Source: an uncultured Acidimicrobiia bacterium (GTDB lineage Bacteria > Actinomycetota > Acidimicrobiia > Acidimicrobiales > Ilumatobacteraceae). Taken from it: a stretch of 64,000 bases of DNA. A model generated the notes under the pieces. The model saw only the letters and a program-made list of their open reading frames with translations. It ran no database searches and was not told the DNA's origin. The stretch's first letter is position 1. Each line of letters opens with the position of its first letter. Positions 1 to 64,000 of the stretch are shown here, one piece after another. The stretch is from the NCBI GenBank assembly GCA_963739975.1, contig CAVUCK010000014.1, forward strand, positions 77,128 through 141,127, given 5' to 3'. The position numbers and the translations under genes are program-made.

Positions 1-1320
1 GGTGACCTTCGGCCACCAGAAGTAGATCGCCGCGAAGAGGGCGAAGACCACCGTGCCCCCCATCACGTAGTGGAAGTGGGCGACCACGAAGTACGTGTCG
101 TTGAGGTGGAAGTCCAGCGTCGGTGACGCCAGGATCACGCCCGTCACGCCGCCGGCGACGAACGTGACCAGGAAGCCCACCGAGAAGAGCATCGGCGCTT
201 CCCAACTGATCGAGCCGCCCCACATCGTGCCGATCCAGTTGAACACCTTCACGCCGGTCGGCACGGCGATGAGGAACGACGTGGCGGCGAAGAACGGCAG
301 CACCACGGCGCCGGTGACGAACATGTGGTGGGCCCACACCGACGTCGACAGCGCCGAGATGGTGATCGTTGCCAGGACGAGGCCCTTGTACCCGAAGACC
401 GGGCGGCGGGCGAACACCGGGAAGATCTCCGTGACCACGCCGAAGAACGGCAGGGCCACGATGTACACCTCGGGGTGGCCGAAGAACCAGAACAGGTGCT
501 GGTAGAGGATCGGCGACCCCCCGGCACCGGGGTCGTAGAAGTGGGTGCCGAATCGTCGGTCGGCCTCGAGCATCACCAGCGCGCCGGACAGCACCGGGAA
601 CGCCACGAGGACCATGAAGCTGGTCAGGAACACGTTCCAGGACAGGATCGGCATGCGGAACATGGTCATGCCGGGTGCCCGCATCATCGTGATGGTGGTG
701 ATGATGTTGATCGCGCTCAGCGTGCCCGACGTGCCCGTGAGGATCAGCGCCACGATCCACAGGTCGGCGCCGAGGCCGGGCGATCCGACGGGACCGGACA
801 GCGGCGGGTAGCCGTACCAGCCGAAGGCGGCGGCGCCCCCGTCGGTCAGGAACCCGGCGAGCATGATCACGCCGCCGAACAGGTACAGCCAGTACGACAG
901 GGCGTTGAGGCGGGGGAAGGCCAGGTCGGGGGCGCCGATCTGCAGCGGCACGAGGTAGTTGGCGAGAGCGAACCCGAACGGCACGGCGAACAGGAACACC
1001 ATGACGCTGCCGTGGATCGTGAAGACCTGGTTGTAGAAGCCCTCGTCGATGAACTGCTCGCCGGGCTGGGCCAGCTCGGCCCGGATGACCCCGGCAAGGG
1101 CGCCGCCGATGGCCAGGAAGACGAGCGCGGTGACGGCGTAGGCGACGCCGATCGCCTTGTGGTCGGTGGTCGTCAGCCAGCCGACGAGCGTGCGGGGCAG
1201 TCCCTTGTGCTCTGCCCCGCCGTCCTCGTCGTGGCCGTCACCGATGAAGTCGTCGATCTCGAACAGCTCGGCGTCGCCGCCCGTCTCGGAGGTCCGCGGT
1301 CGCGGATCGATCGTCGTCAC
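1..1320 (-). CDS. ctaD: cytochrome c oxidase (aa3-type) subunit I; C-terminus lies beyond the window
   Basis: Not in the ORF track because it runs off the left edge. My reverse translation of 1320->1 is an open 440-codon frame: [12 protein letters not shown]...[14 protein letters not shown]...[19 protein letters not shown]...[10 protein letters not shown]...[29 protein letters not shown]. These are the COX1 histidine motifs. The GTG at 1320 sits 4 nt after GGAGGT. Confidence 0.9.
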
Positions 1321-1410
1321 GTCGACCTCCGGCGCCGGCCTGCGTGGCCGGGGAACGCAGTGATCGTCACGTCGACCTCCGGCGCCGGCCTGCGTGGCCG
1401 GGGAACGCAC
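1311..1410. repeat. head-to-tail 50-bp tandem duplication of the ctaD translation-initiation region
   Basis: 1314-1359 is identical to 1364-1409 (46 consecutive nt, TCGTCACGTCGACCTCCGGCGCCGGCCTGCGTGGCCGGGGAACGCA) with a period of exactly 50. Each copy carries GGAGGT-N4-GTG on the minus strand. Confidence 0.85.
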
Positions 1411-1416
1411 TGAACG

Positions 1417-2088
1417 TCACTGTTCGCCCCCGTTGTCGGCGACCCACTGGGCGAACTCCTCGGGCGTGACGACGCGCAGGTCGAAATACATCTTGTGGTG
1501 GTCGAGGCCGCAGAACTCGGCACACACGCCGCCGGCCGGCCAGGCCCCCGTCCGCTCGTTCATGTCGACGTCGATGGTGCCGACCTCGTTGGGGAACATG
1601 TCCCGCTTGTACCGGAACCCCGGGATCCAGAAGGAGTGGATCACGTCCACGGAGGTGACGTTGAAGCGCACGGTCGACGACGCCGGGAGCACGAGCTCGG
1701 GGATGTCCTGCTCGGTCCCGTTGACCACGACCCCCGACTCGGGGTACTCGAACCGCCACTGCCAGCGGAAGCCGATGACGTCGACGACCAGGTCGACATC
1801 GGCGTCGGACTCGGCCTCGGCGTCCACAGAGCGGACGGTGATGAACGTGATGACGAACAGCGCCAGCACGATCAGCAACGGGATGACGGTGTAGGTCAGC
1901 TCGAACGGGATGTTCTCGCGCACCTGGCGGGGCAGCCGGTCGCTGCGCCTGCGGAACCGGATGAGGATCACCACGACGAGCACGGTGACGAGGGCGAAGA
2001 CGGCGACGGCACCGATCAGGAAGATGTTCCAGACGCCGTCGATCTCCTCGGCCTGTTCGGTCAGCGGCTCAGGCAACTTGATCATCAT
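1417..2088 (-). CDS. ctaC: cytochrome c oxidase subunit II
   Basis: C-terminal 223 codons of ORF 1417..2988. The sequence MMIKLPEP has two TM helices, then the CuA centre HSFWIPGF...CAEFCGLDHHKM. The ATG at 2088 overlaps the qcrB stop (ATGA). Confidence 0.9.
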   Translation of the reverse strand: MMIKLPEPLTEQAEEIDGVWNIFLIGAVAVFALVTVLVVVILIRFRRRSDRLPRQVRENIPFELTYTVIPLLIVLALFVITFITVRSVDAEAESDADVDLVVDVIGFRWQWRFEYPESGVVVNGTEQDIPELVLPASSTVRFNVTSVDVIHSFWIPGFRYKRDMFPNEVGTIDVDMNERTGAWPAGGVCAEFCGLDHHKMYFDLRVVTPEEFAQWVADNGGEQ

Positions 2089-3635
2089 TCGCCGACCGGT
2101 CCTGCGGTCAGGCGCTCGTCCAGCGCGTCGTCGACGTCGTCGGCGTCGTCGGTGCGCTCGCCATCGGCGTCGATGGCCGACTCGCCGACGCCGTGGTAGC
2201 CGCCGCCCGAGTCGCGGACCACGACTCCGGCCCGCTCGGTGCGCTCGGGGCCTTCGCGACGGCGAAGCGCGGCGCACAGCTGGTACGCCGTCCAGTAGGC
2301 GATGGGCGGGCCGACCAGGGCGGCGATCTGGAGGACCGTGGTGATGTTGCCGATCGAGATGCCGAGCGTCCCGGCGATGACGTCCTGTGATCCGCCGAGG
2401 AACAGGACGGCGACGAACGTGATCGCCGCCGCGCCGGCAGCGGTGCGGTGCGGTGCGTCGCGCGGGCGGTCGAGCAGGTGGTGCTCCCGGTCGACCTCGC
2501 GCTTGTCCTTCGTCAACCGGCGCTCGATCCACGGGACGAGCAGCAACCCGGTGAAGACGATGCCGGGGATCAGGACCGCGGAGTAGATCAGGTTGTTGAT
2601 CATGAACCCGAAGGCCCGCGTCTCCCAGGGCGGGAACAGGCGAAGGGACCCCTCGAGGAAGCCGATGTACCAGTCCGGTTGGGAGTACGAGGTGGCGGCG
2701 CCGACGTCGTAGGGCCCGTACAGCCAGACCGCGTTGACCTCGAACAGCGCCCCCATCGCGGCGATCACCCCGGCGACGAGGAACATCAGCCCGATCGACT
2801 TCATGGCGAACGTGGGCCAGATCCGTTCGCCGATCACGTTGTGCTCGGTCGCCTCGCGGGAGCGGAACTGGGTGTGCTTCTGGCGCCACACGAGCGCAAG
2901 GTGCACGGCGAGCAGGGCGACGATGGCCGCCGGGATGAGCAGGATGTGGACCGGGTACAGCCGGCCGATGATGTCGGTGCCGGGCCACTCGCCGCCGAAG
3001 ATCAGGTAGGTGGCCCGCTCACCGATCAGCGGCAGGGCGAGGATGATCGCCTGGGTGATCCGCAGGCCGGTGCCCGACAGCAGGTCGTCGGGCAGCGAGT
3101 AGCCGGTGAAGCCGGCGGCCAGCGCCAGCAGCAGCAGCAACACGCCGACCACCCAGTTGATCTCCCTCGGCCGCCGGAAGGCGCCGGTGAAGAAGACCCG
3201 CGCCATGTGCAGGGCGATGGCGCCGACGAACACGAGCGCCGCCCAGTGGTGCATCTGGCGGATCAGCAACCCGCCCTTCACGTCGAACGAGATGCGCAGG
3301 ACGGACTCGTAGGCGCCGGACACCTCGACGCCGCGCAGCGGGGCGTACGAGCCGTCGTAGACGACCGTCTGCTGCGTCCCCTCGAAGAAGAACGTCAGGT
3401 ACGTGCCGGTGATCAGCAGCACGACGAAGCAGTAGAGGGCGATCTCGCCCCACAGGAACGAGAAGTGGTGGGGGAAGACCTTGCGCAGCGCCTTGTGCAG
3501 CCCGGACCCGGCGCCGACCCGGCCGGCGATCGAGTCGACGTACCGCTCGACCAGCCCGCGCCGCTTCGTTCTGGTAGTAGCAACCGGCTGCTGTGAGCCG
3601 GTTGCTTCGGCCAGAACGGGGTCTTCGGCGCTCAT
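2085..3635 (-). CDS. qcrB: cytochrome bc1 complex cytochrome b subunit
   Basis: ORF 2085..3662 trimmed to ATG 3635, which overlaps the qcrA stop (ATGA). Motifs seen: FSFLWGEIALYCF, RQMHHWAA, VHILLIP, and SQPDWY (the PEWY-equivalent loop). It has the long C-terminal extension typical of actinobacterial QcrB. Confidence 0.9.
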   Translation of the reverse strand: MSAEDPVLAEATGSQQPVATTRTKRRGLVERYVDSIAGRVGAGSGLHKALRKVFPHHFSFLWGEIALYCFVVLLITGTYLTFFFEGTQQTVVYDGSYAPLRGVEVSGAYESVLRISFDVKGGLLIRQMHHWAALVFVGAIALHMARVFFTGAFRRPREINWVVGVLLLLLALAAGFTGYSLPDDLLSGTGLRITQAIILALPLIGERATYLIFGGEWPGTDIIGRLYPVHILLIPAAIVALLAVHLALVWRQKHTQFRSREATEHNVIGERIWPTFAMKSIGLMFLVAGVIAAMGALFEVNAVWLYGPYDVGAATSYSQPDWYIGFLEGSLRLFPPWETRAFGFMINNLIYSAVLIPGIVFTGLLLVPWIERRLTKDKREVDREHHLLDRPRDAPHRTAAGAAAITFVAVLFLGGSQDVIAGTLGISIGNITTVLQIAALVGPPIAYWTAYQLCAALRRREGPERTERAGVVVRDSGGGYHGVGESAIDADGERTDDADDVDDALDERLTAGPVGE

Positions 3636-4561
3636 GCCTCGAACTCGTCCGCTTCGTTCCACGCCAGCGGACCGACCACGCCGGTGAACTCGCCCTTGGC
3701 GACGAGGAAGCCCTCAGCGTCGACCTCGATGGCCAGCTGCGGCAGCGGGCGCGGCGCCGGGCCACCGACCGGCCGGGCGCTGTCCAGCGGGTCGAACACG
3801 GACTGGTGGCACGGGCACACGAGCTGGCGCAGCGTGTCGGGAGCGCGGTTGTCGACACCGAGCAGCCCGACCGAGCAGCCGGCGTGGGTGCAGATCTTCG
3901 AGTAGGCGACCCACCCGTCGACGGCGCCACGCTCGACGGTGCGGGTGGTGAGGAGGTCGGGCGGCAGGCGCAGCAGGACGACCTGGGAGTCGTCGACACC
4001 GATGGCGCCCTCCGGGAACACGGTGATCAGCTGGTCGAAGGTGCCGGCCGCGCTCTCGACGGGTTCCCCCTCGCTGGTCACCAGTCGAGACCCGGCCCGC
4101 CACGACGTGCGTCCCCGCTCGCCGCGCGGGCGGGGGCCGAGCGAGCCGATCGGCCCGACGAAGCCGACGATCATGCTGACGAACGACACGCCCAGCAGCC
4201 CGACGAGCAGCTTGCGCCGCCCGACGGTCTCGCGGGTCAGCTCGAGCTCCTCCTCGAGGCCCTGGACATCCTCGGGCGTCATGGTGAGACGCTCGCGCTG
4301 CTGCACGGCGTGCTCGTCGAGGTCGAGGAACTTGGCCCACGAGACGAGACCGAAGCCGATGCCGCCGAGCGCCGCGGCGAGGCCGAGGCCGAGCAGCAGG
4401 TCGGTCTGCTCGGTGGCGTAGGCGACGGCGGCGGTGATGCCGCCGGCGACGGCGATCACGAAGGCAACGATCGCTGCCCGCTCGGCCCGCTTGTTGGCCG
4501 GCCGGCCGGTGCGGAAGTCGTCCGGCGCCTCCTGGTCGCGACGCTCAGTCGCCGAACTCAC
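3632..4561 (-). CDS. qcrA: cytochrome bc1 complex Rieske iron-sulfur subunit
   Basis: ORF 3632..4675. Rieske boxes CTHAGCSV and CPCHQSVF follow N-terminal TM helices. The start was set to GTG 4561, which overlaps the qcrC stop (GTGA); the ORF-track N-terminus upstream of it is Arg-rich junk. Confidence 0.85.
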   Translation of the reverse strand: MSSATERRDQEAPDDFRTGRPANKRAERAAIVAFVIAVAGGITAAVAYATEQTDLLLGLGLAAALGGIGFGLVSWAKFLDLDEHAVQQRERLTMTPEDVQGLEEELELTRETVGRRKLLVGLLGVSFVSMIVGFVGPIGSLGPRPRGERGRTSWRAGSRLVTSEGEPVESAAGTFDQLITVFPEGAIGVDDSQVVLLRLPPDLLTTRTVERGAVDGWVAYSKICTHAGCSVGLLGVDNRAPDTLRQLVCPCHQSVFDPLDSARPVGGPAPRPLPQLAIEVDAEGFLVAKGEFTGVVGPLAWNEADEFEA

Positions 4562-5379
4562 GTCACCACCTCGCCGTGTTCGTCGACGGGCGGGTTGGCG
4601 CCAACGTCTCGGCCTTCGTGCGCCGAGCCGATCCAGCGGGTCAGCGCGACGAGCGGCAGCAGCGCCAGCAGCCACGCCGCCAGCCCTTCGCCGACCGGCC
4701 CGACGCCGCCGAAGTCGCGCAGCTCGACCTCGCGGTTGCGCTCCTGGAGGTCGACGATGTATGCCGCCAGGTCGTTGCGATCCTGGTCGGTGAGGTCACC
4801 GAACACCGGCATGGCGCCTGGTCCGATCAGGACGGCCTCGCCGATCTCGGTGGGCGTCGACTCCATCAGCGACGGCGCGGCCCGGCCGCCGCCGATCGCC
4901 GCCCCGGCCAGCGACGCGGTGTGGCAGGCCGCGCAGTTGAGCCGGTAGATCTCGCCGCCGGCGCCGAGGTCCCCGGCGGCGATGTCGACGTCCGGGATCG
5001 CCGGCCCCTCGCCGAACGCTCCGGCGTACGCCACCAGGGCCACGATCTCCTCCTCGGAGAACTGCACCGGGCCGCGGCTGGTCTGCATGTTCGGCTCGGC
5101 CATCGGCATGCGGCCGGTGCGCAGGACGAAGTCGACCGACGCTTCGCCCTCCGCTTGCAGCGTCGGGCCGCGTCCCTCGACGCCCTCACCTTGCAGTCCG
5201 TGGCAGCTGGTGCAGTGCGTGCGGTACAGCGTGCGGCCGAGGTCCGTGGGTGCGGCGGCGGGCGTGGCGGCCGTCGGGTCGTGAGCCGGACGGTCGTCGG
5301 CCGACACGGCGAACGACGTGGCGCCGGCCGCCGCGGCAGCGGCCAGCGGCAGTGCGACGGCGACGTGGCGGAGCTTCAC
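4558..5379 (-). CDS. qcrC: diheme cytochrome c subunit of the bc1 complex
   Basis: C-terminal 273 codons of ORF 4558..5982. Two heme-c sites (CTSCH and CAACH) and a C-terminal TM anchor (LAAWLLALLPLVAL). GTG 5379 overlaps the ctaE stop (GTGA). Confidence 0.85.
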   Translation of the reverse strand: MKLRHVAVALPLAAAAAAGATSFAVSADDRPAHDPTAATPAAAPTDLGRTLYRTHCTSCHGLQGEGVEGRGPTLQAEGEASVDFVLRTGRMPMAEPNMQTSRGPVQFSEEEIVALVAYAGAFGEGPAIPDVDIAAGDLGAGGEIYRLNCAACHTASLAGAAIGGGRAAPSLMESTPTEIGEAVLIGPGAMPVFGDLTDQDRNDLAAYIVDLQERNREVELRDFGGVGPVGEGLAAWLLALLPLVALTRWIGSAHEGRDVGANPPVDEHGEVVT

Positions 5380-5975
5380 CGGATGACCCAGATCGTGGCG
5401 AAGAGGAACAACCAGATGACGTCGACGAGGTGCCAGAAGAGCGAGACGCCGCCGGTCCAGGTGGCGATCGCCGCAGGGCGGTTGGTGCGGGCGGAGCGGA
5501 CGAACAGCAGGGCCATGGCGATCAGTCCGGCCGACACGTGGGCCGAGTGCAGCCCTGTGAGCAGCCAGTAGGTCGAGCCGTACGGGTGGTCGTCGGCGGT
5601 GAACGGCAGCGTGGCGTACTCGCCGAACTGGTTGGCGAGGAAGGCCGCGCCGAGGGCGATCGTGATCAGCAACCAGCGCCGTTGCTGGCCGGCGTCCTCG
5701 CGCTCGGCGGCACGATCGGACGCGACGAGCGTGAACGAGGAGGCGACCAGCACGGCGGTGAAGATCCCCGCCCGCAGCGTGTCGAGCTCGACGCCCTCGG
5801 GCGGCCACGGCTGGTTGCTGGCGCGCAGCAGGAAGTAGGCGGCGAAGAACGGCGCGAACAACATGACGTCCGACGCCAGGAAGACGATGACGCCGAACTG
5901 TCCGGTCGACCGCATCGACGCCAGCGAGCTGTGCGAGCCGGTCGCCGGCGGCGCGGTCGACGCGAGGTCGGACAC
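5376..5975 (-). CDS. ctaE: cytochrome c oxidase subunit III
   Basis: ORF 5376..5975 with a GTG start. It has the multi-TM COX3 pattern: GVIVFLASDVMLFAPFFAAYF, YWLLTGLHSAHV, FWHLVDVIW. Confidence 0.85.
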   Translation of the reverse strand: MSDLASTAPPATGSHSSLASMRSTGQFGVIVFLASDVMLFAPFFAAYFLLRASNQPWPPEGVELDTLRAGIFTAVLVASSFTLVASDRAAEREDAGQQRRWLLITIALGAAFLANQFGEYATLPFTADDHPYGSTYWLLTGLHSAHVSAGLIAMALLFVRSARTNRPAAIATWTGGVSLFWHLVDVIWLFLFATIWVIR

Positions 5976-6112
5976 GGGACATTTCTACCCCAGGGCGCCG
6001 GCGCCGGCCGTTTCTCGCGCCGACATCGAGGTGTCCCCGCAGAAGTAGACATCAGATGTCCACTTCAATGGCGCATGCTGATCGTGTCCTCGACGACGAA
6101 CGGAGACCGACC

Positions 6113-6694
6113 ATGCCCGGACAGGCCCCGCCCCTCACCGACGAGCGAGAGCTGCTGTTGGCGTACATCGCCCAGCAGCGTGACGGGATCAAGAACGCCG
6201 CCTACGGCCTGACCGACGAGCAGGCGCGGCAGACGCCCACGGCGGGTGCGCTGAGCATCGGCGGGCTCGTCACCCACGTCACGGCGATGGAGCGCGGCTG
6301 GATCGATGTGGTGCTCCAGCGAGCCGGCGGCGGCGCCGAGGAGTACGAGGAGGGCTTCCGACTCGGGCCGGACCAGTCGCTGGCCGATGCCCTGGCCGAG
6401 CTCGACGCTGTGGCGGCGAGCACCGAGCAGGTCGTCCGGGGCATGTCGCTCGACGCGCCGGTCCCGGTGCCCAAGGGCGTGCCGTGGTACCCCGACGATG
6501 TGGATGCGTGGTCGCTGCGCTGGGTGCTCCTGCACCTGATCGAGGAGATCGGTCGCCACGCCGGCCACGCCGACATCGTGCGGGAATCGATCGACGGGGC
6601 CACGATGTACGAGCTGCTGGCGGCCGTCGAGGGGTGGCCGGCGACGGACTGGCTGCAGCCGTGGACGCCACCCGATGGTCCGGTGCCGTCGTGA
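6113..6694 (+). CDS. DinB/DUF664 family (mycothiol-transferase-like) protein
   Basis: ORF 6056..6694. I prefer ATG 6113, which is preceded by GGAG 8 nt upstream. The C-terminal motif WVLLHLIEEIGRHAGHADIVRESIDG is typical of DUF664/DinB four-helix proteins. Confidence 0.7.
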   Translation: MPGQAPPLTDERELLLAYIAQQRDGIKNAAYGLTDEQARQTPTAGALSIGGLVTHVTAMERGWIDVVLQRAGGGAEEYEEGFRLGPDQSLADALAELDAVAASTEQVVRGMSLDAPVPVPKGVPWYPDDVDAWSLRWVLLHLIEEIGRHAGHADIVRESIDGATMYELLAAVEGWPATDWLQPWTPPDGPVPS

Positions 6695-7560
6695 CGGCCC
6701 GGGCCGGGTACCCCGCCGGGGTGCCGTGCTGGATCGACGTGGAGCCGCCGGACGTCGACGCAGCGATCGACTTCTACGGCGGGGTGTTCGGTTGGACGTT
6801 CGAGGACCGCCGGCCGGCCGGGGCGAGGTCGGCCGACCGGTACGCCATCGCCTCGCTCGACGGGCTGGCGGTGGCCGGTGTCGGCGTGCCGCGCGACGGG
6901 ACCGTGGCGGCGACGTCGGGTCCGCCAACGTGGAACACCTACGTCGCGGTCGACGATGCCGACGGCGTCGCCGCGACGGCCTGGCGATCCGGCGGACGTG
7001 TGCTCCAGCCGCCGACCGACGTCGTCCCTGCCGGGCGGACGGCGGTCATCGCCGACCCGGCGGGCGCCGCGATGCGCCTCTGGCAGGCCGGCACCAACCG
7101 AGGAGCGCAGGTCGTCAACGCTGACGGCACCTGGAACTGGAGCAACCTGGCCGTCGCCGAACCGGCGGCCGTGGGCGACTTCTACCGCACCGTGTTCGGG
7201 TGGGAGCTGGTCGCCGTCGACGTCGGCGGCGACGAGGCCCTCATGGTGTGTCGGCCCGGCTACGGCGACCTCCTGGCCGAGCTGGAGCCGGGCATCCGGG
7301 AACGTCAGGACGAATCGGGCGCCCCACCCGGCTTCGCCGACGCAGTGGCGTGGGTCGAGCAGGTCCCGGCCGGCTCACCGGCGACGTGGCGGATCGTCTT
7401 CGCCGTCGCCGACACCGACGCCACCGTGCGACGAGCCGTCGAGCTCGGCGGCGAGGTGCGCGTCGAGCCGTCCGACGCCGGCCCCGTTCGAGTCGCCGTG
7501 CTGGCCGACGATCAGGGCACGGAGTTCACCGTGAGCCACTTCGACCCGTCGCTGCTCTGA
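6691..7560 (+). CDS. two-domain VOC (glyoxalase/bleomycin-resistance fold) protein
   Basis: Tail of ORF 6484..7560. GTG 6691 overlaps the upstream stop (GTGA). There are two repeats of the VOC start motif: GVPCWIDV...FYGGVFGW and WSNLAV...FYRTVFGWE. Confidence 0.7.
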   Translation: MTARAGYPAGVPCWIDVEPPDVDAAIDFYGGVFGWTFEDRRPAGARSADRYAIASLDGLAVAGVGVPRDGTVAATSGPPTWNTYVAVDDADGVAATAWRSGGRVLQPPTDVVPAGRTAVIADPAGAAMRLWQAGTNRGAQVVNADGTWNWSNLAVAEPAAVGDFYRTVFGWELVAVDVGGDEALMVCRPGYGDLLAELEPGIRERQDESGAPPGFADAVAWVEQVPAGSPATWRIVFAVADTDATVRRAVELGGEVRVEPSDAGPVRVAVLADDQGTEFTVSHFDPSLL

Positions 7561-7586
7561 GCGCCACGATCCGGCGGCACGACGAC

Positions 7587-8180
7587 TCATCGCGCCGGAC
7601 GAAGCTCCAGACGCATGACTGGACGGCTCGGGGAGGTCCGGCCGATCTCGGCGAAGCCGGCGGCGACGAACGACCGCATGGTGCCGGTGAAGAGCGCCGA
7701 GCCACTGACCCGGTCCGCTTTCAAGGCATCCGCATCGACCGGATGACCCTCCACGGCAGTCGCGCCGTGACGACGGGCGTGGGCGACGGCCGCATCGAGC
7801 AACGCCGTCGCGACCCCGATCGAGCGGTAGCGCTGATCGACGGCGAAGCACGTGACCCACCAGACTCCAGGGTCGCCGGTGAGCACGCGACGCAACGCCC
7901 GATTCGCCAGCACGCCGGGGACGGTGGAACGAGGCACCACCCTCGTCCAACCGGCTGGCGTCCCATCGACGTAGGCGATCAACCCGGGCGGCACCTGCGC
8001 CGAGGAGATCTCGCGGTGCAGCGCATCGCGGTTGTTGGCGGGATCGATGCCCTCGTGCCCGCCGGCGTCGAGGAACCGCCGGCACCAGCACCACGTCGGA
8101 TCGTCGCCTCGGCGCCCGAACACCGTGACGACGTCGTCCCAGCGCTCGGACGTCGCGGGTTGTGTGGTCACGGTCACCAT
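7587..8180 (-). CDS. GNAT family N-acetyltransferase
   Basis: ORF 7587..8483 trimmed to ATG 8180 (MVTVTTQP); the upstream part is an Arg-rich shadow. Acetyl-CoA motif-A-like segment: VDQRYRSIGVATALLDAAVAHARRHG. Confidence 0.7.
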   Translation of the reverse strand: MVTVTTQPATSERWDDVVTVFGRRGDDPTWCWCRRFLDAGGHEGIDPANNRDALHREISSAQVPPGLIAYVDGTPAGWTRVVPRSTVPGVLANRALRRVLTGDPGVWWVTCFAVDQRYRSIGVATALLDAAVAHARRHGATAVEGHPVDADALKADRVSGSALFTGTMRSFVAAGFAEIGRTSPSRPVMRLELRPAR

Positions 8181-8278
8181 GGCCCTCCCCACACCTTCTC
8201 TTTCTCCCGCCGACAGCTTCGCACCGAGCACGTCAGCATGACCCCGTGCGTCGGCGAACTTGCCGATCGCCACCGGTG

Positions 8279-8307
8279 TTGACGTGGAGACACTTGTTCG
8301 ATATACT
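8279..8307 (+). promoter_or_regulatory. candidate sigma-70-type promoter (TTGACG-N17-TATACT)
   Basis: TTGACG at 8279-8284, a 17-nt spacer, then TATACT at 8302-8307. It lies in a locally AT-richer patch just upstream of the DUF222-HNH gene. Prediction rests on the sequence pattern only. Confidence 0.35.
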
Positions 8308-8332
8308 GATCGCATGTTTGCGAAGGCCGGTC

Positions 8333-9611
8333 GTGGAAGAGGTCCACCACCTCGCCAGCGCCGACGTCGCCGCCGCTGACGGCTCAGAACTGGCGACGCT
8401 GGTCGCAGCCTGCGGGCGGGTCCGAGCCTGGCTCGACGCCGTCGACGTGCGCATCGCCCAACGCGCCGCCCAGCTCGCCGCATCAGGCGTTGCGCCGTGC
8501 GCCTCCGACGTGGTCGCCGACGGCGGCCGCCGCTCGGGGCGCGAAGCAGGCGCCGTGGCCCGCCGCGCCGGGGCCTGCGACCTGCTGCCCGACGTCCACA
8601 CCGCCCTGTCCAACGGTGAGCTGTCAGCAGGACACGTCGACGCCATCGCCCGCACCGCCGCCGCCCTCGACGGCACCGGCCGCAGCGAGCTCGCCGCCCT
8701 GCAACCGGCGCTGGTCGCCAAAGCAGCCAACTCGTCCGTCGAAGCGTTCAGCCGGGAGATGGCCCGCCTGGAACGGATCCTGGTCCCGCGACGACGGCCT
8801 GTCCACACAGCAACGCAACCGTCGCCACCGCAACGTGCGCCGCTGGGTCGACCGCACCACCGGGATGTGCCACACCCACCTCCAACTCGACGCCGAGACC
8901 GACGCCAAAGTCGCTGCCGCATTGGACGCCGCCGTCGCCGCCTCCAAACCACGACACCAGGACCCCGACCTGACGTTCGACCAGTTGCAAGCCGACACCC
9001 TCGTCGAGCTGATCACCCGCCCCGACAACGCCACGTCATCGACCGACAGCCGGCCGGTGCCGGAGATCATCGTCCTCATCGACCTCGCCACGCTGCAGCA
9101 CGGCCTCCACGACCACGGCGTCGCCGAGACCGCCGACGGCAACCCGCTCCCGGCCGACACGATCCGGCGGATGTGCTGCAACGCCGACATCATCCCCGTC
9201 ACCCTCGACACCGACGGCGTCGCCGTCGACATCGGCCGCCAACGCCGCGTCGCCACCCGCCACCAACGACGAGCGCTGCGAGCCATGCACACCTCGTGTG
9301 CCTACCCCAGCTGCACCGTCCGGTTCGACAACTGCCAGATCCACCACGTCAAACCGTGGGAACACGGCGGCCAAACCGACCTTCGCAACCTGCTCCCCCT
9401 CTGCTCGACCCATCACCACCTCGTCCACGAAGGCCGCTGGACCCTCACCCTGACTCCCGACCGCACGATCGTGCTGCGCCGCCCCGACGGCACGGTCCAC
9501 TACACCGGCACCACCATCACCCGAGCCCCCGGCGGCCTCAGCGAGACCCCCACCCACTTGAGAAGCGCGGCGCAACGAGCTCGAGCCCGAGCCCGAGCAC
9601 CAGCCGCATGA
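8333..9611 (+). CDS. DUF222 + HNH endonuclease (REP13E12-like) protein; apparent +1 frameshift near 8782
   Basis: The N-terminal part is in the frame of ORF 8162..9628 (...SAGHVDAIARTAAAL...FSREMARLERIL). The remainder is in the frame of ORF 8490..9611 (SRDDGLSTQQRNRRHRNVRRWVDRTTGM...CAYPSCTVRFDNCQIHHVKPWEHGGQTDLRNLLPLCSTHHHLVH). One surplus G at 8782/8783 separates them. The start (GTG 8333 or TTG 8318) is uncertain. Confidence 0.7.
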
Positions 9612-9671
9612 CCCCGCCCGCGCTCTAGTGTCCGACGGTCCCTGCGGTCAGCCGACGAGGAGCCCTGCACC

Positions 9672-11310
9672 GTGACCACCCCGCCAACCCGCACGAGCAG
9701 CCCGGCGTGGACCGCCCTCGCTCGCCACCACGCCGAGATCGGCGGCATGCACCTGCGCCAACTGTTCGCCGACGACCCCGACCGGGGCGAGCGGCTGACC
9801 GCCGAGGCAGTCAGGGCTGTACCTCGACTACTCGAAGAACCGGGTGACCGACGAGACCATGCGCCTGCTCGTCGACCTCGCCCGCGAGTGCGATCTCGAA
9901 GGCCATCGCGATGCGATGTTCCGCGGCGACAAGATCAACGTCTCCGAGCACCGTTCCGTGCTCCACGTCGCCCTGCGGATGCCCACGGGCACCTCACTCG
10001 TCGTGGAAGGCGTGGACGTCGTGGCCGAGGTCCACGAGGTGCTCGACCGCATGGCCGCCTTCGCTGACCGCATCCGCTCCGGCGACTGGACCGGCCACAC
10101 CGGCAAGCCGATCCGCAACATCGTCAACGTCGGGATCGGGGGCTCCGACCTCGGGCCGGTGATGGCCTACCGGGCCCTGCGCCACTACAGCCAGCGCGAT
10201 CTCACGTTCCGGTTCGTGTCCAACGTCGACGCCACCGACTTCGTCGAAGCGACCCACGACCTCTCCCCCGACGAGACGCTGTTCATCATCTCGTCGAAGA
10301 CGTTCGGCACGCTCGAGACGCTGACCAACGCCACCTCGGCGCGGGACTGGGTGACGGGCGCGCTGGGTGCCGACGAGGCCGTGGCCAAGCACTTCGTGGC
10401 CGTGTCGACCAACGCCGAGAAGGTCGCCGCCTTCGGCATCGACACCGCCAACATGTTCGGCTTCTGGGACTGGGTCGGCGGCCGGTACTCGATGGACTCG
10501 GCGATCGGGCTGTCGACGATGATCGCCATCGGGCCGGACCAGTTCACCGAGCTCCTGGCCGGCTTCCACGATCTCGACGAGCACTTCCGCACCGCTCCGC
10601 TCGAGCGGAACCTGCCCGTGCTCATGGGACTCCTCGCCGTCTGGTACGTCAACTTCTTCGGCGTCCAGACCATCGGGGTGATGCCCTACGACCAGTACCT
10701 CGAGCGCTTCCCCGCCTACCTCCAGCAGCTGACGATGGAGTCGAACGGCAAGCACGTGACGCTGAGCGGTGCCCACGTCGACTACGACACCGGCGCCGTC
10801 TATTGGGGCGAGCCGGGCACCAACGGGCAGCACAGCTTCTACCAACTGCTCCACCAGGGCACCCGGCTGATCCCCGTCGACCTCATCGGGTTCGGCCAGA
10901 GCCTCAACCCGCTGCGCGACCACCACGACATCCTCTCCTCGAACGTCTTCGCCCAGGCCCAGGCGCTGGCCTTCGGCAAGACCGCCGACGAGGTGCGCGC
11001 CGAGGGCACGCCGCCCGACGTCGTCCCGCACCGCGTGATGGAGGGCAACCGCCCGACCAACGTGCTGCTCGCCGAACGGCTGACGCCCCGCTTGCTCGGC
11101 ACGCTGGTCGCCCTCTACGAGCACAGCGTCTTCACCCAGGGCACGATCTGGGACATCGACTCCTTTGACCAGTGGGGCGTCGAGCTGGGCAAGGTGCTGG
11201 CGGTGCAGATCTTCCCCGAGCTGGAGAGCGAGGCCGAGCCGGAGCTCACCCACGACTCATCGACGAACGCCCTGATCCGGCGCTACCGCGCCCTCAAGCA
11301 CCGTGGGTGA
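9672..11310 (+). CDS. pgi: glucose-6-phosphate isomerase; apparent +1 frameshift at 9810-9816
   Basis: The N-terminus is in the frame of ORF 9672..10067 ([34 protein letters not shown]). The rest is in ORF 9844..11310, whose frame upstream of its M reads [15 protein letters not shown]. Downstream PGI motifs include GIGGSDLGP and [15 protein letters not shown]. Start-to-stop length is 1639 nt (3n+1). Confidence 0.88.
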
Positions 11311-11953
11311 TGTCCCGGCGCTCGACGGTGTCGCGGCGACCGATGAGCACGGTGCTGACCATGTCGGCCGGGAACAGCCCGTGGCCGACCACGCCTGGCG
11401 TCGCCGCCAGGCGGGCGGCGAGGGCGGCAGGATCGGGCACCGGACCGCCGTAGTCGGCGATCACGCCACCGTCGGGGCTGCGCGGCACGTCTCGCGGGGC
11501 GGTCGGGTGCAGGTGGGCCAACGTGGCGGCCAGCCCGAACTCGAGCAGCTCGACCGGGATCGGCGGGTGCAGCGCGTCGACCGTCTTGGTCGAGTCGGCG
11601 ATGACCACGAACTGACGAGCGGCGGCGGCGACGATCTTCTCGCGGGTGTGCGCTGCGCCGCCACCCTTGACGAGCCACCCGTCCGGCGCGACCTGGTCGG
11701 CGCCGTCGATGGCGATGTCGAGCAGCTCGACCGTGGCGAAGTCGACGACGACGAGGCCGAGCCGGCGGGCCCCCTGCTCCGTGCTCGGCGATGCGGCCAC
11801 GCACGTGATCGCCAGCCCACGTGCCGCCAACGCCGGCAGCAGGTGGTCGACCGTCGTGCCGCTGCCGAGCCCCACGACCATGCCGTCCTCGACGAGTTCC
11901 GCCGCGGCACGCGCGGCGACCTGCTTCTCCTGCTCGACGTCCATTGGCGCCAC
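11294..11953 (-). CDS. rpiA: ribose-5-phosphate isomerase A
   Basis: ORF 11294..11953 with motifs GLGSGTT, DGADQV and [11 protein letters not shown]. It is convergent with pgi and overlaps its 3' end by 17 nt. An alternative ATG start lies at 11944. Confidence 0.88.
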
Positions 11954-11979
11954 ATCGAACCAGGTTGGAGCCGGCGCCG

Positions 11980-13437
11980 ATGAACACCGCCGGATCCACG
12001 GGTCTTCCGGTCCCCGACGACCACGTCATCGTCATCTTCGGAGCCACCGGCGACCTCGCCAAGCGCAAGCTCCTGCCGGGCCTGTTCCACCTCGCCTCGG
12101 CCGGCCTGATGCCGGTGCGGTACCGCATCGTCGGGTCGGCGCCGGCGCAGTTCGCGCTCACCGACGACCAGTTCCGCCAGCACGCCCGCGACGCCGTTGC
12201 GGAGTTCGGGCTCGCCCCGCCGACCGGCGACGCTTGGACGGCGTTCGAGTCGACCCTCCACTTCGGCGCCGCCGATCCCGCCGACCCCGACCCCCTGGTC
12301 GCCGCCGTCCACGCCGCCGAGGCGGCGATCGGCGGCCACCCCCGCCGGCTGTTCCACCTCGCCGTCCCGCCATCGGCGTCGGCGAGCGTCGTCGCCATGC
12401 TCGGCGCCACCGGGCTGGCCGCCGGCGGCCGGGTGATCGCCGAGAAGCCGTTCGGCACCGACCTCGCCTCGGCGCAAGCGCTCAACGCGGCGTTCCACGC
12501 CGTGTTCGACGAGTCGCAGATCTTCCGCATCGACCACTTCCTCGGCAAGGAGTCCGTCGACAACCTGCTGGCACTGCGCTTCGCCAACGGGCTGTTCGAG
12601 CCGATCTGGAACCGCGATCACATCGCCTACGTGCAGATCGACGTCCCCGAGGCGATCGGCATCGAGGGCCGGGCGGCGTTCTTCGAAGCCACCGGGACGT
12701 TCAAGGACATGGTCGTCACCCACCTGTTCCAGGTCCTCGGGTTCGTCGCCATGGAGCCACCAACTTCGCTCACGGCGAAGCCGCTGCGGGACGAGAAGGG
12801 CAAGGTGTTCGAGGCGCTCCGTCCGCTCGACGTCGCCCACGTCGTGCGCGGCCAGTACGACGGCTACCTCGACGAGCCCGGGGTCGACCCGGCATCGTCG
12901 ACCGAGACGTTCGTCGCCCTGCGCGTCGAGGTGGACAACTGGCGCTGGAGCGGCGTCCCGTTCTTCCTGCGCACGGGCAAGGCGATGGCCGAACGCCGCC
13001 AGACCGTGACGCTGGTGTTCCGCCGGCCCGCGGTGCAGATGTTCCGCGCCGCCGCGGCGGACGCCCACCGCCGCCGCGCCAACCAGTTGATGGTCGACTT
13101 CGACGACCCCGGCTGGATCAACGCCCGACTGCTGGCCAAGGTCCCCGGCCCGACGATGCGCCTCGGCGAGGTCGACATGACGTTTCGCTACGGCGACTCC
13201 TTCGCCGGTGAAGAGGGCCTGGAGGGCTACGAGCGGCTGATCCTCGACGCCATGCACGGGGACCAGTCGTTGTTCACGCGCGCTGACGGCATCGAGCGGC
13301 TGTGGGAGGTCTCGACGCCGCTGCTCGACGCCCCGCCGCCGGTGCAGCCCTACGCCAAGGGCTCATGGGGGCCGGACTCCGTCCGCCACCTCATCGCCCC
13401 GCACCACTGGTCGCTCCCGCTCGACCCGCCCGCATGA
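11980..13437 (+). CDS. zwf: glucose-6-phosphate 1-dehydrogenase
   Basis: ORF 11821..13437 trimmed to ATG 11980 (MNTAGSTG). NADP site FGATGDLAKRKL and active-site motif RIDHFLGKE are present. Confidence 0.92.
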   Translation: MNTAGSTGLPVPDDHVIVIFGATGDLAKRKLLPGLFHLASAGLMPVRYRIVGSAPAQFALTDDQFRQHARDAVAEFGLAPPTGDAWTAFESTLHFGAADPADPDPLVAAVHAAEAAIGGHPRRLFHLAVPPSASASVVAMLGATGLAAGGRVIAEKPFGTDLASAQALNAAFHAVFDESQIFRIDHFLGKESVDNLLALRFANGLFEPIWNRDHIAYVQIDVPEAIGIEGRAAFFEATGTFKDMVVTHLFQVLGFVAMEPPTSLTAKPLRDEKGKVFEALRPLDVAHVVRGQYDGYLDEPGVDPASSTETFVALRVEVDNWRWSGVPFFLRTGKAMAERRQTVTLVFRRPAVQMFRAAAADAHRRRANQLMVDFDDPGWINARLLAKVPGPTMRLGEVDMTFRYGDSFAGEEGLEGYERLILDAMHGDQSLFTRADGIERLWEVSTPLLDAPPPVQPYAKGSWGPDSVRHLIAPHHWSLPLDPPA

Positions 13438-13459
13438 GGGCCACCGGGCGGGCTCGGCG

Positions 13460-13696
13460 TCACGTGGCGTCGAGGTGCAGCCGCGCTCCGTCGGGCAACC
13501 CGCTGCGGGCGCTGCCCACGGCGTCGAGCACCTCGTCGGCATCGCCCTCGACGACCAGCTCGAGGCTGACGCCGGCGTCAGTGGTGCGCGGCGGCTGCGA
13601 CGACGTCAGGTCGATGCCGGGCGCGTCCGCCAGCGCCGTGGCGATGCCCATCGCCAGCTCCCTCGGCCCCTCGTATCGGACGCGATAGGCCGGCAC
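13460..13696 (-). CDS. hypothetical small acidic protein (78 aa)
   Basis: ORF 13460..13696. Its composition is balanced (not Arg/Pro-rich like the overlapping shadow ORFs), but I recognise no motif. Confidence 0.3.
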   Translation of the reverse strand: MPAYRVRYEGPRELAMGIATALADAPGIDLTSSQPPRTTDAGVSLELVVEGDADEVLDAVGSARSGLPDGARLHLDAT

Positions 13697-13738
13697 GCCC
13701 GGGCAACCTAATCGTGTCCTGGCGAGCCGAGGTGACGG

Positions 13739-14578
13739 ATGACCGAGCGCTGTTCACGCGCCGCTCATCCTCGCGTCGACGGATCGACACGGTTGCCCCC
13801 TACCTTCGAAGGCGTGACGACTGCAGCACCGACCCGCGGCCTCGAGCTGGCTGGCGTCTTCAACTTCCGTGATCTCGGCGGCTACCCGACCCAGGACGGA
13901 CGGACCGTGCGGTGGCGCACCATCTTCCGCGCCGATGGGCTGGGCCGCCTGACGGTCGAGGACCTCGACGTGCTCCGACCGATCGGCCTGCGCACCGTCG
14001 TCGACCTGCGCACCAAGCGCGAGATCGACGAGCGAGGCCGCTTTCCCCACGAGGACTACCCGGTCGCCTTCCACCACCTGTCGGTGATCGATCAGACGTG
14101 GGATCGCGAAGCGGCGATTCGCGAGAACCTGCCGCCGACCGAGTTCCTCCACCGCACGTACCGCGAGATGCTCGTCGACGGTGCGCCCCGCTTCGCCGCC
14201 GCGTTCGATGTGCTGGCCGACCCGAACGCCCTCCCGGCCGTGTTCCACTGCGCCGCCGGCAAGGACCGCACCGGTCTGCTCGCCGCCCTGCTGCTCGGCG
14301 CCCTCGGCGTCGGTCACGACGATGTCGTCGAGGACTACGCACTGACGCAGGACACGATGGACGCCTTCCTCGCCACGACTGCGGCGCAGGACGAGGAGAT
14401 CGCCCGGCGGATCGAGTCGACGCCGCGTTCGTTCTTCACCGCCGACCCGGCGGCGATGTCGCTCGTGCTGACCGACCTCGAGCGCGACCACGGCTCCGTG
14501 CGCGACTTCGTCCGCCACCTCGGCGTCGCCGACTCGACGTTGACCACCCTCGACGACCTCCTCCTCACCACCGACTGA
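13739..14578 (+). CDS. protein-tyrosine phosphatase (Y_phosphatase3-like)
   Basis: ORF 13739..14578. Contains NFRDLGG and the CX5R P-loop HCAAGKDRTG. An alternative GTG start lies at about 13814. Confidence 0.75.
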   Translation: MTERCSRAAHPRVDGSTRLPPTFEGVTTAAPTRGLELAGVFNFRDLGGYPTQDGRTVRWRTIFRADGLGRLTVEDLDVLRPIGLRTVVDLRTKREIDERGRFPHEDYPVAFHHLSVIDQTWDREAAIRENLPPTEFLHRTYREMLVDGAPRFAAAFDVLADPNALPAVFHCAAGKDRTGLLAALLLGALGVGHDDVVEDYALTQDTMDAFLATTAAQDEEIARRIESTPRSFFTADPAAMSLVLTDLERDHGSVRDFVRHLGVADSTLTTLDDLLLTTD

Positions 14579-14582
14579 CCCA

Positions 14583-16622
14583 TCAGAGGTCCTTCAGGAG
14601 GCGGAGGGCGTCGTAGACGGCGGCGTGGATGTTGCGGCTGGCCACCGCGTCGCCGATGCGGAACAGCTGGAACCCGCCGTCCGGGTTGCTGACGATGGAC
14701 TGCGGGCGTCCGGCCAGCAGTGCGGCGTGGTCGACCTCGCCCCGGTTCGACGACGCCGGCTTGAGCTCGAAGTACAGGTCGGCCGACGCCGCCGTGCCGT
14801 GGTCGGCGACGACGTAGTCGACGTGGCGCACGGCGCGGTGGGCGCTGTGGTCGCTGCCGATCTCCGCGCACAGGCGACCCGCTTCGGGACGCACGGCCAG
14901 CACGCGCTGGTTCAGCGTCACTCGTGTGTCGGTCTCGTTGAACGCCCGGGCGTACGGCACGTGGTTCATGCCGCCGACGTCGATCGCCAGCATCCGTTCC
15001 GGCGTGACGATCTCCAGCCGCGCCCCCGAGCGGGCGATCGCCTCGGCCGCCGACATCGCCGAGTGGGTGCCGTTGTCGTCGTAGAACAGCACGTCGCCGG
15101 TCGGCGTGACGTCACCCCCGAGCACGTCCCAGCTCGACACCATGCGCTCGGTGCCGTCCTCCAGCTCGGGCAGCTGCGGCAGACCGCCGGTCGCCACGAT
15201 CACCACGTCCGGATCGAGCGCCAGGACGTCGTCACCCTCGGCGATGACGTCGAACCGCACGTCGACGCCGAGCCGCGCCAGCTCGTGCTCGCGCCACTCC
15301 ACGATGCCGAGCAGGTCGCGCCGCCGCGGGTTGCGCGCCGCCAGCCGCACCTGGCCACCGGCCCACGGCATCGCCTCCAGCAGCGTCACGTCGTGGCCCC
15401 GCTCGCCCGCCACTCGAGCCGCCTCCAGGCCACCGGGGCCGGCGCCGACGACGACCACCCGGCGCGGCGCCGCCGCCGGCGGGATCTCGTGCGGCATCGT
15501 CTCCTCGCGGCTCGTCGCCGCGTTGTGGATGCACAACGCCTCGCCGGACTCGTAGATCCGGTCGAGGCAGTACGTCGCCCCGACGCAGGGGCGGATGCGG
15601 TCCTCCTGACCGAGCTCGATCTTCCGCACCACGTGCGGGTCGGCGAGATGGGCCCGGGTCATCCCGACCAGGTCGACCTTGCCCTCGCGGATGGCGTGGC
15701 GGGCCGTGGCGACGTCGTCGACCTTTGACGCGTGGAGCACCGGCAGCGCCGTCGCCTCACGCACGCGGCCGGCGAAGTCGAGGTGCGGGGCCGATGGCAT
15801 CCCGTGGATCGGGATGACCTCCTCCAGCCCGGGCTCGTCGGCGATGTAGCCGCGGATGACGTTGACGAAGTCGACCAGCCCGTCGGCCTCAAGCCGACCG
15901 AGCAGCTCGAGCCCGGCCTCGGCGTCGATGCCGCCCGGCACGGTCTCGTCGACCGCCATGCGGATGCCGACCACGAAGTCGGGACCGGTGCGCTGGCGGA
16001 TCGCCCGCAGCACCCGCCAACCGAACCGCCGCCGGTTCTCCGGCGAGCCGCCGTACTCGTCCGTGCGCTGGTTGGTGAGGGGCGACCAGAACTGGTCGAA
16101 CAGGTGGCCGTACGACTCGATCTCGATGCCGTCCATGCCGCCTGCCCGCATCCGCTCGGCGGCATCGGCGTACTTGCCGACGATGCGGTCGATGTCCCAG
16201 TCCTCGGCCTCCTTGGGGATCGCCCGGTGGGCCGGCTCACGGCGCGGCGACGGAGCGAGGACCGGCAGCCAGTCGTCCTGGCCCCAGCTGGTGCGCCGCC
16301 CGAGGTGGGTCAACTGAATCATGCACGCCGCGCCGTGCTCGTGAACCTCGTCGGTCATCCGCCGGATCCACGGGACGATGGCGTCGTCGTAGGCGTGCAG
16401 GTTGCCGAACGCCGGCGGGCTGTCCTCGGCGACCACCGCCGACCCAGCGGTCATCGTCATGCCGATGCCGCCCTTGGCCTTTTCGACGTGGTACTTCCGA
16501 TAGCGGTCCTTTGGCATGCCGTCCTCGGAGTACGCCGGCTCGTGCGACGACGAGAACACCCGGTTGCGCAGGTGGACGCCTCTCAGGTCGAAGGGCTGCA
16601 GCAGCGGGTCGTCGGACGGCAT
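14583..16622 (-). CDS. FMN (OYE-type) + FAD/NAD(P)-binding oxidoreductase, StcD/2,4-dienoyl-CoA-reductase-like
   Basis: ORF 14583..16622 (679 aa). The N-terminal Oxidored_FMN barrel begins LLQPFDLRGVHLRNRVFSSSH. It is followed by the dinucleotide fold VVVVGAGPGGLEAARVAGERGHDVTLLE. Confidence 0.8.
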   Translation of the reverse strand: MPSDDPLLQPFDLRGVHLRNRVFSSSHEPAYSEDGMPKDRYRKYHVEKAKGGIGMTMTAGSAVVAEDSPPAFGNLHAYDDAIVPWIRRMTDEVHEHGAACMIQLTHLGRRTSWGQDDWLPVLAPSPRREPAHRAIPKEAEDWDIDRIVGKYADAAERMRAGGMDGIEIESYGHLFDQFWSPLTNQRTDEYGGSPENRRRFGWRVLRAIRQRTGPDFVVGIRMAVDETVPGGIDAEAGLELLGRLEADGLVDFVNVIRGYIADEPGLEEVIPIHGMPSAPHLDFAGRVREATALPVLHASKVDDVATARHAIREGKVDLVGMTRAHLADPHVVRKIELGQEDRIRPCVGATYCLDRIYESGEALCIHNAATSREETMPHEIPPAAAPRRVVVVGAGPGGLEAARVAGERGHDVTLLEAMPWAGGQVRLAARNPRRRDLLGIVEWREHELARLGVDVRFDVIAEGDDVLALDPDVVIVATGGLPQLPELEDGTERMVSSWDVLGGDVTPTGDVLFYDDNGTHSAMSAAEAIARSGARLEIVTPERMLAIDVGGMNHVPYARAFNETDTRVTLNQRVLAVRPEAGRLCAEIGSDHSAHRAVRHVDYVVADHGTAASADLYFELKPASSNRGEVDHAALLAGRPQSIVSNPDGGFQLFRIGDAVASRNIHAAVYDALRLLKDL

Positions 16623-16739
16623 CGATCACAGCCTCTCAGCTCAAGAACCGTTTGGCCCACGCCGCAGTGAGCATGCCAGCCCAGGCCGGCCTTGCCCGGC
16701 CCAGGCCGAGGAGCGGAGTCTTCGGAGCGAGCGAGGCCA

Positions 16740-17747
16740 TCAGTTCAGCAGCTGCTGCAAGCGCATCAGCGGGTGGCGGGTGACCACGGCCAGGGGGCTC
16801 TGGTCGGCGGCCCGGTCGGCGGCCAGCGCGGCCTCGACCTGCGGCAGGTCGCCGGCGTCGTCGCGACCGTCGACGGCCGACCGGACGGCGGCAGCCAGCG
16901 GCGTGGCGACCGCCAGGAGCACGGCTCGACGGTGCTCGAGGGCGTCGCCGTACCCGCGGCGAGCAAGGTCGAGGAGGTCGGCGGAGAAGGCGTGGACGTG
17001 GATGGCCATCACGTCGGCGAGCTCGATCCGCTCGTGCTGGGCGCGCAGCGCCGGGATCAGCCGCCGTTGCAGCGGGTTCCAGCGCGCCGACCGCTGCGCC
17101 TGCTCGTCGTCACGGCGCAGCGCCCGCACCGTCTCCACGAGGCCGCCAGCCTCGTCACCCGCTCCTGGCGCTCCGGCCGCCGAGATCAACACGTCGTGCA
17201 GCTCCTCGCCGAGCCGCTCGAGCCGCCGCTCGATCAGGCGCACCGGGTTCGGGGGGAAGAGCAGCGGCGCCAACACGACCGAGACGACGACGCCGACGCC
17301 GGTCTCCCACAGGCGCCGCCACGCGAACCCGCCGGCGGGGGACCCGACGGTGAACACGATGAAGGCCGACACGGCGACCTGCACGTTGAGCACGTCGCCG
17401 ACGCGCAGCACCATCCCGACGAGGAGCGCAATCGTGAGCATGGCGATGCCGGCGCCGATGCCCTCCGGCAGGAGATCGAGCACGGCGACACCGATCAGCA
17501 CGCCGGCGACCACCCCGACGAGCCGGCCCACCGAGCCGTTGAGCGCGGCGAAGGGGTCCTGGCGCATCACCAGCAGCGGGACGAGCACGGCGTAGACGGG
17601 CGGCTCGGGCGCGCCGAGCCAGTCGGCGATCAGCCACGTGACCGTCGCGGCGACGATGATGCGGGCGACCTGGGGCAGCTCGCGCGGAGCGGCACGGACG
17701 ATCGAGTGCGCCAGTCGGGCCGCGGCGTCGCCGGCGGAGGTCGCCAC
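16740..17747 (-). CDS. FUSC / aromatic-acid-exporter-like membrane protein
   Basis: Tail of ORF 16740..17942. Four to five TM helices (IIVAATVTWLIADWLG, VGVVAGVLIGVAVLDLL, VGVVVSVVLAPLLF) precede a long helical cytoplasmic tail. The start at GTG 17747 is uncertain. Confidence 0.5.
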   Translation of the reverse strand: MATSAGDAAARLAHSIVRAAPRELPQVARIIVAATVTWLIADWLGAPEPPVYAVLVPLLVMRQDPFAALNGSVGRLVGVVAGVLIGVAVLDLLPEGIGAGIAMLTIALLVGMVLRVGDVLNVQVAVSAFIVFTVGSPAGGFAWRRLWETGVGVVVSVVLAPLLFPPNPVRLIERRLERLGEELHDVLISAAGAPGAGDEAGGLVETVRALRRDDEQAQRSARWNPLQRRLIPALRAQHERIELADVMAIHVHAFSADLLDLARRGYGDALEHRRAVLLAVATPLAAAVRSAVDGRDDAGDLPQVEAALAADRAADQSPLAVVTRHPLMRLQQLLN

Positions 17748-17757
17748 GATCGGACGA

Positions 17758-19752
17758 TCAGATGGCCCGCGCCATCGCTCGTGCTTCGTAGATGGCGTGC
17801 ACGGCGAGGCGGGCAGCGACGGCATCGCCGACGAGGTGGTGGCGGATCCCTCTCGCTTCGAGACCTCGGGCGAGGGCGTCGTCGGGCCGGTTGGTCGTAG
17901 CGAGGACCAGGCTGTCGGCCTCGATCGTCGTAGTGCGGCCACCGAGCAGCCGCACCTCTGCGGCGGCGCCCGTCCATGCGGTGACGGCGGCCTCGGTGTG
18001 CCACGTCACGCCCCGTACGGCCAGGTTGGCGCGCAGCCGACCGTCCCCGGCCGTGCGCTGGATCGTCGCCCCGACCATCGGGTGGCCGGTCACGATGGCG
18101 ACGTCGTGGCCATGCTCGGCGAGGTGCAGGGCCGTGCCACCACCGCGCCAGTCGCCGACGTCGTCGAGGACCACGACGCGCCGACCGACGTCGGCCCGCC
18201 CGTCGAGCACGTCCTCGACGGGGAACACGTTCGATGCGTCGACGCCGGGGAGCGCGTCCACACCGGCCAACCGACGCTGGAAGCCGGTGCCGGACGGTCT
18301 GGAGCCCGTGGCCACCACGACGTGGTCGGCGGCGATCCCGGCGACGGCGTCGGCATCGAGTCGAGTTGCCAACCGAACGTCGACGCCGAGCTGCGCGAGC
18401 TGGCGTTCGTACCAGACCAGCAGGTCGAGGATCTGGCCCCGCTGCGGCTGCTGGCCGGCGAGGCGGAAGGCACCGCCGAGCCGATCGGTCGCCTCGACGA
18501 GCGTGACGGCGTGTCCGCGCTCGGCGGCCACCCGGGCCGCCTCGAGCCCGCCCGGACCGCCGCCGACGACCAGCACTCGCGCCGGGTCAGCGGCAGCCGT
18601 GAACCGGTCGCCACCCCACTCGTCCTCCCGACCGACCGACGGGTTGACGAGGCACGAGATCCAGTAGTCGCGCGACCGCCGCCCCCAGCACATCTGGTTG
18701 CAGGAGATGCACGTCCGCACGTCCTGCGGCCGCCCGGCCCGGGCCTTCGCCACGAGGTGGGGGTCGGCGATCTGGCCGCGCACGATCGACACGAGGTCGG
18801 CGGCGCCCGACGCCAACGCGGCCTCGGCGTTGGCCGCCGTGCGGACGTGGCTCTCGGCCTGGACCCTGGCGTGGCGCACGACCTTGGACAGCGCGGCGGC
18901 CGTCTCGACGCCGAGGTTCGCTGCCGCCTGGTGGGTCGGGATGATGTCGGCGAAGTCGACGTAGCTGCCCGTGCCGCAGGTGACGTAGTCCATCAGCCCG
19001 CGCTCGTCGTGCCAGGCGACGATCTCGCACAGCTCGTCCCGGCTCGGCAGGACGTCCGTCGACGGATCGTCGCTGACGGCCAGCCCGATCACGAAGTCGT
19101 CGCCGACAGCGGCACGGATGCGTTCGAGGATCGTCGCCGAGCAGCGCATCCGGTCCTCGAACGATCCGCCCCACCGGTCGGAGCGGCGGTTCGACCACGG
19201 CGACCAGAACTGGTCGACGAAGGCGTGGTAGGCGGCGAAGATCTCGACGCCGTCGAAGCCGGCGCGCCGGGCACGGGTGGCGGCGTCGACGAAGCCGTCG
19301 ATCACCTCCTCGATCTCGCCGTCCGATGCAGCGTGGCTGCCCTCGGCGTCGTGGAACGACGGCAGCCCGGACGGCGACCACGACGGCCGGAACGAGTTGT
19401 CGAAGTCGCCGTGCTGGCCGACGTGGTACAGCTGCTGGATCGTCGCCGCGCCCTCGGCGTGGCAGGCGTCGGTGATCGCCCGGAACCCGGGGATCACGGC
19501 GTCGTCGCCGGCGAGGAAGTTGCCACGCGTCAGCACCGCGGTCGGGTGGACCGGGACCGGTTCGACGACGATCATCGCCGCACCCCCGAGCGCTCGCTCG
19601 CGGTAGTAGGCCAGGTGTTGCCGGCCGGGAAGCCCCAGCTCGGCCATGTTCGTCGTGTGCGCGCCGAACACGATCCGGTTGCGCAACGTGACGTGGCGCA
19701 GCGTCAGCGGCTGGAAGACGTGCGGAAGCGGCTCTTCGACGGCGGCAGTCAT
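17758..19752 (-). CDS. FMN (OYE-type) + 4Fe-4S + FAD/NAD(P)-binding oxidoreductase (second paralogue)
   Basis: ORF 17758..19806 trimmed to ATG 19752 (MTAAVEEPLPHVFQPLTLRHVTLRNRIVFGAH). Cys cluster CISCNQMC...C and dinucleotide fold VLVVGGGPGGLEAARVAAERGHAVTLVE are present. Confidence 0.8.
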   Translation of the reverse strand: MTAAVEEPLPHVFQPLTLRHVTLRNRIVFGAHTTNMAELGLPGRQHLAYYRERALGGAAMIVVEPVPVHPTAVLTRGNFLAGDDAVIPGFRAITDACHAEGAATIQQLYHVGQHGDFDNSFRPSWSPSGLPSFHDAEGSHAASDGEIEEVIDGFVDAATRARRAGFDGVEIFAAYHAFVDQFWSPWSNRRSDRWGGSFEDRMRCSATILERIRAAVGDDFVIGLAVSDDPSTDVLPSRDELCEIVAWHDERGLMDYVTCGTGSYVDFADIIPTHQAAANLGVETAAALSKVVRHARVQAESHVRTAANAEAALASGAADLVSIVRGQIADPHLVAKARAGRPQDVRTCISCNQMCWGRRSRDYWISCLVNPSVGREDEWGGDRFTAAADPARVLVVGGGPGGLEAARVAAERGHAVTLVEATDRLGGAFRLAGQQPQRGQILDLLVWYERQLAQLGVDVRLATRLDADAVAGIAADHVVVATGSRPSGTGFQRRLAGVDALPGVDASNVFPVEDVLDGRADVGRRVVVLDDVGDWRGGGTALHLAEHGHDVAIVTGHPMVGATIQRTAGDGRLRANLAVRGVTWHTEAAVTAWTGAAAEVRLLGGRTTTIEADSLVLATTNRPDDALARGLEARGIRHHLVGDAVAARLAVHAIYEARAMARAI

Positions 19753-19824
19753 TGGTCCAGCTCGCCGATGCGAGCGAACGAGCGCCAGCGAGCGAGCGGC
19801 CACCAACTGCGCAGGCTGCAGGTG

Positions 19825-19844
19825 GCGTGGCCGGGGAACGCAGT
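19825..19844. repeat. third copy of a 20-nt motif, GCGTGGCCGGGGAACGCAGT
   Basis: Identical to 1342-1361, and to 1392-1409 up to the last 2 nt. Here it lies between the Rieske oxygenase stop (19844-19846) and the start of the downstream oxidoreductase. Confidence 0.6.
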
Positions 19845-21046
19845 CACAGCTTGCCGGCCTGGGCGAGCAGCGTGCCGACGTACCAGTCGACGAACTGGAT
19901 CACGCCATCCTCGTCGGCGGGGGCGTAGGGCCCGGGACGGTAGGCGGGTGAGGTGACCCCGCGCTGCGTGCGCTCGACGAGCGCCGTGTCCTGGCGGTTC
20001 GTCGCCGTCCACACCGCGGTGAGGCGATCGAGGTCGTCGTGCGTGCCGCCGGGCGGGACGAGCCACGTCGTGCGCAACTCGGTCGCGGTCGGGCCGAGCG
20101 GAAGGATGCGGAACGTCACGGCGTGGTCGGCCATGAAGTGATCCCAGGTCGACGGGTAGTGGTAGAGGAGCAGGTCGCCGAGGTCGAGGTCGGGCAGCGT
20201 GCCGAAGCGCCGGTCGACGGCCGGTGAACCGTCCATCGTCATCGACGTCGTGGCGTCCTCGAGCGGCATGCGCATCACCCGGTACTGGTGTCGAGCGCCG
20301 GCGGCGAAGCGCGACGGCAGGCCGGCTGCCTCGGCGGCGTCGATCATCGCCTCCAGCCGCGCCCGCTCGGCGGCGGACCCGCCGCCCGAGTGCAGGGTCC
20401 CCTGCGGGAACGACGTGCACAGCTCCGGGTGGGCCTGCCGGCAGTGATGGCACTCCCGGTTGTTCTCCATCACCAGCTTCCAGTTGCCCTGCTCGACGAT
20501 GGTCTCACGGTGGGCCACGACGGCGTGGCGGAGGTCGAACGGCGCCAGGTACGGCTCGACCAACCGCCGCAGCGGCGCCGGGTCGGGCGGCTCGGCGGCG
20601 ACGCAGACGAACACGAGACCGGCGACCGTCGTGCAGTGGGCCGAGCCGAGGGCCAGCGCGCCGCGGTCGACCTCGACCGGCACGTCGCGCCCGCCGGCGA
20701 ACCCTCCGTCGTGCTGGTACGACCACTGGTGGTACGGGCACACCAGGCGCCGACCGATCCGGCCCGATTCGGCGTCGCAGATGATCGAGCCACGGTGGCG
20801 GCACACGTTGTGCAGGGCGCGCAGCTCGCCGTCGCCAGCGCGCAGCACGATCAGCGGGAACGCGCCGACCTGCAGCGTGAGGAAGTCGCCGGGCTCGAGC
20901 AGCTCGCACTCGTGGCCGGCGAACACCCACTCGCGGTGCCAGACGTGCTCCACGTCGAGCTCGAACGCCGCCTCGCTCGTGTACAGCGGGCCGGGCAGCG
21001 ACCACCCGGGGCGGCGATCGGCGAGCAGCTCGAGCACGTTGTTCAC
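19844..21046 (-). CDS. Rieske [2Fe-2S] non-heme-iron oxygenase alpha subunit, GbcA/Stc2-like (N-demethylating type)
   Basis: ORF 19844..21046 with a GTG start. Rieske motif CRHRGSIIC...CPYHQWSY. The mononuclear-iron region NNRECHHCRQAHPEL matches the (E)C(Y/H)HC...HPxL signature of the betaine/carnitine oxygenase group. Confidence 0.82.
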   Translation of the reverse strand: MNNVLELLADRRPGWSLPGPLYTSEAAFELDVEHVWHREWVFAGHECELLEPGDFLTLQVGAFPLIVLRAGDGELRALHNVCRHRGSIICDAESGRIGRRLVCPYHQWSYQHDGGFAGGRDVPVEVDRGALALGSAHCTTVAGLVFVCVAAEPPDPAPLRRLVEPYLAPFDLRHAVVAHRETIVEQGNWKLVMENNRECHHCRQAHPELCTSFPQGTLHSGGGSAAERARLEAMIDAAEAAGLPSRFAAGARHQYRVMRMPLEDATTSMTMDGSPAVDRRFGTLPDLDLGDLLLYHYPSTWDHFMADHAVTFRILPLGPTATELRTTWLVPPGGTHDDLDRLTAVWTATNRQDTALVERTQRGVTSPAYRPGPYAPADEDGVIQFVDWYVGTLLAQAGKL

Positions 21047-21061
21047 ACCGACACGACCCCG

Positions 21062-21916
21062 TCACCCGAGCCCGCGGGCGTCCTGCTTCAGCGCGGTGTC
21101 GATCGAGACGGCGGCGGCGATGACGAGCGTGTGCAATGGCTGCGGCGGCTTGACGTGGAGCTGCACGACGTAGTTGTCGGCGGTCGTGAACGCCGTCTTG
21201 GCGATGCCCTCGAACGTCTTGGTGATCCGAGCCACCTCGACGCCGCTGGCGTCCGCGATGCTCCAGTTCCAGGCCCGCCAGTTCTCGCCCCTGATCGCCC
21301 CCAGCCGCACACCGTCGGACTCGAGCCCGAAGTTGATCTTGCCGAACACGTTCTCCTGCACGATGCGCCCGATCTCCTGTCCGTCGGGATCGGCCACGAT
21401 GATCGCGCTCTTCACCACCTTGGCCGGGCGGGTGAGGTGCAGGAGCAGGCGGCCCTCGGCGTCGAGCACCTGCAGCTTGTGGGTCAGGAACTGATCGAAG
21501 CTGGACAGCAGCCGGAACGCCTTGCGCGCCGTCGACTGACCGACCTGCTGGACGAAGCCGACCGTCGTGCCGTTCGGGTCCATGACCCGGTACTGGTTGG
21601 TCAACTCGATGACCTTGGCCTTCTGGTTGACGACCAGGATCGGCTCGTCGAACAGGGTCCCACCGCCGGCCGGGATCTCGCCGACGATGCCGGCGCCCCG
21701 CCACCCCGAGTCGTGGATCTGACCCCGCACCCGGTCCGGGTTGGCCTCGTTGCCCACCGTCATCGCCCGGTCGAACCGGTCAAGCCGGGTCTCGACCGGG
21801 TCGGAGCCGGACACACCCTGATCGCTGACGTGGTCGGTCCACGCCGCGCCGTCGTAGTAGCGCAGCTCGTGGCGCTCGGTGGGATCGCGGTACCACGCGG
21901 CGGGGTGCGTCACCAT
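21062..21916 (-). CDS. DUF2510 + scramblase/LOR (tubby-like fold) family protein
   Basis: ORF 21062..21916. The N-terminus (AAWYRDPTERHELRYYDGAAWTDHV) is the DUF2510 motif. The C-terminal 190 aa (ILVVNQKAKVIELTNQYRVMDPNG...LLHLTRPAKVVKSAIIVADPDGQEIGRIVQE) resembles bacterial scramblase-like proteins. Confidence 0.6.
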   Translation of the reverse strand: MVTHPAAWYRDPTERHELRYYDGAAWTDHVSDQGVSGSDPVETRLDRFDRAMTVGNEANPDRVRGQIHDSGWRGAGIVGEIPAGGGTLFDEPILVVNQKAKVIELTNQYRVMDPNGTTVGFVQQVGQSTARKAFRLLSSFDQFLTHKLQVLDAEGRLLLHLTRPAKVVKSAIIVADPDGQEIGRIVQENVFGKINFGLESDGVRLGAIRGENWRAWNWSIADASGVEVARITKTFEGIAKTAFTTADNYVVQLHVKPPQPLHTLVIAAAVSIDTALKQDARGLG

Positions 21917-21938
21917 CGCTCAGAGGGTACGCCCGGCT

Positions 21939-21986
21939 TCTGCGTGAGCGAAGACGTCACCTCCGGTCTGTTCGCTCACGCAGAGC
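21939..21986. repeat. palindromic intergenic element, copy A (TCTGCGTGAGCGAA-loop-TTCGCTCACGCAGA)
   Basis: A perfect 14-bp stem: 21939-21952 pairs with 21971-21984. It lies between the patatin stop (21987) and the scramblase-like start (21916). Copy B at 32888-32935 has nearly identical arms. Confidence 0.75.
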
Positions 21987-24900
21987 TCATGATCCGGCGC
22001 CGGCGCGCTGGCGACGACGCTCCCGTTCCCGGCGGACCGACCACGTCCGCACGAGCTCGAAGCCGATCAGCGCCGCAGGGATGGCGACGAGCAGGGCGAT
22101 GCGCACGCTGTGCAGGTCCTCCAGCCGTTCCAGCGACCAGCGCCTGGCCCCGCCGTACGAGCCGTTGAACAGCGCCCACCACGCCAGCACCCAGAGCCCT
22201 GCGGCCACGGCCCACCACAGCGCATGGAGCAGGTGGCGCCGTGACCCGATGATGCCGCGCACCACCTCGACGACGGCGCCGATGGCGGCGACGACCACGC
22301 CGGCCCACAGCGCCGGACCGAGCCACGTCTCGTCACCACGGTCGCTGAACGTGTCGCTGATGACATCGGGCTCCAACATCAGGACCGCCGCCAGCAGCAG
22401 CACCAGCAGCACCGGAGCGATGCCGACGAGCGCCGGCCACCCGCGCACGCTGCGCACCGTCAGGGCGAGCCAACCGGCGATGGCGACCAGCGCGGCGACC
22501 TGCAGCACTCCCGGGATGGCGATCCCGAACACGGCGAGCGCCAGCACCACCCCGCCGGCGGCGAGCAGCAGGTTGCGGAACGCCGCCGACGTCTTCGTGT
22601 CCGTGACCGCGCTGGCGGCGAGGTAGTACAGCCCGAGCAGCCCCCACCGCGCCATCCGCACCGGCCCCCGCAGCGGGCCGATGCCGAGACGGTCGCTGGC
22701 CACGAGGTTGCCGGCCACGGCGGCGGCCTGGGCAGCCGTGGCCGTCATCCGGTCCGAGCCGTACTCGCCGGCGACTCGTTCCTTGGCAACGGGGCACGTG
22801 CGCACGAGGTGGGCGACCTGGTCCAGCGGGATCGGCGGCGGGACCGCAGGGGAGGCGGCCGGTGCCGGCTCGGTGGGGTCTGGTTGGCGCAGGTCCTGGA
22901 GATCAGGCGGGAGGTGGGGCCACAACGTGCCAAGGAGCTCCGTCGCCCGGTCGGACTCGGCGGCCTGCTCGTGGGCCGACTGGCGGATGGCGACGCCGAC
23001 GGTGACCAGCTCGCGGCGGCCGATCAGCAGCTGCGCCGTCCTGACCAACGCCTCGGTGGTGCGCACCAGCTTGGGCGCCGCCAACGTGTTCCAGTGCTGC
23101 TCGAGCTCGGCCTCGATGGCCGGCTGATCGACGAGCCCGGCGAGGTATGCCTGGTCGTCGGCGCTCAGCTCGGGGAACGGGAGGCTGGTCGACGGGTCCA
23201 CGCCGCCGGCGATCGCGGCGAGTCCCGCCGCGGCGTCACGGGGCGTCAAGTAGCGCTGCCGGATGCGCTCGCCATCGAGGAGGACGGCGATCAGGTGGGC
23301 GGCGCCGTCGAGGGCACCCCACATCCAGTCGTTGGCTCGCCAGGACCGCTTGAGGAACCCGCCGAAGTGCCCGAGCTGCAGCCCGGCCACCTTGGCCGCC
23401 GCGCCGCCGTCCGGTGACAGTGGGGAGGCCGCGTCCGCCGACACCTGGACGAAGGCGATGCGCACCTCGCGGTCGTCGAGACCCTGGTCGGCCATCGTGT
23501 GCACGACGTAGAGCGCGAAGAGCTCCTCGAGGAGATCGTCCCACGTCCGCTGGTGCGGCGGCTGGGGCGGAGCTAGCGCGATCGGCGACCACGTCAAACG
23601 GATCAACTCGGCGGCGAGCCGGGCGGCCCGTCCGGCGTCGGATCCGCCCGTCGACCCGTCCGTGACCAGGCCGGGGACCGCGGGCAGGTTCCAGTCGGCG
23701 GCATCACCGGCAGCGGCCCACGCTTCGGTGACCCGCTGCCGCCAGTTCGGGAGGTGGCGGTCGGCGGCGAGGTAGCACAGCGGCGCCACGTCGGCGAGCA
23801 GTTCGGCGAGACGCCGCCCGATCAGCAGCTCGGCCCGGCGGTAGGCGGCGGCGACGGCGTCACGCCCGATGCCGTCAGGACCGGCCAGACGCGCCTGCAG
23901 CTCGTCGAGATCGACCGCCGCCCGAGCGGCCAGCACGCCCTCGGCGGCGGCGTCCCAGTCGGTCAGCGGCGCCGGACCGGCGACCCGCTCGAAGTGTTCG
24001 GTGGCGGCGGCGAAGAGCGCCTCGGCACGCGCCCAGGTGCGGGCTCGGCGCCACGCCGGCGCGTTGGAGCGGGCCGTGGCCAGCGGCACCGTCGGCAGCG
24101 GCCATCCGTCGTGGAGCGCCTCGGCACGGGCGGCAACCGTCTCGTCGTCGAGCGGCTCCCGACCGAGCTCGGCGCACCAGTAGTCGCCATCGACGGCGCG
24201 CAGCTCCTGCAGCAGCGCCCGCTGCCGGTGCACGAGCTGGCGCAGCTCACCGAGCCGCTCGCGTTCGTCGGGGAGGGTCTGGTTGCGCGCCGCCGCGGCA
24301 CGCGTGGCGTCGCGGGCGGTGATCGGGAGCAGCGCGTAGGTCCGTCCGATCACGTTCAGCACGATCGAAGCGAGGTACTCCAGCGGATCGAGGCCGTAGC
24401 GCCACTGGCCGGCCCGGTCGCCTGGTGCGGCACCGAAGTCGGGGAAGTCCGAGGCCAGCCAGCCGATCCGGCCACGCGCCGCCCGCAGCTCGTCCTCGAG
24501 ATCCCCCCACGTGTAGTTCGCACCGTCCATCGGCGCCAGTGGGTCGTAGCCACCCGGCTGCGCCTGCAGCCGGCGCTGGATCGAGTCGAAGGCGCGCCGA
24601 CGCAGCCAGATCGGGAACAGCTGGCGAGCCAGTCCCGGCAGATCGAGCACCGGGCCGGATGGGCCGGCCGAGTCGTCACGGACGCCAACGCTGAGCCCGA
24701 GGAGCAGCGCGGTCCGCGTGTTCCGCTGGCGGTCGAGGCGGTGGTTGTGCAGCGTGATCGTCGCCAGATCGGCGGCGACGGACTCGGTGCGCGGCAGGCT
24801 GACCAGCGCCTTCGACACGACGCTGGTCAGCGACGGCATGACCGTGGGGTCGTCGGCGCCGGCGCCGGGCTCCTCCTCGGCGGCGGCGACGTCGCCGGGA

Positions 24901-25742
24901 TCGGGGTTGACGTACAGCAGGACGCGGCGGATCTCACCGTCAGCCGAGCGCGCCTTGATCGCCTCCAGCGCCGGTCCCACCGGCTGGTTGACGAGCACGC
25001 CGCCGTCGATGGCCCACCGGGTCGTGCGGAAGCTGGCGATGCCCGCCATGTCCGGCAGGTTGGCGCCGTTGTGGGCCACGGATCGGCCGATGGGGATGAG
25101 GGCGGGCTCGAAGGCGCCAGGGAACGAGGCGGTGGCCCGGGCGGCCAGGGCCAGCTTCGCCGCCAACCCACGGGGCGTGGCGAAGTGGTCGTCGGTGAAC
25201 GTGAACCGGGCACGGTGGACGGGTTCGACGATCTTGGTCCCGAGATCGTCACGGAAGACGTGCGGCTCGGAGCTCAGCGTCGTGACGGTCATCGCCAGGT
25301 GGATCGGCGGCGGATCGGCGTCGGCCTCCCGCCGTTCCGATGGCACCCACCTGGCCAGCTCCTCGCCGAGCTGGGTCAGGAAGTAGGCGTCGCCGCGCAG
25401 CAGGCTGGGCGGGTCCTTCTCGTGGGGATGGCGGAGCAACTTGTCGAACCCGCCATCGCGCAGCCAGACGTCGCGCAGCCCGTCGAAGGCTTGCTCCTCC
25501 AGCCCGTAGGCCAACGCCGCGCTGAGGAAGGCGCCGTTGACGCCGCCGGCGCTGGCGCCGGTGATCACGTCGACGGCGACGAGCGAGCGCGTCTCGCGGC
25601 ACAGCGCGCCGTAGATGCCGGCGCCGCGCACGGCCCGGTAGATCTCGGCGACGACGCCGCCGATCCACACGGCCAACGACACACCGCCCGTCATCACGAC
25701 GGCCAGCCGGACGACGCGCACATCTGGATCGGACGGGTCCAT
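21987..25742 (-). CDS. patatin-like phospholipase with a long DUF3376-type middle region and a C-terminal multi-TM domain (1251 aa)
   Basis: ORF 21987..25787 trimmed to ATG 25742, preceded by GGGAGGGAGGGA. Patatin motifs: oxyanion VMTGGVSLAVW, nucleophile elbow GASAGG, catalytic Asp DGGVLVNQP. The last ~230 aa hold about six hydrophobic helices. Confidence 0.8.
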   Translation of the reverse strand: MDPSDPDVRVVRLAVVMTGGVSLAVWIGGVVAEIYRAVRGAGIYGALCRETRSLVAVDVITGASAGGVNGAFLSAALAYGLEEQAFDGLRDVWLRDGGFDKLLRHPHEKDPPSLLRGDAYFLTQLGEELARWVPSERREADADPPPIHLAMTVTTLSSEPHVFRDDLGTKIVEPVHRARFTFTDDHFATPRGLAAKLALAARATASFPGAFEPALIPIGRSVAHNGANLPDMAGIASFRTTRWAIDGGVLVNQPVGPALEAIKARSADGEIRRVLLYVNPDPGDVAAAEEEPGAGADDPTVMPSLTSVVSKALVSLPRTESVAADLATITLHNHRLDRQRNTRTALLLGLSVGVRDDSAGPSGPVLDLPGLARQLFPIWLRRRAFDSIQRRLQAQPGGYDPLAPMDGANYTWGDLEDELRAARGRIGWLASDFPDFGAAPGDRAGQWRYGLDPLEYLASIVLNVIGRTYALLPITARDATRAAAARNQTLPDERERLGELRQLVHRQRALLQELRAVDGDYWCAELGREPLDDETVAARAEALHDGWPLPTVPLATARSNAPAWRRARTWARAEALFAAATEHFERVAGPAPLTDWDAAAEGVLAARAAVDLDELQARLAGPDGIGRDAVAAAYRRAELLIGRRLAELLADVAPLCYLAADRHLPNWRQRVTEAWAAAGDAADWNLPAVPGLVTDGSTGGSDAGRAARLAAELIRLTWSPIALAPPQPPHQRTWDDLLEELFALYVVHTMADQGLDDREVRIAFVQVSADAASPLSPDGGAAAKVAGLQLGHFGGFLKRSWRANDWMWGALDGAAHLIAVLLDGERIRQRYLTPRDAAAGLAAIAGGVDPSTSLPFPELSADDQAYLAGLVDQPAIEAELEQHWNTLAAPKLVRTTEALVRTAQLLIGRRELVTVGVAIRQSAHEQAAESDRATELLGTLWPHLPPDLQDLRQPDPTEPAPAASPAVPPPIPLDQVAHLVRTCPVAKERVAGEYGSDRMTATAAQAAAVAGNLVASDRLGIGPLRGPVRMARWGLLGLYYLAASAVTDTKTSAAFRNLLLAAGGVVLALAVFGIAIPGVLQVAALVAIAGWLALTVRSVRGWPALVGIAPVLLVLLLAAVLMLEPDVISDTFSDRGDETWLGPALWAGVVVAAIGAVVEVVRGIIGSRRHLLHALWWAVAAGLWVLAWWALFNGSYGGARRWSLERLEDLHSVRIALLVAIPAALIGFELVRTWSVRRERERRRQRAGAGS

Positions 25743-25821
25743 GCAGTCCCTCCCTCCCTCTCGAGCCGCGCCAGCCGCGGCTCGCACACCGACGGCCGTG
25801 ACGGTAGATCCTGGCCGATCG

Positions 25822-27886
25822 CTATTGCGCGATGTGGGTCTTTCCCAGCTCCTCGATGGGCAGGAGGCAGCGGATGCGGTGGCCGGGCTCGATCTCGACG
25901 ACCGGCGGCTCGATCACGTCGCACTTGCCGGCCATGAACCGGTGGCACCGGGTGTGGAACACGCAGCCGGACGGCGGGTTGGCGGGGCTGGGGATCTCGC
26001 CGTCGAGGCGGATGCGAGTCGACGGCTCGCCGTCCACGCTGGGCACCGCCGACAGCAGTGCCTCGGTGTACGGGTGGTGCGGGCCGTTGAAGATCTGGTC
26101 CGTCGTCCCCTCTTCCTGGAGGCGCCCGAGGTACATCACGACGATGCGGTCGGCCAGGTAGCGCACGACCCCGAGGTCGTGGCTGATGAAGAGGTAGCTC
26201 GTGGACTCCGTGGTCTGCAGGTCGGACAGCAGGTTCAGGATCGCCGCCTGCACCGACACGTCGAGCGCGCTGGTCGGCTCGTCGCAGACCACGATGCGCG
26301 GATCGCCGGCGAACGCCCTGGCGATCGCCACGCGCTGCTTCAGCCCACCGGACAGCTGGCGCGGGCGCATGTCGAGGTGACGCGGCGACAGCCGCAGCGC
26401 GCCGGCCAGCGCGTCGACCCGGCGGTCGGCGTCGGCGCCGGTCACGCCGGTCAGCTTCTTGATCGTCCGCTTGAGGATCCGCCGCACGCTCCACGCCCGG
26501 TTGAGGGCGCTGTCGGGGTTCTGGAACACCATCTGCAGCGCCCGCATGTCCTCGGTGGGACGGTTGGCCGCCTTGCCGGCCAGCAGGTGCTCGTCGAGCT
26601 GGATCTCGCTTCCCGCGTCGGGCTCGTAGATGCCGAGCATCGCCTTGGCCAGCGTGGTCTTCCCCGAGCCAGACTCACCGACGAGGCCCAGCGTCTCGCC
26701 GCCACCCAGGTCGAGCTCGATGCCGACCAGCGCCGGCACGTCATGGCCACGCTGGCGGAACGTCTTGGACACGTCGCGCATCTCGATGACGATGCGACCC
26801 TCGAGCCGATCGCCGCCGATGTCAGCGGGCGGCTCGGGCATCTGATCGAGCAGCTCGACGTGGTGGCAGCGGGTGTAGTGCGGGGCGTCAGAGCGGGCCG
26901 CCGAGTGACCGACATCCAGGTGGACGACCGGGGGCACCTCGGTCCGACACAGCTCGTCGGCCAGGGCGCAGCGGTCGACGTACACGCACGTCGGCAGGGG
27001 TGTCCCGATCTGGGGCAAGGTCCCGGGGATCGTGAACAGCGCCTGCTCGGACTTGCGCACGCCATGGCGGGGGAGGCACTGCAGCAAGCCGATCGTGTAC
27101 GGGTGCTTGGGCGCCTCGAAGACCTCGACGGCGTCGCCTTCCTCGACGATCTTGCCGGCGTACATCACGCCGACCCGATCGCACATGGAGCGGATCACGC
27201 CCAGGTTGTGGGCGATCAGCAGGATCGCCGCATCGGTCTCGTGACGCAGCGCCCGCACGAGGTCGAGGACCTCGGCCTCGACCGTGGCGTCGAGGCCGGT
27301 CGTGGGCTCGTCGAGGACGAGCAGCTTGGGATCGCCGGCCAGAGCCATGGCGATCACGACGCGCTGCTGCATGCCGCCCGACAGCTGGTGCGGGTACCGA
27401 TCCATGACCCGCTTCGGGTCGCCGATGCGCACCTTGCGCAGCGCCACTTCGGCGTCGCGCTGGGCGTCCGACTTGTCGACGCCCAGGATCGTGAAGGCCT
27501 CGGCGACCTGCTCGGCCGATCTTCAACGTCGGGTTGAGCGCCGAGCCAGGGTCCTGGTACACCATCGACGCCTCGGCAGCCCGGAACTGGCGCAGCTCGC
27601 GCTCGGACATCTTGGTGACGTCGTCTCCATCGACGAGGATCCGTCCGCCGGTGATCATCCCGTTCGCCGGCAGGTAGCGCAGGGCGGCGAACGCCGTCGT
27701 CGACTTCCCGCACCCCGATTCGCCGACCAGGCCGTACGCCTCGCCGGGCCGGACGTGGAACGTGACCCCGCGCAGCACCTCGCGCGGGATGCCGCGCACC
27801 AGGTAGGCCAGCTCGAGGTCCTCGACGGAGAGGGCGTGGGCCGTCGGGTCTCCGATGGGGATCTCTTCGATCTCTTCGACCGTCAT
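25822..27886 (-). CDS. fused double ATPase of a peptide/nickel-type ABC importer (DppD-DppF-like); apparent +1 frameshift near 27514
   Basis: The first half is in the frame of ORF 26888..28393 (MTVEEIEE...GESGCGKST...MVYQDPGSALNPTLKIG). The remainder is ORF 25822..27447 (LSGGMQQR, second Walker A GESGSGKTT, LSGGLKQR, C-terminal oligopeptide-type Cys/His tail). Length is 2065 nt (3n+1). ATG 27886 overlaps the upstream permease stop. Confidence 0.8.
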
Positions 27887-28845
27887 GCTGAGAACACCGC
27901 CTCGATGGAATCGGCGACCAGGTTGGTGGCGATGACCAGGCTGGCGATGGCCAGCCCTGGGAACAGCGTCGGCCACCACTGCCCCGCCTGGATCAGCCGG
28001 TAGGTCTCCTCGATCTGCACCCCCCAGTCCGGAGACGGCGGCTGGATGCCGACGCCCAGGAAGGACAGCGTGGCGATCGTGAACACGGCGTACCCGACGC
28101 GCACGGTCAACTCGACGACGATCGTGCCGGACAGGTTGGGCAGGATCTCGCGCGTCATCACGTACAACCCCGACTCGCCGCGCAGCTTGGCCGACGTGAC
28201 GTAGTCGAGCTGCGACTCGGAGAGCACGGCGGCGCGGATCGTGCGCGTCACGATCGGGGTGAACAGCACGGCCACCGTCATCACCACGACGAACCGAGAG
28301 GAACCGAGCGTGGCCAGCGTGAGGATGGCGATCAGGATCACGGGGATCGACAGCAGCGCTTCGACCACCCGTCCGAAGACCTCGTCGACCCAACCGCGGT
28401 AGTAGCCCATGAGCAGTCCGAGCAGGGTTCCCGCGACCACGCCGATCACGGCCGCGATGGGTGCGGCGATCAACACGTCACGGGCACCGGCCATGACCCG
28501 CGACAGCACATCACGGCCCAGCTGATCCGTTCCGAACCAGTGCTCGCTGCTCGGGAACGCACTCGGTTCAGCACTCGGGAGGAGCGGGGGGTACGGCGTG
28601 ATCCGATCGCCGAGGACGGCGCAAACGATCCAGAACAGCAGGATGAGCGTTCCGGCGATGAACGACGGCCGGCGGAGCAGGAGCCGCAGCCGCTCCCGCC
28701 GAGCCTGGCGACGGGCCTCCCGGTTGTCGAGCGCCACGGTGGTCGGGTGCGCCTCACCGACGAGATCGGACACCGCCTCGCCGGCCGCGATCTCGACCTG
28801 CGCGGCCGCTGACGACGGATCGGGCGGCGGGACGTTCATCGACAT
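27883..28845 (-). CDS. ABC peptide transporter permease (DppC/OppC-like)
   Basis: ORF 27883..28845. BPD_transp_1-type membrane protein containing an EAA-like loop (SESQLDYVTSAKLRGESGLYVMTREILPN). Confidence 0.8.
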   Translation of the reverse strand: MSMNVPPPDPSSAAAQVEIAAGEAVSDLVGEAHPTTVALDNREARRQARRERLRLLLRRPSFIAGTLILLFWIVCAVLGDRITPYPPLLPSAEPSAFPSSEHWFGTDQLGRDVLSRVMAGARDVLIAAPIAAVIGVVAGTLLGLLMGYYRGWVDEVFGRVVEALLSIPVILIAILTLATLGSSRFVVVMTVAVLFTPIVTRTIRAAVLSESQLDYVTSAKLRGESGLYVMTREILPNLSGTIVVELTVRVGYAVFTIATLSFLGVGIQPPSPDWGVQIEETYRLIQAGQWWPTLFPGLAIASLVIATNLVADSIEAVFSA

Positions 28846-28852
28846 GTCGAGC

Positions 28853-29809
28853 TCAGCTCCGTGCCGGCGCCAGACGGGCGCGCGGGTTCATCCAGGCGAT
28901 CACGAGATCGGCGGCGAGCGTGCAGAGCATGTAGATGATCCCGACGCAGATCACCCCAGCGGTGAGCATCGGGAAATCCTTGCTCTGGGCGGCGTTGTAG
29001 ATCAGGTTCCCGAGGCCGGGATAGTTGAAGATCAGCTCCAGTCCGACGAGGCCGCTGAAGAGGTAGCCGATCTGGGTGCCGACGACGGACACTGTGGGCT
29101 GCAGGCCGTTGCGCATCACGTGGCGGCGCATGACCCGCCGGTTGCTCAAGCCCTTCATCACCGCCGTGCGCGTGTAGTCGGAGTCGAGGGAGGCGATGAT
29201 CCCGGCCCGGGTCATCCGAGCGATGTAGCCGAAGTACACCACGACGAGGGCGATCGCCGGGATGATCAAGTGGTTCAGCTCGGTCAGCAGTCCGGAGTCG
29301 CGCGGGGCGACCGCCAGCGGTGGGAACCAGCCCAGCTTCACGCCGAGCAAGTACTGCAGCGTCACGCCAGACACGAACTCGGGGATCGACGAGCTGGCCA
29401 ACCCCAGCGTAACGACGGCGCGGTCGGCGGCCGTGTCGCGCCGGCGGGCGGCGAAGATGCCGGCGGCGATGGCCAGGGGCACGGTCATCACCAAGCCGAG
29501 GAACACCAGGCGGGCCGAGCGTCCGAGCGCCGGGAACAGCAGGTCGTTGACGGGCTGGCGGTACTGGAACGAGTCACCGAAGTCGAACGTGACGGTGTTC
29601 TTCAGGAGCCGCAAGTACTGGGTCAGCAGCGGGTCGTCGGTGCCCAACCGCTCGTTGATGTCGTCGACCGTCGCCTGCGGGGCGAACGGCCCGGCGATGC
29701 TGCGGCCCGGATCGCTGGGGAAGACGTTGACGATGAGGAAGACGGCGGTGACGAGGAGGAACAGCGTGACCACGGACAGCGCGACCCGGCGGATGACGTA
29801 CCGCGACAT
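28853..29809 (-). CDS. ABC peptide transporter permease (DppB/OppB-like)
   Basis: ORF 28853..29809. The MSRYVIRRV start and the loop SLDSDYTRTAVMKGLSNRRVMRRHVMRN are typical of this family. Confidence 0.8.
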   Translation of the reverse strand: MSRYVIRRVALSVVTLFLLVTAVFLIVNVFPSDPGRSIAGPFAPQATVDDINERLGTDDPLLTQYLRLLKNTVTFDFGDSFQYRQPVNDLLFPALGRSARLVFLGLVMTVPLAIAAGIFAARRRDTAADRAVVTLGLASSSIPEFVSGVTLQYLLGVKLGWFPPLAVAPRDSGLLTELNHLIIPAIALVVVYFGYIARMTRAGIIASLDSDYTRTAVMKGLSNRRVMRRHVMRNGLQPTVSVVGTQIGYLFSGLVGLELIFNYPGLGNLIYNAAQSKDFPMLTAGVICVGIIYMLCTLAADLVIAWMNPRARLAPARS

Positions 29810-29839
29810 CGCCGGACCGCCTGCCCGTTGCCGTTCGCG

Positions 29840-31579
29840 TCAGACCTGCGAGGCTCCGTAGGTGTACATCTGCCCGATGGCAGTGACCTGTACGCCCTGG
29901 AAGGCCTTCGAGTGGCCGGACAGGAAGTTGTAGAAGAACGGCAGCCCGACTGGGACCTCGTCGTTGAGGACGGTCTGCAGCTTCTCGCACGCCGCGGTCT
30001 GGGCTTCCACGTCGATCGCCGACTGGTACTCGGCGAAGGCATCGTCGAACGTCTGCGACGAGTACTGCGACGAGTTCCAGACGCCGCCCGTCTTGAGCGC
30101 CGCGTTGAGGTAGATGTCCGGCACGGGCCGGTCGCCGTAGTCGACGATCCCCATCTCGGTCGCCCCCGAGCACGGCGGGTCGGCCGGCTCGGCCGGGCAC
30201 CAGCTGTCCCCGTAGAAGGTGTCGCTGGGCTCGAGCGAGATCTCGAGCGTGATGCCGGCCTCGGCCGCGGTGGCCTGGATGAGCGACGCCAGTTCTGGGA
30301 TCTCCTGCAGGTTGACGGCGTGCAGCGTTGCCGTGAGGCCTTCCGCGCCGGCGTCCGTGAGGAGCTGCCGCGCCTGCGCGACGTCCTTGTTGCGCTGCGG
30401 CGTCCCCTCGAAGAAGAACGGGTAGAACGGCGCGATCACGTGGTCGTTGCCGATGTTGGCTCGATCGCGGAACAACGTCGACAACATCTGCGCCCGGTCG
30501 AACGTGAAGGCCACCGCTTGGCGGACGGCCTTGTCGACGAAGGCACCGGTGTCGCAGCGCATCCAGATCTGGCGGTGGGTGGCGGACTGGATCTCCAGCG
30601 TCTGGAAGTCCGGGTTCTCGAGGAGTCCTTCGCCGCCGATGACCGAGAACTGGATCAGCGCGTCGACGGAGTTGCCCTGCATGGCCGTGAGCATCGTGCC
30701 CAGCTCCTCGAAGAACTGGTAGTCCTGGCCGTCGAGCGGGGTCTGGCCACCCCACCAGTCGGGGTTGCGCTCGAAGCGACAGCCGGTGGCGGCGTCGAAC
30801 TCGGCGAGGCGCCACGGTCCGGTGCCGTTCGGCGAGGCGTCGAGCGTCGTGCCGGTCTCGTAGTCGACGGGCGTGATGCAGGTCTGGGCGTTGAAGGTGG
30901 AGACCAACGCCGGCAGGTTGCCGTTCGCCGCCTCGAGGTTGAACACGGCGACCCGGGGATCGGTGGCGTCGACCGCACCCTCGGCGATGACGCCGGCGAG
31001 GCCGGAGTTCTCGGCGGCGACCAACCGGTCCATGGTGGCGGCCACGTCGGCCGAGGTGAACTCGGTCCCGTCCTGCCACATCGCCTCGCGCAGCTGGAAC
31101 GTCCAGACGGTCCCGTCCTCGTTCGGCTCCCACGACTCGGCAAGACCCGGGGCGATCTTGCCGTCAGGCCCGAGCCCGACGAGGAACTCGAAGGACTGCG
31201 CCACGACGCCGTACGATCCGAGGTCCTGCATCTGGATGGGGTCGAGGCCGACCGGGCGCTGGGCACCGATGCGGATGATGCCGCCCTGCTGGCCCGGGCC
31301 GGTGGTGGGCGACACCGCGGTGCCGGCCGTAGTCGTGTCGCCGCCGGCAGTCGTGGAGCCTCCGCCGCCGCCGGCCGTGGTCGCCGTGCCGCTGTCGCCG
31401 TTGTCGTCGCCACCGCAGGCGGAGATCACGGCTCCGATCACGGGCATCGAGAGCCCGATGATCGTGCCCCGCCGGATGAAGTTGCGGCGCGAGATCTTTC
31501 CGCTGGCGTAGTGCTCGATGAGATCGAGGTGGACCGGCCCGACCTGGCGACGAGCTTTGTCCAGACGCTTCCAATCCAC
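29840..31579 (-). CDS. family-5 extracellular solute-binding protein (peptide/nickel type) with Tat/lipoprotein-like signal
   Basis: Tail of ORF 29840..32962. The start was set to GTG 31579, which is 8 nt after GGAGGA. It has an SRRNFIRRG twin-arginine motif, a lipobox-like ISACGG, a Gly/Thr linker, then the SBP_bac_5 body. Confidence 0.8.
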   Translation of the reverse strand: MDWKRLDKARRQVGPVHLDLIEHYASGKISRRNFIRRGTIIGLSMPVIGAVISACGGDDNGDSGTATTAGGGGGSTTAGGDTTTAGTAVSPTTGPGQQGGIIRIGAQRPVGLDPIQMQDLGSYGVVAQSFEFLVGLGPDGKIAPGLAESWEPNEDGTVWTFQLREAMWQDGTEFTSADVAATMDRLVAAENSGLAGVIAEGAVDATDPRVAVFNLEAANGNLPALVSTFNAQTCITPVDYETGTTLDASPNGTGPWRLAEFDAATGCRFERNPDWWGGQTPLDGQDYQFFEELGTMLTAMQGNSVDALIQFSVIGGEGLLENPDFQTLEIQSATHRQIWMRCDTGAFVDKAVRQAVAFTFDRAQMLSTLFRDRANIGNDHVIAPFYPFFFEGTPQRNKDVAQARQLLTDAGAEGLTATLHAVNLQEIPELASLIQATAAEAGITLEISLEPSDTFYGDSWCPAEPADPPCSGATEMGIVDYGDRPVPDIYLNAALKTGGVWNSSQYSSQTFDDAFAEYQSAIDVEAQTAACEKLQTVLNDEVPVGLPFFYNFLSGHSKAFQGVQVTAIGQMYTYGASQV

Positions 31580-31762
31580 TGTGGGATCCTCCCCCGGGGC
31601 CGTGATGGAAGTGTGCCCCGCCGGGAGGCAACCATAGTTCACCCCGCCGACGCCGTGCAGTTCCCGGTACAGATGTACTGTCAAGTCCCTGTGCACCCGC
31701 CGAGTGCGCCGCCGCCCGTCCGGACACGAGCGGTGGGCCGCGCCCGGGTGCTGGAGGTCCCG

Positions 31763-32896
31763 ATGCGGGCCTCCCGACGCTCCGGGCTGGCGGCGGTCGC
31801 CGCCGAGATCACCGAGTTGGGGCTGGGCGGAGACGGCGCGCTGGTCGTCGCCGACGCCGGCGTCGCCACCACCGGCTACGTGCCGACGTGGGTCGAGGTG
31901 CTGCACGGCGTCGCCGATGCCGTCGACGTCCACCTGGTTCCGGGGCACGAGCCGACCGTGGATTCGGTGGACGCCGCAGCTGATGCGGTCCGCGCTCATC
32001 GGCCCGGGGTGGTCGTGGCGATCGGCGGCGGAAGCGCAGTGGACACTGCCAAGCAGGCCGCCGCCATCGCCATCGAACCGCACAGCGTGGCGGCATACGT
32101 CCTCGGCGACCGACCCCTGCCCGGCGGCCCACCGGTCGTGGCCGTGCCGACAACGGCCGGCACGGGCGCCGAGGTCACGCGTACGTGTGTCGTGTCCGCC
32201 GCCGATGGCGCCAAGGTCTGGACGTGGGGCGACGAGCTGCTCCCACAGGTCGTCGTGCTCGACGCGGTCGCGACGGCGTCGCTGCCGCCGTCGGTCACGA
32301 CCGCCGGCGGGCTCGACGCCTTCGTTCACGCGATGGAGGCGGCGACCGGGCGGCGCGCCGGCGACCGGGTCGCTGAGCCGGCGTGTGAGGCGCTGCGGCT
32401 GGTCGCCGCCAACCTGCCGGTCGCCGTCGGCGACGGTGCCGATCTCGAAGCCCGCCGGGCACTGCAGTGGGCAGCGCTGCTCGCCGGGCTGGCGATCGAC
32501 GAGGGCGGCACGGGCATCGCCCACTCGATCGGCCACGCCCTCGGGTCCCTCGGGCATGTTCCGCACGGGCTGGCCGTGGCGGTCGGCTTGGCGGCGGCGC
32601 TGCCGTGGAACGTGGCCGGGGCGCCGGACGCGTTCGCCGCCGTCGGCGCGACGTTGGGGGTGGACGTCGACGCGGTGCCCGACCGCTACGCCGCGCTGCT
32701 GGAGGCGGCGTCGCTCGGTGACGCGGTTCGGCGGGCGGGACCGATCGCCGTCGATCCCGACCGCCTGGCCGCGGCCATGGCCGACGACGCCAACCGGCCG
32801 ATGCTGCTGAACAACTGTCGCCGCGCCGACGAGACGGACCGCCACGCCCTGGCCACGGCGACCGTGCAGGCCTGGAACGCCCTGTGCTCTGCGTGA
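31763..32896 (+). CDS. iron-containing alcohol dehydrogenase family protein
   Basis: Last 377 codons of the otherwise spurious ORF 28598..32896. ATG 31763 follows GGAGG. Motifs: [21 protein letters not shown], and the metal site HSIGHALG...HG. Confidence 0.75.
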
Positions 32897-32935
32897 GCGA
32901 AGACGACGGATGTGCGCTGTTCCCTCACGCAGAGA
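32888..32935. repeat. palindromic intergenic element, copy B
   Basis: TCTGCGTGAGCGAAGACG (32888-32905) is identical to 21939-21956. The right arm CTGTTCCCTCACGCAGAG (32917-32934) matches copy A at 17/18 positions. The left arm contains the Fe-ADH stop codon (32894-32896). Confidence 0.75.
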
Positions 32936-32948
32936 GCGGGCGTGCGAA

Positions 32949-34077
32949 GTGAGCACGATCACCCGGATCGAGATCAGCCACCACCGGCTGCCGCTCGCCC
33001 CACCGTTCCCGGCCGCCTGGGACCCGCAGCCGCGGCGCGCCTTCCCGGCGACCGTGGTGCGGGTCCACGACGACGCCGGCCACGTCGGCGTCGGCTCGGG
33101 CGACGCGATGTACGGCTTCGCCGACTACGAGCGGTACTTCATCGGCGTCGACGCCCTGGATCTCGACCGCCACGGTGCCGTGCTGGCCAACATCGACTTC
33201 CACGCCGGTCGCCCGTGGCCGCTCGACGTGGCGCTGTGGGACCTCGCCGGGCAGATCGAGGACCGGCCGATCTGGTCGCTGGTCGGTGGGCACGGTCGGC
33301 GCATTCGCACCTACGCGTCGTCGGGCGTCCTGCGTCCCCCCGCCGAGATGGCCGAGGTCGCCCGGCGGGCCCGCCAGCACGGCTTCCCGGCCCTCAAGGT
33401 CCGCTTCGGGCGCCCATCGCTCGACGAGGACCTGGCCGTCGTCCGGGCGATCCGAGATGCGCTCGGCACCGACCTTGCCCTGATGGTCGACTGCAACCAG
33501 GGGTGGCGGATGCCGTGGGACGTGCGGGCGCCGTGGGACGTGGACCACGCCGCCACCGTGGGCGCCGCCCTGGCCGCCGAGGGCGTCACGTGGATGGAGG
33601 AGCCGCTGCACCGTGGCGACTACGCCGGGATGGCCGAGCTGCGGCGGCGGGTCGACGTGCCGATCGCCGGGGGCGAGCTGACGCGGGAGGACTACGAGCT
33701 GCGCCAGCTGCTCGTCGGCGGCTGCCTCGACGTGTTCCAGCCGGACTGCGTGTGCACACAGGGGATCACGGGGCTGCGGCGGTTCGCCGGCGAGGTGGTC
33801 GCCGCCGGCGCCACGTTCACGCCGCACACGTGGGGCAATGGCATCGGGCTGCTGGCCAACGCCCACCTGACGGCGGGCACGGTCGGGGCACCGTTCCTCG
33901 AGTTCCCGTTCGACCCGCCCGAGTGGACGACGGCAGCGCCGCGACTTCCTGCTGACGGAGACGATCGAGGTCGACGGCGACGGCTGGATCGACCTCTCCG
34001 ACCGCCCCGGCCTCGGCGCCACCCTCGCCGAGGCCACCCTCACCGCCACCGCCACCACCACGTCCACCTGGACCTGA
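32949..34077 (+). CDS. enolase-superfamily (mandelate racemase/muconate lactonizing enzyme family) protein; apparent +1 frameshift near 33933
   Basis: The frame of ORF 32910..34172 carries the domain up to ...[12 protein letters not shown] (metal-ligand context [19 protein letters not shown]). The expected C-terminus [31 protein letters not shown] continues in the +1 frame to a TGA at 34075-34077. Length is 1129 nt (3n+1). Confidence 0.7.
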
Positions 34078-34082
34078 AACCC

Positions 34083-34133
34083 GGTTCTCAAGCGTTTTCA
34101 GGGGTCACCGGCGGCCCCAAACCACCGGCGGAA
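34083..34133. repeat. left terminal inverted repeat (51 nt)
   Basis: GGTTCTCAAGCGTTTTCAGGGGTCACCGGCGGCCC... Its reverse complement occurs at 35121-35171. By hand alignment the outer 35 nt are perfect and 48/51 match overall. Confidence 0.85.
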
Positions 34134-34135
34134 CC

Positions 34136-35077
34136 TCACGACCCGCGAAGTGACCGCCGCCGCTCGTCGTAGGTCACTCGCAGCCGGCGGCCGAACCTGG
34201 CGAGGTCCTCGCGCACGGACTCGTCCGCGCGGACGATGCGCCAGCCGATCTCGTCGCAGGCCAGGTCCCGGTCCTGATCGGCGCGCTGGCCCAGGTCGCC
34301 GCCGTGCCACCAGCTGTGACCGGGCTCGACACCGAGCCGAACCTCCGGCCACGCCAGGTCGACGTGGATCAGTTCGCCGCTGAGCAGGATCAGCGGAAGC
34401 TGCCGTTGGGGCTCCGGAAGTCCGGCGCGCACCAGCGCATCGAGCACGTCTTGCTCGAGGCCGCTCTGGCTCGGGCGCGTTTGGAACGACATCCGCTCGA
34501 GCCAGTGTTCGAACCGGGCAACGCCGGTCCGGCCGCTGCGGCGCACCGCAGCCAGGTACTCAGCGGCCGCTTCGGGGGTGACCAGCTGACGGTGCCAGCA
34601 GTCCTCGGCGGCGCGTTGGAACCGGTGGTCGTTGAACACTCCAGCGAGACGGAACAGCATCCGCAGCGGAGTCGCGACGCGCAGCCCGTCTGCGAGCACC
34701 TGGACGTCCCGCGCCGGCTCGAACCAGCTCGTCTGGGTCACGCGTCCCCATGGAGGCATCACGACCTTGCGGTCCTCACCGATCGTGCACTCGACGATGC
34801 GACGCGGCATCGACCGCAGGCGGTGCAACACGCCGGCGCTCGCCCCGCTGATGAACACGTCCCGTCCGACGTGGAGCTGCAGGGCCATTGCCCTCGAGGC
34901 GAACGTGTCCACGCTCCCCGTCAGGCGTACGACGCCGGGAATGACCGTGGTGACGACGCCCGAGCGCTGCGCCCGCTTGACCGTGGTCGCCGGGACGCCC
35001 AGCGCTCGCAGCTGTTCGAGCGAAACCACCCAGTGCTGAGCGGCGAAGAGCGCGAGGACTTCGGGACGGTTGATCAC
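34136..35077 (-). CDS. AbiEi_4-like wHTH + DUF559 (Vsr/PD-(D/E)xK-like endonuclease fold) protein
   Basis: ORF 34136..35077 (313 aa). N-terminus: [36 protein letters not shown]-terminus: [20 protein letters not shown]...[23 protein letters not shown]...GWRIVRADE. Confidence 0.65.
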
Positions 35078-35120
35078 ACCCGCCTGGGTGCTCTGAGAAC
35101 CCCAAATCGGAATGCACGAC

Positions 35121-35171
35121 TTCTGCCGGTGGTTCAGGGCCGCCGGTGACCCCTGAAAACGCTTGAGAACC
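35121..35171. repeat. right terminal inverted repeat (51 nt)
   Basis: Reverse complement of 34083-34133, with mismatches at repeat positions 36, 37 and 48. Confidence 0.85.
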
Positions 35172-35188
35172 TGATCGACCGCCGTCGG

Positions 35189-36286
35189 TCAGCTGGCGTC
35201 CTGGTGTTGACGCCGGAAGAGGGCGGCGTAGATCCCGTCGCCGCCGAGGAGCCGGTCGTGCGTCCCGATCTCGGCGATGCGGCCGCCGTCGATGGTGATG
35301 ATCTGATCGGCCCGGCGAACCGTGGAGAGCCGGTGGGAGATGACAAAGGTCGTGCGACCCTCGATGAGTCGGCGGATGGCGGCGAACACCTCGGCCTCGG
35401 TCTGGGCGTCGAGAGCGGACGTCGGCTCGTCGAGCACGAGGATCGGCGCATCGGTCAGCAACGCACGGGCGATGGCCAAGCGCTGGCGCTCGCCGCCCGA
35501 CAGGTTCGTGCCGCGCTCGTCGATCACGCTGTTGTACCCGCGCGGCAGCCGCTTGATGAACTGATGGGCCTGTGCCGCCTCGGCGGCCCGTCGGACGTCG
35601 GCTCTCCCGACGCCCTCGAGCCCGAACGTGATGTTGTCGGCCGCCGAGATCGGCAGCAGGAAGGGGTCTTGCAGCACGAGCGCCACATTTCGCCGCAGCG
35701 AGTCCAGCGTCAGGTCGGCGACGTCGACGCCGTCGATCGAGATCCGACCGGTCCACGGGTCAGCGAACCGTGACAGCAGCGACATCAGCGACGTCTTGCC
35801 AGCACCGCTGATCCCGACGATCGCCGTGACCGTGCCGCCCGGCGCGACGAAGCTGATGTCATCGAGGATCGGAGGTTCGGTTCGGTCGTAGCCGAACGTG
35901 ACTCCGTCGAAGACGACCTGGCCACGGCGCCCGACGAGGGGTCGAGCGGTCCGCTTCTCCCGCACCTCTTCGTCGCAGTCCAGGATCTCGAAGACCCGGC
36001 GGGCGCGGGTGCCGACCTGCGCCGCCAAACCGACGCCTCGCGCCAGCTCCTGGACCGGCCCGTACACCGTGGCCAGGTAGGCCAGGAAGACCAACAGATC
36101 GCCGATCGTGAGCACGCCGGAGCGCACCTGGAGTGCTCCGACACCGAGCATCGCCGCGGCGGCCAGCGCCGTGACCATCGAGACGGCCTGCTGGTAGCCG
36201 GCCCCCCAGATGGCCGCCGAGTTGTAGGCGCCGGCGGCGGTGGGTGCGCTCGGCAGACGCGGGCTTCTCGCGTGCTGGCTCGACGG
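35189..36286 (-). pseudogene. 5'-truncated ABC exporter (MsbA/ABCB-type); only the last TM helices plus the ATPase domain remain
   Basis: ORF 35189..36178 holds Walker A GISGAGKTS, signature LSGGERQR and Walker B ILVLDEPTSALD. The open frame extends upstream only to a stop at 36287-36289, directly against the next gene (stop at 36304). About 250 aa of the transmembrane domain are therefore missing. Confidence 0.7.
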
Positions 36287-36303
36287 TCACCTCGGCCAGC
36301 GGG

Positions 36304-37152
36304 TTAGAGCCGCCGGCGGAGGCGGGTGAGGTGGGTGACGACGGAGGTCGGTTGGACGTCGGCGTCGCGGATCAACGAGTCGAAGTGGCGGCTCAGCGTG
36401 CGCACGTGCTCGACCGACGTCAGCACCAGGTACAGGTGCCCGAGGTACAGCGCGGCGCGCTTGCGCCCGAACACGGTGACCGGCGCGGCGTAGCGCCGCG
36501 AACCGTCGAACAGGAACCAGCGGAACGTCGGGTACAGCTCCTCGACGAGGCGGATCAGGTGGTCGAGCTGCTGGCGCCGGGCTTCGACGCCGAACCGGCT
36601 CCACAGGCCCTCCCCGCGGGCGAACGACGCCAGCCCCTGCGCCGACGAGCAGCACTCCATCTCGGTGTCCGGGTGGCGAGCCCACGCCAGCTGGGCTTCG
36701 GTCACCTCGATGGTCTGGGCCACGTTCGGCCCACCGGCGCGGGCCCGCTCGAACCGGATCACACCCTCGGTCTTCAGGAGGTCGGGCAGGGTCGACGGGA
36801 CGTAGCGGATCTTGTACTCGGCCGCCTCGCCCAGCCACCCGAGCAGCTTCTCGTCGGTCGGCGAGGGGCCCGGCGCCGCGAACGACGTCTGCGTCAACAG
36901 CTCGGCCTCGAGCGGCCCGGCGTTCGTCAGGCCGACGAGCCAGTCGATGGACAGGTCGTGGGCGACGGCCAGCGCGTGCAACGTGTCGACGCGCGGCAGC
37001 CGTGTCGTCGTCGGCGACAGCAGTTGCGACAGCGTCGTGCGGTCGACGCCGGCCCGCTCGGCGAACTCGCTCTTGGTCATCCCGGTGCGCTGGATGGCCT
37101 CGGCCAACCGCTCGTGCAACACCCCGCCCGCTCGCGTGTGTGTATCCATCAT
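36304..37152 (-). CDS. XRE-family HTH regulator with a long C-terminal (DUF2083/ImmA-like) domain
   Basis: ORF 36304..37545 trimmed to ATG 37152 (MMDTHTRAGG). HTH segment: LAEAIQRTGMTKSEFAERAGVDRTTLSQLLS. It is divergent from the desaturase gene. Confidence 0.7.
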   Translation of the reverse strand: MMDTHTRAGGVLHERLAEAIQRTGMTKSEFAERAGVDRTTLSQLLSPTTTRLPRVDTLHALAVAHDLSIDWLVGLTNAGPLEAELLTQTSFAAPGPSPTDEKLLGWLGEAAEYKIRYVPSTLPDLLKTEGVIRFERARAGGPNVAQTIEVTEAQLAWARHPDTEMECCSSAQGLASFARGEGLWSRFGVEARRQQLDHLIRLVEELYPTFRWFLFDGSRRYAAPVTVFGRKRAALYLGHLYLVLTSVEHVRTLSRHFDSLIRDADVQPTSVVTHLTRLRRRL

Positions 37153-37224
37153 GCGTAGCGTAGACGCAACAGACGTGACGCAATCCAACAACATCGCGCG
37201 GCTCGATCTGCGTACAACTGAACC

Positions 37225-38163
37225 GTGCTCCCTCAGCGAGTCGAGTGGCCGACGGTTGCCGTCGCCGTGACGATCTGGGGTGGCGGCGCGGCCGTCCTCG
37301 CCGTCCACGAGCGGCTCCCGACGCTGGTGACCATCGCCGTCTTGGGCGTGCTGGCGGCGTGGTACGGCTCGCTGCAGCACGAGGTGATCCACGGCCATCC
37401 GACGCCGTGGCGCTCGGTCAACGTGGCGCTGGCCGCCGCGCCGCTCGGGCTGGTCGTCCCGTTCTCGACGTACCGGGCGACCCACCTCGCCCACCACCGC
37501 TCCCCCGAGCTCACCGAACCGAGGCTCGACCCGGAGACCTTCCACGTCAGCGCGGCGACGTGGGACCGCTGCGGCCCGCTGCGCCGAGCCACGCTGCGGG
37601 TGCTGCGCACCCTCGCCGGGCGGATGGTCCTCGGACCGCTCGTCCAGGCCGGATCCTGCTGGGCCGGGCTCGCCGACGACGCCCGGCGATCACCACGGGA
37701 CGCGATCCGCCTCCTCACCCACCTCGCCGGCGCGACGGTGGTGCTCCTCGTGGTCGACGCCGCTGGCCTGGCTCCGTGGATCTACCTCGTCGGCGTGGCA
37801 TGGGTCGGCGGGGCGCTCTCGCTCCTGCGCTCGTTCGCCGAGCACCGCTGGACCGCCTCCGGCACCCGATCGGCGGTGGTCCACGCCGGGCCGGTGATGG
37901 CGCTGCTCTACCTCAACAACAACCTCCACCACACCCACCACGAGCGCCCAGGCGTGGCGTGGTTCCGTCTCCCCGTCGAGCACCGCCGCCTCGACGCCTC
38001 GACCGCGGCCGCCCGCGGCGCTGGCGTGTACGCCGGGTACGGCGAGGTCGTGTGGCGCTACCTGTTCCGCGCCTTCGACGCGCCGGTCGTCAGATCGACG
38101 GCATCTCCTTCACCGGTCGGTGCGTCCGCCGCGTCCACGCCGCAGCCAGCAACCGCTCGGTGA
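37225..38163 (+). CDS. membrane fatty-acid desaturase family protein
   Basis: ORF 37225..38163 with a GTG start. Three histidine boxes: HEVIHGH, HLAHHRSPE, HHTHHERP. Confidence 0.8.
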   Translation: MLPQRVEWPTVAVAVTIWGGGAAVLAVHERLPTLVTIAVLGVLAAWYGSLQHEVIHGHPTPWRSVNVALAAAPLGLVVPFSTYRATHLAHHRSPELTEPRLDPETFHVSAATWDRCGPLRRATLRVLRTLAGRMVLGPLVQAGSCWAGLADDARRSPRDAIRLLTHLAGATVVLLVVDAAGLAPWIYLVGVAWVGGALSLLRSFAEHRWTASGTRSAVVHAGPVMALLYLNNNLHHTHHERPGVAWFRLPVEHRRLDASTAAARGAGVYAGYGEVVWRYLFRAFDAPVVRSTASPSPVGASAASTPQPATAR

Positions 38164-38422
38164 CCAGGCGGCCGAAGGCGCCAGCAACGGCGATGAAGCC
38201 GGCCCACCCGATCGCGGGCAACCAGCTCATCCGCTCGTCCGCCGGGTTGAGCGACGCCGCCCCGCGCCGGCTGTAGCGCTGCCGAGTCTGCTCCATCACC
38301 CACCGGACGGCGGCCGCACTGACGACCCCCGCGGCGCCGCCGCCCCAACGCCACACTCGGTCGGGCACCCCACCATCGTCGTCGACCAACGAATGCAGCG
38401 GGCTGTCGAGGCGGATGTGCAT
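38090..38422 (-). CDS. possible DUF4235-like small membrane protein
   Basis: C-terminal 110 codons of ORF 38090..38749, from ATG 38422. The pattern VWRWGGGAAGVVSAAAVRWV...RMSWLPAIGWAGFIAVAGAFGRLVTERLLAAAW resembles DUF4235. It overlaps the desaturase 3' end. This is a weak call. Confidence 0.3.
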   Translation of the reverse strand: MHIRLDSPLHSLVDDDGGVPDRVWRWGGGAAGVVSAAAVRWVMEQTRQRYSRRGAASLNPADERMSWLPAIGWAGFIAVAGAFGRLVTERLLAAAWTRRTHRPVKEMPSI

Positions 38423-38451
38423 CCCGCCAGTGTTGCCCGCCGGCGCGGGTC

Positions 38452-38739
38452 CTACGCCGCCGGACGCACCATGGGGGAGAACGACGGTGCGTCCAGCAGC
38501 GCGGAGATCCGGCCGAACGCCCGCAGCCGGGCGACCTCGGGCTGCGACGGGTCGGCGAGCACGTCGACGAGCACGCCCGGCACGCACGCCGCACGGGCGC
38601 GGCGCACCACTGCTTCGAGCGCCCGCTGCACGGACAACGGCTGGTCGGCGATCGGGCGCTCGTCGAGGGCCACGGCAAGGTCGTTGACGTCGTCGCACAC
38701 GTTGGGCGCAAGGAGGTGCGTGCTCATGGGTCTCATCAT
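38452..38739 (-). CDS. hypothetical protein (95 aa)
   Basis: ORF 38452..38739. This is the only frame here with balanced composition. No motif recognised. Confidence 0.3.
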   Translation of the reverse strand: MMRPMSTHLLAPNVCDDVNDLAVALDERPIADQPLSVQRALEAVVRRARAACVPGVLVDVLADPSQPEVARLRAFGRISALLDAPSFSPMVRPAA

Positions 38740-38805
38740 GCGCCGACAACAGGCACAGCGCTAGCGATGATCAGTCATCATGTCGATCAGCTACGCTGAT
38801 GACCC

Positions 38806-39726
38806 ATGCCGGCTCTGCGAGACCTCGAACTGCGCCACCTCGTCGCCCTCGACGCCGTTGCGACCGAAGGGACGTTCGGCCGGGCGGCCCAGCGGCTCGG
38901 CTACACCCAGTCGGCGGTCAGCCAGCAGATCGCCGCCCTCGAGCGGGCCATCGGCGGCGCGTTGTTCGACCGTCCCGGTGGGCCCCGCCCGGTCGAGCTC
39001 ACGCCGCTGGGCAAGCTGGTCGTGACGCACGCCCGCGAAGTGATCGGGCGGGTCGACGCCGCCGGTGAAGCGATCCAGCGCTTCCTCGCCGGAGACAGCG
39101 GCCGGATCGACGTCGGCACGTTCCAGAGCGTCTCGGCCGTGCTGCTGCCGGCGATCGTCGCTCGGCTGCACACCGAGCAGCCCGACCTCGACATCCGGCT
39201 GTTCGAGGACGAGCACAAGGAGCAGGCCTGCCGGATGGTCCTCGACGGCGAGCTCGACCTCACGTTCTGCGTCGGCACCCGCTCCGGGGAGCTCGAGTGC
39301 CTGACCCTGCTCGACGACCCCTTCGTCGTCGTCGCCCGACGCGGCGAGCTGACCCACGAGCGGTTCCCGACGCGCCAACTCCAGGGTCTCCCGCTGATCG
39401 GCTATCCCGACAGCCCGTGCCAGCAGGAGATCGAGGACGGGTTGCGCACCGTCGGCGTCGAGCCGACGTACGTCTTCCGCACCCTCGACAACGGCGCCCA
39501 GATCGCCATGGTGCGCGCCGGGATGGGGCGGGCCGTGATGCCACTGCTCGCCGTGGACACGGCCGACCCGACGATCGACGTGCGCCCGCTCCGCCCCGCC
39601 ATCCCACCGCGCCAGGTGTGCCTGGTGTGGCGACGCGATCGCACGCTCTCGCCCGTCGCCAGTCGCCTGATCCAGATCGCCGCCGACGTCGCCGGCGACC
39701 TCGGTCAGCTCCCCGCCTCCGCGTAA
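38806..39726 (+). CDS. LysR-family transcriptional regulator
   Basis: ORF 38806..39726. N-terminal HTH LRHLVALDAVATEGTFGRAAQRLGYTQSAVSQQIAALE, followed by a LysR substrate-binding domain. Confidence 0.85.
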   Translation: MPALRDLELRHLVALDAVATEGTFGRAAQRLGYTQSAVSQQIAALERAIGGALFDRPGGPRPVELTPLGKLVVTHAREVIGRVDAAGEAIQRFLAGDSGRIDVGTFQSVSAVLLPAIVARLHTEQPDLDIRLFEDEHKEQACRMVLDGELDLTFCVGTRSGELECLTLLDDPFVVVARRGELTHERFPTRQLQGLPLIGYPDSPCQQEIEDGLRTVGVEPTYVFRTLDNGAQIAMVRAGMGRAVMPLLAVDTADPTIDVRPLRPAIPPRQVCLVWRRDRTLSPVASRLIQIAADVAGDLGQLPASA

Positions 39727-39736
39727 CCCTCGCTGG

Positions 39737-39788
39737 CGTTTACGTCCGGATTTCGGTTACCTGGGTGACCAAAATCCGGACGTAAACG
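39737..39788. terminator. bidirectional hairpin between convergent genes (perfect 17-bp stem)
   Basis: CGTTTACGTCCGGATTT (39737-39753) pairs perfectly with AAATCCGGACGTAAACG (39772-39788). It sits between the LysR stop (39726) and the carboxyltransferase stop (39795) and is conspicuously AT-richer than its surroundings. Confidence 0.6.
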
Positions 39789-39794
39789 GTGGGG

Positions 39795-41312
39795 TCAGAC
39801 CGGCGGCACGCCGTGACGCCTGGTGGCGAAATGGCGGTCCTTCCCGCGGGCGAGGGCGAGGCGGCGGATGAGCTCGGCGCGCAGATCCTCCGGCTGCACG
39901 ACCGCGTCGACCACGAGATCCGAGGCCAATCGCAACACGTCGACGTCGGTCTCGAACAGGGCCCGTTGCTCGGCCACGAACGCCTCCCGCTCGCCCGGAT
40001 CGTCGATCGCGGCGATCTTGTTGGCGTACACCGCGTTGATCGCCGCCTCCGGCCCCATGATCGCGATGCGGGCGGTCGGCAAGGCGATCGTCGCGTCGGG
40101 CGCGAACGCCGGGCCCGACATCGCGTAGAGGCCCGCCCCGTACGCCTTGCGGACGATCACGGAGAACTTCGGGACGGTCGCCTCGCTGACCGCGGTCACC
40201 ATCTTCGCGCCGTGGCGGATGATCCCCTGGCGCTCCACCACCGAGCCGATCATGAAGCCCGGCACGTCGGCGAGGAAGACGAGCGGCACGTTGAACGCAT
40301 CGCAGCACCAGATGAACCGCGCCGCCTTGTCCGCCGAGTCGACGAACAGGGTCCCGCCGAGGTGGGCCGAGTTGTTGGCCAGCACCCCGATCGGGTGGCC
40401 GTCGAGCCGGGCCAACCCGACGACGAGCTCGCGGGCGAACAGCGGCTTGATCTCGAAGAAGCTCTCCCGGTCGACGACGCCGTCGATCACGGCGTGGACG
40501 TCGAACGGCACCCGCTCGTCGGCCGGGATCGAGTCCGGTCCCAGCTCGACCTCGGGTGGCTCGCTGGCGTACACCGGAGGATCGTCACGCCAGGTCCGCG
40601 GGAAGTAGCTGAGGTAGGCCCTGGCCTGGTCGATGGCGTCGGTGTCGTCGGATGCCAGGTTGTCGGCGCAGCCCGACTGCGAGACGTGCATCCGCGCGCC
40701 GCCCATCTCCTCCAGCGTGGTGATCTCGCCGACGACCATCTCGGCCATGCGCGGCGAGCCGAGGTACATCGACGCGTTGCCGTCGACCATGAACACGACG
40801 TCGCAGAACGAGGGGATGTACGCGCCGCCGGCTGCTGACGGACCGAAGAGGCAGCACACCTGCGGCACCTGGCCCGAGAGCCGGACCTGGTTGTAGAAGA
40901 TCCGCCCGGCACCACGGCGCCCCGGGAACAGTTGCACCTGGTCGGTCAACCGTCCGCCGGCCGAGTCGACGAGCCACACGATCGGAACCTGCTCCGCCAG
41001 CGCCGTCTCCGACGCCCTGACCATCTTCTCGACGGTGCGTGCCCCCCACGAGCCGGCCTTGACCATCGGGTCGTTGGCCACGACGACGGCCGGGACGCCC
41101 TCGATCGTCGCCCGCCCGGTGACCACGCCGTCGGCGGGCAGCCCGGCGGCCACGGCGTTGGCCAGCACGCCGTCCTCGACGAACGAACCCGGATCGACCA
41201 GCAGGTCGATCCGCTCGCGGGCCGTCAGCTTGCCCTGGCCGCGCAGCTTCTCGAGGCCGCGCGGATCCGGCGTGACGGCTCGCTCGGCGGCCTCCCGCAC
41301 GTCGTCACGCAT
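39795..41312 (-). CDS. acyl-CoA carboxylase carboxyltransferase (beta) subunit
   Basis: ORF 39795..41444 trimmed to ATG 41312 (MRDDVREAAE). Carboxyl_trans pattern seen: KLTARERIDLLVDPGSF, PIVWLVDSAGGRL, GPSAAGGAYIPSFCD, VFLADVPGFMIG. Confidence 0.85.
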   Translation of the reverse strand: MRDDVREAAERAVTPDPRGLEKLRGQGKLTARERIDLLVDPGSFVEDGVLANAVAAGLPADGVVTGRATIEGVPAVVVANDPMVKAGSWGARTVEKMVRASETALAEQVPIVWLVDSAGGRLTDQVQLFPGRRGAGRIFYNQVRLSGQVPQVCCLFGPSAAGGAYIPSFCDVVFMVDGNASMYLGSPRMAEMVVGEITTLEEMGGARMHVSQSGCADNLASDDTDAIDQARAYLSYFPRTWRDDPPVYASEPPEVELGPDSIPADERVPFDVHAVIDGVVDRESFFEIKPLFARELVVGLARLDGHPIGVLANNSAHLGGTLFVDSADKAARFIWCCDAFNVPLVFLADVPGFMIGSVVERQGIIRHGAKMVTAVSEATVPKFSVIVRKAYGAGLYAMSGPAFAPDATIALPTARIAIMGPEAAINAVYANKIAAIDDPGEREAFVAEQRALFETDVDVLRLASDLVVDAVVQPEDLRAELIRRLALARGKDRHFATRRHGVPPV

Positions 41313-41323
41313 GTCGGCGCAGG

Positions 41324-41860
41324 CTAGGTGAGCTGCGGTGCCCCGACATCGTGCAGGTGGTGCACGGGATCGTGGAGGAAGTAGCGGGCAAAGGTGTCCA
41401 CCGTGAAGACGGCGCCGTCGCTGCGCCGCCCGGTCCGCGACCACTGCTCGCCGTCGACGGCGGCGAACGACGCGGCGATGCGGTCGGCGGCGGCGGACAG
41501 CTCACCGGCGACCGTCGGCGGGTCGGCCTCGCCGTACCGCTCGGCGACGGCGGTCTCGTCCTGGTCCCAGTTGGTGAACTGCGGGTCGTCCTCGGTCAGC
41601 ATGAGCGCCAGCCGCTGGTCGAACAACCGGAAGACGTCACGGACGTGGCCGGCGTACTCCAGCGGCGACCACACGCCAGGCCGTGGGCGCCGGGCGACAT
41701 CGGGACGGGCGAGAACCTCCCGCCACCGGACGGCATTGGCCACGACCAGCTCCGGGACCCGCGCGACGTCCACCCGTGCGGCGTCGAAGCCGCACTCCGG
41801 GCAGGTCTGCGTCAGGACCCACGTCCAGTCCTTGGTGTCCGGATCGATGTCGCCATTCAT
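41324..41860 (-). CDS. DinB-fold (DinB_2-like) protein with an N-terminal CxxC
   Basis: ORF 41324..41962 trimmed to ATG 41860 (MNGDIDPD). Motifs: TCPECGF, WSPLEYAGHVRDV, YFLHDPVHHLHDV. Confidence 0.55.
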   Translation of the reverse strand: MNGDIDPDTKDWTWVLTQTCPECGFDAARVDVARVPELVVANAVRWREVLARPDVARRPRPGVWSPLEYAGHVRDVFRLFDQRLALMLTEDDPQFTNWDQDETAVAERYGEADPPTVAGELSAAADRIAASFAAVDGEQWSRTGRRSDGAVFTVDTFARYFLHDPVHHLHDVGAPQLT

Positions 41861-42010
41861 GCCCCGCAACGTAACGATCGACGAAGTCGCCTCGCCGTTC
41901 GCAGCCGGAGCAGCTACCCTCCTGCGTCGATCGCCGTGCGGACGGTGACGAAACTCCAACACCGGGAGCTGGTCATGCGGATGACAGCCCGGAGAAAAGG
42001 TGGGCTTCCA

Positions 42011-42894
42011 ATGGGCACTCGTCGGTTCACGACCACGGTCGTCGGCTTCGGCGCGCTCGCCGCATCGCTGATGGTGCTCCCAGGCATGCTCGACGCGTCG
42101 TCGACCGCCAACGGGCCCGTGCCGGCGGGCGGCGTCGGCCCACCCGCCCAGGAGTGCGCGGACAACGGCTTCCCGGACACGATGGGGGTCAAGGACGAGA
42201 CGCCCGGGAACCCCAACCCCGAGGTGTTCAACGTCGATGGCGGCACCATCTCATGCACTTACTCCGATGAGAGCGGGGGCGAGTATCCACAGCGTCACCG
42301 TCACGTCGACGGGCGACGATCATGATCAGCGGGATCGTCGTGAAGGCTGGGCAGCAGGATCTGACCGACGGCACTCCACCATTCGTCGTGCAGACGGATG
42401 CAGGGAATCTCGCACGTCACGGTGTGTTCACGGCGGCCCGACCACGACGCGACCACGACCACGACGATGCCGGACACCACCACCACGACGACCATGCCCA
42501 CGACACCACCACCACGACGACGATCCCGGCGACACCACCACGACGACGATCCCGGGACACGACCACGTCGACCTGCTCGTCGACCTCCACGACGATGGTC
42601 TCGCCGACCACCGGGGTCGAGACGACGACGACCATCGCCGAGACGACCACCACCGCCGGTCAGACGACCACCACCACGGCCGACTCGACGTCGACGACCG
42701 CCGTCAGCGGGTCGTCGACCACCGTGACGCCGACGACCGCCCACCCGACGACCACCACCAACGTCCCGCCGCCGAACACCGGCAGCCTGCCGAACACCGG
42801 CAGCAGCGCGACCTCGAACGTGATCGCCATCGCGGTGCTCGCCCTCCTGGGTGGCGCTCTGGCCCTCGTCATCGCCCGCCGCCGGGCGCTCTGA
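42011..42894 (+). CDS. secreted Thr-rich surface protein with an LPXTG sortase signal; reading frame broken several times
   Basis: ATG 42011 lies 7 nt after AAGGTGG. A signal peptide (MGTRRFTTTVVGFGALAASLMVLPGMLDA) is present in the frame of ORF 41351..42325. The C-terminus in ORF 42322..42894 ends ...TTTNVPPPNTGSLPNTGSSATSNVIAIAVLALLGGALALVIARRRAL (LPNTG + TM + basic tail). The poly-Thr tracts between them hop among all three frames. Confidence 0.6.
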
Positions 42895-42900
42895 TTCGAC

Positions 42901-42934
42901 CGGTCGGTGGGCCACCCACCAGGCCCACCGACCG
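42901..42934 (+). terminator. hairpin immediately after the LPXTG gene stop
   Basis: CGGTCGGTGGGCC (42901-42913), an 8-nt loop, then GGCCCACCGACCG (42922-42934): a perfect 13-bp stem. No U-tract follows. Confidence 0.45.
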
Positions 42935-42959
42935 TCGAACCCCGCCGGCCGGCGGTCGA

Positions 42960-43003
42960 TCTGTGAGCTGAGCGCGCCGACAAGCGTCGCTTCAGCTCAC
43001 AGA
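42960..43003. repeat. palindromic element resembling copies A and B
   Basis: TCTGTGAGCTGAGCG (42960-42974) pairs with CGCTTCAGCTCACAGA (42988-43003) with one bulge. It shares the TCTG-GTGAGC...GCTCAC-AGA ends with 21939 and 32888. It lies between the convergent LPXTG and rsbS-like genes. Confidence 0.45.
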
Positions 43004-43019
43004 TCGAGCGCGACGGCTC

Positions 43020-43439
43020 CTACGACCGGCTCGGCGGCGGACCTCGCTCCCCCAGCACACCGAGCGTGGACTGCCCGGTCCGATGGCCGGCCGTGACGCT
43101 CTCGAGGTACGTCAACCCTTGCTCCAGGTCCAGCGCGCTCTGGATGTCGAGATCCATGCCGAGTCGGACGACGGCGAACGCGACATCGGGCTGGATCCCG
43201 ACGATCACCGTCGCCGCCCCTCGCAGGCGCGCCATGTGGGCGAGGTCGCGCAACGACTTCGAGCCGTACGAGTCGAGGACGTCGAGCGCGGCGACATCGA
43301 TCACGATCCCCTGTGCCCGATCACGACCGATCTGGTCGAGGACGTCTTCCTGGAACCGCAGCAACTCGGCGTCGTCGAGCGCGGCGTGGATCGAGGCGAT
43401 GAGGAAGTCCCCTTGGCGCAGGATGGAGACGAACATCAC
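43020..43439 (-). CDS. RsbS-like single-STAS stressosome scaffold protein
   Basis: ORF 43020..43439. STAS domain with the conserved phosphorylatable Ser context: GIVIDVAALDVLDSYGSKSLRDLAHMARLRGAATVIVGIQPDVA. Confidence 0.72.
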   Translation of the reverse strand: MMFVSILRQGDFLIASIHAALDDAELLRFQEDVLDQIGRDRAQGIVIDVAALDVLDSYGSKSLRDLAHMARLRGAATVIVGIQPDVAFAVVRLGMDLDIQSALDLEQGLTYLESVTAGHRTGQSTLGVLGERGPPPSRS

Positions 43440-43458
43440 CCGATGGGTCCGGCTTCGC

Positions 43459-44340
43459 TCAGCTGTCGTCGGCGCGGGTCACGCGGAAGCCGAGTTGGCG
43501 CTCCGCTTCCTCGATCCCCCCTTGGAGATCGCCGATCGTGTTCATCTTCGTCAGATCGACCCCGATGGTCACGAGGGTGCGGGCGATCTCGGACGACAGG
43601 CCCGTGATGATGACGCTGGCGCCCATGAGGCGTGACGCGTCGACCGTCTGCACCAGGTGGTTGGCGACCGAGGTGTCGAACTCCGGCACGCCCGTGATGT
43701 CGATCACGACGACACGAGCACGGTTGGTGCGGATCCCCCAGAGCAGCTGGTCGGTCAGCTGTGTCGCCCGTTGACTGTCCAGGACGCCGATGATCGGCAG
43801 GATCAGCAGTTGCTCGCGCACCTGCAGCACCGGGGTCGACAGCTCGCGGATCGCATCCTGCTGCTGACGGATGATCCGTTCGCGCTCCTCGACGAAGCTG
43901 ACGGCGACGGTGTTGGCGATCCGGTTGGCCGCCGGCTCGTACGCGTCGAGCACGCGGTTGAGCAGCCCGAAGTCGTCGTGGTACTTCAGGAACAGGGAAC
44001 GAGCCAAGACGTCGCGCAGCAGCAGGACGATGCCGACCACCTCGTTCGTCTCGACCCCGCGGGGGATGATCCGCTCCGAGAGATCACGAGCGTAGCGCTG
44101 CAGCGCATCGACATTGCCGGTCTCCAGGACCTCGACGTAGTTGTCGTACACCGACGTCGTCTCCGATCCGATCTCCTGCGGCGTCATGGCCTGGAGGAGA
44201 TGCGCGGCGTCGATCCGAGCGGCCCACTCCTCGCGCAGCTCCGTGCGGTGCTGGCGCAGGTGGGCGACGAGCTCGGGCAGCAGCGCGTGGTCGTCCGGGT
44301 TCGACGTGTCGTCGCTCCCGGCGGGCTCGGGCTCATTCAT
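43459..44340 (-). CDS. RsbR-like stressosome sensor (helical N-terminal sensor domain + C-terminal STAS)
   Basis: ORF 43459..44850 trimmed to ATG 44340 (MNEPEPAG), preceded by GGAAGGA. C-terminal STAS: LLILPIIGVLDSQRATQLTDQLL...VVVIDITGVPEFDTSVANHLVQTVDASRLMGASVIITGLSSEIA. Confidence 0.75.
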   Translation of the reverse strand: MNEPEPAGSDDTSNPDDHALLPELVAHLRQHRTELREEWAARIDAAHLLQAMTPQEIGSETTSVYDNYVEVLETGNVDALQRYARDLSERIIPRGVETNEVVGIVLLLRDVLARSLFLKYHDDFGLLNRVLDAYEPAANRIANTVAVSFVEERERIIRQQQDAIRELSTPVLQVREQLLILPIIGVLDSQRATQLTDQLLWGIRTNRARVVVIDITGVPEFDTSVANHLVQTVDASRLMGASVIITGLSSEIARTLVTIGVDLTKMNTIGDLQGGIEEAERQLGFRVTRADDS

Positions 44341-44396
44341 GGACGGTTCCTTCCTGGTTCGTGACGGATCGATGAGTGCTCGCATCGGCTGCACCG

Positions 44397-45500
44397 TCAG
44401 CGCCACTTCGTCATGCTGACCGTCGTGCCACGGCCGACCTCGGAGGTGATCTCGAACTCGTCCATCAGCCGTCGCGAGCCGGGCAGGCCCAAGCCCCGCC
44501 CACCGTAGGTGGTGAACCCGACCTCGAGCGCACGATCGATGTCGACGATGCCCGGCCCGACGTCGCGAGCGACGATCGACAACCCGATCGAACCACCGTC
44601 CTCGATGATCGCCATCGCCATCTCCCCGCGATGGGCGAAGCGGACGACGTTGCGGGCGATCTCCGAGATGGCGGTGGCGATCATCGTGGCGTCGGTCGGC
44701 GCGAAGCCGGCTCGGACCGCCAGCTGGCGACCACGCTGGCGGGCGGCGACGACGTCGGCGTCGGCAGCCACGAGGACCCGCGCCTCGTCGTCGGTGTCCT
44801 TCGACCGCCGGTCGAACACCGATTCGCTGAGCGAGGCGCAGAACTCGCACTCCAGCAGGTGGTAACCGACGTCGAGCTCCGCTTGGCGGCGCCGGTTGCC
44901 GGCCGAGAGCGCCAGCAGCGACGGTCGACAGCGTTCCGATGGCGGCTCGCCGGACAGCACGAGGAGGTATTCGACGCGCAACTTGGCGCGGGAACGACTG
45001 AGTCGCGCCGCGATCGCTCCCGCCGTCGACCCCGCCACGTCCGCGATCTCGGCCGTCGGAAGGCCCTCGACCTCGTGGGCGACCAGCATCTCCCGTTCGG
45101 GCGGCGGCAAGCGGTCGAGGGCGTCGCGAACGGCGGCGTTCTCCTCGTCCTCGACCAGGGGCTCGTCGGGCGCCGCCGGCTGCGTGGGATCGAAGAGTCG
45201 GTGCACGTGGCGCCGACTGGTCGCCGACCGCCGCCAGAACGACGCCACGAGGTTGCGGGCCGTGACGATGGCATACGGCCCGAGGGCCTCATCGTCCAGT
45301 CGAGCGCGCGCTCCGAGCACTCGTGCCAGGGTCTCTTGGACGAGGTCGTCGACCTCGTCGACATGGCCGAGTCGAGCTCGCACGACTCGCCGGACGACGG
45401 CGGTCACCTCCGCGAGGTCGGTCGAGAGCGCCGCGGGTGATTCGTCGTCAGTAGCGCTCAGCACCAGGCGAGCGAACCTACCCAGGCTGGTCGAGCCCAA
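44397..45500 (-). CDS. single ORF fusing an ECF sigma factor (regions 2 and 4), a ZAS-type C..HxxxCxxC motif and an RsbT-like GHKL switch kinase
   Basis: ORF 44397..45500 (TTG start; alternative GTG at 45464). Region 2: DDLVQETLARVL. Region 4: PPPEREMLVAHEVEGLPTAEIADVAGSTAGAIAARLSRSRAKLR. Zinc motif: ERC-x22-HLLECEFC. RsbT-like part: DVVAARQRGRQLAVRAGF...IATAISEIARNVVRFA...ARDVGPGI...GLGLPGSRRLMDEFEITSEVGRGTTVSMTKW. Confidence 0.72.
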   Translation of the reverse strand: MGSTSLGRFARLVLSATDDESPAALSTDLAEVTAVVRRVVRARLGHVDEVDDLVQETLARVLGARARLDDEALGPYAIVTARNLVASFWRRSATSRRHVHRLFDPTQPAAPDEPLVEDEENAAVRDALDRLPPPEREMLVAHEVEGLPTAEIADVAGSTAGAIAARLSRSRAKLRVEYLLVLSGEPPSERCRPSLLALSAGNRRRQAELDVGYHLLECEFCASLSESVFDRRSKDTDDEARVLVAADADVVAARQRGRQLAVRAGFAPTDATMIATAISEIARNVVRFAHRGEMAMAIIEDGGSIGLSIVARDVGPGIVDIDRALEVGFTTYGGRGLGLPGSRRLMDEFEITSEVGRGTTVSMTKWR

Positions 45501-45584
45501 CCGTCCGAGAAATCCTGGGCCGCTGACCTGCGGCGTTGCGAAGAATCGCCGATCCTCGCGTCACGGCGGGCGGAGAGGGCGCCG

Positions 45585-45950
45585 GTGACCCAGGAGGGGC
45601 TCGTCAACGTGAACCTGACCGGTGCCACCGTCCAGGTGCCGATCGCCCTCGCCGCCAACGTGTGCGACGTCAACGTCGCCGTGCTCGTCGACGAGCTGAG
45701 CGACGGCTCGTCGCCGTGCGACGCCAGCTCCGAGTCGGGCGCGGTCGTCGAGGCCCAGGACAGTGGCCCCGTCACGCAGCGCGGCCTCGTCAACGTCAAC
45801 ATCACCGATCTCGTCGTGCAGGCCCCCATCGGCATCGCCGCCAACGTCTGCGACGTCAACGTCGGCGTGCTCGTCGGCACCTTGCTCGATGAGGCCGCAG
45901 ATTGCGACGCCGCATCGACGCCTGACGCGATCACCACCATCACGGGCTGA
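45585..45950 (+). CDS. two-domain chaplin-like (DUF320-like) protein without a recognisable signal peptide
   Basis: ORF 45585..45950, with the GTG 5 nt after GGAGAGGG. Two repeats are present: GLVNVN(L/I)T..VVQ(V/A)PI..AANVCDVNV.VLV...C. These match the chaplin core VQVPV..PVNVCGN.V.V with two Cys per repeat. No in-frame start codon exists further upstream. Confidence 0.55.
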   Translation: MTQEGLVNVNLTGATVQVPIALAANVCDVNVAVLVDELSDGSSPCDASSESGAVVEAQDSGPVTQRGLVNVNITDLVVQAPIGIAANVCDVNVGVLVGTLLDEAADCDAASTPDAITTITG

Positions 45951-46080
45951 CGAGCTTCGTCCGCGGTCCGGCGCAGCGTGGCGCACCGCGGGCCAGCTTC
46001 AATTTCGGCCCGAATCCCTGCGTTGCCCGTGCCAAGCTCGGGCCACGCAGCAGCTCTTCGTCACGGACACCACGCCGAAC

Positions 46081-47760
46081 GTGCGGTTCCCGATCTATTG
46101 CCGGGGCAACGTCGGCGAGGTGTTTCCGAACGTGATGACGCCGATGACGGCGTCGCTCTTTCGCGAGAGCGCGGCGCGGGGCCAGGAACGGGCGGTCCTC
46201 GAGTTCGGCATGGTGTCGAGATCCCACGTCGAGGGTCAGGACTCGGTGTTGACGGGCGTGTTCGGCGGCTACCTCTACGGGAACCTGTCGCTCGGGCGCG
46301 TCGGCGCGGCGCGGGTGCCGGCGATGTCCGTGGCCGACATCGACCGTGAGCTGTTCGGGGTCAGCGACGCTCCGCCGCATCGGCGCCAGCGCGGCGAGCG
46401 CAGCGCGCTGGGGACGGCGCGTGGATTGCGGCAGATGACGCGTTCCCTGCTGCGCAGCGAGCGGGCCGCGGCGCCGGCACGCACCGCCCGGGCCGACGTT
46501 GCGAACTGGCTCGCCACCCTCCCCTCCGCCGAATCGTCGGACGGGGCGACCCTGGTGGCGCGGGTCGACGGTGGCCAGGCGTGGATGGAGCGGATGATGT
46601 ACCACCTGCTCCACGTCAGCGCGATGTCCGGGGTCACGCGCAGCGTCCTCGAACGGCTCGTCGCTCGGTTCGACGAGCCCGGCTTGGTCAACGTGCTCAC
46701 CGCCGGCCTGGGCACCATCGAATCGGCGCGGCCGGCGAACGAGCTGTGGCGACTGGGGCGGACGGTCGTCGCCTCGCCCGCCCTGACGGCGCGGTTCGAC
46801 GAGGGTGGTCCCGACCTCGAGCAACGGCTGCGCGCCGACCCGGCGGCGCAGTCGTTCGTCGCGGGCTTCGATGCGTTCCTTGCCGCCCACGGCGCACGGG
46901 GCCCCGACGAGTGGGAGCTGGCGTCACCGACGTGGGGTAGTGATCCGTCCATCGCCCTCGCCGCGATCGACAAGCTGCGCCACGCGCCAGCAGAGCGCGA
47001 TCCAGCCATCGCGTCAGCGCGCCTCGCCGACGAGCGAGAGCGGCGCATTGTCGAGGTCCGCGGCGCCCTCGGCGTGTTCCAGCGTGGTCTGTTCGATCGC
47101 GCCGTCCGGGCCACCGCCTTGTTCGCCGCCGAGCGCGAGGCCACGAAGGCGGCGTTCGTGCGGGCGCTGGAGCCGTCGCGCCGAGCGCTCGCCGAGCTCG
47201 CCCGGCGCATCGGGATCGCTCGCGACGACCTGTTCATGGTCACCGTCGACGAGCTTCCCCGCCTGCTCGCCGATCCGCCGGCCTTCTCCGGGCTGATCGA
47301 CGAGCGGCGCCAGCGCCGCGACTTCCTCCAGGCCGGTGTGCCGCCGTTCTGGTTCGAGGGCCACCTACCGGCACCGGAGACGTGGCCCAGGCGAGCGGAT
47401 CGATCGGAACCCGACGACCGCCCGCGCCAGCTGAACGGGATGGGCGTCTGCCCGGGCACCGCAACGGGGTTGGCCCGCGTGGTGCTCGACCCCGCCGATC
47501 CGCGTGACCTCGGCCCCGACGACGTACTGGTCGCACCCATCACGGATCCTGCCTGGACCCCGTTGTTCCTCGCCGTCGCTGCGGTGGTCGTGGATGTGGG
47601 CGCCCAACAGAGTCACGCCGCGATCGTCGCCCGCGAGCTCGGCATCCCTGCCGTCGTCAGCGTGCATGACGCATCGCGCACCATCGTCGACGGGACCCGC
47701 CTGACCGTCGACGGCGCCGCCGGCACCGTGACCGTCCATGGGCGGCGGCCGCTCAACTGA
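46081..47760 (+). CDS. PEP-utilising-enzyme mobile-domain protein (PpsA / rifampicin-phosphotransferase-like C-terminus)
   Basis: Tail of ORF 45763..47760. The C-terminal swivel domain is GVCPGTATGLARVV...VLVAPITDPAWTPLF..AAVVVDVGAQQSHAAIVARELGIPAV. The start is uncertain: GTG 46081, or ATG 45889, which overlaps the chaplin-like gene. Confidence 0.62.
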   Translation: MRFPIYCRGNVGEVFPNVMTPMTASLFRESAARGQERAVLEFGMVSRSHVEGQDSVLTGVFGGYLYGNLSLGRVGAARVPAMSVADIDRELFGVSDAPPHRRQRGERSALGTARGLRQMTRSLLRSERAAAPARTARADVANWLATLPSAESSDGATLVARVDGGQAWMERMMYHLLHVSAMSGVTRSVLERLVARFDEPGLVNVLTAGLGTIESARPANELWRLGRTVVASPALTARFDEGGPDLEQRLRADPAAQSFVAGFDAFLAAHGARGPDEWELASPTWGSDPSIALAAIDKLRHAPAERDPAIASARLADERERRIVEVRGALGVFQRGLFDRAVRATALFAAEREATKAAFVRALEPSRRALAELARRIGIARDDLFMVTVDELPRLLADPPAFSGLIDERRQRRDFLQAGVPPFWFEGHLPAPETWPRRADRSEPDDRPRQLNGMGVCPGTATGLARVVLDPADPRDLGPDDVLVAPITDPAWTPLFLAVAAVVVDVGAQQSHAAIVARELGIPAVVSVHDASRTIVDGTRLTVDGAAGTVTVHGRRPLN

Positions 47761-47805
47761 GTCGATCGCCTCGCTCGGTCCGAAGCCCCGCTCACCGACC
47801 TCGAT

Positions 47806-47875
47806 CTGGGCGCGGACCTTCTCAAACGCCCTTCTGGGCGCGCAGGTTCCCACTTTCGAGAACCTCCGCGCCCAG
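47806..47875. terminator. long imperfect hairpin between convergent genes
   Basis: CTGGGCGCGGACCTTCTC (47806-47823) pairs with GAGAACCTCCGCGCCCAG (47858-47875) at 16 of 18 positions. A partial extra left-arm copy lies at 47833-47842. The structure sits between stops at 47760 and 47884. Confidence 0.4.
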
Positions 47876-47883
47876 TTGGTCGC

Positions 47884-49686
47884 TCAGCTGAAGGTCAGGC
47901 CGGTGAACTCGCCGGATCGGCGCCAGCCGTCGAGGTACTGGAAGAACGCCGACGCGCCGTGCGGGTACCCGACGAACAGCTTCGCTGCCGGCCCGCGGTC
48001 CTGCCCCTCGTTGTTGTAGTAGCCCGGTGTGCAGTCGGGAGACCCGATCAGCGAGCCCGGGCCCGACAGCAGCAGCTCGATCCACGCATCCTCGGCCCCC
48101 TTGGTCACCTCGACCGCGTGGGCACCGTCGTCGAGGGCGTGGCGCACGACGGTGGCGATCGTGCGCGCCGACTCGGTCAGGTTGTGGGGCACGTTGGAGA
48201 TCAGGTTGGCCCCCTGCGTCGGCTGGACGATGAACAGATTGGGAAACCCGTGCACGTGGATGCCGTGGAGCGTCCGCATGCCGTCGGCCCAGTACTCCGA
48301 CAGTCGCCGGCCGTCGCGCCCCACCGGGTCATAGCCGGCGCGGCGCGTGTACTCGGTGCCGACCTCGAAGCCCGAGGCGTAGATGATGCAGTCGAGCTCG
48401 TACTCGCGGTCGGCCACGACCACGCCGGTCTCGGTGATGCGATCGACGCCCTTGCCGTCCGTGTCGACCAGGTGCGTGGTCGGCTCGTTGTACGCCTGGA
48501 GGTAGGCGTCGTGGAAGCACGGCCGCTTGCACAACTGGCGGTACCACGCCTTGAGCTGCTGCGCCGTCTCGGCGTCGGTGACGATCGCGTCGACGCGGGC
48601 CCGGATCTCCTCCATCTTCTCGAAGTCGGAGTCCTCGAACGCCCCCATCATCTTGTCGGGCGTCATGTCCTCCGGAGGCAGCGCCATGATCCGCGACCTG
48701 ATGCGCCGGGCCAGGTCGGTCCAGCCGTCCTTGACCAGGTCCTCCTCGGCGAACCCGCCGGCCTGGTTGGCCGTGAAGTTGTCCAGCCAGCGCTGCTGCC
48801 ATCCGGGCGACGCCATCTCGACGAACCACTGCGGGTCGGTCGGTTCGTTGGCCCGCACGTCGACCGACGACGGGGTGCGCTGGAACACGTACAGCTCCTT
48901 GGCCGCCCGCGCCAGGTGGGGGACGCATTGCACGGCGGTGGCGCCCGTGCCGATGACGCCGACGCGCTTGTCGTACAGGCGGTCCATCGGCGCGCCCGAC
49001 GGATCGCCGCCGGTGTAGTCGTAGTCCCAGCGGCTGGTGTGGAACGAGTGCCCGCGGAACGACTCGAGTCCGGGGATGCCGGGCAGCTTCGGGACGTGCA
49101 GCGGTCCGGTGCCCATGCCGAGGAAACGGGCCGTGAACTCGTCGCCACGGTTGGTCCGCACGACCCAGCGCGAACGAGATCCGTCCCAGTCGAGCCCGGT
49201 GACCTCCGTGTGGAACAGCGCCCGGTCGTAGAGGTCGAAGTGCTGCCCGATCCGGCGACAGTGCTCGAGGATCTCGGGCGCGTGCGCGTACTTCTCGGAC
49301 GGCATGTGGCCCGTCTCCTCGAGCAGCGGCATGTAGACGAACGAGGCGGTGTCGCACTGGGCGCCCGGGTAGCGGTTCCAGTACCACGTGCCGCCGAAGT
49401 CCCCGCCCTTCTCGATGATCCGGACGTCGTCGACGCCGGCCTCCTTCAGGCGGGCGCCGGTGACGAGCCCGGCGAACCCGCCCCCGATGAACGCCACCGT
49501 CACGTCATCGGTGACCGGCGAGCGATCGGTGATCGGCGTGTACGGGTCGTCCAGGTAGTGGGCGAGCTGGCCGGCGACGCGCACGTACTGGTCGTTGCCA
49601 TCGGGGCGCAGCCGCTTGTCGCGCTCGCGGCGATACTTCGCCTTCAGGGCGTCCTTGTCGATCTCGGTGACGTTGCTGGGTGCCAT
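47884..49686 (-). CDS. Baeyer-Villiger (type I flavin-dependent) monooxygenase
   Basis: ORF 47884..49686. FAD fold FIGGGFAGL, GGTWYWNRYPGAQCD, BVMO fingerprint FRGHSFHTSRWD, and a second dinucleotide fold VGVIGTGATAVQ. Confidence 0.85.
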   Translation of the reverse strand: MAPSNVTEIDKDALKAKYRRERDKRLRPDGNDQYVRVAGQLAHYLDDPYTPITDRSPVTDDVTVAFIGGGFAGLVTGARLKEAGVDDVRIIEKGGDFGGTWYWNRYPGAQCDTASFVYMPLLEETGHMPSEKYAHAPEILEHCRRIGQHFDLYDRALFHTEVTGLDWDGSRSRWVVRTNRGDEFTARFLGMGTGPLHVPKLPGIPGLESFRGHSFHTSRWDYDYTGGDPSGAPMDRLYDKRVGVIGTGATAVQCVPHLARAAKELYVFQRTPSSVDVRANEPTDPQWFVEMASPGWQQRWLDNFTANQAGGFAEEDLVKDGWTDLARRIRSRIMALPPEDMTPDKMMGAFEDSDFEKMEEIRARVDAIVTDAETAQQLKAWYRQLCKRPCFHDAYLQAYNEPTTHLVDTDGKGVDRITETGVVVADREYELDCIIYASGFEVGTEYTRRAGYDPVGRDGRRLSEYWADGMRTLHGIHVHGFPNLFIVQPTQGANLISNVPHNLTESARTIATVVRHALDDGAHAVEVTKGAEDAWIELLLSGPGSLIGSPDCTPGYYNNEGQDRGPAAKLFVGYPHGASAFFQYLDGWRRSGEFTGLTFS

Positions 49687-49776
49687 CAGGTCCGTCTCGA
49701 TAGCAGGCTCCTGCGCCGCTTCACAACGGCGGCCCGGAGAACCGCAGCGCGCCCGACGCCGTGCTGCTGCCCGCGG

Positions 49777-51987
<2,211 letters not shown>

Positions 51988-52254
51988 GGCGACTCCTGGC
52001 TCTACATCCACACCGGGCTCGCCGGCGCACGCCCGGGTGGGACGCCCGCTCGTTACCCGTTCGCGCCGCTGTCGAACACAACCCCGGCGAAACTGGGCGC
52101 CGGACGTGTCGGTTACCGTCGGCGGGAGGCGCCCAGATACGAGACCGTCACCAGCTGCCCGTTGTTCCATCGCCGACCACCTGACCCCCAACACAGGACT
52201 CGACTAGGTTCCACCGGGTCGTGCCGTTGCGCCGGTACGTGATGGGGGGAGACG

Positions 52255-54282
52255 ATGACGATCGACATTTCGACCCTTCCGGTGCGGTCACCCGCTCAGC
52301 TGCGCTCATTCGTCGCCGGTCAACGCGTCCGAGCGCTGCGCAGGCCAGACGGCGTCACCGAACCGAACCCGCCCGAGGACAGCGGCGACGACTACTGGCG
52401 GTTCCTGCGGCGCCGCACAGCACTCGAAGGGACGTGCCTCCTCTACCAGACGTATGACGCCTCCGGCGACGAGAACGACTGGAACCTCAACATCGCCCCG
52501 GATGCTGCACACGCATGGCTGCTCGACCCCGGCCTTCTCGTCGCGCTCGGCCGCATCCGGGTCGTCGGAGCCGACGACGCCCTGCACGGCGAGTTCACCG
52601 ATGACGGACTGCCGATCGGTCCAGGTGAGATCTTCGGGGCTGGAGGCGAGAACCAAGGTCAGGGACCGACCTGTGCGGCGGTAGGCGTGTACGGCGTGTT
52701 CTGTGGCGACTTCGGCCATGGTGGCCGCCCGGAGATCCATCCGTTCGATGCGTTCTGGCGCCGCTACCACCAGCCCGCGTCAAATCGCGTCAATTGGGAT
52801 CTCGGTGTCTTCCAAGACGACTCCGACCGCTTCAACGACGATTGGTCGAAGCCTCCGATCGACGTCGAGCTGAAGGTGCCGTTCTGCGTGGACTTCCCGG
52901 TGACGATGGCCCGCCCGACGTCGGTCGAGGTGACGTTCGTACTGCGCAAGAGCCCACGCTGCGGCGTCATCGCCAAGAACACCGTGTCGAGCGGTGTCGC
53001 AGCGGTCGCCGAGGACTTCACCGGCCGGACCGTCGGGCTTGTGCGACCAGCACTGAACCGTCTGACGATCAACGTCAGGGACCAGACCGGGCTGGCCGGG
53101 CGACCGTTCCGGCTCGCCATCACCGACGTGCACCGGACCTCGTCGGGGGGACGGCTGCCGGTGCGCAGATCGGTGTGGCTGTCGGGCGTCCTCGCCATTC
53201 GCGTCGCCGTCGGGCAGGACGGGTTCGCGTACTGGAACGTGAGCGGACCGAACAGCACCTCCGCCGCCACCGCGCCCGACCCCGAAGAGGTCGTGATCGG
53301 ACCCGTGGGGCCGGTCGTCGCCACGCCGTCCGCCCCGACCGCCAGGCGGGCGCCGGGTCCGTCGATCCGACTCGTGGAAGCGCGACCGGTTCCACGGGAG
53401 CAGTTCAGCGCGGTCGTCGTCCACGAGGCGGCCGACGGACGGCGTGGGGAGGCGATCGCCCGCCCACGACAGGACACGCTCGTGGACCTTGGCGACCGCC
53501 GAATCTCGTTGGGATCGTTCGACCTGTTCGCCCGGGCCCGGCCGATGCGCCAGAACGGCGCCGGCACCACGACCTCCTCGGCCCGGCTCGACGTCTCCCC
53601 GGCGATCGCCGAGCTCGGCGGCGCTGAGTTGGCGAACCGGCTGCGGCCCGTGATCGCCGAACTGGAGGTCGACGATGTGGTGCGCTTCGACGTCATCACA
53701 CGCTGCGCGCCGTACCGCAACGGAGCAGCGTTCGGGGAGGAGCGTTCGGCGCTGTCCGACATCCTGACGGCAGGACTCGACGAGTCTGAGATCGATCTCA
53801 CGTTGCACCTCGGCCGGCTCATGGGGCCTGCTGGCGAGGTCGTCACCAGTGACGGCGCAACGGAAGGGCTGGTGACGGTCGAAGCGCCGTCGCGCCCGAC
53901 GCGACGCGGTGTCGCTCGTGTCGTGCGCCTCGGCCCGTTCGGCTCCGAGCCGATCAGTGTCGCGGTCGACGGTACGGTCGTCGGTCCTTCAGGCCTGACG
54001 AGCGGGTTCCGAGCCCACGTCTGCAACTACCGCGTCGTGTCACCCCGAGCGTGGGTCGAACAGTCGATGGGCACGTCGAGCGCCGAGTGGCTCGATCGGG
54101 CGGCGCGACTGTCCGCCGAGGCGAAACTTCAGCCCAGCGACATCCGGGTGAGCAGGGCGGGCGTGGCGAGTGTGGTCGCCGAGACCTTCGAACGGCTCGA
54201 TGCGGCGCCCTCCTGGACCGCCCGGCAGGTGGCCGGCGCGGCCAGTGTGGTGGCACGCGCCGAGCATCTGATCGGCATTTGA
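52255..54282 (+). CDS. orphan 675-aa hypothetical protein with no recognisable domain
   Basis: ORF 52255..54282. Composition is balanced (W, Y, F, D and N all present), whereas both antisense ORFs are Arg/Pro/Ser junk. No signal peptide or TM helix is seen. More A/T-ending codons are visible than in neighbouring core genes. Confidence 0.5.
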   Translation: MTIDISTLPVRSPAQLRSFVAGQRVRALRRPDGVTEPNPPEDSGDDYWRFLRRRTALEGTCLLYQTYDASGDENDWNLNIAPDAAHAWLLDPGLLVALGRIRVVGADDALHGEFTDDGLPIGPGEIFGAGGENQGQGPTCAAVGVYGVFCGDFGHGGRPEIHPFDAFWRRYHQPASNRVNWDLGVFQDDSDRFNDDWSKPPIDVELKVPFCVDFPVTMARPTSVEVTFVLRKSPRCGVIAKNTVSSGVAAVAEDFTGRTVGLVRPALNRLTINVRDQTGLAGRPFRLAITDVHRTSSGGRLPVRRSVWLSGVLAIRVAVGQDGFAYWNVSGPNSTSAATAPDPEEVVIGPVGPVVATPSAPTARRAPGPSIRLVEARPVPREQFSAVVVHEAADGRRGEAIARPRQDTLVDLGDRRISLGSFDLFARARPMRQNGAGTTTSSARLDVSPAIAELGGAELANRLRPVIAELEVDDVVRFDVITRCAPYRNGAAFGEERSALSDILTAGLDESEIDLTLHLGRLMGPAGEVVTSDGATEGLVTVEAPSRPTRRGVARVVRLGPFGSEPISVAVDGTVVGPSGLTSGFRAHVCNYRVVSPRAWVEQSMGTSSAEWLDRAARLSAEAKLQPSDIRVSRAGVASVVAETFERLDAAPSWTARQVAGAASVVARAEHLIGI

Positions 54283-54466
54283 ATGGCGGCGGTGGAGCGA
54301 GGCACGAGGTACCGGACGTGATGCACCAGCGCACCAGGTCGGAGATGGCCGATGGTCTGGCTCCGTGGTCGAGTCCCGGCTTGGCGATCGGGGGACCGCG
54401 GCGGACGGTGTGCCGCGCCGTCACCGTTGTCGCCATGGGCGACGCGTTGTCATGGGCTGGCCGGCG

Positions 54467-55969
54467 ATGTCGTTGATCGTGCCGCGGTGGGAGTGGCGGA
54501 CGTTCGGGGCGCCGTTCGGTGCGGCTGAAGAGGTCGTCGCCCGGTTGACACCGACGGGCGTGGAGGAAAGTGACGAGCTGTACCTGTTGTCCGAGGAAGA
54601 TGACAACGTCAAGGTCCGCGCCGACCTCATCGACATCAAGGCGCTTCGGGCCGTTGACCGTCATGGCCTTCAGCAGTGGGAACCCGCTCTCAAAGCCGCC
54701 TTTCCGCTCAGCGCCGCGAACGTCGCGGCCACGTTCGAGGCTCTTCGTGTGCCGCTCCCGACAGCCGCCCTGAACGCGTACTCGCTGGATGAGCTCCTCC
54801 AGGAGCTCGAGCCCGGCGCGGCGGTCCGGCCCGAGTCCGTCCACAAGCGACGGGTGCGCTACAAGCTCGAGGACTGCCTGGTCGAGCTGACCGACATCGC
54901 AGTCGGCGACCTCCACACCCGCACCCTCGCCATCGAGTCCGAAGACCCGGCCGCCGTCTGGGCCACGGTGACCACGCTCGGACTCGCCGATCGCGTCAAC
55001 ACGAGCGTGCCTCGCGGGCTGCTCGCGCTCGTCAGCGACGAGCGCCCCCGGTACGCGGTGATCGACGTCGGCACGAACTCGGTGAAGTTCCACGTCGGCG
55101 AGCAGAACACTGACGGGACGTGGCGGAGGGTGGTCGATCGGGCCGAGTTGACCAGGCTCGGCGAAGGGCTGGCGCGGTCGGGGACGATTTCTCCTGCCGC
55201 GGTGGAGCGCACGACGGCGGCGATGGCCGGCATGGTTGAGGAGGCATGGCACCACCACGCCCAGGCGATCGTGGCGGTGGGCACGGCCGGGATGCGCTCG
55301 GCCGGCAACCGGGACGAGGTCGTGGCGGCGATCGAGGCGGCGACTGGGATCACCGTCGACGTCATCTCGGGCGAGGAGGAGAGCCGGCTGGCCTATCTCG
55401 CCGTGCGTGCCGACCTGGGGTCGGACGAGGGCGCCCTCGTGGTCTTCGACACGGGGGGTGGCAGCACCCAGTTCACGTTCGGCGACGGCGCCGAGGTCGG
55501 TGACCGCTTCAGCGTCGAGGTCGGCGCCGTGCGCTACACCGAGCGCTTCGGGCTCGACGCGGCGGTGTCGACCGAGACGCTCCACGCCGCCATGGACGCG
55601 ATCGCCTCGGATCTCCACCGGCTGGAAGGGAGGCCGGCGCCCGACGCGATCGTCGGCATGGGTGGTGCGATGACGAACATCACCGCGGTGAAGCTCGGCC
55701 TCGAACGGTACGACCCCGACGCCGTGCAGGGGGCGATCCTGGATCGTGCTGACATCGACCGCCAGATCGAGATGTACCGGACCCGCGACCTTGACGCCCG
55801 TCGCACGATCGTCGGGCTCCAGCCGAAGCGGGCCGATGTGATCCTTGCCGGGGCATGCATCGTGCGTACCGTGATGGAGATGCTGGGACAGCACACGGTG
55901 ACGGTGAGCGACCGCGGCCTGCGCCACGGTCTGCTCGGCGAGCGCTTCGGGGCGTCGGCGCGTCAGTGA
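54467..55969 (+). CDS. CYTH-like domain fused to a Ppx/GppA phosphatase
   Basis: ORF 54365..55969 trimmed to ATG 54467. N-terminal ~185 aa: PRWEWRTF...HKRRVRYKLEDCLVELTDIAVGDLHTRTLAIESEDP (CYTH-like strand pattern). This is followed by YAVIDVGTNSVKFHV...VVFDTGGGSTQF (the Ppx/GppA ASKHA fold). Confidence 0.68.
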   Translation: MSLIVPRWEWRTFGAPFGAAEEVVARLTPTGVEESDELYLLSEEDDNVKVRADLIDIKALRAVDRHGLQQWEPALKAAFPLSAANVAATFEALRVPLPTAALNAYSLDELLQELEPGAAVRPESVHKRRVRYKLEDCLVELTDIAVGDLHTRTLAIESEDPAAVWATVTTLGLADRVNTSVPRGLLALVSDERPRYAVIDVGTNSVKFHVGEQNTDGTWRRVVDRAELTRLGEGLARSGTISPAAVERTTAAMAGMVEEAWHHHAQAIVAVGTAGMRSAGNRDEVVAAIEAATGITVDVISGEEESRLAYLAVRADLGSDEGALVVFDTGGGSTQFTFGDGAEVGDRFSVEVGAVRYTERFGLDAAVSTETLHAAMDAIASDLHRLEGRPAPDAIVGMGGAMTNITAVKLGLERYDPDAVQGAILDRADIDRQIEMYRTRDLDARRTIVGLQPKRADVILAGACIVRTVMEMLGQHTVTVSDRGLRHGLLGERFGASARQ

Positions 55970-56000
55970 CGCGGATCGCTGACGACGGACCCTTGTCAGG

Positions 56001-57755
56001 TCAGCCTTGGTCCACGTCGGGTGAGGTACGCCTGAGCTCGTCCCCGTCCGATGAGCTCATGTGGGCCTCGACCGCTTGGGCCACGCTGAGATAGGAGCCC
56101 TCGTCACCTAGGCGCTCGACGACACCGTCACGGCGCAGAACCTCCCGGACGGTAGGTTTCACGCGGGCCAAGCGGAGCGTGACGCCGGCCTGCTCGGTGA
56201 GGGCGAGGATCTCGTGCATCTTCGCCGACCCCTGAGAGTCGATGAAGTCGACGGCCACGAAGTCGAGCACGATCCCACGGATGTCCGGAGTCGACAACGC
56301 GACCTCCCGGACGCGGTCCTCGACGGCGTCGGACGTCGCGAAGAACAGGCCCCCGTCGAGCCGGAGCACCACCAGGCCCGGGAACTGCTCGTCTCCCGGG
56401 TTCTCGTCCAGCTCGCGGAAGTACTGCGTCTCCGGATCCCGCCCCAGCAGCGGCATCGGGGGACGTGTCGCCACCGAGATCAGCCAGATCAAGGACAGCC
56501 CGATCCCTACCATCACCCCGGCGAGCACACCCAGCAGGAGGGTCCCGGCGATGGCCGCCACCGCGATCCAGAAGTCGAACGGCTGCACCCGCAGGAGGCG
56601 GCGCATCTCGGGGACGTCCATCATCCCCATCACCACGGCCTCGATGATCAACGCCGCGAGCACCGACTTGGGCAGGTCCGAGAACAGCGGCGCGAGGAAG
56701 AGGAGGGTGAGGATGACGATCAGGCCGGAGGTGATCGAGGCGAGGCCCGTTCGTGCTCCGCTGTGGTCGTTCAACGAGCTGGCCGACAGGCTCGTCGAGA
56801 CGGGCATCCCCTGTACGAGGCCGGCACCGACGTTCGCCATGCCCTGGGCGACCGACTCCTGGTTGATGTCCACGCGATAGCGGTGCCGGGCGGCGAACGT
56901 CCTGGAATCGCCTGCCGTCTGGGAGAAGCCGATCAGGACGAGCGCGACGGCGGCGAGGGCGACCGTCCCGGCATGGTCGCCGAGCACTCCGGTGTCGGGG
57001 ATTTCGAACGACGGAAGGCCTCGTGGCACCTCACCCACCAGGGCGACCCCTCGAGCGGCGAGATCGAACAGCCGGGACGCCAACAGCCCGCCGACCACCA
57101 AGACGAGCGCACCCGGGATGGCGGGCGCGATGAACCGCAGTCCGAACACGACCGCTAGCGCGGCTCCGCCGACCAGCACCGTGGCCAGATCGACGTCCCC
57201 GAGATTCCGGAACCACGACCCGAGCTCGCGCAACGAGTTCGAGCCGCTCGCCTCGGTCCCGGTGAGCTTCGGCAGTTCACCGATCACGACGTCGATCGCC
57301 GCTCCGAACAGGAACCCCGTGACCACGGCCCGCGAGAGGAACTGCGCGATCCACCCCATCCGCAGCACCGCGAGCACGAGGAACAGCGCGCCAGAGGCGA
57401 GGGTCATCAGGGCGACGAACGACGCGATGTCATCGGTCCCCGTGATCGCGGCTACGGCAACCGCGCTGGCAGCGACGGCCGCCAATCCCGAGCTCGGACC
57501 GGTCGAGATCTGCCGACTGGTCCCGAAGATCGGATAGAGGATCGCACCGGCCGCCGCGGCGTAGAGGCCGTTCTGCAGCGGGATCCCCGCTATGCCCGCG
57601 TAGCCGAGGTTCTTCGGCACGATCAGGGCGGCGACGGCGAACCCGGCGATCAGGTCACCACGCAGCCAGCGCCGTTGGTAGGAGCGGATCCAGCCGACGA
57701 TCGGCACCAGGCGCCATCGGTCCCGGCCACCAGCTCCGTCCCCCTCGACAGTCAC
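56001..57755 (-). CDS. SulP-family anion permease with a C-terminal STAS domain
   Basis: Tail of ORF 56001..58034. Motifs: LRGDLIAGFAVAALIVPKNLGYAGIAGIP, ISTGPSSGLAAV; the C-terminal STAS is LVVLRLDGGLFFATSD...IVLDFVAVDFIDSQG. The start at GTG 57755 is uncertain. Confidence 0.85.
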   Translation of the reverse strand: MTVEGDGAGGRDRWRLVPIVGWIRSYQRRWLRGDLIAGFAVAALIVPKNLGYAGIAGIPLQNGLYAAAAGAILYPIFGTSRQISTGPSSGLAAVAASAVAVAAITGTDDIASFVALMTLASGALFLVLAVLRMGWIAQFLSRAVVTGFLFGAAIDVVIGELPKLTGTEASGSNSLRELGSWFRNLGDVDLATVLVGGAALAVVFGLRFIAPAIPGALVLVVGGLLASRLFDLAARGVALVGEVPRGLPSFEIPDTGVLGDHAGTVALAAVALVLIGFSQTAGDSRTFAARHRYRVDINQESVAQGMANVGAGLVQGMPVSTSLSASSLNDHSGARTGLASITSGLIVILTLLFLAPLFSDLPKSVLAALIIEAVVMGMMDVPEMRRLLRVQPFDFWIAVAAIAGTLLLGVLAGVMVGIGLSLIWLISVATRPPMPLLGRDPETQYFRELDENPGDEQFPGLVVLRLDGGLFFATSDAVEDRVREVALSTPDIRGIVLDFVAVDFIDSQGSAKMHEILALTEQAGVTLRLARVKPTVREVLRRDGVVERLGDEGSYLSVAQAVEAHMSSSDGDELRRTSPDVDQG

Positions 57756-57872
57756 AATCGCCGGCACTGTACACAGGCCGGTCCTCGCGGCGGATCGTCC
57801 GATGCGCGTGCACGGTGCCGGCCATCCGCTCGTGCGACCGCAGCAACCCGTGCCGCGTTCGAACCTGCTTGC

Positions 57873-58250
57873 CGCAGGCCGCCCGTGACGCGACGGTCCG
57901 CACCCAGACCTCGGAACAGCGACAGACTGGCTGAGTTCGACCCGTTGAGCCTGCCGAGGAGGCCGCGATGCTCGCCTACGACTATCCGTTGCTGGGGATC
58001 TTCTGGTCGCTGGCGATGCTGTTCTGGTTCGCATTGGTCGGGTTCGTTGTGATCTACACGTTCATCGACAACTTTCGGCGCTCGGACCACGGCGGCCTGG
58101 CGAAAGCCGGGTGGGCGCTGTTCATCATCGTGCTGCCACTGCTCGGGGCGCTGATCTACATCCTCGCCCGCCCGGAGTTGAGAAACCCTCCGCCTCGCCC
58201 GGCCGTGTGACCCTGACGGCGCCACCGCGCGGCCCAGGCACAAACCTCGT
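57873..58250. repeat. segmental direct repeat, copy 1
   Basis: 57873-58184 is identical to 58567-58878 (312 nt, offset 694). About 60 further nt are similar but degenerate. Confidence 0.85.
57968..58210 (+). CDS. PLD_N-type (cardiolipin-synthase N-terminal-like) small membrane protein, copy 1
   Basis: ORF 57968..58210, with GAGGAGG 6 nt upstream. Two TM helices; WALFIIVLPLLGALIYILARP is the PLDc_N signature. Confidence 0.6.
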   Translation: MLAYDYPLLGIFWSLAMLFWFALVGFVVIYTFIDNFRRSDHGGLAKAGWALFIIVLPLLGALIYILARPELRNPPPRPAV

Positions 58251-58566
58251 CGTCTCGCCGAGCGTGAGCAACTCCCCCTGCGGACGACCCAACTGGGACC
58301 TCCTCGGTTTGTCATGGGACGCCGAGGAAATGACGCCTCCGGACCGGCCGGTTGAGCGGCGACGGGACGGCGAACGAGACGCGCCGACGTGACGGCAGCG
58401 GCGCGGATTGCGGAGCACCCAGACTCCGTCGAGTTCGAGATGCGCCGGCATGCCGGGCGCTGGCTGGGCTGGTCGGTCTCGCCGTCGCCGCCGAGCTCAC
58501 GGGGGTGGTCGAGGACCCGTGTCGCCGAGGCGCATCGTGCCGGACTCCCGTCGACCGACCAGCGTG

Positions 58567-58940
58567 CGCAGGCCGCCCGTGACGCGACGGTCCGCACCCA
58601 GACCTCGGAACAGCGACAGACTGGCTGAGTTCGACCCGTTGAGCCTGCCGAGGAGGCCGCGATGCTCGCCTACGACTATCCGTTGCTGGGGATCTTCTGG
58701 TCGCTGGCGATGCTGTTCTGGTTCGCATTGGTCGGGTTCGTTGTGATCTACACGTTCATCGACAACTTTCGGCGCTCGGACCACGGCGGCCTGGCGAAAG
58801 CCGGGTGGGCGCTGTTCATCATCGTGCTGCCACTGCTCGGGGCGCTGATCTACATCCTCGCCCGCCCGGAGTTGAGAACCCTTCCCTCGGCCGACCGTGT
58901 GACCTGACGGCGCCACCGCGTGGCCCAAGGAGGAGCTTTT
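58567..58940. repeat. segmental direct repeat, copy 2
   Basis: See copy 1. It includes the same 95-nt leader, RBS and first 72 codons. Confidence 0.85.
58662..58907 (+). CDS. PLD_N-type small membrane protein, copy 2
   Basis: ORF 58662..58907. The first 72 aa are identical to copy 1; the tails differ (...ELRTLPSADRVT versus ...ELRNPPPRPAV). Confidence 0.6.
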   Translation: MLAYDYPLLGIFWSLAMLFWFALVGFVVIYTFIDNFRRSDHGGLAKAGWALFIIVLPLLGALIYILARPELRTLPSADRVT

Positions 58941-58977
58941 CGTCTCGAGCGCGTCGCTCGACCGACGGCGCTTCTCG

Positions 58978-59078
58978 ATGAAGCAGATCCACATCTTCCG
59001 GGTCGCCGACGGCAGGGTCGCCGAGCACTGGGCTGGCGGGACGACCTCGGCATGATGCGGCAGCTCGGTTTCATCTGA
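58978..59078 (+). pseudogene. C-terminal remnant of a SnoaL-like ester cyclase
   Basis: MKQIHIFRVADGRVAEHWAG is followed, after a frame change at about 59037, by RDDLGMMRQLGFI-stop. This matches only the last ~35 aa of the family; there is no upstream body. Confidence 0.35.
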
Positions 59079-59207
59079 CCGCGAGATCTCGTCGCGCTTC
59101 GAGCGCCGTGGACATCGACCCGGTGTGTCGTCGTGGACTCAATCGCACTCCCCACCGCCGAACCGCGGTACTCAACGCCGGACCACGACACGTTGAGTGG
59201 TGAGTAC

Positions 59208-60110
59208 TCATCCTCGCGCCGGCCGCCGGTCTTCATGCTCGTTTGGACGGGTTCCACTGGGGGCGCCCTTGCGGGTCCGCAACGTCGCCGCAGCAGCAGC
59301 AACAGGCCCCGCCGCACCGATCCGATCGAGCTCGTCTTCGATCTCGTTGCGTCGCTTCGAGAACAACCGCAGCACCCGGCGCGGGATGCCGGCGATCTCA
59401 CCGTCGCCGCGCTGATTGAGCACCCAGCCGACCCCGAGACGGCGGGTCAGCTCGGCGCGGACGGCGGTGTCGTAGACGGCGCCGGCGGCGCGCCGCGACC
59501 GATACACGGCTTGGCCGTCGAGCGCCGACCAGCGGCCGTCCGGACCGCGGGTGAGGTTGGCGACCAGCACGTGGGAGTGCAGCTGCGGGTCCCCCGCCCG
59601 TGACGTGCGGTGCCGGAACCCGGCGGCGACGAACCCGGCGCCGGGCAGGCGGCGCGTCCCGAACTCGGCCACATCGCCGCGGAACCGTTCCCGGTTGTTG
59701 CTTCCCCGGCGGACGAAGCAGGCCTCCCGTTCCAGCCATCCAACTGCCTAATCGACGGCGGTGTCGAGGGCTTCGACGATCTGGCCGCGCACCAACGGAT
59801 CGGCCAGGGCGTACAGCGCCGAGACCGACTTGGCCGCCGAGAACGTCAGATCGAACCCCGGCACCCGCCCCTTGAACACCCGCAACCGGTCCCCGTTCGG
59901 CGACAACCCCGTCCCCGGCGCCAACCCGGCAAGAACCGCACGAAGGTCGCTGGCGGCGACCGCCCCGTCCAACTCGAGGCCCGGTGCGGCGTTGCCGAGC
60001 CAGCGTCCAGGCATCTCGCCCCGACCCGTGTAGTAGTCGTCCAGACCCTGGGCCACCTGCGACAAGTAGTAGCTCTCCGCACCGACCCGCAGCTTCCACA
60101 ACGACAACAT
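59208..60110 (-). pseudogene. MobF/TrwC-type conjugative relaxase N-terminal domain, with an in-frame TAG and truncated
   Basis: ORF 59748..60110 (MLSLWKLRVGAESYYLSQVAQGLDDYYTGRGEMPGRWLG...FDLTFSAAKSVSALYA) and ORF 59208..59672 (..FRHRTSRAGDPQLHSHVLVANL...DGRWSALDG) are in the same frame. They are separated by a TAG at 59748-59750. Family similarity stops near 59250, and no helicase domain follows. Confidence 0.7.
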
Positions 60111-60145
60111 CCCTACCTACACACAGACCCCCTCCAGGCCCGAAT

Positions 60146-60200
60146 GGCACCAAAAAGGTGGTGCCCGAAACGCCGTGCAGGCACCTGTGGTGCACAGGTG
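60146..60200. other. inverted repeats upstream of the relaxase remnant (possible oriT relic)
   Basis: CACCTGTG-GTG-CACAGGTG is a perfect 8-bp inverted repeat (60182-60189 and 60193-60200). GGCACC-N8-GGTGCC lies at 60146-60165. Both are in an AT-richer non-coding stretch 40-90 nt upstream of the relaxase start. Confidence 0.25.
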
Positions 60201-60379
60201 TGAACTATCCGGGCTCCCGCATAGGTCGCATCATCTGGGGTGGGCGCTTATCCGGGGTCGTTGGGCGCCGGGTCGGCGGGGGGTGCACTCCCTGCCGGCG
60301 GTCTGTGCGCAGCGCCCGCGTCGGTGTTGACCGGCAGCTCGAGGGAGCGCTCACAGCGTGAGCCCGGCAGGCTGGTTGC

Positions 60380-61333
60380 GTGACCGAGTTCGACGCCAGC
60401 GCCCGTCGCATGGATCGCCTGCGACTGGAGCTCGACGACGAGGGGATCGAGCTGTCGGCCGATCCCGACCTCTTGACGATCGTGCTAGCCGAACTCGACT
60501 ACGCCCGCCACCCGCACGCCCACGAGGGCATCGCCCCTCGCTACGGCGCCCTCCTGTCGTCCACCGACGTGTTGACGGTGGAGCAGGTCGGCGCGATCGA
60601 GCACGTCGCCGTCGGGGACGTCCCGATCAGCGTGGTTCGCCGCCTCGCCGACGGGCGGTCGTCGTTCGTCGCCCGCACCGTCGGCGCGCCCGACCGGCTC
60701 GCCTGCTTCGACCGCACGAGGGAGTACGAGTCGTCAGCCATGCACCTCACGGTGGCGACCGGAGCGATCGTCCTACAACGACTCGGCCTCGGCTGGGTAC
60801 GCCTGTGCACCCCGGCGGGCATCGTCACGTGGGACGGCATGCACTGGTCGTCGAAACCGCTGTCGATCCACATCACCGAGCGAGTCGCACACTCGATCAC
60901 GACCGCCGATCAGGGCGTTCTCGCCCACCTCCACGAGTTCTGCACACACTGGCTGGGCGCCGGACGCGTCGGCGCGACGCTCGTCTGGCACCTCGCCGGT
61001 GACCCGCACACGTTGGCGCACCTCGGCTTTGCTGCTGCGGTCACGATCCCCGAGCTCGAACTGACGTCCCGGGCGCACTACGCCCCTCTGCTCAACGCCC
61101 TCGCGCAGTACGACCGGGCGGCGCTCGTCGACCCACGTGGGCGGGTCACCACCGTCGGGGTCCACCTGCGATCGTCCGAGCGCGCCCGCGCCGAGGTCGC
61201 GCCCTACCGCGGGACCCGACACACCTCCGCGCTGCGGTTCACCAGCGACGAGCCCTCGGCGGCCGTGTTCGTCGTGTCGTCGGGTGGAACGCTCTCGGTC
61301 TTCTGGCAGGGCCGCCGCCTCGACACCGGCTGA
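60380..61333 (+). CDS. DisA_N/DAC-fold protein with degenerate catalytic motifs and an unknown N-terminal domain
   Basis: ORF 60380..61333 with a GTG start. The C-terminal ~130 aa align by eye to the diadenylate cyclase fold: GATLVW, QYDRAALVDPRGRV (DGA position reads DRA), YRGTRHTSALRF (RHR position reads RHT), AAVFVVSSGGTLSVFWQG. Confidence 0.5.
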   Translation: MTEFDASARRMDRLRLELDDEGIELSADPDLLTIVLAELDYARHPHAHEGIAPRYGALLSSTDVLTVEQVGAIEHVAVGDVPISVVRRLADGRSSFVARTVGAPDRLACFDRTREYESSAMHLTVATGAIVLQRLGLGWVRLCTPAGIVTWDGMHWSSKPLSIHITERVAHSITTADQGVLAHLHEFCTHWLGAGRVGATLVWHLAGDPHTLAHLGFAAAVTIPELELTSRAHYAPLLNALAQYDRAALVDPRGRVTTVGVHLRSSERARAEVAPYRGTRHTSALRFTSDEPSAAVFVVSSGGTLSVFWQGRRLDTG

Positions 61334-61429
61334 ACGGCCGACACCCTGACGATTTCGCCGTTGCCGGCATCCTCGCAAAGGACTGGTACATACAGCTCGT
61401 CACGCCCGACGCAAGGCCCCGGCCGAGGC

Positions 61430-61765
61430 TCAGGTGGCAGAGCGGGGTGGGAACGGCGGCGACAGGAAGGCCAGCATCGTGAGGCCAGCCATACCCTCGT
61501 TGGCCACGCGCAGCTCCTCATCGCCGCCGTAGTAGGCGAGTGACCCTGCCGCGAACGCGACCTTGCCGTCGTCGGTGTCGACGACACCCTCACCTTCGAC
61601 GGCGAAGAGCATCAGGTCCGAAGCACCATGCTTGTGCGGCGGGAGGGTCTGGCCCGGGCTGAGGCGGACCAGCCGGACATTCGATTGGGCGCCCTCGAGG
61701 AGCGGCTGGGCCACCACCCGGTCGGGGTCGTATGACGGGGCGCCGGCCAGGTTGACGATCTGCAT
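61430..61765 (-). CDS. cupin-domain protein
   Basis: ORF 61430..61846 trimmed to ATG 61765 (MQIVNLAG). Cupin motifs: GQTLPPHKHGASDLMLFAVEGEG and GSLAYYGGDEELRVAN. Confidence 0.6.
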   Translation of the reverse strand: MQIVNLAGAPSYDPDRVVAQPLLEGAQSNVRLVRLSPGQTLPPHKHGASDLMLFAVEGEGVVDTDDGKVAFAAGSLAYYGGDEELRVANEGMAGLTMLAFLSPPFPPRSAT

Positions 61766-61826
61766 GACCGCAGCGTCGCACGACCCGACCTGCGCGCTCG
61801 CGAGTCGCCCTCGAGGCGGGGGTCTG

Positions 61827-62277
61827 TCAGACGTGGTGGGAGGCAAGTTGCTCGAGCAACGTCAGGCGGTCGTGGGCGCGTCCTTGCACGAGATGGCGAT
61901 CGTGGTCGTCGAGGGTGGCGACGCTGCGTGGATCGAGCTTGTCGGCGATGTCGGCGCGTTTGATCCGTAGTGCCAACGGGTCGGCGACGCAGCGGTCGAG
62001 GTAGTGCTGTTCGAGTTCGCCGTCACGTTGGGTCAACGCGTCGACCACCTCGATGAGCCCTTCATCAGCCCCCGCCGCGCGGAGGTCACTCCAGGCCATC
62101 CAGCCCTTCTCGACGCTGTCATGCAGCAAAGGCTGCCGTGACGGCGTCGCGGTCGTCGTCCGCGCCCAATCGGGCGGCGACTCGGCGGACGTGATCGATG
62201 AACAGCGACCCGGAGCCGGTCCGGTCGCTGCCGTGCGCTCGCGTCGCCAACGCGTCGGCCTCGTTGACGGTGATCAC
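61827..62277 (-). CDS. small HD-domain phosphohydrolase (alarmone-hydrolase/SpoT-HD-like); apparent +1 frameshift at 62128-62130
   Basis: Frame 1, from GTG 62277, reads VITVNEADALATRAHGSDRTGSGSLFIDHVRRVAARLG..DAVTAAF and then stops. ORF 61827..62129 continues LHDSVEKGW...IKRADIADKL. Removing one A from the AAA run at 62128-62130 restores the canonical AALLHD motif. Length is 451 nt (3n+1). Confidence 0.55.
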
Positions 62278-62293
62278 GAACGCCGGTCGATCA

Positions 62294-63133
62294 TCAGTTG
62301 TTGGAGAATTCCGGGTCCCGATGAGTCATGTTTCGTGATGGCACGACGAGGACGGGTCGCGTCGTGTGTTGGACGAGACGCCGTGTGGTGCTGTGCCAGT
62401 GCGTGTGATCGTCGGTCCAGTTGGTGCTGGTGGTAACGAGCACGGCGTCGTCGCTGGCGTTGGCGAACTCCTCCAGGCGTTCGACGATGTCGTCGCCGTG
62501 CAGCACCTCCCATGCCGTCTCGACGCCGGCGGAGACGAGCTGCGTCGCGAGGTTGTGGACGTGCGATGACTCGACGAGTTGGGCGACGCCGCCACCGCTG
62601 TGCGATGGCGCCGGGAGAACCTCGACGACCCAAGGTGTCGCGCTGACAAAGGTCTCGACCCACGACGAGATGGCGGTGAAGGCGGCGGTCGCGACATTGG
62701 TGGAACCGACGCAGGCGATCAGGGTCGTCGTTGCCATGGGATTCATCGCCGGTACGTGCGGACCGATCAGCAGGACCGGGCGGTCGATCCGGTTGAGGAC
62801 CGCCTCGCTGACGCTGCCGAGGAACTGGCTCCGCAGCGGCGACTTGGCCGTCGTCGACATGACGAGCAAGGCGCCAGGTCTGCTGTCGATGTGGTCGACG
62901 ATGGCTCGAGCCGGGTCGTCGTCGTGGACGATGACGTACGAGTCAGCGGACCAACCGTTGGCGGTGGCGCGTTGACGCAACGCGAAGGCGTCCACCTCCT
63001 CGGACATCGATGGCGGCGAAACGGTCAACAGCTCGACCGAGACGTCTCCGAGCCCCGACAACGCTTGGGCGATCGGCAGCGCTCGATCGCCTTGCCATTC
63101 CAGATCGAGTGCGACCACGATGGACGTGAACAT
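62294..63133 (-). CDS. tandem universal stress protein (two USP domains)
   Basis: ORF 62294..63133. Contains SIVVALD...LLVMST..........GSVSEAVLNRIDRPVLLI, and a second half ending LVTTST...TTRRLVQHTTRPVLVVP. Confidence 0.8.
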   Translation of the reverse strand: MFTSIVVALDLEWQGDRALPIAQALSGLGDVSVELLTVSPPSMSEEVDAFALRQRATANGWSADSYVIVHDDDPARAIVDHIDSRPGALLVMSTTAKSPLRSQFLGSVSEAVLNRIDRPVLLIGPHVPAMNPMATTTLIACVGSTNVATAAFTAISSWVETFVSATPWVVEVLPAPSHSGGGVAQLVESSHVHNLATQLVSAGVETAWEVLHGDDIVERLEEFANASDDAVLVTTSTNWTDDHTHWHSTTRRLVQHTTRPVLVVPSRNMTHRDPEFSNN

Positions 63134-63188
63134 GACTTCTCCTCGCGAGGCTTGCTGAGCTCACGATGCCGGTTCGCTCGGATCGGCG

Positions 63189-64000
63189 CTAGGGACGAAG
63201 GTCCTGCACTGGCCCCACTCGTTCGAGGTCGTAGAGCTCAACGGTAGGGACACGACCCATCAGGTGAACGACGGCATCTTGCGGGGTTCTCGTGCCGGCC
63301 AGAACGGTCGCCACGGTCTCGCAGATCGGCATTCCGACGTGATTCCGGGCGGCTAGGAGCAGGACGGCCTCAACCGAGTTCACACCTTCCATGCATCCGG
63401 CATTCGAGGATGCCAGCTCCGCCAAGACCCATCCTCTGGCGATCTGTTCGCCGGCGCTTCGGTTGCGGCTGAGCGGGCTGGCGCAGGTCGCCATCAGGTC
63501 ACCGGCGCCGGCGAGGCCGAGGAACGTGAGCGGGTCACCGCCGAGGGCCGTGCCCAGGCGGGCCAGCTCGGCGAGTCCACGGACGACGAGTGCAGCTTTG
63601 GTGTTCATCCCGTACTGCAGTCCGTCGGCCATTCCGGCGGCGAGCGCGATGACGTTCTTGACCGCACCGCCGATCTCGCAGCCCACCACGTCGGAGCTCG
63701 TGTAGACGCGGAACCGCTCCGTACCGAGTCGTTGCTGGACGTCAGTCGCATACCGGAGGTCCTGGAACGCCACGCACGTCGCTGACGGGTGTCCGGCCAT
63801 CACCTCGCGGGCCAGGTTGGGGCCGGCCATCAAGCCGATGGTCGCCGGGTCATGGTCGGCGAGCGCTTCGGTGATCACCTCGGTCATCCGCTTCCCGGTC
63901 CTCGCTTCGAGGCCTTTGGTCACGCTCACGACGACGGCATGCGGATCGATCCATGGATGAGCAGCGGCGAGCACCTCCCGGACATAGGGAGACGGGACCG
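63189..64000 (-). CDS. gpsA: NAD(P)H-dependent glycerol-3-phosphate dehydrogenase; N-terminus lies beyond the window
   Basis: ORF 63189..63974. The frame stays open upstream to the window edge (VPSPYVREVLAAAHPW...). Motifs: GPNLAREV, GGAVKNVIALAAGM, GAGDLMATC. Confidence 0.85.
   Translation of the reverse strand, partial: VPSPYVREVLAAAHPWIDPHAVVVSVTKGLEARTGKRMTEVITEALADHDPATIGLMAGPNLAREVMAGHPSATCVAFQDLRYATDVQQRLGTERFRVYTSSDVVGCEIGGAVKNVIALAAGMADGLQYGMNTKAALVVRGLAELARLGTALGGDPLTFLGLAGAGDLMATCASPLSRNRSAGEQIARGWVLAELASSNAGCMEGVNSVEAVLLLAARNHVGMPICETVATVLAGTRTPQDAVVHLMGRVPTVELYDLERVGPVQDLRP

Follow-up and report, generated by a model that had tools for sequence, protein, structure and literature searches.

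The window, the whole 64,000-nt stretch of DNA analysed here, comes from an uncultured Acidimicrobiia bacterium of the family Ilumatobacteraceae (contig CAVUCK010000014.1). It contains a unit with a total span of 1,089 bp in which a single reading frame is enclosed by two inverted arms. The features of the unit and of the gene to its right are as follows.

34083..34133, no strand: gene-distal (3') arm, which repeats the 5' arm in inverted orientation (48/51)
34136..35077, minus strand: reading frame of 313 aa with a GTG start, predicted AbiEi-type DNA-binding module plus Vsr/DUF559-type nuclease
34139..34465, minus strand: residues ~205-313, Vsr-like PD-(D/E)xK core (three strands, helix, strand) predicted from the AF2 model and Foldseek
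34478..35077, minus strand: residues 1-200, winged helix (AbiEi_4, aa 8-53) and AbiEi C-terminal-like domain, predicted by Pfam, PADLOC and Foldseek
35078..35120, minus strand: leader of 43 nt from the 5' arm to the GTG start, read from the sequence
35121..35171, no strand: gene-proximal (5') arm, 51 nt, with the outer box GGTTCT reading inward from 35171
35189..36178, minus strand: ABC gene, reduced to its nucleotide-binding domain and the final 42 membrane-domain residues

An earlier, sequence-only reading of this DNA had described inverted 51-nt copies around one reading frame, and a repeat search together with direct reading confirmed this description. The arms at 34083-34133 and 35121-35171 are 94% complementary (48/51 positions), with 987 nt between them; their outer 35 nt match perfectly and the mismatches fall at arm positions 36, 37 and 48. 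The reading frame fills the interval as had been claimed, leaving 2 nt between its stop and the left arm and 43 nt between its start and the right arm. When up to three mismatches were allowed, the outer 34-mer GGTTCTCAAGCGTTTTCAGGGGTCACCGGCGGCC occurred twice in the 64-kb window, at the two arms, and no match appeared in any of 100 dinucleotide-preserving shuffles of the window. An internal 20-mer of the arm was likewise confined to the two arms within the window. Inward from its outer box, the 5' arm has a variable centre and then an inner ...CAGAA box. The leader carries a box conserved in the family (CATTCCGATTTGGGG in the window, TTTCCGCTTCCG-like in relatives) and a Shine-Dalgarno-like CCCAGGCGGGTGTG, read from the sequence, and is presumably functional. 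No match to the sigma-70 promoter consensus was found between 33900 and 35400, the leader included, nor any to the intrinsic terminator consensus in the same interval, and an Rfam search of the unit at E up to 1 returned no match. The window's own arms are poor hairpin folders (z-scores 0.1 and -1.3).

The protein is, as judged from domain searches and from structure searches with an AF2 model (mean pLDDT 88.7), a predicted fusion of a complete AbiEi-type DNA-binding module to a Vsr/DUF559-type nuclease. For the N-terminal part, Pfam detected AbiEi_4 at aa 8-53 (E 2e-8, over the gathering score), the PADLOC AbiEi models spanned aa 6-205, and Foldseek returned AbiEi (6y8q, E 1e-7, target TM 0.69) and also Rv2827c (1zel). 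For the C-terminal part, Foldseek matched I-Bth0305I (3r3p, target TM 0.69) and NGO0050 (3hrl, 0.64), while Pfam gave a weak REase_MTES_1575 match (aa 208-285, E 0.15) and no match to DUF559. The earlier call of AbiEi_4 joined to DUF559/Vsr therefore stands for AbiEi_4 by Pfam and for the Vsr/DUF559 type by fold, but Pfam DUF559 itself is unmatched. The Vsr/DUF559 clade of PD-(D/E)xK enzymes is used here as defined in PMC3424549. Compared with Vsr, DUF559 and MTES_1575 proteins, including 3r3p and 3hrl, the window protein has the same C-terminal fold and similar (D)...(E/D)xG..W.H and GW.(I/V).R motifs, but it falls under the Pfam thresholds for both DUF559 and MTES_1575. Distant full-length relatives scored up to 41 bits with MTES_1575 and up to 21 bits with DUF559, and the family profile had no match among PDB sequences.

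In the nuclease core, D240, E251-P-G, W256-W257-H258-G-G and D267 are invariant and H254 and D261 nearly so. D240, E251 and H258 do not vary across 87 family sequences, and by comparison with the Vsr motif, rather than from a residue-level structural alignment, they are putative counterparts of Vsr catalytic residues. The 23-letter protein motif that the first reading had quoted is present and almost invariant in the family. That reading had also held that the protein is not a known transposase, and we found the same: domain and fold searches gave only AbiEi and a Vsr-like nuclease, and no DDE, DEDD, HUH, serine or tyrosine transposase was found in the window protein by Pfam, NCBIfam, PADLOC or Foldseek. 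The closest protein in a collection of species-representative genomes is 75% identical in amino acids. The dN/dS of the reading frame against its orthologue at locus L001 was 0.29, and the frame appears to be under purifying selection.

Both neighbouring genes are damaged, as the sequence-only reading had noticed. The enolase-family gene on the left, whose stop codon ends at 34078 and is followed by 4 nt and then the left arm, is frameshifted near 33933 (frame +3 to +1 relative to the intact L001 orthologue, which has no such frameshift). The ABC gene, whose stop is 17 nt from the right arm, is truncated. This damage is real but incidental and the unit is not its cause, since both adjoining genes have intact 3' ends with the unit in the spacer between them, the frameshift involves a single base ~150 nt off the arm, and the missing ABC part lies on the side facing away from the unit. 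We also considered that the ABC remnant was flanking DNA imported with the unit, and rejected this as no other unit adjoins a related ABC exporter. Across loci, the neighbours are enolase-family, ABC, HTH, upp, PGM, rapZ, gap, rplY and similar genes.

We then compared the unit with homologous loci in genomes of Ilumatobacteraceae/Acidimicrobiia, almost all of them metagenome-assembled genomes (MAGs), with one genome per species. The first five loci examined all had arms, and in total the reading frame lies between inverted arms at 67 of the 77 complete loci, by a gapped inverted-repeat score of at least 20 that only 3 of 77 controls reached; the geometry first noticed in the window is thus a conserved family trait and not chance. 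Unit length across the family is 1073-1116 bp, and at the loci examined the units always lie in tiny spacers adjoining stop codons. The loci fall into 19 site groups with unrelated flanks, indicating that the family has occupied at least 19 different sites. Where paralogues at different loci are compared, their similarity sets in precisely at the outer arm ends, and the arm start TTCTCAAGCGTTTTCAG is common to the units of the window, L007, L008, L074 and L120, at two unrelated loci. The abrupt start of similarity at unrelated loci indicates that the arms belong to the unit and that its boundaries are the outer arm ends.

The arms are of a lineage-specific type. As the first reading had expected, there are several copies per genome: several MAGs each hold three divergent units, the copies within a genome are ~75% identical, and the units of each genome are mutually distinct, each with its own arm type. 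Relatives that carry the reading frame at the window's locus without repeats, which had been named as a possible objection, were not found; the repeats are present in L001/L006 and L130, which are syntenic with the window. One orthologous locus is common to 33 species, and inheritance appears to be mostly vertical. Beyond this family, the AbiEi-DUF559/MTES_1575 fusion superfamily of Actinobacteria comprises about 15,000 clusters at 50% identity. An extension of the design to this wider superfamily was considered and dropped: L133, the one distant member with genomic context, has no inverted arms, and L132 is cut off at a contig end.

To characterize the arms, we aligned those of 34 units together with solo copies (alignment A3). 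Their outer box, (CC)GGTTCT...AGAAyC, is conserved and encloses a central stem that is variable and co-varies, and the dyad symmetry is kept by compensatory changes. Covariation was 0.335 compared with 0.192 in shuffles (0 of 500 shuffles reached 0.335) and 0.07-0.17 in slid controls, and the dyad symmetry thus appears to be under selection. Arm identity within a unit was 0.89, compared with 0.69 between units at the same site; the 3' arm keeps 81-98% identity to its 5' partner even as both change from unit to unit, and the two arms of a unit seem to evolve in concert. An origin of the arms by insertion into the centre of a pre-existing palindrome was rejected, since every single arm already forms a complete dyad and its type tracks the ORF phylogeny across different loci.

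The turnover of units was most visible at the well-sampled upp|PGM site, where the adjacency of upp and PGM is ancestral. This site is empty in L091, an empty site of the kind that the first reading had listed among the things to look for, and holds a solo hairpin in L099 and L115. Units occupy it at no fewer than 15 metagenome loci and 15 genome loci; among close relatives, these units belong to different subfamilies and lie in either orientation. Hosts whose Upp proteins are 94-96% identical have upp|PGM units that are only 51-72% identical, and the solos of L099 and L115 are unlike the arms of the nearest occupied relatives. Together with the 19 sites and the similarity that ends at the arms, these comparisons indicate that the unit has moved and that it has been gained, lost, replaced and flipped at upp|PGM. 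At the window locus, dS between the window and L001 was 0.59 for the unit and 0.27-0.28 for the flanking genes, which as proof of replacement is suggestive only, being confounded by codon bias; the upp|PGM comparisons, with units of 51-55% identity in hosts whose Upp is 94-96% identical, are the stronger evidence. The higher dS of the unit may partly reflect weaker codon bias.

Both orientations were found at a shared locus in related genomes (for example L048 and L107, with units 80% identical, and L094 and L106). Such pairs would be expected if the inverted arms were programmed inversion sites that switch the nuclease gene by turning it towards or away from outside promoters, an explanation that we find barely plausible. 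No recombinase gene lies in or beside the units in the annotated loci, the gene has its own conserved leader inside the arms, and orientation differs only between species, alongside large sequence differences. Rare homologous recombination between inverted repeats of 50 nt would suffice to flip a unit.

The sequence-only reading had proposed self-mobility of the IS kind, and part of this proposal holds, in that the unit has changed position and has been gained, lost and replaced. The remainder does not. Target-site duplications, listed there among the things to look for, were not found beyond chance in 26 well-defined units, 20 of which have none and 6 of which have 1 nt, a length distribution equal to the shuffled expectation. 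Unit pairs with at least 79% nucleotide identity all share both flanks, and no pair from different contexts exceeds 78% identity. We conclude that, on present comparisons, the unit does not behave like an active IS, because it shows no target-site duplications, no units above ~79% identity lie in different flanks, copies within a genome are ~75% identical, and 33 species retain one locus. A classical autonomous IS, in which the arms are terminal inverted repeats and the reading frame encodes a new transposase that cuts or copies the unit to new sites, is therefore an unlikely description. It would account for terminal repeats around a single element-filling frame, for several copies per genome at different sites, and for empty sites with boundaries at the repeat ends. 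Besides the missing duplications and recent copies, it is at odds with the long-lived orthologous retention, with solo copies that are single complete arms and not two-ended MITEs, and with a protein that has no known transposase fold. Compared with insertion sequences and MITEs, the units are alike in being compact, in having terminal inverted repeats, one reading frame, occupied and empty sites and short non-coding relatives of their ends. They are unlike in showing no DDE, DEDD, HUH, serine or tyrosine transposase, no target-site duplications and no near-identical copies, and in having solos that are single complete arms and not pairs of termini.

Site-specific occupancy without target-site duplications is what a homing-type selfish nuclease would produce, if it cleaved specific palindromic sites, such as unoccupied hairpins or spacers, and its gene were copied in by double-strand-break repair. 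The C-terminal fold resembles that of a homing endonuclease's catalytic domain, and I-Bth0305I is a mobile-element nuclease. The gene is free-standing between conserved housekeeping genes, with presence, absence and allele turnover at the same site. Against homing, both flanks of an occupied site keep a complete arm, which would leave the putative target intact; an asymmetric solo arm would give homology on one side only; at least 19 sites with unrelated flanks are used; and homing endonuclease genes are not known to have terminal inverted repeats. Unlike I-Bth0305I-type nucleases, the gene of the unit lies in no intron or intein and has an AbiEi module and flanking hairpins. We regard homing as very doubtful.

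We next considered the arms that occur without a gene. In 929 kb of flanking DNA there were 50 solo palindromes, a sample that may be biased towards units, and an extra copy of a locus's own arm lay within 6 kb at 12 of 50 loci. The solos of the arm family lie in intergenic spacers, operon spacers included. Those of the window type are complete, asymmetric single arms; one of them (L010, 9353-9406) matches the arm at L006 in the same MAG at 36 of 36 positions, and another is at 5218-5270 of L074. An origin of window-type solos as deletion products, in the manner of solo LTRs, was rejected, since inverted asymmetric arms recombine to invert and not to delete, and the solos are complete single arms. 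The possibility that the 51-nt sequence is a generic REP element, raised by the first reading, was borne out to the extent that hairpins of the same family occur solo in the same genomes. It failed in that the hairpins keep a specific link to the ORF, and an inverted pair of the ORF's own type always encloses it. In 63 kb of the window no further copy of the unit's arm stands alone, and there is one solo candidate of another sequence.

3567..3618, no strand: possible solo hairpin, 52 nt, CGTTCTGG...CCAGAACG, 20/23 stem pairs

This hairpin is located where qcrA and qcrB meet, inside the first ~25 codons of qcrB, and differs in sequence from the arms of the window's unit. It is possibly a solo hairpin of the same class, by its length and end motifs alone. 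It was rejected as a copy of a known arm, as no similar sequence was present in about 1.3 Mb of loci.

A more conservative explanation is that the gene does not move and serves the host in repair, defence or regulation, encoding an AbiEi-nuclease that regulates itself; its 5' arm would be a palindromic operator and its 3' arm a matching terminator or second operator; the hairpins would then be general terminator- or REP-like elements and the paralogues products of ordinary duplication and rearrangement. Vertical inheritance at one locus in 33 species, purifying selection on the reading frame, the frequency of hairpins in intergenic and operon spacers, and the lack of both target-site duplications and recent copies are all consistent with this. 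In addition, AbiEi proteins use inverted repeats of comparable span for their autoregulation (PMC7319586). Ordinary duplication does not fit with paralogue similarity bounded exactly by the arms at unrelated loci, with a compact 1.07-1.12-kb unit always placed in tiny spacers next to stop codons, or with the variation in occupancy, subfamily and orientation at upp|PGM among close relatives. Furthermore, a simple terminator needs no match to the 5' arm, whereas the 3' arm is held 81-98% identical to it. We consider a purely resident host gene rather improbable.

The reading that we favour, at roughly even chances, is that the units form an ancient, Ilumatobacteraceae-specific family of IS-like modules with hairpin ends, with behaviour like that of REP/RAYT systems and a different enzyme. 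The REP/REPIN-RAYT systems, with their REP-associated tyrosine transposases, were reportedly described by Nunvar in 2010 and by Bertels and Rainey in 2011. Several distinct units per genome, mainly vertical inheritance and solo cognate arms argue for this likeness over an active IS. RAYTs likewise occur in one copy per type, with several distinct types per genome and a specific repeat type for each (PMC3337134). In both systems a palindromic repeat stands in inverted orientation on the two sides of a gene, further copies of that repeat type occur solo in extragenic DNA, there is one gene copy for each repeat type, gene and repeat co-evolve, and inheritance has long been mainly vertical. The units differ in that RAYT enzymes are HUH/Y1 IS200-like transposases (PMC3337134), while the enzyme here would combine an AbiEi winged helix with a Vsr/DUF559 PD-(D/E)xK nuclease. 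They also differ in that the repeats are ~52 nt long, hairpin density is modest (50 per 929 kb sampled, so that a REP-like abundance in whole genomes would be an extrapolation from about 1 Mb), and the gene-plus-arms unit itself has been relocated or replaced at several sites.

How such a module might work is suggested by AbiE type IV systems (AbiEi-AbiEii; Rv2827c-Rv2826c), as the N-terminal 200 residues correspond to a complete AbiEi fold. At the promoters of their own genes, AbiEi and Rv2827c recognise paired 23-bp inverted repeats with a total span of 49-59 bp, operators that resemble the arms in size and symmetry (PMC7319586). The 52-nt dyad located 43 nt upstream of the start is compatible with such 49-59 bp operators and is a predicted binding site. 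By analogy, two AbiEi modules would bind the two half-sites of an arm, and as the 5' arm fills almost all of the promoter space, binding there would autoregulate the gene. The units depart from AbiE in having no AbiEii/DUF1814 nucleotidyltransferase partner, whose gene is absent next to the unit in every annotated locus, and in the fusion of the AbiEi module to a nuclease. They also have another putative binding site downstream of the gene, with further copies elsewhere. The fused nuclease would nick or cut bound arms, possibly when these are extruded as hairpins or cruciforms. Cutting would rarely move or replace a whole unit; more often it would disperse or maintain single arms elsewhere in the genome. 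This scheme of binding, cleavage and repeat dispersal is inferred by analogy. Against it, Vsr-type nucleases are not known to catalyse transposition and cannot rejoin strands on their own. The poor folding of the window's arms, the lack of solo copies of its arm in the window and the mismatch between the upp|PGM solos and the arms of the nearest occupied relatives also weigh against the favoured reading.

A stronger claim, which we put forward only tentatively, is that the units represent a new class of mobile DNA, in which an AbiEi-guided Vsr-type PD-(D/E)xK nuclease mobilises and maintains its own family of ~52-nt hairpins and, now and then, the gene that encodes it. Such a REP system would be independent of RAYTs and would work without a DDE, HUH, serine or tyrosine enzyme. 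In the full-text literature searched, we found no published description of such units and no paper that joins DUF559 and AbiEi, and nothing relevant turned up on DUF559 together with inverted repeats or on REP in Actinobacteria.

We know of no well-described case other than REP/RAYT in which a vertically inherited enzyme gene co-evolves with its own hairpin population. A second case built on an unrelated enzyme would show a convergent lifestyle and a new biochemical route to repeat dispersal. Databases label AbiEi-DUF559/MTES_1575 fusions as antitoxin-domain proteins or very-short-patch-repair endonucleases. If our reading is true, part of this very large superfamily would gain a function, and the abundant fusion proteins a testable hypothesis, namely sequence-specific binding and cleavage of cognate palindromes. 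For annotation, the units should be called neither IS elements nor AbiE antitoxins. In the Ilumatobacteraceae, which are widespread soil and aquatic actinobacteria, the units and hairpins would mark rearrangement-prone spacers beside housekeeping genes, such as upp|PGM, rapZ|gap, rplY-pth-mfd and qcrA/qcrB.

Repeat search and direct reading resolved the unit into two arms and one gene.

34083-34133 and 35121-35171: inverted repeat of 51 nt, 94% complementary, 987 nt between the copies
34136..35077, minus strand: ORF of 313 aa with a GTG start, the sole ORF filling the inter-arm interval

The outer 35 nt of the arms are identical, and direct reading placed the three mismatches at arm positions 36, 37 and 48. 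The ORF stops 2 nt from one arm and starts 43 nt from the opposite one; the sequence-only reading was correct throughout on coordinates, counts and geometry. Neither the outer 34-mer (up to three mismatches) nor an internal 20-mer of the arm had a further site in the 64 kb window, and shuffles also gave no match. In the leader (35078-35120) and its equivalents in the homologous loci L001 and L003-L005, a conserved box lies ~10 nt inside the gene-proximal 5' arm in all subfamilies. It is TTTCCGCTTCCG-like in relatives and CATTCCGATTTGG in the window, and is followed by ACCCAGGnGGGTGTG, containing a Shine-Dalgarno-like sequence and the GTG start. The box could be a promoter or leader element.

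The product had been taken for an AbiEi plus DUF559/Vsr-type protein, not a known transposase, and domain and fold searches bore this out. Pfam placed AbiEi_4 at residues 8-53 (E 2e-8) and, below threshold only, REase_MTES_1575 at residues 208-285; PADLOC AbiEi models aligned to residues 6-205, and an NCBIfam scan of the protein gave nothing meaningful. An AlphaFold2 model from an 87-sequence alignment was confident (mean pLDDT 88.7). Against the PDB, its residues 1-200 matched the AbiEi antitoxin over its entire length (6y8q, E 1e-7, target TM 0.69) and also Rv2827c (1zel). Its last ~100 residues matched I-Bth0305I, a Vsr-like homing endonuclease, in the catalytic domain (3r3p, target TM 0.69), with the DUF559 protein NGO0050 (3hrl) as a further match. 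Vsr, DUF559, 3hrl and 3r3p form one PD-(D/E)xK clade in a published classification (PMC3424549). A homing-type nuclease gene, towards which the I-Bth0305I match would point, is in our judgement improbable. Across the 87 sequences D240, E251-P-G, W256-W257-H258-G-G and D267 are invariant, and H254 and D261 nearly so. The invariant motif and a later GWR(I/V) motif would correspond to those of Vsr (...RPDFVV...FTHGCFWHHH...ELGWRVL.VWE); the family profile had no match among PDB sequences. In an exhaustive profile search, 15,176 clusters built at 50% identity passed a cutoff of E 1e-3 and 6,143 a cutoff of 1e-10, and remoter full-length members of ~310 aa scored for AbiEi_4, AbiEi_1, MTES_1575 and DUF559. 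The window protein is therefore, from its domain, fold and profile matches, a divergent member of a large AbiEi-Vsr/DUF559 fusion superfamily. One distant AbiEi-MTES_1575 homologue, P0180 (L132 1098-2198), has directly downstream an integrase gene (HTH_38 + rve) such as insertion sequences carry; its upstream side lies beyond the contig end.

The first search gave 425 relatives of the protein, nearly all from Ilumatobacteraceae MAGs and many on Logan contigs of ~1.05-1.09 kb; one such contig (L002, protein 94% identical) has both ends inside the repeat. All five homologues with genomic context (55-94% identical) had inverted arms of 45-63 nt at the same spacing. Scanning species-representative genomes (nearly all MAGs, one genome per species) yielded 80 loci, all Acidimicrobiia/Ilumatobacteraceae and including Ilumatobacter nonamiensis and Desertimonas flava, with up to three loci per MAG in several MAGs. 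Inverted repeats with a gapped score of at least 20 flanked 67 of 77 complete loci, compared with 3 of 77 mismatched-locus controls; the test was also run ungapped. The 26 well-defined units measured 1073-1116 bp. Only one distant superfamily member, at L133, came with genomic context, and it had no inverted arms, so the design is established only for the Ilumatobacteraceae family. This homologue (AbiEi-MTES_1575 protein P0271 of an Acidimicrobiales MAG, encoded between purL and purF) is flanked by what by eye are ~45-nt G-rich direct repeats (GGGGGG.GTA.TGC.TAA.AGG..CTGGG..., L133 3880-3960 and 4895-4950). A full-text literature search gave no description of such units, an absence of evidence within one library's scope.

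Each arm is dyad-symmetric: an outer box, (CC)GGTTCT(G/C)A, has its complement ...AGAAyC ~46 nt inward, and the central stem between them is lineage-specific. In an alignment of 34 arms and solo hairpins (those without the unit gene), a two-helix structure was 69.7% paired versus 58.5% in shuffles (0 of 500 as high). The covariation score was 0.335 versus 0.192 in shuffles and 0.07-0.17 in slid-partner controls, and all 11 central arm pairs had changes on both sides. Arms averaged 89% identity within a unit versus 69% between different units at the same site, with the centre most variable (45%) and the outer box most conserved (68%). This within-unit identity and the covariation indicate that the two arms of a unit evolve in concert and that their symmetry is under selection. 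The window arms are among the least self-complementary (folding z-scores 0.1 and -1.3). AbiEi binds two 23-bp inverted repeats 3 bp apart (49 bp) and Rv2827c binds repeat pairs 13 bp apart (59 bp), both sites overlapping the promoter (PMC7319586). A 52-nt dyad 43 nt upstream of the start codon would be compatible with this binding mode.

Between the window unit and units elsewhere (L007, L008, L074 and later L120 and L131), similarity begins exactly at the arm's outer end and the flanks are unrelated. The 81 loci fell into 19 site groups, the best sampled being the spacer where upp and the phosphoglucomutase gene (PGM) converge, which we surveyed in a metagenome collection using the conserved upp 3' end as DNA anchor. 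In distant taxa (Upp ~52% identical) the two genes are direct neighbours, so their adjacency is ancestral. Among close relatives (Upp 75-91%), the site is empty in L091, where the spacer measures ~22 nt; L099 and L115 have a single palindrome there, ~52 nt long and ending like the unit, and L097, L092 and L117 have other palindromes. Units in either orientation are found on 15 metagenome contigs and at least 15 genome loci; occupied and empty states both exist. Hosts with 94-96% identical Upp carry units only 51-55% identical (L026/L100, L100/L111) or, in L094/L106, 72% identical and oppositely oriented, differences that in-place divergence cannot yield. Opposite orientation is also what an invertible switch would leave; with the units themselves this different, such a switch is very improbable. 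On the metagenome contigs L089, L108 and L129, this spacer downstream of upp contains different inserted coding DNA, 1.2-2 kb long and without resemblance to the unit protein. The spacer seems to be a general insertion hotspot.

L001/L006 and L130, which are syntenic with the window at its own locus, likewise have a unit with arms; the same locus without repeats, which would have told against the sequence-only reading, was not encountered. Between the window and L001, identity is 96% for the enolase neighbour and 94% for the HTH neighbour (dS 0.27-0.28), and 74% for the unit ORF (dN 0.17, dS 0.59, dN/dS 0.29). This suggests that units may have been exchanged here too; weaker codon bias of the unit could inflate dS.

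Damage to both flanking genes, described earlier as well, is real. The enolase-family (MR_MLE) gene is frameshifted at ~33930-33935 (near 33933, frame +3 to +1) relative to its intact 96% identical L001 orthologue. Frame comparison points to one extra base at ~150 nt from the arm; the gene is either a pseudogene or wrongly assembled here, and the frameshift has no relation to the unit. The ABC exporter gene has lost its 5' part, on the side that faces away from the unit, and retains the nucleotide-binding domain, the last 42 aa of the membrane domain and an intact stop codon 17 nt from the arm. Its ~1.1-kb segment (~35176-36299) runs exactly from the HTH gene 3' end to the outer edge of the 5' arm. 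In both L001 and L130 the unit is present and the segment absent, the HTH gene 3' end directly meeting the arm, and no related ABC exporter was found near other units. Neither defect is a scar left by insertion of the unit.

All unit pairs at least 79% identical in nucleotides have both flanks in common and so are orthologous; copies inside one MAG are ~75% identical. The insertion-sequence reading held for a conserved, hairpin-bounded module that moved on evolutionary timescales, and was not supported for an active element: a classical autonomous IS is distinctly unlikely, with no target-site duplications and no different-context pairs above 78% identity. One locus, just upstream of rplY-pth-mfd, is common to 33 species representatives, and unit sites are always short spacers adjoining stop codons, often between convergent genes. 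Such residence would also suit a non-mobile autoregulated host gene, which is unlikely for units sharing arms across unrelated flanks.

Hairpin density was measured in unit-adjacent DNA: in 929 kb of flanks, 50 solo palindromes had 16 or more stem pairs matched, and many of them visibly share a sequence family with the arms of the neighbouring unit. Blast of arms against masked flanks found an extra own-arm copy within 6 kb in 12 of 50 loci.

Solo hairpins resembling the neighbouring unit's arms
L060 8497-8553
L066 8527-8579
L042 8589-8641
L044 7806-7870
L084 7016-7066

Two solos are of the window type. L010 9353-9406, from the same MAG as L006 and L007, matches the L006 arm at 36 of 36 positions; L074 5218-5270 lies upstream of upp, ~650 nt from the L074 unit. 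Both contain the outer and inner halves of the asymmetric arm and are single complete arms. An origin as two fused termini was rejected because both halves of one arm are present, and recombination of inverted arms because it would invert, not delete. The L010 solo lies inside an ABC1-kinase gene, at its 5' end as annotated; an ATG in the hairpin loop could be the real start. The window has a further hairpin.

3567-3618: near-perfect 52-nt palindrome, CGTTCTGG...CCAGAACG, of unit-arm length and end motifs and different sequence

It falls in the initial ~25 codons of qcrB, immediately behind the overlap of qcrA stop and qcrB start, and had no close copy in the sampled loci. Hairpins can sit at junctions of co-directional genes, as at L010 9353-9406 and qcrB. 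Several Ilumatobacteraceae genomes share a second, unrelated ~61-nt palindrome family (GTTCCCCGAGCCCAGGTCT...GGTGGTTCCC...), which means that their dispersed hairpins belong to more than one family.

Members of the ~61-nt palindrome family
L043 1111-1171
L056 966-1026
L051 10956-11019
L083 12091-12137
L042 12107-12145

Several features of the unit make up the REP/REPIN-RAYT pattern (PMC3337134): the gene stands between inverted copies of a palindromic repeat of its own, each unit type is present once while a genome has several types distinct from one another, inheritance has long been vertical, repeats of the cognate arm type also occur solo, and gene and repeat co-evolve. However, the RAYT-defining HUH/Y1 enzyme is absent, so the unit is not a RAYT system, and by analogy may work like one. 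Our best explanation, held with evenly poised confidence, is a hairpin-ended, IS-like module whose AbiEi module and Vsr-type nuclease act on the arms. The AbiEi module would bind the arms, with autoregulation resulting at the 5' arm, and the nuclease would act on bound or extruded arms, presumably by cleavage. Through a chemistry of mobility that we infer, this could lead to occasional relocation or replacement of the unit and to dispersal of single arms. The observation in the sequence-only reading is confirmed and its interpretation only in part: the unit is a genuine and conserved module, bounded by hairpins and encoding an unusual nuclease. It has moved on evolutionary timescales, and its behaviour is that of a REP/RAYT-type resident, not of an active IS.
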